A stretch of 34,395 nt of DNA from positions 1 through 34,395 of the forward strand of contig CAXIUT010000201.1 in assembly GCA_964035545.1 (NCBI GenBank), written 5' to 3'. Below are positions 1 through 34,395 of the stretch, piece after piece. The position numbers and the translations under genes are program-made. Below the pieces are notes generated by a model that was not told the origin of the DNA, did no database searches, and worked only from the letters and a program-made list of their open reading frames with translations. The stretch's first letter is position 1. The number at the start of each line of letters is the position of its first letter. This DNA comes from Bugula neritina (lineage: Eukaryota > Animalia > Bryozoa).

Positions 1-106
1 CCCAACCCCAACCCCAACCCCAACCCCAACCCCAACCCCAACCCCAACCCCAACCCCAACCCCAACCCCAACCCCAACCCCAACCCCCAACCCCAACCCC
101 AACCCC
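1..106. repeat. Left telomere, (CCCCAA)n
   Basis: Perfect C4A2 repeats from base 1, with one C5 variant near 84-88. The tract starts 5'-CCCAA. Confidence 0.98.
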
Positions 107-168
107 TAGGGAGAATGTTTGGAAATAAAAAAATTAAGTTAGAATGATTATACATCGAAAATTAATTA

Positions 169-621
169 TCATTAGTAAATCCATTTATGGCTATGTTGAT
201 TCCAATCAATAAGTTAGCTTTGAAACCAGATATTGATCTATCTTTTGGCGTTTCCAACGCTATCAGATGCATGACATACATTTCTAGAAAGGAGGACTGC
301 GTTGTCTCCTCTGATGGTCTGGGGATTGGAGAGGTGAGGATCTGTGATGCCTAGAAGTCTTCTTCCGGCTGCTACTACACCTTGCCCTTGCCATACCATG
401 CATACAACTGGTCCAGAGGAGACGTAGTGATCGACTAAAGCTGGAAAGAAGGGTTGTTAGTGAAGGTATCCGTAGTGTTGAGAGATGAGTTCTTGAGTTG
501 GTATTGTCATTTTCATATTTTTGAGCTGATATCCTTTTTATTCAAATCGAGATATGATGTTTCCTATTTTATTTCTTTGAACTCCTTCAGGCTTAACCAT
601 AACGTATGTTTGTTCATCCAT
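169..621 (-). CDS. NDK: Nucleoside diphosphate kinase
   Basis: With TAR=Glu: [15 protein letters not shown]...[11 protein letters not shown]...TIRGD...[21 protein letters not shown]...WIYE, ending in TGA. 150 aa, no introns, catalytic His present. Confidence 0.96.
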
Positions 622-697
622 TTTGTGTGGCAATTAAGATATTTATTCTTAATAAAAAAAACTATAAAATGGATATTAAATGTTAAGTTTCTAATAA

Positions 698-1298
698 TCA
701 TTTTTTTGCTTGATAAGTTGGGTATCCTTTCATTATGTTTTCGAGATGTTTATCAACAAAACTATATAATCTTGAAAGATAATCTTCATAATAGATAACT
801 TTAGCTTCTGAGTCTTTGTTTGTAGAAAACTAAACGAAATCTTTTGTTTATTTCTATCCGAATTCAATACCTGATGTCTAGAGGTGACGTTTCATTTACT
901 CGATTTCTATGTATCCTTTTCCTTCTGGGTCTAATAATCTGAAAGCAGCTAGTACTGTTTCTGGATCATCAGGTTAAAATTCTTGTTATTTGAGAACTTT
1001 GTAACAATGGGAATACCTCTAAGCATGTATGGTTCGAATTTGGAATATTTGATTGATTCTAGAGGTTCATCTTCTTAGATCTAGGTTATAAGATGGCTAC
1101 TTCTGGGAGAATGGCGTCTCTGACTTGTGCTTCTGAGGGGAACTGTCCGAGATATCTCATGACATAGGGGACTTCTTTTTTTTCTATGTAGTTTTTCTTT
1201 TTATCGTAGAAGAGAGTGAATCCTTAACTGATTTTAGTTTTAAGGTATTCTTCTCTTTTAGCCTTTTAGGTCATAGACAGGTTGTTATCCCACAGCAT
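698..1298 (-). CDS. EFCAB2: EF-hand protein, EFCAB2/DRC8-like (dynein regulatory complex)
   Basis: Reads EVPYVMRYLGQFPSEAQVRDAILPEIEEDEP...AAFRLLDPEGKGYI...IYYEDY after removing two 20-nt introns (997-1016, 1081-1100). 187 codons. Confidence 0.8.
997..1016 (-). other. 20-nt spliceosomal intron
   Basis: GTATTCCCATTGTTACAAAG; removal restores the reading frame. Confidence 0.85.
1081..1100 (-). other. 20-nt spliceosomal intron
   Basis: GTAGCCATCTTATAACCTAG; removal restores the reading frame. Confidence 0.85.
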
Positions 1299-1489
1299 TA
1301 GTTATATTTTTAATATAGAAAATGGAACTATTCAATTCAATTTATACTCTATTCCTACAACCTTATACAAAATGGTATTATTCTCATAAAAGTAGTTCTA
1401 GATATTTAAAACTAGCCATTCTATTCTTGTTTTATCAATATATTAATCTTTATTATTTATCTATTTTATGTTGAGTTGATATAATATTA

Positions 1490-2317
1490 ATGGGCGCAGG
1501 TCAGATCATCTAAAATAACATTAAGTCAACCACAACTAGTATCTGGAATCAAGTGCCTCAGCTATAACCTAAAACTTGGTTGGACTTCGATCTCAAAAAC
1601 TACAATAAAGCCTTCGTTAATTTAGCCATAACAGTTGGTGTTCTTACTCTGGCTAAATCTGCTATTTCTGTAAGTTGTTCTACCCTTTGTGCTTTGAAGA
1701 GTAAAAAAGTTCCATCAAGTAAACAATTCCATGAGAAATATGGTTATCATAGTTGGGCTTTGGTGGCTGATTGCAAAGGCAATGAAGATTATTGTAGATT
1801 TTTGGCATTAAATGGGTTTAATTTGATATTGTTAGGAGAGGAGTTGGATATTCAAATTGCTAAGGATAAAGTGTAGCAATATGGAGTTTAGGTGTTGACT
1901 GAGGTGGTAAATTGGAAATAAAAAGAACAAGACATCCATTTCTATGAAAACTTATTATAAAATTTAAAGAACTTTGATATAGCATTTCTGATTTTACCTA
2001 AACTAACCAAGCCGTCTGAATTAACACCAACTCATCTTGAAAACATCCAGCCGTTTGAACACAACTATCTTTTGGTTCGTTATTTCGGTCCTAAATTAAA
2101 ATTTCGTAGCTACAAAAGTGGAATAATATTTCCAAGTTACCCCCAAAGCGAATAGATATCTAAACATAATGGAATAAGTAAATGTCTAATAGCTGGCAAT
2201 GATGCATTCGGCAGAATATGCAGTTATTAATTCAAACAGCAGTTGTAAGTGGTAGTGGCTAGAGGTTCTGTTTAAAATGCTTTTGTTGCTTTGGGAAATT
2301 AAAGAGTATCCTATTGA
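1490..2317 (+). CDS. Divergent short-chain dehydrogenase, 3-ketoacyl-CoA reductase (HSD17B12/KCR)-like, probably inactive
   Basis: 275-aa open frame. Hydrophobic N-terminal segment, then KYGYHSWALVAD...FLALNGFNLILLG, resembling the KCR stretch KYG-WAVVTG...LAKRGLNVVL. No TGxxxGxG motif and no clear YxxxK. Confidence 0.6.
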
Positions 2318-2345
2318 TCTGTATTTGTTATAATTAAAGATAATA

Positions 2346-3186
2346 ATGATGTTGTTTAGAGGGATAAATAGAAGTAGGCATTGTTTTGGAATGGGAAAGA
2401 AATGGCTCGATAATTTGGCTAAAAGAAACATCAAGGCTGCCAAAATGAGAGAGGAAATGGTTAGTTAGTAGTAAAGATAGAATACCAAAAAGATGTAAGA
2501 TAATTTAAGTGTAGGAATAGAAGCAGGTAATTCAGGCATACAAGGTAGACCAAGTATGGAATCTACTAGTGAGATAGGATCCTCAGCATAACTTTCAGAA
2601 AGACATAATAATCCATCGTAAACAATTTTAGCAATCAACAAAATAACTTCGTTCTGCTATCCTTTTCTAAGACCTGCTTAAAACATAACTAGACATCTTA
2701 ATATACGACACAAAAGGAAAACCATACGCCCACACCTTGCTCAAATATCTATATATACTACTAACTATTTCAGCATCTCTATGGTCAATTTATGCTCTTC
2801 GAAAATACGACCCAAAAAACGGAATATTACTCGATCGCACAACATAAGGCAAAATATTTAAATATATGGTGTATATTTTATCATTTGGGTTGTTTGTGGT
2901 AACTTTGAGTCGGTATAGCAGTTTTCGTCGTAAGTATGTTTAAAAGGTGGTGTATAATACTGAGAGAGAGGAGTTTACATTTACTAAGAGGAGTTGGAGA
3001 GGCAAGAAGTATAGTTTTGGGATAAGTCGGTTTAAAATATTGTATACTGAGAATAAATTTTTGAATGCTCAGGGGATCAACTATTTTGATATTGATAGTA
3101 AAGAGGAACTTAGTATCGTTTATAGAGATTCTTGGATCAAACAAGATCTGTTTAGTCATCTCATCTCTCAAAGAATCAAACTATGA
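2346..3186 (+). CDS. Hypothetical membrane protein, likely mitochondrial
   Basis: Arg-rich N-terminus (MMLFRGINRSRHCF), two hydrophobic segments, ends TGA at 3184-3186. Needs an intron near 2495-2514 plus a 1-nt correction, or an alternative 22-nt intron at 2527-2548. Confidence 0.5.
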
Positions 3187-3253
3187 TTTATATTGTCAAA
3201 ATAGTTAAAGGTCTTATTATTATTTTATTTCTTATGATCATTTTATTTTTAAA

Positions 3254-3861
3254 TCATTTTTTAAGGACAGGGTCTTTTTATTTATGGAGATGGTCTTTTT
3301 AAAATGATTCAATGGCAGCAATTGCTAATCTATTAGGAATGAAGGGTCCTTCTCTTTTCATAGGCTTTTTGTCGATTGGGCAGTTGGCTTTTAGATCTAC
3401 GTGTCTTTAAATACAGAGATGACAGAAGGTGTGTCCGCAGAGGAGGATGGTTGGTTCAGTAAATCTTTAAAGACAGATAGGACAGATAAAGATATCTGGG
3501 TATTGCTTAGAGTCGAAATGTTATTTTTTGACAATCGAGGGTAAATCTTTCCATTTATTTAATGTTTTTTATGCTTTTACGGCATGAAAGACAAAGAATT
3601 GTCCATTATTATCTCCACATGCCTAACATATTTCAACTACATGATATCCTATTTTTTTATAACAACCTTTACATCCAATATCAATTATTTGACAATTGCA
3701 AAGATCAAATGCTTTTACTTTACTGATCTATACCATATTTTAGGTTCTAAAATCTGTAGAAAAATAGTAACACTAGGATCAGGACATAGATATATAGCAC
3801 TTCCTCTATCTGTAACCGATTATCGACAATAACTACAGAACAAAGTAAATACTTCTTGCAT
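3254..3861 (-). CDS. FAM72-domain + RING finger fusion protein
   Basis: N-terminal part: LFCSYC...RG...IFSTD...CNCQIIDIGCKGCYKKIGYHVVEICEACGDNNGQFFVFH (FAM72 pattern). C-terminal part: CPICLERFTEPTILLCGHTFCHLC...CPID (RING-HC). One base is missing in the T-run at 3760-3764. Confidence 0.8.
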
Positions 3862-3908
3862 AATAAAATATAATAATCCTTTTAATTTATAAAGATATAA
3901 TAACAGCA

Positions 3909-4999
3909 TCATTTGATAAACGGATATGTGACTTTTATTTTACAATCTCCTTGAATAGCAAAAAACAGATGATAATTTTTATCACCAACATTGATTACTG
4001 CATTATTGTTCTTATTTATCATTCTTAAATTATTTTTCTTCATAAAAATATCCAAACAAGAACTCACCTGCAAATTGCCTATATGATTGTATTGAACTCC
4101 TTTGCTCTTGCCTGCAGAATCGATGTAGTAGCAGTTGAGGGCCTCTTTGAAGATTTTATCTGATTTCTCGTAGTCGGTTTTTCTGATAAGACCTACTGTT
4201 AGTTTGCTGTTAGCTGGAAAACTGGTTAGTGTTATGCGCATTTTACCTGCCCAGTTGCTGACGTCAGCGCTGAGTAGACACATGTTGGGAGCATTGACAT
4301 TTTTATCTTTTTGTGTGAAAATATCGAATTATTTATTGATATTTTTGGGAATTAGATATTAATCTTTTGATATTTCTACTGTTTTTTATGGTTTAATTTC
4401 TGGAGGAATGATTTTATCGATGTGTATGAAGTTTTGTCGGGCGATGGTGATTTCTTCATTGACTTTTTTGAAGATGTTAGAGAAGATGTCATCGTCGGTT
4501 AGTATTTTAATTTACTATTTGAAGAGGTAGTTTTTGACTTGGAAGTGTGGGTCACCGTAGTTATCTTTGATCATGCTGAGATAAAATTATGAAAATTTGT
4601 TCTTTCTGCTTTACTAAATATACTAATAAATACGTTTTAGTGGATATGGTGTTTGACTTTTTAGTAGGTGAGGAGAATATCTTCTTACAATTTTATAAAT
4701 TCTTATGCGATGTTTTATACACATTTTTTGAGGTGATGGAGGAGTAGTAGTTTTCTTTTTTAAAGTTAGTCTATATTTTGTTCTTGGTGTTCTTTGTTTT
4801 TGTATTTTTTGTATAAAGAATCAAGGTATATTTTAATGGGTTGGTAGTTGTGGCTTTTATGTCTGTCTATGCATAAAGAACAAATCAATGAATTTTAATG
4901 GCACTAAGGGTTCAAACAGATCAGGTTTACTTTCTAACCTGTGTGTCCCTTTTGCTCACAACTTATGTACTTTATCTTGTAACTGGGAATCTACTACAT
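3909..4999 (-). CDS. B-box-like zinc finger + coiled coil + SPRY-like domain protein
   Basis: CEQKGH...ICLNPEC...ICSLCIDRHKSH, a helical middle region and a beta-rich C-terminus (KLTVGLI...YHLFFAIQG). One 20-nt intron at 4614-4633; 357 codons. Confidence 0.65.
4614..4633 (-). other. 20-nt spliceosomal intron
   Basis: GTATTTATTAGTATATTTAG; removal restores the reading frame. Confidence 0.8.
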
Positions 5000-5074
5000 T
5001 TATCAAAGATTTATATCTTATCAACTTATATCAATCAAAACTCATCATCTATATTATACAACTCATTTATGAAT

Positions 5075-5199
5075 ATAAAACAACTAAATTTCATTCATAA
5101 TAGAAACAACTAAACAGCATTAATAATATAAAACAACTAAAAATAATTAATGATATAAAACAACTAAAAAGCATTATTCATTCATATAAAATAACTAAA
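5075..5199. repeat. Degenerate ~27-nt-period repeat with core ATAAAACAACTAAA, in a divergent intergenic region
   Basis: Five copies at about 5075, 5100, 5128, 5155 and 5186. Confidence 0.75.
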
Positions 5200-5249
5200 T
5201 GACATAAAATGACAAATATTTGATTTAATATCAGTTATAGTTATATTCT

Positions 5250-6573
5250 ATGAACAAGTAGCATAAATCATGTTCACTGCATAACTATTCTTTCGAATAT
5301 TTTTGTTAAAAGTGTCTATAGCCAATATGCCGTCAATGTACGATGATTGGACCTCATAATACCCCAGTAACTATCGTTATATCTAGATACATTCCATTAC
5401 TAATTTACCTGAAGCTTATGAACGAAGAGTGCATTAAATTAAATAAAGAATATCATCCTTTTTGGATAATAAAGGAGTCATAATTTAGTCGATTTAACTG
5501 CTTAATTTGTAGATAGAGAAGTTGAAGCAATTGAAGGAGATCGGTTTGAATTAAAATGAAAGATATCAGAGTAAGATGTTGCAGGAGTTGCATAAAGCTG
5601 AATAGAGGGTCAAAAATGAGATGATGTTGATAAGATAGGAATTTTAGACCAAAATTAATGAGGTCAATGATCTTGGACATACCTTTTAACATCTAGAAGA
5701 TCATGTTTAAATCATTGCTAGTCATGGGGCTTTGTTGCAATCTATCAAGGAATGTTTGGATAGGTTGAATATCATGTTAGAGGAATAGCATTGTTTTAAA
5801 GAGTTGCCCAAATAACTATCTGATTTGAGGATTGATTTGAAGAGTATTTAGGTGTATTAGGAACAAATAGGACAAAAAATCAAAATTATCAAAGAGATTT
5901 TTAACATTATGTAGCAAGAAAAAGCTAAAATACAAAAGCCTAGTATCAATTTCAATATATTGCTTGAGTATTTATTTATTAATATAGAAAATTATCAAAA
6001 AACATGGATAGTTGCATAGAGCATAATATTTGTCATTTTTGTGGTACAATTTTTACTTTCTAGGCTGCCAATACAACATGTTCTAAGAACAATGCTACTT
6101 TAGATATTAATGAATTTATTGGATATTGTTAGAAAAAACCAGATGCGATCAAATGGGGTACTTATCGGCATTACTTCTCATCGCCTGCTGACAAATATTA
6201 ATGCTACAAAACAAAATAGAAAAATTCTTATAGCATTCATCTGAAAGCTTTGCTGCTAAAGTTGAAAACCATATGTTTCATTAAGGGAGTCAATTTGTAC
6301 CAAGAATTTATATTGGCTGATCGTATGAAGAAAGGAGTTTGTAATAGGATTGAGATGAGGTATATTTTTATGGAGATATGCGGTTTGAGTCAATAATAAA
6401 CTTAAATCATTTTGACCATCTGTGATAAACCAGATAAAGACAGTTATCGGTATGGATCAATCTTTTAGAAAGTGCAGCAGGTTTAGCAAGGAGGTAGTAA
6501 CAATGAAGGCAAGGTGAATGAGGGAGTGGGGATGATAGGGGAGTTGATAAAGGGTTTGTCTTTGTAGAAATGA
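5250..6573 (+). CDS. B-box zinc finger coiled-coil protein with a further Cys/His motif
   Basis: CSLH...YFCEKCLEPICRQCTMIGPH...H, a coiled coil, then CHFCG...ANTTC...RHYF. 20-nt introns at 5367-5386 and 5968-5987; one apparent indel near 5560-5575. Confidence 0.7.
5367..5386 (+). other. 20-nt spliceosomal intron
   Basis: GTAACTATCGTTATATCTAG, inside the B-box. Confidence 0.8.
5968..5987 (+). other. 20-nt spliceosomal intron
   Basis: GTATTTATTTATTAATATAG; removal restores the frame into CHFCG. Confidence 0.75.
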
Positions 6574-6595
6574 TATTTTGATAGTTATAATTCAA

Positions 6596-9500
6596 ATGAT
6601 AAAAGGCATTTCATAGGAACTGCTGTCACACTATTTGTACCGGCCGAAAGGGATATAAAAACGGAAGGCTAAATCTCTTCGGAAAAGCCATAGCGATACT
6701 AGATGGGACTAAGATATAAGCAGTTGACGAGATAATCTAATTGGACCTTTCTCATAATGTGATACAGAAACTAGAAGGAATATAAGTATTTACAAATTTG
6801 TAGGTTTTAAACTTATCTAACAACAAAATAACTGACATGGGTGAAATATAGGAGATAAAGAAGTTACCTAGACTGCATACATTAAATATAAAGAAAAATC
6901 CATTTACGAAGTAGAAAATACAATCAGATGGATTGAGGTTATTGATGTCGATGCAAAACGACCTGATGTTGTTGGGAGAGAGTATATAAAAGAAAATAAG
7001 TGAGATTGCATAAAATATGGGACAAATATAGTGTTATGGACAATATTATAAGAAACTTAATGTTCATTTGTAGATGTTGAATGTTGATAAGGTGGAAAAT
7101 AGTTTTGTAGATGTTTAGGTGTCGATGTTTCCTAAAATTAAAAAGATTGTGGAATGTTCTTTTAGAATTAATAATCATATCAGAAAATAATTTGTTTTGC
7201 AGTTGAATTTATCTCTATTTGAGGATGTGAGTATCCTAGAAAGCTATCTTACTAAAGAATTGTAAACTAATAAAAATAATAAAGCTTCTTTGGTTAAGAA
7301 AATTTATTAAGTATAAGATGGGCTTAGATAGTTAAGAAAGAATTTGATGTCGAAAGTGAAGTCTAAACAGATTCTTCAGAAAAGAATATTTAATCACTAG
7401 AATGAGTAGAGTCCTAAATAATATGTCAAAGTTGATCAGACTATTCAACAGCATAAGATAAAGGTGAATTAGAAGATGAAAAATGTGGTTCAAAATTTAA
7501 GAAATCATCAAGGCATATAAAATGTACCTATTATGAGTTGTTAATCACATAATAATAAATAATTGGACAATTTTGATCAAAATTTTATAACTACACTAAC
7601 AAAAACAAACCCTTTATTTCAACTACTTCTATCTCCTTTGAATTCTCTGAAAAACCACTAAAAATAAATATTAATTCAAAATTTATTAAGCCAATTAAAG
7701 TAGAAAATGAAATAAATAATAAAAAGCCAAAAACATAAAAAATAAACCTAATCATTAAAGACAGATTTCGAATGTTTAAAAGAACATATGTAGAAGTTGA
7801 CTTTATAATTTAAATAATAACAATAGAAATCAAATAAAAAGATAAAACATTTGTCATCGTTATTTTCATAAGAAAGTGCTAAAGTATAATAACTAGAATT
7901 AGTTATTATGAAGAATGAGGAGTAGTTGAGTAGATATCGATAGGTGAATTAATAAATTAAAGAGGAGGTTGTTTATAAATAAAATTGTTTGGTTAAAATG
8001 TAGGAATATTAGAATTATGACTAAATTATTAGAGAAAAAAGAAATGGCAGAATAATAAGATAGTATTATTAAAAATTGAAGAAGAAAGCAACAAATTTAG
8101 CTAAATTAAAACGTTTAAGATAGATTAGTTAGAAATAATAGAATTAATAAATTAAATATATATTTTTTAATAGTTTTAAATAAAATGTGGCTCTCAATAA
8201 AAAGGAAAAGGAGTGTAATTATTTCATTTTAAGTCTAAGAGTTAGATAAATGTTAGGATATTTTGCTGATGATGTTATTCTTAAAAGAAGATAGTTATTT
8301 TGTGTTAGATCATTGCTTTTATTGAAAAAGAAAATGGTTTTTAAAAGATGTTAAGCTTATCGATAATATCGTAGAATAGAAAATAGAAAAATAAATAAAT
8401 TGAATAAATTAGTCGAACAAAGAGCCAAAAGAAATTGTTATTCTATTATGAAAAATATAGTGAATGATAAAAATTAGAAATAAATTAAGTAGTATTTAAA
8501 GAAATTTAAACAATAAGCTATCATAAAGAAGTATTATAGAACTTGGGTAAGGTATATTACTCATTATAAATAATTATCATCAAATTGTAAAGAATAAATT
8601 GAACTTAAAATTAAAACTAAATCTATGAATAACTTTAAACAAACTTGTCGTTCTTTATTAGATTATTAGGTGCATTTGAATGCTTTTGAGTCATTTTTGG
8701 TAGCTTATAGAAAAATCAATGGATATTTATTATTCAAGAAGATAACTAGTAGATTTTTATTGTAAAGGGAACTTAAAGTAACTAAAATAAGAAGGAAAAA
8801 GAAATATAAAGCTTTTCATTTGTTTATGACTGTTATCAATAGTAAATTAGTTGATAATAAAACAAAAATTAAAGAAGAAAAAAGATAGAGATAGTTAGAA
8901 AGAAAACAGAAATAATAAATAAAGAGAAAAAGTCAATAATAAAGATAGAAAAGGTCAATATGTTTTAAAAATATCATTGCAAAAGCTTATTATTAAATAG
9001 TACTGAAAGAGATAAGAAGATAGAAACAATCAAATGATTTATAAAAATAAAAGAAATTAGAAAATTGTAAAACCTTTTTTGGAATATTAAGAACAAAATA
9101 TACAAAAAATATGAAGTTGAAATTCAAGTTTTAGAACTTAAAAAAAACAAATAGAACTGTTAGTATTTTGAAATAGTTTTACTTAAAACTAAAAAAATAT
9201 TATTAATAATCTCAATCAACAAAAAAGATGAACAAATACAAGTTATTAATGCGTTATTTTTACGATTGGAAAATTTTTATAAACAGATATAAGATGAATT
9301 CTTATAAATTTCAATTCAAATAGTTACAACCTTAAATATAAAATATTTCTATCCTACAAAACCAGCTAAAAGACGAAAAGAAGATACTTATATCGTAATT
9401 ATAGGAGAAAAGAATAATGATAGAAGAGTATAGGAAGAAATGTGAAGAATACTAATACAAATTGCAATCAAAAGATCTAAAATATTAAAAGCTGAAAGAT

Positions 9501-9806
9501 ATTTATTCAGATACAGCTAAAATAACTGATTTGAATAAAACTATAAAAAATACTATAGATTCAGATAAATACAAGAAAACAGATGATTCTAATTTTTATG
9601 TTAAGTATCTTCCGATTGAGTTGCAGGAAAAGAGTAGATTGTATAAAAATTATTAAGATAATCAAGAAGAGTAAATTAGAAAAAAAATAAGAAGTTCACT
9701 ATCTGAAAAATATAATGATTAGCAATTGTATTCGATCAGAAAGAATGAACATTTGGGAGATAATAATGAAAACAAATCATTTGTATCTTCTTTTAGAAGG
9801 TTTTGA
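6596..9806 (+). CDS. Leucine-rich repeat protein with long K/E-rich coiled-coil region (may be more than one gene)
   Basis: LRR units ELDLSHNVIQKLEGI, VLNLSNNKITDM and TLNIKKNP. The downstream low-complexity frame is broken by several indels, so boundaries are approximate. Confidence 0.5.
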
Positions 9807-9856
9807 TATTATAACTCTTTTCAATCAAACATAAATTATCATAAATAATATTTATA

Positions 9857-10503
9857 ATGATCTTCAATGCAACACGTAAAATTGTCACTCTTACCAGAAG
9901 AATGATCCATATGATTAGTATTTAAACCATGGGCACTCCTAATCCCAACTTTCTCAAGTTTATTCCTGTGGGACATAAAGTGCTTGGAGATGAAGGCACT
10001 CTCGACATCCCTTCAAAAGAATATTCTTAGATATCACCATTGGCACAATAACTATTTACAATAAGTGGAATAACAAGGATATTTTATGGTTCTGACTATT
10101 TGAGTATTGCTAAAGAGTAGTCAATAGAATGGAGTAATTTAAAGCCTGAAATATTTAAGATTTTGAGTGATTATTTTGAAAGCAAGAAGAAGTTACTGGT
10201 GGCCAATGTTGAGATATGTACAGATGATGAGATATAGAATCGGATGAAATCGACCCGAATGATAGCGAGACAGTTCAATTTATAAAATAGATAATAAATA
10301 GTCGAATACGTCCGAATGTGCAAGACGATGGAGGTGATGTAAAATTTATATCTTTTGATGAGTAAAGTGGAGTATTGATCATAAAGATGGTGGGTGCTTG
10401 TGCGGGTTGTCCGTCTTCTTTGGCTACTTTGAAGGGAGGAATTGAAAAGATGCTCACTTATTACATACCCTAGATCAAGGAAGTAATCGCATAAGAGGAA
10501 TGA
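9857..10503 (+). CDS. NFU1: Mitochondrial Fe-S cluster scaffold NFU1
   Basis: TPNPNFLKF...SPLA...IKEIINSRIRPNVQDDGGDV...[28 protein letters not shown]. One 20-nt intron at 10218-10237. Confidence 0.95.
10218..10237 (+). other. 20-nt spliceosomal intron
   Basis: GTACAGATGATGAGATATAG; removal joins the two NFU1 domains in frame. Confidence 0.85.
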
Positions 10504-10553
10504 TAAGTTGATAAAGATATTATATAGTAAAATAAATTATATTTGTAAAGTGG

Positions 10554-11279
10554 ATGTTTGAGTACTCACAACCATCAATTGCTAAGGTGCGTATATCTGA
10601 AGATGTTACTTACTTGCCCACTGCCTAAAAATCACAATATAGATTTGATACTGAACCTTTTATTGAAAGAACTCCTAAAAAAATTGATTTTGGATCACCA
10701 AAATCTATCAAAAGTTCTGTCTCTATGACCAGAAAAAGTATCGATGAGTGTCTCTACCTAGCTTCTTAGAAGAAAAAGATGAATAATGAGGCTATTTAGG
10801 AGGTGGTTCAGACTAATAACTAAATATTGGGATCTTTGTCGAACTTCAATCCAGTGAAAAGGAACCTCTTTTAAAACAAAAATAGAACTGAACAGCAAAA
10901 TAGAAGAGACTATCGAAATTATGTGTAGACAAGTAATTTCGAATTACCAACTGTTATAAGTCCTAAAAAAACGAAGTACAGGGAGAATAACTAAAATATA
11001 CCTACTTCTACTTATAAATAGTAAAATGAAAAAGGCGATCTCATGAGACATATATCAAAGTTATAATCCTAGCTGGCTGTATTGAGGAGTTCTGCTTCTA
11101 GGAATAGAGTTAGTTCTGACATGAATGCATTGATTGAGTAAAATAAGCATTTGAGGAGTCAGTTGGCATTGTCTCAGTCAAAGGTTTCTTTGAATGTGTT
11201 TGATTAGTTGGAGAGGTTGAAGGCATAGAATAACGCACTGAGGAGGGACACAATTGCTTTATTGAGGGCTAAGAATTGA
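10554..11279 (+). CDS. Hypothetical protein with C-terminal coiled coil
   Basis: Uninterrupted 242-codon ATG-to-TGA frame under TAR=Glu. Confidence 0.65.
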
Positions 11280-11306
11280 TGTTATGAAGTTAGAGTGTAT
11301 GAACAA

Positions 11307-11651
11307 TCATAGATTATTTTTTATTTTCCTTAGTATCATGAGAACTTATTGACTACTCCTGTCTGAAAAATCATACTATTTTTGTTAATTCGTGTTTTTT
11401 ATTTTGAGATTGATGTCAAAGAGTTGTTAGGCTAGAAGTGAACTTTTCTGATGTCTATCTTTCATTTCTTTTCGATATTTTTGTATTTATTTGTAGTATT
11501 CGAGTCTCATATGTAGTTCATCTGTATATTTGATTGCTTTTTCGATGGTGATGTTGCTATCTGAAGCCATTTGATTACTAAATGACTGTCTTGACTAGTT
11601 GATATATGTTTCATAGGTTTGGATGAGTTCTAAATTCTTTTTGTTTGACAT
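11307..11651 (-). CDS. Small hypothetical helical protein
   Basis: 115-codon ATG-to-TGA frame filling the gap between its neighbours. Confidence 0.5.
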
Positions 11652-11791
11652 TTCAGAAGTGATTTATTATAAAATGATTTTACTAGTCTAGATAATATAA
11701 ATATGATTATTTTAACTCTTAATTTTGTATTAAAAGATTAAAAGGATGTGAGAAAATATTTGATATTGCCACGTCAATTATTATTATTTAC

Positions 11792-12824
11792 ATGTTGAAA
11801 AATTTTGACTTCTTTAGAAAGATACAAACTGACCAATAACTAACCTCTGCCACTGGAGGAATATTCACTATTGTGGCTCTTATAGTAACTACTTTATCAC
11901 TTAGATTGCTGGTATTTTGATCATTTTGTCTTTACAAGATTTCTACCAAGAAAAATATTACACTTTTCTTGCTATTAAAAATGACTATTCTGAATTTCTA
12001 CCTATGCGTATCGATGTCACCTTTCACAAACTTCCCTGCTAAGGTATAGATATCTTAGTTCAGCTCTTGGTATTGAGTTTCATGATGAACTTTAGTATGT
12101 TGAAAAAAAATTGGAAGACAAGCTGCCTATGTTCAGTATAGCCAAAGATGGAAAATAGGAGAAATATACAAGGACTTAAGATAGAGCTAAAGAGAAGGAA
12201 GCATTAACTCATCATTTGAAGTAAGGATTTAAATGCAGAGTGCAGGGAACTATCAATTTGCCTAAAGTATGATATTTAGTTATGCAGACACCGGGGACAT
12301 TAACATTCGGAGCAAGTGGACAGGATAACTTGGTTTGGTAGGTCGATCAGAATCTTCAAGGAGGTGTTAAGTTGAATTATCGTTTGGATTCTTTGAATTT
12401 CGGGTTGGGAGACAACATTTTTGATTTTCCTATAGCTCACAAATCCAAAAACATTTAAAACTATATCAAATATCTCTAGGGAGATGTTAATAATCGTACT
12501 GTGGTTCAGGATTATTCAACTGAAGATAGTCGTCTAAACTTTTTGAACCATATAAAGATCATTCCAGTGGTAATAGAGGGAGAAGGGAAGAAGGCTGATA
12601 GTGAAAACTATCGTTATTCATTACGAGCTGGTTCTACTTTTAGTAACTAACCTTTTCCTAAGTTGATGTTGATGACAGAGATCGAGCCGATTAATATCGT
12701 GTATAAGAAGCATGAGCCTGAACTATACTAGTTTGTTCGACAGTTATTGGCAATCGTTGGAGGCACTGTGGCAACAATAGGTCTTTTTAATTCTTTGGGT
12801 CATTTCTTATTTGGTATTAAATGA
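11792..12824 (+). CDS. ER-Golgi intermediate compartment protein (ERGIC/Erv41-Erv46 family)
   Basis: MLKNFDFFRK...SATGGIFTI...IDVTFHKLPC...CRVQGTINLPKTPG...EPINIVY...LLAIVGG. Introns at 11885-11904, 12044-12063 and 12267-12287. Confidence 0.88.
11885..11904 (+). other. 20-nt spliceosomal intron
   Basis: GTAACTACTTTATCACTTAG; removal restores the reading frame. Confidence 0.88.
12044..12063 (+). other. 20-nt spliceosomal intron
   Basis: GTATAGATATCTTAGTTCAG; removal restores the reading frame. Confidence 0.85.
12267..12287 (+). other. 21-nt spliceosomal intron containing an in-frame TGA
   Basis: GTATGATATTTAGTTATGCAG; removal gives LPK-TPG, matching the family NKV-xG motif. Confidence 0.85.
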
Positions 12825-12849
12825 TTATTAGAATTGATTATTATGAATA

Positions 12850-14203
12850 TCATTTCTTTTTTGTTTTTTATTTATATTTATTACTCCTATTTACCTATTT
12901 ATACTAAGATCCTTTGAATATTTATTACTTATATGTCTGTTATAAATCTAGATTGGCTGCATTGCTTTTTTTGATAAATCTATATTAACCAATTCATACG
13001 ATAGAAATATGATGATGACGAGTACAAAACTGACAGTAAGCCAGATAAATATATTTTTATCTTAGTTATTTTTTTTAATTTCCAACAACTCTACACTACA
13101 ACTACTATTATGGCAATAAGATTTGAGACATAGATCTTAGTTATTTTTATATTTTTTAGCAATGAATTAAAAAGAAGTCTATTGAATTGATTTTTATCTT
13201 TTGTATATTTTTTTTTATGTCATGTTATAGACAATATTATCAATGAATAATGTATTACCGTAATATGATGCTTTACTAATAGGACCAATGTCTATCATTA
13301 AATCATACTATCTTTTGATCGTACATATTTTCTTAGAAATTTAGAAGTTTATTATATATATTTTTTATGATGTGATGATGTATATGGTCTATCCGTATTG
13401 ATTTTCAGGTAGGATGTAGTGTATGTTGGGAATGTATGGACAATTTTGTGAAATATATACGTATTTATTCGTGTCTAGCATTGATAGCCAATTAGATTTT
13501 GTGATTATGATTGGATAGGGGTGGTGATCTGATATTATACTTATTTATGATTTTAAATTTTAAAGGTATAATTTTAATTTACTACTGCCTGATTCATCAT
13601 ATACTCTATATCTATTTATAGTTACTCTATTGTGCCATCCTAGTATGCTATAAATAATTATACTTTATCTTTTGATCGATATCTGGCTATTCCTCCCACG
13701 ATCTGACTGGTACTTGTGAATTATGCCAATTTCAGAATATTTTGAAATTTGTTCTATTCATATATATGATATAAGTTGTTATCTTGACTGATAAAGTAGA
13801 TTATTCCTGATTGGCTGACTCCTCGGTCGCTGATGATATACTTTATTTGGATGTTTAGAGATGAGATTAGTTTGCATTATGTATCGTATATTTTGGCTTT
13901 ATTCTATTAAGGATAGTTTATTGCTAAGAAGATGTCATTGTTTGTTTGTATTATGAAACTTTTTAGTTGAGTTGAGGTGTATTTGCATTTGGGAGTGAAT
14001 TATAAGGAGGATGATTGGTAGTTGGGGAGAAGTTCTTAATATGGTAGATGATTATTGGTTTGTGAATTATATCTTTTATGGGCTAGTAGTTGATTTTAAG
14101 TTTAAAGTTGTTCTATTTTGAGTTAAAGTTGTATGATTTAAGGTGTGAAAGAGGAAACTAAGATAAGAAACCACAAGAATATTATCAAGTTGTTTATATT
14201 CAT
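12850..14203 (-). CDS. Hypothetical type I membrane protein
   Basis: Signal-peptide-like MNINNLIIFLWFLILVSS and a TM segment IFIWLTVSFVLVIIIFLSY near the C-terminus. Several frame breaks; the 3' end is approximate. Confidence 0.45.
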
Positions 14204-14326
14204 AAAATTTTAAATCTAATTCAAAAATTGTTGTTTAAAATTATCTATTTATCTAAGTCATAATCGATATTAACTGATGAATTGTATCGATAGATATTTT
14301 AAGTGGATTTGTATAATATTTAATTA

Positions 14327-14407
14327 GGGGTTGGGGTTGGGGTTGGGGTTGGGGTTGGGGTTGGGGTTGGGGTTGGGGTTGGGGTTGGGGTTGGGGTTGG
14401 GGTTGGG
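14327..14407. repeat. Internal telomeric tract (TTGGGG)n, right telomere of the first molecule
   Basis: 81 nt of perfect G4T2 ending TTGGG, followed directly by coding sequence. Confidence 0.97.
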
Positions 14408-15536
14408 AAGAAAGACCATCAGAAAGAGTTTGTAAAACAAAGATAAATTATTCAACAACAAGTTGCTTAACATAAAAAGTAATAATAATCAGAGCAAGTT
14501 TAAACAGTAGATATCATGGAATAAAATCAAAATATACTTACTGGAAAATACTATGATTACTTCAAAAATGTCTTTGAAAAACATCAAGAAAAAGCTCAAA
14601 AATATTATGATCAAAAAGATGGATAAAATAAAATAGATTAGGAAAAGGAAGATGAAGGAAGCAAAGAAATAGATACAAATAAACCTGAAAAATGGAGTCG
14701 ATCACAAAGAAAAAAGATGAGATGGCTTCGAGTTGCTGATCTTAAAGCTAGAGTTAGAAGACCAGATCTTGTATAGGCATGGGATATTACTGCTCCAGAT
14801 CCTTTGTTTTTATGCTAATTGAAAACTTTGAAAAAACAGCATACCTGTTCCTCGACATTGGAACCAGAAATCTAAATTTTTGCAAACTAAAAGAGGTATT
14901 CTTAAACCAATGTTCAAGTTACCTGAGTTTATAGAAGCTACAGGTATAAGTAAACTGAGAGATCCTTTTTCAGAGCGAGATGGTTCGAAGATGGTTCGTG
15001 AAAAGCTCAGAGAAAGGATGAATCCTAAACTTGGCAAAATTGATATTGAGTATTCAGTTCTTCATGATGCTTTTTTCAAGTATCAAACTAAAAGTGATCT
15101 CACGGTATTTGGAGATGCATATTATGAAGGTAAAGAGGATTAGTCTAAGGCGAAAGCAGTATAAACCTGGACTGATAAGTGAGGCTTTAAGAATGGCTTT
15201 AGGTGTTTCTGACTATCAGGCGCCACCTTGGATTATAAATATGCAAAGATATGGAGCTCCTCCTAGTTATCCAAACTCTTAGAATTCTTGGTTCAACGGT
15301 TCCTTTTTCACAGGTGGCAAGTTATTCGATTATCAATAAGTCAGGATTAGAAGAGGTGGCTAGGAAGTTAGGTCAGCCAGGTCTATATGCTACTTTTAGG
15401 ACAATACTATGAGTAAGAGGAATAAGAATTCGTGGATAAGGGATATTGGGGACAGGTAACAAACTTGGATGACATTCATGATGAAGCTCCTAATGAAGAA
15501 GATTGGCGGGAGGCCTAAGATGAATCGTAATTATGA
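14408..15536 (+). CDS. SF3B2: Splicing factor 3B subunit 2 (SAP145/Cus1), probably 5'-truncated
   Basis: RPDLVEAWDITAPDP...IPVPRHW...KRGILKPMFKLPEFIEATGI...PKLGKIDIEYSVLHDAFFKYQ...PPWIINMQRYGAPPSYP. The frame is open from the telomere junction; several 1-nt indels. Confidence 0.92.
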
Positions 15537-15576
15537 TTTGGAAATCATATTCTTATTTCATCATTATTTATTAAAT

Positions 15577-16495
15577 ATGATTAAAATAATAGCCAAAGCA
15601 TTCCAGTTGAGAACGATCTTTAATCAAAGACAAATGCTGTTTTGTACAAAAAAAGTATAAAATATTCCAACAGATTTATCTTCTAAATTTACTGATAAAG
15701 GAATAGAGGAAACTAAAGAAAAAATCATCACAGCTGGTAAAAATCATATTAATGAAGGTCGTTCGTGGAAGGCATCTTAATTGAGAATCAAATCAACTGA
15801 GGACTTGCATAAGTTATGGTATGTTTGTGTGAGATAAAAAAATCTTGTTCTGGCTGATTAATTGGCTATGCAGCATGATCCTACTCATAAAAGAAAAGGA
15901 GGTAAAATTAGAAGAGTTTTAAAAGCTGCAATTAACTATGAGAAGAATTTTATTTGTAATTAATGAAAGAGAACAAATTAAAAAATCATTTAAAAAATAA
16001 CTTGAAGATGAATACATATAAAAAAAGAGAAACTAACTTCAAAATTAACTTAATAAGGCTCCTTAACCACTGCCATCAATTAGTCTTGAATTATTAAAAG
16101 CCAAGTATCAAGCTTTGAGGAAAGGAGTCGATAATGTTGATTATCTAGAGAAAATATGTATTTTTAGAATATTTAGTTGCCAGAAGAGAGCAGACTAAGG
16201 AAAGGTTCAAAAGAGCTGAGTAAAGAGTAACTCAACTAGATCCTTAAAAAGAGTTTTAGTCTTTTTGGGCTCATGAAATGACTATAGGAGAAAGACCAAC
16301 TCAGATGGAAATCTTGAAATCTCATGTTAGAACTGGAAAGGTTTAAATTTAAAGCAAAGGAAAATTGTTCTTGGATTTTTAAATGCTCGTAGATCAAAAG
16401 ATGCAAAGGCCTAATTCAGAAAATAGTTGAAGATTTTAGGTCAAAAAATAGCATTTTAATAGGCAAAAAGTCGAACTGAATCAGCAAATCAATGA
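15577..16495 (+). CDS. MRPL47: Mitochondrial ribosomal protein uL29m
   Basis: [30 protein letters not shown] and a targeting-like N-terminus. Probable tiny introns near 15737-15757 and 16158-16176, plus indels. Confidence 0.85.
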
Positions 16496-16541
16496 TAAAT
16501 AATAGTAATATAAAATCAATATTTTTTTTGAACAAGTTTAT

Positions 16542-18224
16542 TCATCTTTCTAACTAGCTGTTTTCCCATATCAATACAATAATTTTGATTTTTAAAAGTT
16601 TATAAATTATTATTAATACTTCTATAGCATGTCTCTTAAGGAATAGCTATGGGTTTAGTCATTATTTTTTTTATTTCTCTTTAGCTTTCAAAATTGTCAC
16701 TATCATTGATGTATTGTAGGAAATTATTGAGTTAGTTATAGACATTTTGAGGGGTATTATTGGTTAGTTTAATGTGTGTTTTTAAGAGAGTTGCTTGTGA
16801 GGGTAATTTTTTCTTTTTTCCTGATTCTATTTATGAAGTTTCTTTGACAGTTGAAGGTGCGAATGATTTTTAACTCATGAAGTATGGTTATGTTTTTTTA
16901 AGGATAGAAAATCTAGAGTTCATTTTAGTGAATCTTAATAATTTTTGAGATTTTGATTGATTTGAACTGGTCATTTTCTTTAATCTGGATTTACTATAGT
17001 TATTATCTTTATTTTATTTATTGTTTTTTAGAGTTATTATCTTTATCTTTTATTTTATTTTATGTTTTATATAATTTTTTAATAGAAGTAGGTTATTCTT
17101 AATTGATCCATCTAACTGTTCTAGTTTTACTTTTATATTGATCTTTTAATTTGAATTATAACTAGCTATCTATTTAATTAGATTTAATTGATTTTTTTGA
17201 TTTTAGACTAGTTTATGAAAATTTTATAGAAATGACTGATCTTCCAGTCCATAAACTTTTTTAACTTCCATTTTATGATATCTAAAAATTAGATTTTTTA
17301 TGTTTAGTTTTAGCGAATGATGTTTTTTATTTATTTCTTGATAATATTGTATGTTTACTCTATTGATTTTCATTAGTAAATTTACTTTTCCTGTTTGTTT
17401 TATTTTTTTTTAATTGATAGAAAATAAAACTGTTTTTTTTTTACCTTCTGTTCTCTTTCTAAAAGCACCTCTTTTTATAGATTAAGTATCGAATTAATTT
17501 TTTGATATTCTTTTATCTTTTCTCTCCATGTTTCTTCTTGAACTTATAACTGAACTACCATAATTAGAAAAATTATCACTTGATTCATTATTTGATTTTA
17601 AATTATTTAAATTAGATCTTCTCTTTTCATGATGTTTATTGTTAGTTATAGGATAGATGTTTATATTGTGATCTTTTTAATATTCTTAAAGGATCCCATT
17701 TTATAATATAGGATTATCTATTGAAGTTCTTACTCTATTATAGTTTCTTTTTTTGAATCCTAGTTTATTTTATTTGTTGTATTTGTTTTAAGAAGGTTGT
17801 TTGTTTACTTAAGAAACTGTTTAGTATTGTGATCTATAAGTACTTTGTTTTTAGTCTTTCATTGATATTTGTGATACATTTATTGTTTTTTCTTTAAAAA
17901 ATTATTAAATTTAGGTCTTTCTGTACGTTCATTATCTTCATTTTCAATAGCTGATATTGATTTTTATGGACATATTTTCATAGATTTATATGTTATATTT
18001 TTTCTGAGTATTTTCTTCTTTTAGGCTTTAAAACCAAACAAACCATTTTGGTTTTGAGGTGGTAGTATTTACTATTCTTAATAATAGTTCATCCACTAAT
18101 TATCTGAATAGTTGTTTTTGGTTTATTAGTTTTGAGGTTTTGATCTATGAGTATGAGTTTGAATAGGAATTACTTATCCTATTATGTATTGAAAAATCTA
18201 GGGAAAGTTGTATTGTCGTATCAT
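16542..18224 (-). CDS. Hypothetical low-complexity K/N/E-rich coiled-coil protein
   Basis: Long minus-strand frames with few TGA, broken by indels. Boundaries are approximate. Confidence 0.4.
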
Positions 18225-18369
18225 GTTCTTGGTTTCTTCTATCTTATAATTAAGAATAAGAACATTATTTTATATATTAAATTCAATTCAGAAGATAATC
18301 TATTAAAAAACTATATCAAAGATATAAAAATATTCCTTCTTATTAGTTTTTGTTTTATCTCAAATTCAA

Positions 18370-18561
18370 ATGCAAAAAATTAGAATTTATTCTGTTTCGA
18401 TATTTAAAAGTTATTTCTTTAAATAATTATCTATTGTTTCTTTACTGAGTGAACCTGATGTCAATGGACCATAATGGTCTGAAATAGGTCAAGTTTATCT
18501 CCAAGATAGAGAAAAGTATTTTAGAATAGCTAAATAATGGACTTAGAAATATGCAAGATGA
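18370..18561 (+). pseudogene. Ubiquitin-conjugating enzyme (UBC4/5-like) C-terminal fragment
   Basis: LSIVSLLSEPDVNGPEWSEIGQVYLQDREKYFRIAKEWTEKYAR then TGA matches the E2 C-terminal helices. No intact HPN/catalytic-Cys core is in frame upstream. Confidence 0.65.
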
Positions 18562-18609
18562 TTCTCTAAATTTATGATTTTAATTTTTAATATTGAAATA
18601 ATTATAGAT

Positions 18610-19124
18610 ATGTAGGCCAATCAAATATCAGTGTATGCTAAGCATATGTGGTCATACAACTATGACCATTCTGGAAATAGACTAACAAGAAACTTAAAAA
18701 GTCCCATTGGTTGGTATCCTATAGCTCTCGATAAATAAGTAAAGCAAAATGGTAAATCAAAATACAACTTAAAGACTAAGGCTGCTACTGGTGATGTTCG
18801 ATTTGGAGTGGTTGCTAAAAAGATGATAAAAGATAACGCTTGGACTCGAGAGCAATTTATTTTTTGGATATTAATCAGTCGGGATTAAATAAAAAGAGTT
18901 GCATTTTGTTATTTGATAAAGGAAATAAAAGATCTTAGTTTTTGGGAGTAGGAGAGATGGAATTTAATATGGAAGTTGATGCTAAAAATCGACGAATTGC
19001 TTGGTATAACAAAAGCAAATTGCTAGTTGAAATGTAGATTCCAAATACAATACAGTATCCTATGTGTGCTTTCTTTTCATTAAAGAATACAAATGACTGG
19101 TGCTAATTAACACTTGTTTAATGA
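18610..19124 (+). CDS. Small SPRY/B30.2-like beta-sandwich protein
   Basis: GDVRFGVV...FNMEVDAKNRRIAWYNKSK...PMCAFFSL. One indel in the T-run near 18860. Confidence 0.55.
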
Positions 19125-19182
19125 TTAATTTAGATTAGAATTAGTTATTAAAAGATTAGTTTAGTTATCAAAAATATAGATA

Positions 19183-20612
19183 TCACCACATGATTCTTCC
19201 TTGTCCGAATGTATTAGAAAATTAAAAGAAAATAAAGTAGCCTAGAACAAGTAAATTAACAGCTACTTTAATCAAAGTTGTCCAAATCAGTCTTTATTTA
19301 GAATTTAATCTGTTTTATGCTTTATGGATTCCTTATACGTCAATATTGAAGTTTTTATTTTATAGTTCAAATGAAAGCATCAAAAAGGTATAGCAAAGTA
19401 TCTGAATTCAACTAATTATGAAAAGCAGATGTATCCGAAAGTAGCTCCCATCCACAATATAAATTTTATCAGCTTTAATTCCGAGTTGACCATTTGTTTG
19501 AAGATAAATTGAAAGGAAAAAGCATAGGCCAGACAAAGAGCATATTTGAATATATCTCTTTAAGGATATAGCGATAGATGTAGAAAGTGTAGTGTCTGTT
19601 ATCATCTCTGATGAAAGGATGGATAAGAGTGTACTTATCTATGCAGATAATTGAGATAGAGAGTAGAAAGAGGTAAGTAGCTAGTGAATGTCTGGATAGA
19701 TATATTCTTTGTAAGAAGTTGTAGAATGAGTTTATGTATTCACCGATTGTTATAGGTAGGTTGAGCATACAGAAGAAAGCCAGGTATAGCATTTGATTAG
19801 GGTGAAAGACGAGTTTATGATGTGAATGATCTCCGAAAACCAATCTTCCTTAGTTGTAGAATTGTAGGTAGAGATTGAAAATGATGATTATCAATATTTG
19901 AAATCTATTTTGAGCTAGGATTTGCCGTTTATGAGTGAAGATGATTTTGACGATAGTTGTGAAGTGTTTTGGTATTGATTTTGGAACAAGAATTTGTTTT
20001 TTATGATCTTGAAGGACTCTGTATATTATGAAATATAAAATCCAAATAAGGTTGTTTTGTCGAACAAAGATGGCTATTAGTGAAACAAATCCTAACCTCC
20101 ACTCACTTTTAGTCAGATTGTAGTAGAACATGATAGTGATTAGAGTTATGCTGGCTGTATCAGTATAGTCTAGAAAGTTGAAAAAGTATATAGTTGGTGT
20201 AAGTGCGAGATTGAGTGCTCTTGAAAAGGTTACTTGGACAAATTGCTACGAAATCATAGATCTTTAGGACATATACTACAAAGATATTTGAAAAGAGAAG
20301 ACAGTTGAGGGTTCTTATGACTGAGAGGTCTGGAGGAAGAAAAGTAGAAAAGAGTCTTTGAATAAGGTAAAGTCCGGGAGGTGTGGTGAGTTTAGGTTCC
20401 CATAGGTTGAACTGGTTGTTATGATAGAAGGAGAACTGTCGATAGTGAAACTCTTAATCCATGTAGGTGTCAGGGATATTTTTATTGACGAAGTAAAGGA
20501 TGATGAGATTGGGGATATTGATGATGAAGAGTAGTTTGAGGATGGAGTTTCTTTGTTGCAGGATGGGTGTTTTTTTCTATTTGAAGCCAAGCAAAGATTA
20601 GATGACTTTCAT
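19183..20612 (-). CDS. ALG10: Dol-P-Glc alpha-1,2-glucosyltransferase
   Basis: YMDEEFH...WEPKLTTPPGLY...YTDT...RQNNLIW...GDHSHH...HPFIRDDNRHYTFY...EFRYF...RIMW then TGA. A few indels. Confidence 0.93.
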
Positions 20613-20629
20613 TGATAGTTTATATCAAA

Positions 20630-22402
20630 TCATTGGAATTGAGTTAATTTATAATGCAAGAATATCATCGATGACCTATTGTCTTATTTTTACTTTTGCT
20701 CTTCAGGTTTCTCTTTCTTCCTTTCTTCTTTAACTTCTTGCCAGTCGATACCATGTTATAGTATGGACTTTTGTCCTACCAACGCAAAGGAGATATCTAT
20801 GTTGGCAGATCAGCAACTACTAGAGCTTTCATGAGACACTAGGTTGAGGCGTGTCCATGGCCGCCTACTTTCATCTTTATTTTTTAGATTTATTCAAGTA
20901 CATCAGCATTGTATTTTTTGACATTTTAGTTGCTCATAGGATCAAATTTGACTGGACTTTGGAAGCGGACATGGCTGGTCATAGGTCTTTTTACATTTTA
21001 CTTTTTGGTGTCTAAGGAGTGAGTGAAGCCGATATTATTTCTTTTTTTGAACTGATCGATAGGTTGTTCATAAGATTTTTAAGTTTATTTCTTTGGTCAT
21101 AGGTGGGATAATTACTAATATGATTTTATGGTAATACAAATGGATCTTTTGTGAGATCGACGATTGTTGCTTTTTCATTTTATTGATTTTATTTATCCTT
21201 TTAAGTTTGTAATTTAGTAATTTTAATATTAGATTTATGATTTGTTTTAGCAGACATTAGTCTTCTGCTCTAATTTCTTCTATTAATCTCTTTTCTTAGA
21301 GATGATTTTACTCTAGCATAGTATACATACTTTTATGCTAACTATTTATCTTATCTAACAGCTTGAACAGTTTTTGTTCTTATTAGATGAGTATATTTAT
21401 TGAGGTTTCCGTTGGCTGATTTCATTTGTTAGGTTGGTTATTATATTTTGATTGTTTTGCTGTAGGGTTTATAAGGCTTTTTTTATTAGTTTACATATAG
21501 ATACTCTTATTAGTCACTACTTTAATTACTATTGTTCTATTTTACTTATTAGTGATCTGATTCATTTTGATTTTCATCTGGAATTAGTTGTTGTGATTGT
21601 CTGACTATTTACGATTTCATCCAGGTTTATTATTTATGTCTGACTACTGCTGATTTGGGTATCGGATATTTTTTTGAGGAAGTTTTGGTTTCTATGGTTA
21701 TTCTTATGGTTCTTTTGTTTATATTGTTTTAAGAATGGCATATAGTTGTTAGTAGAAAGGCTAGTACTATGGATGACTTGTTCTATGCTTTAGATAAAAT
21801 CTTTGCTTATTGCTAACTATTACTGTATATCTGTAGTAACTGAGTGAATAAAAGGTACATTATCTGATATAGATGTCTTAAGTGTTTTGATATTTTTGGT
21901 TGATTGATTCATTTTTGATGATTATGGTCTTGGCTTGGAGGTTGGTTTGTTGTTAGGACGAGAGGCTGTATAGGGTCGAAGGAAGGAGACTACATTTTTG
22001 TTCCAAGTTCCTGTTTTAGGTCTTACTATATCTACTTCTTAAGACTATTTTTTATTATTGACGATATTTAGGAGGTTATTGAGTTTTGATGAGGCTATTT
22101 ATACCTTTTTATGATCATTGCGATTGTACATTTTTTATACTTCAATAAAGAACTTTTCTCTGAGTTCTGATTTTATAACAGGAGTTAGTTGAAGTAGGAA
22201 GTATAGTTCTTTGATAAGGTTTTTTCTGAACTAGAGATCACTTCTTGACATATCATTTTTTTACGATATTGACGAGTCTTCTGTAAATAGGATTGGATAA
22301 GAAGATAGGGTCATCAAGTTTTGAGATGTCAAGGTTGAGTTCTGAGCAGACTGAGGCAGTTTATTTGTTTAATCTGGGAGTCTACGTTGGTTTGGACTAC
22401 AT
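20630..22402 (-). CDS. Hypothetical protein
   Basis: Long minus-strand frames under TAR=Glu, broken by indels. No recognised domain; boundaries are approximate. Confidence 0.4.
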
Positions 22403-22566
22403 TTTCTAAAGGAATTATATTCTATGATGTTAGTAAAAATAAACTAATTTAAATTGAAGTCACTAAATCAAATGAGTTAAAGCAGTTTTCTTGACTTTGT
22501 GATACAATCAAAGTACTTTTTTGAAGTTAAATTTTGATAAATTTTGTATTTTTAATAATCAAAATT

Positions 22567-24258
22567 ATGAAAATAAAAACAGAGCTTACCTAAAGTAGAT
22601 CTCTAGAAAAGCCAAATATAAGAAAACAAACCTCATTTAAAATATTAAATCCTTCTCGTCTTCTTCCTCAAAAACCTGTTTAAAAAACAGCTTTTAATTT
22701 TCCATCTCAAATACATAATTAATAAAAGTTAAATAAATCTCCCATATTGCTTTAATCTCCTCTTTTAAAATCAAATCGATCTGAAAGACAATTTAATTTT
22801 CTTATCCTGAAGAATCAAGAAAAAAACCCTTAGCAATATTTAAGTTTTAAACCTCAATTGAATGGAAGTGACGTTAAGTCAAGTCCTGGTAAAAGAATGA
22901 ATTTAAACTTACCTCCATCTTTACTCTCTCATAACAAAGGTCTTGATGGAAATAAAAGAGATATAAAGAAAGGTGAAGGTTAAAAATAAAAATTTAAAAA
23001 AAACATATTGTATGAACCAAAATTATCAATAACACCAAAAAACTTTAAAGAATAAAAATTATCAAATTTAGGAAGTTAAGATTGGTTTAAAAATTCATCA
23101 CCTGGAAAAAGATTATCCATTTATTAAGTTTCTTCTCAAAGTAACAAAAGTGAGGATCCTATAAATAATTTTAAAGAGTGTTTAAAGATTCCTTCTAAAG
23201 GTAAGAGTAAAACACGTTCTTTGAGGAGTAGTCAAATAGAAGGTAAAAATTCAAAGGTTCCTTCTTTTATCATTTAAAAAGAAAAGGCAAAGAGTCAGAA
23301 GCTAAGCTCTAATAGCGAGAAAAGAGATAAAAAATTATTTTTATTAAAAATGATAGATTCAACTGAGGTGCTATCTAGATAGAATTCTGAATAAATTCCT
23401 TGTGAAAACTAGTTCCAAATTAACATCAAACCTGCTCAAAAGAAAAGAACAATTGATGATTTCTTAATGGTTAAAGAACTCGGCAGTGGATCATTTGGTA
23501 AGGCATATCTTGCCATGTAAAAGTAGTTACATTTTATATGCGTGTTAAAGGTGATATAGAAATAGAAGATGACATAATTCTAGGCAAACAACTTGTTGAG
23601 ATAGATAAAGATCCAATCTTATTTAAATCATTAGCATTTAACAAGTTTATATGGTTGTTTTTCTGATGATGCAAATATCTATCTTGTAATGTAGTTGCTT
23701 CCATGTGGAAACATCAAAGAGCGAGTGAATGAGAAAACAGTACCTGAGAGACAGGTTTCAAAGATAATATCTCAGATTTGTAAGGGTATTCGTTGTATGC
23801 ATGGGAATAGAATACTGCATAGAGATATAAAACCTGAAAATGTGTTTACTTTTTTGAATTATGTGAAGTTAGGTGATTTTGGTTGTGCTGTTCAAACTGA
23901 TAATACTCGTACTTCTTTTGTTGGGTCGCCTTGTTATCTCAGTCCTGAACAACTTAAGTTTTAAGAGTATGACTAAGCAGTAGATATGTGGGAAATTGGT
24001 ACTTTAACCTATGAATTACTGTTTAATCAGTGTCCTTTTTAGAGCGATATCATCTAGATGATGAAAGGTCAAAGAAATAGAAACACTTTATCTGATTTGG
24101 TTTTTCCTGAACAGATTTGTGTATCAGATGAGGCTAAAGATTTTATAAGAAGGAGTTTGAATAAAAATCCAGCATAAAGGATGAAGTTAAAAGATGCGAT
24201 AAATCATAAATTTTTAATAGTAGTAAATGAGCCAGAAATACCTCGATTATTTGATTGA
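22567..24258 (+). CDS. Aurora-like Ser/Thr kinase with long S/K-rich N-terminal extension
   Basis: LGSGSFGKAY...LKVI...REIKIQSYLNH...HRDIKPEN...DFG...RTSFVGSPCYLSPE...VDMW. Start and stop are in the same frame, 564 codons apart. Confidence 0.9.
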
Positions 24259-24326
24259 TTATTTTTAATATTTTGATTAATAGTTATCATATTGTAATAT
24301 TATATCCACAATTATAATAACTCTAA

Positions 24327-25301
24327 ATGATATCAAAGGCATTTCGATCAGTTCGACTTCTTCCTATTCAAAAATTACCATCAAATAAGATCTTTTATGG
24401 TTCTTCTCCAATTATCAATTTGGCTACTAGATCTAATAGATATTTCTTTTGTGAGAATAAGAAAGATCCACCTATTCGTCCTCGTCAACCTTTAAATTCT
24501 AAAGATGAACATGTAGTTGATGTTTCAATGAAAGCTGAAGATTAGAAGATAGGACAGTAGCTTAAATAGAAAGGTGATGAGGAAGGATTACAGCCGACTA
24601 AATTTGGTAATACAATGTTTTTGATAAGTGCAATAGCATTGGCTTTGGCTTATTTTTTTATGGAAATTCAAATAATTAGAGCTAATAAAAAGAAAAAAAC
24701 TTAATCAAGAGCTAATACTCAAACTACTTCTGTTGGAAAAGCTCATATTGGAGGAGATTGGTAACTTATTGATACCGAAGGCAAACCTTTTTCGAATAAA
24801 GATTTATAAGGAAAATATTATCTTATCTATTTTGGATTTACTCATTGTCCTGACATCTGTCCTAATTCTTTAACTAAACTAGCTAAAGCTGTAGCTAAAG
24901 TAAAAAAGAGTAGCTAGGCTAACTTTTTTGAATTAAAAACTTTATTTATATCTGTTGATCCTGATCGAGATGACGGATCTAAACTTAAAAAGTTTTTAAC
25001 ATTATTTGATCCTGAGATGATAGGTCTGACTGGAACTAATAATAATGATCCTGCTTTACGATAATGCATGAAAAAGTTTAAGATATATGCTTCTAAGTTA
25101 TAATTTTAAGATGCTGATGAAGAGGTGAAGGGTAGAAAATCATATACAATAGATCATACGATTTTGACATATTTAATGAGCGATACTAATGAATATTTGA
25201 CTCATTTGGGTGGCAATTTGGGCTAGCACGACTTGGCTTCGATAATAACATAGAAGATATCATAAGATAGGCGTGAGAAGATAAAGAATATGAAGATATG
25301 A
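24327..25301 (+). CDS. SCO1: Cytochrome c oxidase copper chaperone SCO1/SenC
   Basis: Targeting peptide and TM segment, then IGGDWELID...[12 protein letters not shown]...ISVDPDRD...GLTG...YTIDHT. Confidence 0.95.
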
Positions 25302-25351
25302 TAGATATAGATATTATTAAAGATAATAAATAGTGATTTGAATTTGATAGT

Positions 25352-27019
25352 ATGATAGGCAAACAATATTCATTTTCTTGTTATGCGGCCTAAAGACCAT
25401 TTCAGGCCTATTACTCGCAAACAGCATAGAGTATTGAACTGATTGATATCAATCATGATATCTATATGTTCAGGTTGCCAGATGGATCAAATTATGAGGT
25501 ACTGATTAAGTTATTTAGAAGTTGTAGGCGAACTAGAAGGTTAAAGACTACTATCGATGCAATAATATGAGATTTATTCGATACTAAAGCAATCAGTTTT
25601 ATATATTTCGGAATGAGGAGGCTGCTAAGATAATATAGAATGTGAGAAGAGTGGGATTTTATGTGTTAAAAAATGCTATTTATTTGTTTTTGCATAAAGA
25701 GGAGGAATCTGGTTTTAATTTGGATGTTTCTGTGGTGGTGATGACAGCGAAGTAGAATTCTTTTATTGATTTTTACAGAATATAAAATGGAAATTAGTTT
25801 TTATGAAAAGTTAAGAATAATAGATGGGTTTAGGAAAGGTTTTTAAGAAATTGTAATTGATATTTGGATAGTATGCTTTGCTATTGGATGTGAATAATAG
25901 ATATTGTTTGGTTAAGTTGGTTTGTGACAACTTATTACTTGATTTCGGATAGAAATATATAAAATATCGTGTTATTGATTTGTAATTATTTGAGAAAATG
26001 AAAGTTATTAGTGAATATGGAAATACTCTTCTTTTCACGAGATAGTAATAATAGGATAAATAATTAAGTGGGATTTATTTATTGGATGGTAAAGAAGGTG
26101 AAATAGTTCATTTGAAATAGATATAAAATACAAATAAAATACGTTATTTTATTTATGAACAATATTTAGTCATGATAGATGATACAGATATCTAGGTATT
26201 TTAGATAATTGGAGGCACATTGATGGCAAAGATCAATATAAAAGTCTTATTATAGCAATTTTAAGAAGGATCTAGTATGATACTGGGAATGTAACATTAA
26301 AAATAGACTAGATATGAGATGTTATTTGATAGAATGGTAGCTAAGGTGACACATTTTTATTTAATGGACTACTAGAAGTTATCTATTTATCTAATTAGTA
26401 TTAATTAGTTTATTAATAATTCTTTGAGAAAGGGAATCAAAAATATTTTAGATTAATTGTAAAAAGATAGTGAGAAAGTGCATGATAATGTAATGAAAAC
26501 ATTAAATTTTAGGATAAAGAAGTTGAAAGGGTTATAATAATATATAAACTAGGCTTTAAAAACATTTGTTTTTGGTAATTGTTTGAGATTTCTTCAAAAG
26601 TAAATCATTTATAATATAGCTAATCAAATGTTTTTGTTCTTAGCGATGGTTTATTTTTATTTTTCAATGCTTTACTGGCCAATATCTAAAGAATAGTCAA
26701 ATAGACCAATATGATTCTCTAACTATAAAAATAAATAATCAAACTATGTACTTCTCTAATTGGATAATCCAAATATTAAGATCATATTTGTAAAGGATTA
26801 ACTATTTCTACTACTTTATTTAATCTTTTACGCAATAAATATAAAATATTTACTAATAAAGATAATTTATAAAATTATACCAAGTTAGTCTAGTCTAGGA
26901 GGGTTACTAAATTGTTGAAACAGGATAAAAATAAACAACTGTTTTAGTTGAGTTATCAATTGGCTATAGGAGTCAAAGGATATTAATATTTATCATAGAT
27001 ATAAAAGAAAAAGAAGTGA
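25352..27019 (+). CDS. Hypothetical protein
   Basis: Long frame with a 20-nt intron at 25499-25518 (GTACTGATTAAGTTATTTAG). No recognised domain; the 3' part is uncertain. Confidence 0.5.
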
Positions 27020-27070
27020 TTGTTTATAAATAAAGTTAAATAGATCATTTTTACTATTAAATATCTTATT

Positions 27071-28559
27071 TCATTAGTTTCTAGTCTTCTTATTATCTTT
27101 TTTATTATATTTTTTATAAAGGTAACTACTTTTACTCGACATCTTTTGCAAATCTTTGTAACCTTTAGTTTTGTAGTTATATTGAACCTGCATCTCTTTT
27201 GTAGTCAGTTTATCCATCCCAATAGTCGCATTATAGCTATCTTCCTTAATACAGTTTTTGATGAAGAGAATAAACACAAACTTAAGCATCTTTTTATTTG
27301 ATAAACTTGACTTAAACTATCCCATCAGGATGTGATTAGTAGAATCTAATTCTTTTGATTTATCCTATTTTAGCAATATACTAAGTGATCTACTTTTTTA
27401 TTTGATCTAGATCTTAATCATTATTTGTTTTATTTGTATCAATAATATGTTTGATTATTACTATTTTTAGTCCTTATCCTTAATCTTAGGCATTTTAATC
27501 CCATGATAGTTGTTTTCTTTATCTATTCTTTGCTTGAATCTTTTTAGCTAAATTTTATCTTTTTGTTTATCTTGGTTTATAATCTTATTGTTTTTGATTA
27601 AATTATGCCCTTTAAACTTTGACTTTAAATCCACTTCTGATTTAGTTATTATTCAAATTTTATAAAGCTATATCTACACTTTACTATTTAGCATAAGAAA
27701 CAGCAGCATCTCCTTTGAGAAAACCATTCTAATCTCTATATAGTTTTATCTTCTATTTACCAGAAGCCATGTCAGTTCTTAAAATACCAGCTTTAACAAC
27801 AAATAATTTTAATTATTCTTATGTTATATCGAGAGGTAGACCAGAAATATAAACAAAGGTATTTATTTTTGGAGAATACCATTTTTATTTCCTCTTTTAT
27901 GCTTGTCTTTTAGTCTTCTTCTTATTTTTTTATCTTCTTAACAATTGCTATTTTGTTAATTATTCTTCAGGAATAACCTTTTACTATTGATTTTGAGTAC
28001 CTTTCTTTCTTTTGTTTATTTTATCTTCGAAAAAGAGTTAATTTTTAAGTTTATTGAAGAGTAATTGTTTCATATTTTACATTTTTTATATTGGCTCTTA
28101 TTATTGTTGCACCCATTATTTCTTCTATTCATCATAGAGATTCCATTTGCCATCATTTGATTGATAAAATGTTTTTTTTAGTAAACTTTATACCGTGTTC
28201 TATAAAATTGTTAAAGGATTTTCATCTTTATTTTCTATTATCTGATCATTCGCATCTTCTTATGGTTTATCTCCATCTTCTGCTTCTTTCTGATTTTTTT
28301 ATAATAGTATCTCTCTTTTCTTCTATATTTATTGCATTTCTTTTGATGACTAAAGAATGCTTTATCTGATCTCTTCTATCTAGTTTAAGGTTTTCCATTC
28401 TTTCATGCCTGCTTTCCAAGCCATATTTAAAGAGTTGATTTAATTAGTCCTGAGGAGTACGTCAAGATCACGTAGAGAGATAGGTCCTTTGGTCTCATTA
28501 TTAACGAATACATACCAGATTTATGAGTCAATTGCTTCTGTTTTGATATCCTTATTCAT
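27071..28559 (-). CDS. HTATSF1: Tat-SF1/Cus2 U2-associated splicing factor with N-terminal GYF_2 domain
   Basis: GYF_2: WYVFVNNETKGPISL...AWKAGMKEW. RRM: NTFVYISGLPLDITEEE...IKLYRDENGFLKGDAAVSY. A degenerate second RRM/UHM follows; indels present. Confidence 0.85.
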
Positions 28560-28619
28560 ACTCTATTATAAATTTTAAAGTAATATCGTAAAGTCAAACA
28601 GTTGATAAATCAAATATAA

Positions 28620-29403
28620 ATCATCTTATTTATTTTTATGTATTTTTTAAAGGATAACTGTGCTTAGATTCAACTATTTTCAACTTTTTTTCAAAAATCT
28701 TCAAAAAAATAAATTTTAGAATGACTAATCTTTGTTTCTTAAGAATTGAGTCATAAAAAACAATGAGAAAAGAAGGCATAAATTATTTTAGTTTGAATCT
28801 TCACCTTTTTAACTTTCCTTATTTTTATCTTTTCTATCTTTGATAGAAATCATCTCAAATATTAAAGTAGAAAATGTGATCATAAATTCTATGAGTCAGA
28901 GAGGATGTTAATTTTCTATTGAACAAACTAAACTATCTTTTTGAAGATTAGAATTTAGAAAGGATAAGAAGGAATATTTAATTTCTATAGTACATGATTT
29001 AATTATAGTAAGCGTGAAATCCAGTAGAAGTATTTAATCAAGACAAGTGATGATAGTTAATTATATAGTTATAATACAAATATCATTGTTCATATCTGCT
29101 ATCAATACCTTCTTGTTTTTTATATTTTGAAATATCGATAACATTGTGACCGTAATAATGATCTTCATTGTTTTTTCAGTTAGTTTGATGATATTAAAAA
29201 TGGTTTAATAATGTGGGAGGTCATTTTTTACATAAATGGTTTGTAAGCTACAAAATGAAGAATAAAATTTTATTATTAAGAAAAAAGACTGGATTTTAGT
29301 TGTAAAAGTTTTTGAGACTTAATTACTCTGGAAACAACTGATTTTAAGTCTTAATGTAGTCAAGAAGTGCTTTTTCACTGCTTTTTGATGTTATTGATTA
29401 CAT
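28620..29403 (-). CDS. Possible hypothetical protein
   Basis: Frame starting MESITSKSSEKALLDYIKTENQLFP, with breaks. The end is uncertain. Confidence 0.3.
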
Positions 29404-29417
29404 AATAATTTTAAATC

Positions 29418-29648
29418 ATGAATAGTGAGCCTACTTCGAAAGATGAGACTGTAGCTTCAGCAATTAGTTCTTTTAAGAATCCTGAGATGTTGGAGGGAAG
29501 TAGTGTTAGTATTGAGCATGTTGGTGCTGGTTGGAGTTTAAAAAATGGAGGAATAAATTTAGGAGAGCTAAAGCAAGCTGTCATGATTCAGAATAAGCTT
29601 TATGTCAATGGAAAAAAGGTTAGGGAAACAAAGAGTAGTATAAATTGA
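29418..29648 (+). CDS. Small hypothetical protein (76 aa)
   Basis: ATG-to-TGA frame with higher GC than its AT-rich flanks. Confidence 0.45.
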   Translation: MNSEPTSKDETVASAISSFKNPEMLEGSSVSIEHVGAGWSLKNGGINLGELKQAVMIQNKLYVNGKKVRETKSSIN

Positions 29649-29771
29649 ATATGATATTTTATCATCTTTAACCATTGATCTTGAATTTTAGAATTTCATT
29701 ATTTTTTATTGTTTTATTGATTTGACTTTATTCATATTAAAGAGTATGTTAATATATTTTATCAATAAACT

Positions 29772-31309
29772 ATGAATCCGAAAGTAGCCGGATCCATCTA
29801 CAATAAATCTTCTAAAACCATCGGACACTTCTATCAACCTTCAACTTCTTCCAGTCCAGATCCAATACTACCAATCAGAAAAGTGGATTCATTGCTATTC
29901 GACAAAATAATCAGATTAATGAAATGAACAAACTTCAAAAGAGAACCAGTTCTGTAGGTAAAATAATCAATGTTCGAGATGGAGATAAGAAAGATTAGCT
30001 AGAGAAGAAGGGTTAAATAGTTAAAGATCTGAAAACTGTAATACAATATTAATAAAAAGATTTGAAGAATGAGGATGTGAATGGTGGTCGAAATAGAAAT
30101 CGGTATAAATATAACTATCTTTCTCAAAATTTTGTGTCTTCTGTTGTTGAACCAGTGGTATTAAGTAAATTAAAAGGAGAAGACAAGTAGTTGAATGCGA
30201 AAAGGAGAGTGTTAGAGGATGTTGTGAGTAAAAATATTTTAGTATGTAAGAAATAAGAGATAAGTAGCCTTTAAGCAAAGAATAAAGAAAGAGTGATGCA
30301 AACTTTATAGAAGAGACCTAGTTTTAAGAAATCAATATAAAACAAAGAGAATGTGATAAAATAAATGTCTAAATAGAAAGTTAAATAAATAGTGCCTAAA
30401 TAGAAAGAATTTGTAAAAAAATAGTGTATTTCGAATATGATTAATCACAATAATCAATAAAACAAAGGAGATCTTCACAAGAAATTAATCAAAATGATAG
30501 ATCACTATGATACTAAAAACAAAGAACTGACTTAGAAGATGTAAAAACTTCAAAAAAAAGACCTAAATTCAGAGATATAACCTTCTCTTTACCAGAAATA
30601 AAAGATATAAAAAGAAGCAAAAATACCAAAGAGAGAGGAGATGTAGAATGTGAGTGAGGCAATATTGGATCGAGTATTTAAAAAATTGATATAATTCAAT
30701 TTGCAAGGAAACAACTTGAACATAGAAGTTGATTCTGAGTTACAAGAATTGTGGAAATCAATTTATGCTCAAATATTGCTTGATTAAAAGCTGAGAATGG
30801 TTAAAATATTTGTTAATTAAGGCAATATAGATGCTATACTTGATAAAATCAATTCTAGTAGAATTAAAAAGATTGAAGATAGTATTATCAAAATCAATGC
30901 TGAAGAATATGACCCTTTTGTTATGGAAAAGTTGGCATAGTATTTAAGAGTGAGTAATCCTAAGTTGAATTCAGTTACAGCTATCAAGTGGATATCTGAA
31001 CATTTTAATAGTCATTATAGCGAAGTTTAAAAGCATTGGACTAAATATTTAAGTCAAGAGAAAGTAGAGTGCTAAATCAATAAAATGACATTATAGAAAT
31101 AGCTAAATAAGTAAAGCTAAGAAAAATAGATTACTTTGAGATAGTTTACAAGACTTCTAAGCAACATATACAAAATAAATCTCCGTCATAGAAATGTATT
31201 TCAAATCTATAGTAAGTTGAAATAAATGTCTAACTTCAACATTTTGATTAAATTACTTGAAAATGATGGTAAGAAGCCTTAGTTGAAAAGATTTTCCTCA
31301 TTAAAATGA
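29772..31309 (+). CDS. Hypothetical coiled-coil protein
   Basis: Long K/E-rich frame with a few indels, ending at TGA 31307-31309. Confidence 0.45.
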
Positions 31310-31337
31310 TAATATTGAGTTATTAATTATTTAATTT

Positions 31338-32349
31338 ATGCTGAGATTGCTATCAAAAGGTCTAAGAATAAACTACGGAATCAAATATTCTCGCTTTTAT
31401 TTGTAGGATTTAGCTAGAGATCGAGTAGCTGAGCAACGAGTCATCTAGTAGAAGAAAGAATTGCAGAGGTTGTAGGATGTTAGAAAGTAAGTTAGATATC
31501 ATTTAGTATTCCAGCTAATGATAAGAATCCAGCTAATAGGGTAAAAGTCAGAATGAATAGTAATATATTTAACATTGATCCTTCTCGAGAGTATGTGAGA
31601 GATAGTTGTTGGGTGTTGTAGCCTAAACCAGTTGAAATAATGCCTAAGGTGACGATATCTGCCAAAAGAAAATACATCATAACGTCCATTAAAAAGTATT
31701 TTATGCAATATGAAGAGCTAAATTGGCTATGTCATGTATAAGGAAGTTGCATGTTTTGGATGCGATTAACTAGTTGTAGAATAGTCATAAGAAAGTGGCT
31801 AAGGTGATGGTTAGAACTTTTTATAATTTGTTGGATCATGCAAAAATGAGAGGGTTTAACATTATGAGATTGTGGGTGCATGGATGTATTATTGGAAAAA
31901 CTAAAAGGTACAAAGGAGTTAGATATCACGCTAAAGGTCGAGGATGCAGATAAAAAAAAGATTTTTGCCAAGTTAAAGTAATCTTATATTAAAAACCATA
32001 AAAATAGTTCATAGAGGAGATAGCCACTGGTAAATGCGCTCCTGGAATTGCCAATATTATGAGATATTCATTGCGAGATATAGGTGACTATAAAACCTTA
32101 TCTGCATTTACTGGAGTTACCACATCGAAAGGTCGACAACAGGCTAGGATGATATTCAAACGAAAAGTAGAGCAGATAATGATATAAAACTAATCAGAAG
32201 GAAGATACTAGCCAAAGAAAGTGGTGACTGAGAAATTGAAAGAAGCTGAAGGAGAACGTTTTAGATAGAAGTTGAAGTTACTTAAACCTGAGGAATATTC
32301 ATCATTGCGGGTGCGTGAACGTTTGTTTAAGAAGAATATGGGGATTTGA
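31338..32349 (+). CDS. MRPL22: Mitochondrial ribosomal protein uL22m
   Basis: SIKKAKLAMSCIRKLHVLDAI...LWVHGCIIGKTKRYKGVRYHAKGRG...CQVKVILYE after removing 20-nt introns at 31487-31506 and 31696-31715. 324 codons. Confidence 0.85.
31487..31506 (+). other. 20-nt spliceosomal intron
   Basis: GTAAGTTAGATATCATTTAG; removal restores the reading frame. Confidence 0.82.
31696..31715 (+). other. 20-nt spliceosomal intron
   Basis: GTATTTTATGCAATATGAAG; removal restores the uL22 frame. Confidence 0.85.
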
Positions 32350-32445
32350 TTTCTATAATGATATAGATTAAATAACTAATGAGTTTTTGAATGGTTATTT
32401 TAATGCAATATTAATAAGATATTGGTGAAATGATTAAAATATTTA

Positions 32446-34160
32446 TCAGATGAGTGCAGTTAGTTTATTGACTTATATTTTAGGTTCAGCTTATTCTATG
32501 TATTTGAAGTATGGAAAGGCACATTTGAGGATATTGATATTAGGATTAAGACTTCTAGCTATTCCTTCTAGCACAATGATATTCGTGAGTAAAGTAGCAA
32601 ACTATCCGTCTAATTTCATTTTATTTTATCTGATAATTCTCATCATGTCCCATAATAGGACCATTCCTTCGAGTTGACTGTAGCTGGAGCTATTTAATCT
32701 ATCAAAGCATTTGGTGAGTTGTTGATGGTAGTGTTAAAATTTTTTATTTCTTGTTATTTTCTATCCCTAGTAATTTGATAAATTAAATATCATTGATGCG
32801 CATTCATCTCCTTTACATTCTATAACAGACTTAATAAAATATGATATATTATGTTTATCTTTCTTATCCAACTCTACGACCATACCGGCATCGATCAAAT
32901 TTATTACTATTTTTTTCTTTTGAGTTCTTATTAATTTCCTCATTTATAACTATTCTTAGCAGTATTATAAATATACTTGCTTTATTCTTTATTCTGTTAA
33001 TGTTTATGCCTTTATCCTGTATTGTGCTACATACCATACATCTTTTATAAAATCTCTAACTTAAGTAAAAAAGTTATAAGGTCTTTATTCTGTTGAAATA
33101 AATATATTACCGCCATGGCAATCAGCGTGAACAAAGTTATTTTTCATTACCATTTAAAACAAAACTTATGAACCTAACTTTGCTATAACTTTGTTTAGGA
33201 GATGTGGATTAGATTAGAAATAAGTTATAGGCTTTCCTTAGATAAATGATTAAACTAAAACTGAGTCCTTAGTGCTTTATTATATTGGAGAAGGGAAGTA
33301 AACATCTCGACGCGATTTGAACATCTGTTTGAATTTGTTGAGGTTTCTCATTTAGAATGTGAAGTCGATTTGTTCTATGAGAGTTCTTTTAAGGGAGTGG
33401 TAGTTGATGGGTATTTAAAGAGCTGGAGAGATGAAAGAGGCCATATAGCTCATGAAAAATAGTAAGTTTACATCTCTTTCTATGTGTTTATCAACATCTG
33501 GATGTCTTACTTTGACTGCTACTTTTCTTCCTTTGTATTTGGCTTGGTAGACCTGACTAACTGATCCAGAAGCGATTGGATTTAAGTCAAATTCATCAAA
33601 AATATCTTCTATATTTTTACCATATGATTTATTAAAGTTCTATCTAGTAGTCTATATTGAGTGAGTAGGTGCATTTTACCTCAAATATTCAAATTTAGAA
33701 GCTAGTTCTGGTCCAATAATATCTCTTCGATGACTAAGATATTGAAAAGCCTTGATGAAGACAACTCCTGATCGTTCAATGGCTTTGACAAAGACATCGA
33801 ACCAGAACTTTTATGTTGAGTCGAAAAGAAGCAAAGGTGAGAGGACGATTGAAGGAGTGAAGATGATGAATAGCTGAATAAATCTGATGGCATGGATGAA
33901 TGCTGACCAGATGTGTTGCAAGATGGAAGGTTTTTTTGGTTATTTAGTGACAGGTTTCATTTATTGTATGAGTTATTTTTGCCAATTGTTTTAATCTTTT
34001 TGGTTGAGAGAAGATGGCATGAATGCGTAATATGACATGGCTAGAGCTGGAAAGTGAGTCTTCTGAGCCATAATATACGTTGGTTTGGTGGAGGAAGAGG
34101 TGAGGCCTTAGTAAATGATTGGAAGTAGGAACTGAAACGAAATGCGGATCTGAAAAACAT
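32446..34160 (-). CDS. ADCK2: ABC1/UbiB atypical kinase, ADCK2-like
   Basis: GVVFIKAFQYLSHRRD...PIASGSVSQVY...VAVKVRHP...QIDFTFEMRNL...VLVESF...NFVHADCHGGNI...EGIARSL. Indels present. Confidence 0.88.
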
Positions 34161-34326
34161 TAATGGTGTTTTATTATTGTTGATAAAGGAAGATAAAATT
34201 ATTATCCATTTTGTGGCTACCAGGTAATAAATATTTTTTTCTTGTTTTTCTGGTTTAAAATAATAAGTTATTGATTTATGAACTTAAGTAAATAATAATA
34301 TCATGGTATTTGTTGATTATGCTACT

Positions 34327-34395
34327 GGGGTTGGGGTTGGGGTTGGGGTTGGGGTTGGGGTTGGGGTTGGGGTTGGGGTTGGGGTTGGGGTTGGG
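34327..34395. repeat. Right telomere, (TTGGGG)n
   Basis: Perfect G4T2 repeats to the end of the window, ending TTGGG. Confidence 0.98.

Follow-up and report, generated by a model that had tools for sequence, protein, structure and literature searches.

FAM72A is a stand-alone adaptor that brings the uracil-DNA glycosylase UNG2 to the CTLH-MKLN1 ubiquitin ligase, and its role as a CTLH-muskelin adaptor that reads an acetylated N-terminus was shown only in 2024-2026 (PMC11364545, PMC13676621, bioRxiv 10.64898/2026.09.19.752822). A first-pass annotation of the stretch of DNA analysed here, which gave this vertebrate background correctly, described a FAM72-type domain fused to a RING finger as a candidate E3 ligase in a single chain. 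This raises the question of whether the locus is a genuine gene in which the substrate adaptor carries its own RING and, if so, what such a protein would recognise and whether it would depend on the CTLH-muskelin machine. The window refers to the whole stretch of DNA that was analysed (34,395 bases).

Source chromosome and gene

We found that the window carries C4A2 repeats at one end (1-105) and G4T2 repeats at the other (34310-34395), which makes it an entire ciliate chromosome, 34.4 kb from telomere to telomere. The assembly that holds it comprises 216 Mb in 321 contigs. Parts of the stretch also occur, at 98-100% identity, in three other runs (X3, X5, and X6), which comprise two other organism labels and a marine plankton metagenome, so that the ciliate also occurs outside the sequenced host sample. 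By the left telomere, in the most G+C-rich part of the window, a stop-free piece at 241-456 (minus strand) looks by eye like a nucleoside diphosphate kinase (R-G-D...R-N-x-x-H-x-S-D-S).

The FAM72-RING gene lies on the minus strand, from an ATG at 3861-3859 to a TGA at 3256-3254, at the coordinates and on the strand first annotated, and this TGA is the sole stop in frame. The window was compared over positions 3000-4200 with contigs from two publicly available runs (X1, depth 95; X2, depth 13), and the read-supported frame was obtained by applying the differences of the run contigs to the window by script. In the run contigs the coding sequence is 609 bases long (i.e., 202 codons and TGA) and contains 14 in-frame TAA or TAG codons that are read as Glu. 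As a reference set we used 161 distinct FAM72 proteins among the matches listed (best 120 of 797) in two profile searches of a 5.8-billion-protein collection, for which FAM72 loci from metagenome contigs served as stop-free seeds. Among these listed members, one in-frame TAG column holds Glu in 158 of 161, a second has Glu as its commonest residue, and a third is Gln-rich. No paralogue of either half of the gene was found in the 216-Mb assembly. FAM72-RING is a single-copy gene of a peritrich-code ciliate (TAA and TAG = Glu) and a passenger in a marine invertebrate assembly; the ciliate origin suggested by the first-pass annotation agrees with the telomere repeats at both ends and with the in-frame TAG on a near-invariant Glu column. 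The gene and its starts are as follows.

3254-3861, minus strand: FAM72-RING coding sequence; as assembled, 31 codons in the ATG frame, a 1-base break, then 170 codons and TGA
3859-3861, minus strand: conservative start ATG; the TGA of the preceding gene on this strand lies 47 nt before it
3907-3912, minus strand: two in-frame upstream ATGs, a possible alternative start, overlapping the stop codon of the neighbouring gene
3766-3769, minus strand: frame break of a single base inside the FAM72 part, which offsets the ATG frame from the RING frame

With a start at the upstream ATGs the protein would gain 17 hydrophobic residues, one of them a Phe that precedes the first Cys by exactly 10 residues, as the conserved family Phe (human F8) does. 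This extension is open in the window and in the X1 and X2 alleles, and its residues differ among the alleles. The neighbouring same-strand gene (3909-4560, minus strand) ends in a TGA at 3911-3909, and no stop codon interrupts its last 139 residues. For these 139 residues there was no Pfam match at E 0.01 and no meaningful PDB match, an exact look-up of the frame returned no match, and by eye the end of the protein is SPRY-like. We considered whether the upstream gene might be joined to FAM72-RING by a slip at its stop, and rejected this since there is no slippery site and no evidence for it.

A complete FAM72 domain and a C3HC3D RING

Two domains and the segments that flank the RING were placed on the read-supported frame. 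The full-length joined reading was compared in local scripts only, and the Pfam matches given below come from a six-frame search.

3539-3855, minus strand: FAM72/YPEH2ZP (Yippee-like beta-tent) domain, residues 3-108, from PF14976, a local profile, and BLASTP
3826-3837, minus strand: first CxxC, tent-tip zinc site, C9 and C12 (human C18 and C21), from residue mapping
3662-3700, minus strand: zinc-knuckle C-x-C, C55 and C57 (human C65 and C67), and second CxxC, C64 and C67 (human C74 and C77)
3584-3646, minus strand: pocket core, Y73-H-V (human Y83, H84, and V85), with C79 and C82 (human C89 and C92)
3485-3538, minus strand: linker of approximately 18 residues, no Met and no TGA, between the end of FAM72 homology and the RING
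3371-3484, minus strand: RING finger of C3HC3D type (PF13923), ligands C127, C130, C142, H144, C147, C150, C161, and D164
3257-3370, minus strand: 38-residue C-terminal tail that ends in Lys-Lys, not Arg, and is predicted to contain an amphipathic stretch (F-I-P-N-R-L-A-I-A-A-I)

PF14976 (YPEH2ZP, formerly FAM72) has one match in the assembly, at 3563-3787 (minus strand), with 45.1 bits (E 1.6e-9) against a gathering cut-off of 27 bits. The profile match on which the first-pass annotation had made its reading depend was thus found. As the sole PF14976 match in the 216-Mb assembly is the ciliate gene, the host seems to be without FAM72, or its gene was missed exon by exon. When four pieces were run on Pfam, one stop-free piece of 34 residues matched PF14976 on its own at a sub-threshold 24.5 bits (E 3e-5). 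Against a local profile of 120 FAM72 proteins, residues 3-99 scored 66.8 bits as assembled and 69.7 bits in the read-supported allele, and by BLASTP the ciliate domain aligned to all 161 listed family members with 29-44% identity.

All eight zinc Cys are retained, in agreement with the full Cys-rich domain first described. The tent-tip residues C9, C12, C64, and C67 are Cys in every member of the 161 that covers them, and the family-specific zinc knuckle is complete (C55, C57, C79, and C82). The pocket residues Y83 and N97-N98-G99, which are invariant in the family, are retained as Y73, N85, N86, and G87; the pocket core also includes F89 and an F-H pair, with a two-residue deletion at family S95-C96. 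FAM72 homology extends to a W..LP motif at about residue 108, and the linker is therefore approximately 18 residues long and not approximately 30 as first annotated.

The RING, also as first described, has Asp as its last ligand (CPID). Its match to PF13923 (zf-C3HC4_2; 3374-3484, minus strand) reaches 36.8 bits (E 1e-6; cut-off 27), and the eight ligands are spaced C-x2-C-x11-C-x-H-x2-C-x2-C-x10-C-x2-D. A Lys directly follows the last ligand, and a basic residue at this position is what we take to be the E2-activating 'linchpin'. The CPxD...F-x-P-x-N stretch at and after the end of the RING presumably resembles the linker helix of TRAF6 and RNF41. The conserved Ile and Pro of C3HC3D RINGs are both present, as I129 in CPIC and P162 in CPID. 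This type is defined by Asp at ligand 8, its structural representative is TRAF6 bound to its E2, and its Ile (N-loop) and Pro (C-loop) are invariant among the fly members surveyed and placed at the E2 interface (PMC3166285).

The junction between the domains is in frame, as had been noted from the letters: the two domains share one frame, with no TGA between them and no Met from residue 44 to the RING. It is extremely improbable that FAM72 and the RING belong to two neighbouring genes that were mistaken for one. This reading is favoured only by the general risk of long TGA-only frames in AT-rich DNA, and it is opposed by this uninterrupted junction and by the short distance, approximately 18 residues, between the last FAM72 homology and the first Cys of the RING.

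Proposed RING activity and muskelin docking

We propose that the protein of approximately 202 residues is a self-contained RING ubiquitin ligase with a FAM72 substrate reader that acts independently of CTLH-muskelin, a reading to which we assign a probability of roughly 0.6. In this proposal the FAM72 beta-tent, which keeps both zinc sites and the acetyl-Met tunnel, would serve as the substrate reader, and its pocket would read a protein terminus whose first residue is most likely acetylated Met, with other requirements at the two positions that follow. A charged E2 would be brought in by the C3HC3D RING, which stands where canonical FAM72 has the acidic tail and terminal Arg that it plugs into muskelin. 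E3 activity, terminus reading, and independence from CTLH are what we infer from the sequence. Of the self-contained E3 put forward in the first-pass annotation, one part holds, namely that a genuine FAM72 domain and a genuine RING are fused in a single frame, and E3 activity is the most economical reading of this fusion.

The docking surface of FAM72 argues for independence from CTLH-muskelin. In human FAM72A, L75, K76, and N79 contact the muskelin discoidin domain (bioRxiv 10.64898/2026.09.19.752822), and the C-terminal Arg inserts into the muskelin Kelch channel (PMC13676621). At the positions of L75 and N79, the ciliate protein has Lys in both cases (K65 and K69, within 3662-3700), while of the 161 listed family members 143 have L and 152 have N; the K76 position is variable among them. 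Compared with human and mouse FAM72A, the ciliate protein has no acidic tail and no C-terminal Arg, and it ends in Lys-Lys after a C-terminal RING that stands in place of the canonical tail. A C-terminal Arg is present in 131 of the 161 listed FAM72 proteins, mostly as Cys-Arg, which suggests that docking to muskelin through this residue is ancient in opisthokonts. With a RING in the place of the muskelin-docking tail and the muskelin contacts lost, the protein probably bypasses CTLH-muskelin.

An alternative is that the RING is not a catalytic engine at all and instead serves dimerisation, docking to another ligase, or self-ubiquitylation that controls a FAM72 adaptor working with a separate E3. 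Human FAM72A is itself unstable, regulated by CTLH, and active as a dimer according to the cryo-EM papers, and many RINGs dimerise via flanking helices, for which the predicted amphipathic stretch in the tail would be a candidate. However, all eight ligands are in place together with the conserved Ile and Pro at the E2 interface (PMC3166285), and the known muskelin docking elements are lost. In the assembly, Muskelin_N (PF06588) and CTLH (PF10607) matches fall only on large host chromosomes (C1, C2, and C4) and none was seen on ciliate contigs, with the ciliate part probably incomplete; the host animal thus has muskelin and CTLH-domain genes. The basic residue after the last ligand, which we assume to be the linchpin, also argues for an active RING. 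We consider a non-catalytic RING unlikely, and self-contained ligase activity remains our preferred reading.

The putative degron pocket and UNG

We next consider what the pocket might read. Two 2026 cryo-EM studies established that human FAM72A has a beta-tent (Yippee/CULT) fold (PMC13676621, bioRxiv 10.64898/2026.09.19.752822), with a tent-tip zinc site formed by C18, C21, C74, and C77 and a family-specific knuckle that includes C65 and C67 (bioRxiv 10.64898/2026.09.19.752822). In the cryo-EM structures, acetyl-Met1 of UNG2 occupies a tunnel formed by Y83, L34, L35, L69, V85, P88, L93, F101, and N97. Residue 2 occupies a cavity of A32, L42, M103, S44, and N98, and Gly3 is clamped by F8 and the C96 loop. 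Ciliate residues were mapped to these positions via a lancelet FAM72A-like protein of 149 residues, whose numbering runs three residues ahead of the human numbering across the domain.

In this comparison the acetyl-Met1 tunnel is retained or conservatively replaced at the equivalents of the zinc knuckle, Y83, L34, I/L69, V85, F101, and N97; further tunnel residues are altered (L35 to C, P88 to I, and L93 to G). Equivalents of S44, N98, and G99 are retained. The readers of substrate positions 2 and 3 are near-invariant in the family, and in the ciliate protein they are changed or deleted (A32 to I, L42 to C, M103 to V, and S95-C96 deleted). The L42 equivalent is Tyr in the window allele, and the F8 equivalent is absent unless the upstream ATG is used. 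Since these position-2/3 readers differ from the family, the degron is probably not AcM-[ILV]-G and the target need not be UNG.

This bears directly on the suggestion in the first-pass annotation that the fusion is a ligase directed at UNG, regulating uracil repair or DNA processing in a ciliate. The suggestion draws on the human and mouse FAM72A proteins, which target UNG2, on the retained acetyl-Met tunnel, and on the presence of one UNG gene in the ciliate. The assembly has a single UDG match, on a small contig (C236, 60340-63780) with an in-frame TAA, and we therefore assign this gene to the ciliate. Within C236:60340-63780 it occupies about 1232-2058 (plus strand), in frame 1 up to about 1528 and with the catalytic core in frame 0, which opens at 1327; the frame change could reflect a short intron or a further indel in the assembly. 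The ciliate UNG appears to start with MEAV, approximately 12 residues before the catalytic core, which leaves almost no N-terminal extension. With this inferred start, it would have neither an N-terminal region like that of UNG2 nor the M-[ILV]-G degron. Taken with the absent or uncertain F8 and the altered position-2/3 readers, this speaks against the uracil-repair link, and we regard UNG as a distinctly unlikely target of the ciliate protein.

Integrity of the reading frame

As assembled, the coding sequence is interrupted by the single-base break at 3766-3769, the sole break in the gene, which lies inside the FAM72 part as first reported. In the X1 and X2 contigs an additional base stands behind 3768, accompanied by the substitutions 3765 T>C and 3767 G>C; these changes restore the frame and create the TAG where 158 of the 161 listed family members have Glu. 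Between 3765 and 3884 (120 bases) the window differs from the run contigs by 8 substitutions and 3 one-base indels, compared with a difference of about 0.3% elsewhere in 3000-4200; outside this segment the coding sequences match completely or almost completely. Three of these substitutions turn CAA, GAA, and TCG of the window into TAA, TAA, and TAG of the read alleles. Elsewhere X1 and X2 differ from each other (i.e., they are two intact alleles), with every zinc ligand in place. Because the contigs of two runs carry the extra base and an uninterrupted frame of 202 codons, we read the break as an assembly (local consensus) error or a defective strain allele, and in neither case as an argument against the gene. 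An intron at the break was rejected, since it would remove a conserved FSTD motif, and ribosomal frameshifting was rejected since the read contigs simply carry the extra base.

An alternative is that, in the assembled strain at least, we are dealing with a pseudogene in decay and the domain match is a relic. The frameshift in the window also destroys the codon for the near-invariant Glu, the 8 substitutions and 3 indels are concentrated in one short segment, and no run that carries the gene is recorded as RNA, the library kind of the runs not being on record. However, two different alleles are intact over all 202 codons, and the remaining coding sequence is identical or almost identical; the anomaly is confined to one stretch and resembles a consensus error. 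A pseudogene is therefore highly unlikely, and we treat FAM72-RING as an intact gene.

Relatives and domain architecture

We then asked whether the FAM72+RING design exists elsewhere, a survey that the first-pass annotation had recommended and that was carried out here on the 161 listed proteins. JGI metagenome contigs contained 27 loci that matched a degenerate DNA pattern of the FAM72 core, all canonical stand-alone genes with four-residue spacing, and the intronless ones mostly end in Cys-Arg. The same pattern had no match in viral or prokaryotic genome collections. No RING was found in the 161 listed proteins (best 120 of 797, a listing in which weak ciliate-type matches would not appear) by a regular-expression scan for the RING pattern. 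In agreement, the precomputed Pfam annotation of the listed proteins gives PF14976 alone, with one probable gene merger. An orthologue with the FAM72+RING design was not found among the matches listed, in searches whose coverage did not extend to ciliate proteomes.

The listed FAM72 proteins come from early-diverging fungi, animals, and a few protist transcriptomes. Among the matches listed, canonical FAM72 is common in chytrids, Neocallimastix, Mucoromycota, Glomeromycota, and non-bilaterian animals. In a quick family tree the ciliate domain sits on by far the longest branch, and it is therefore not a recent transfer. Other searches used shorter or indirect queries: two stop-free pieces of at most 35 residues had no match in a PDB sequence search, a 34-residue core piece retrieved from representative proteins only a junk repeat protein via summed repeats, and the antisense stop-free frame, used as a proxy for relatives at the DNA level, had no match. 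A search of the ESM Atlas yielded only FAM72, Yippee, cereblon, and MsrB clusters. Among the papers searched, none mentions FAM72 together with ciliates.

Discussion

Our data indicate that a ciliate carries a FAM72 domain and a RING finger in one reading frame that is intact in two read sets, and that the residues which define both domains are conserved. Compared with human and mouse FAM72A, the protein shares the beta-tent domain, both zinc sites, Tyr83, Asn97/Asn98, and most of the acetyl-Met1 tunnel residues, whereas it differs in the position-2/3 readers, in the two-residue deletion before NNG, and in its C-terminal RING. Cereblon (LON + CULT) and YPEL5 likewise use a beta-tent pocket for a ligand or degron that feeds a ubiquitin ligase (CRL4 and CTLH-WDR26, respectively), but they reach their RING through separate adaptor or scaffold subunits, whereas the ciliate RING lies in the same chain.

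Terminus readers and RINGs are joined in one polypeptide in other ligases, such as the single-chain N-recognin UBR1 (UBR box + RING) and the Ac/N-degron ligases Doa10/MARCH6 and Not4. The UBR box, Doa10, and Not4 are not known to have a beta-tent and use an unrelated reader fold, and these proteins are far larger than the ciliate fusion. With regard to the RING itself, the ciliate protein shares with C3HC3D RINGs of the TRAF6 type the eight-ligand pattern, Asp at ligand 8, and the conserved Ile and Pro (PMC3166285), whereas it has no TRAF zinc fingers, coiled coil, or TRAF-C, and its RING is C-terminal with 38 residues after it.

The first-pass annotation regarded the fusion as a Rosetta-stone link. 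It fits the known link between FAM72 and a ubiquitin ligase, rather than predicting a new one. A retained acetyl-Met tunnel, lost muskelin docking, and a RING of its own provide independent evolutionary support that the FAM72 pocket is a ligase substrate receptor. More tentatively, the protein could be a natural single-polypeptide ligase for acetylated N-termini, with the FAM72 pocket wired to its own RING; we consider this specific reading possible. From the ciliate protein one would expect that substrate positions 2 and 3 are read with another specificity.

The ciliate protein extends the FAM72 family beyond fungi and animals, the home of nearly all members retrieved among the matches listed. 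At approximately 200 residues in one chain it is a far simpler object than the megadalton complex that canonical FAM72 serves. If the reading as a single-polypeptide ligase for acetylated N-termini is true, the role of FAM72 as a ligase receptor would be older than, and separable from, the CTLH-muskelin machine, and the ciliate fusion would offer a minimal 200-residue system in which the degron pocket may be studied or re-used.
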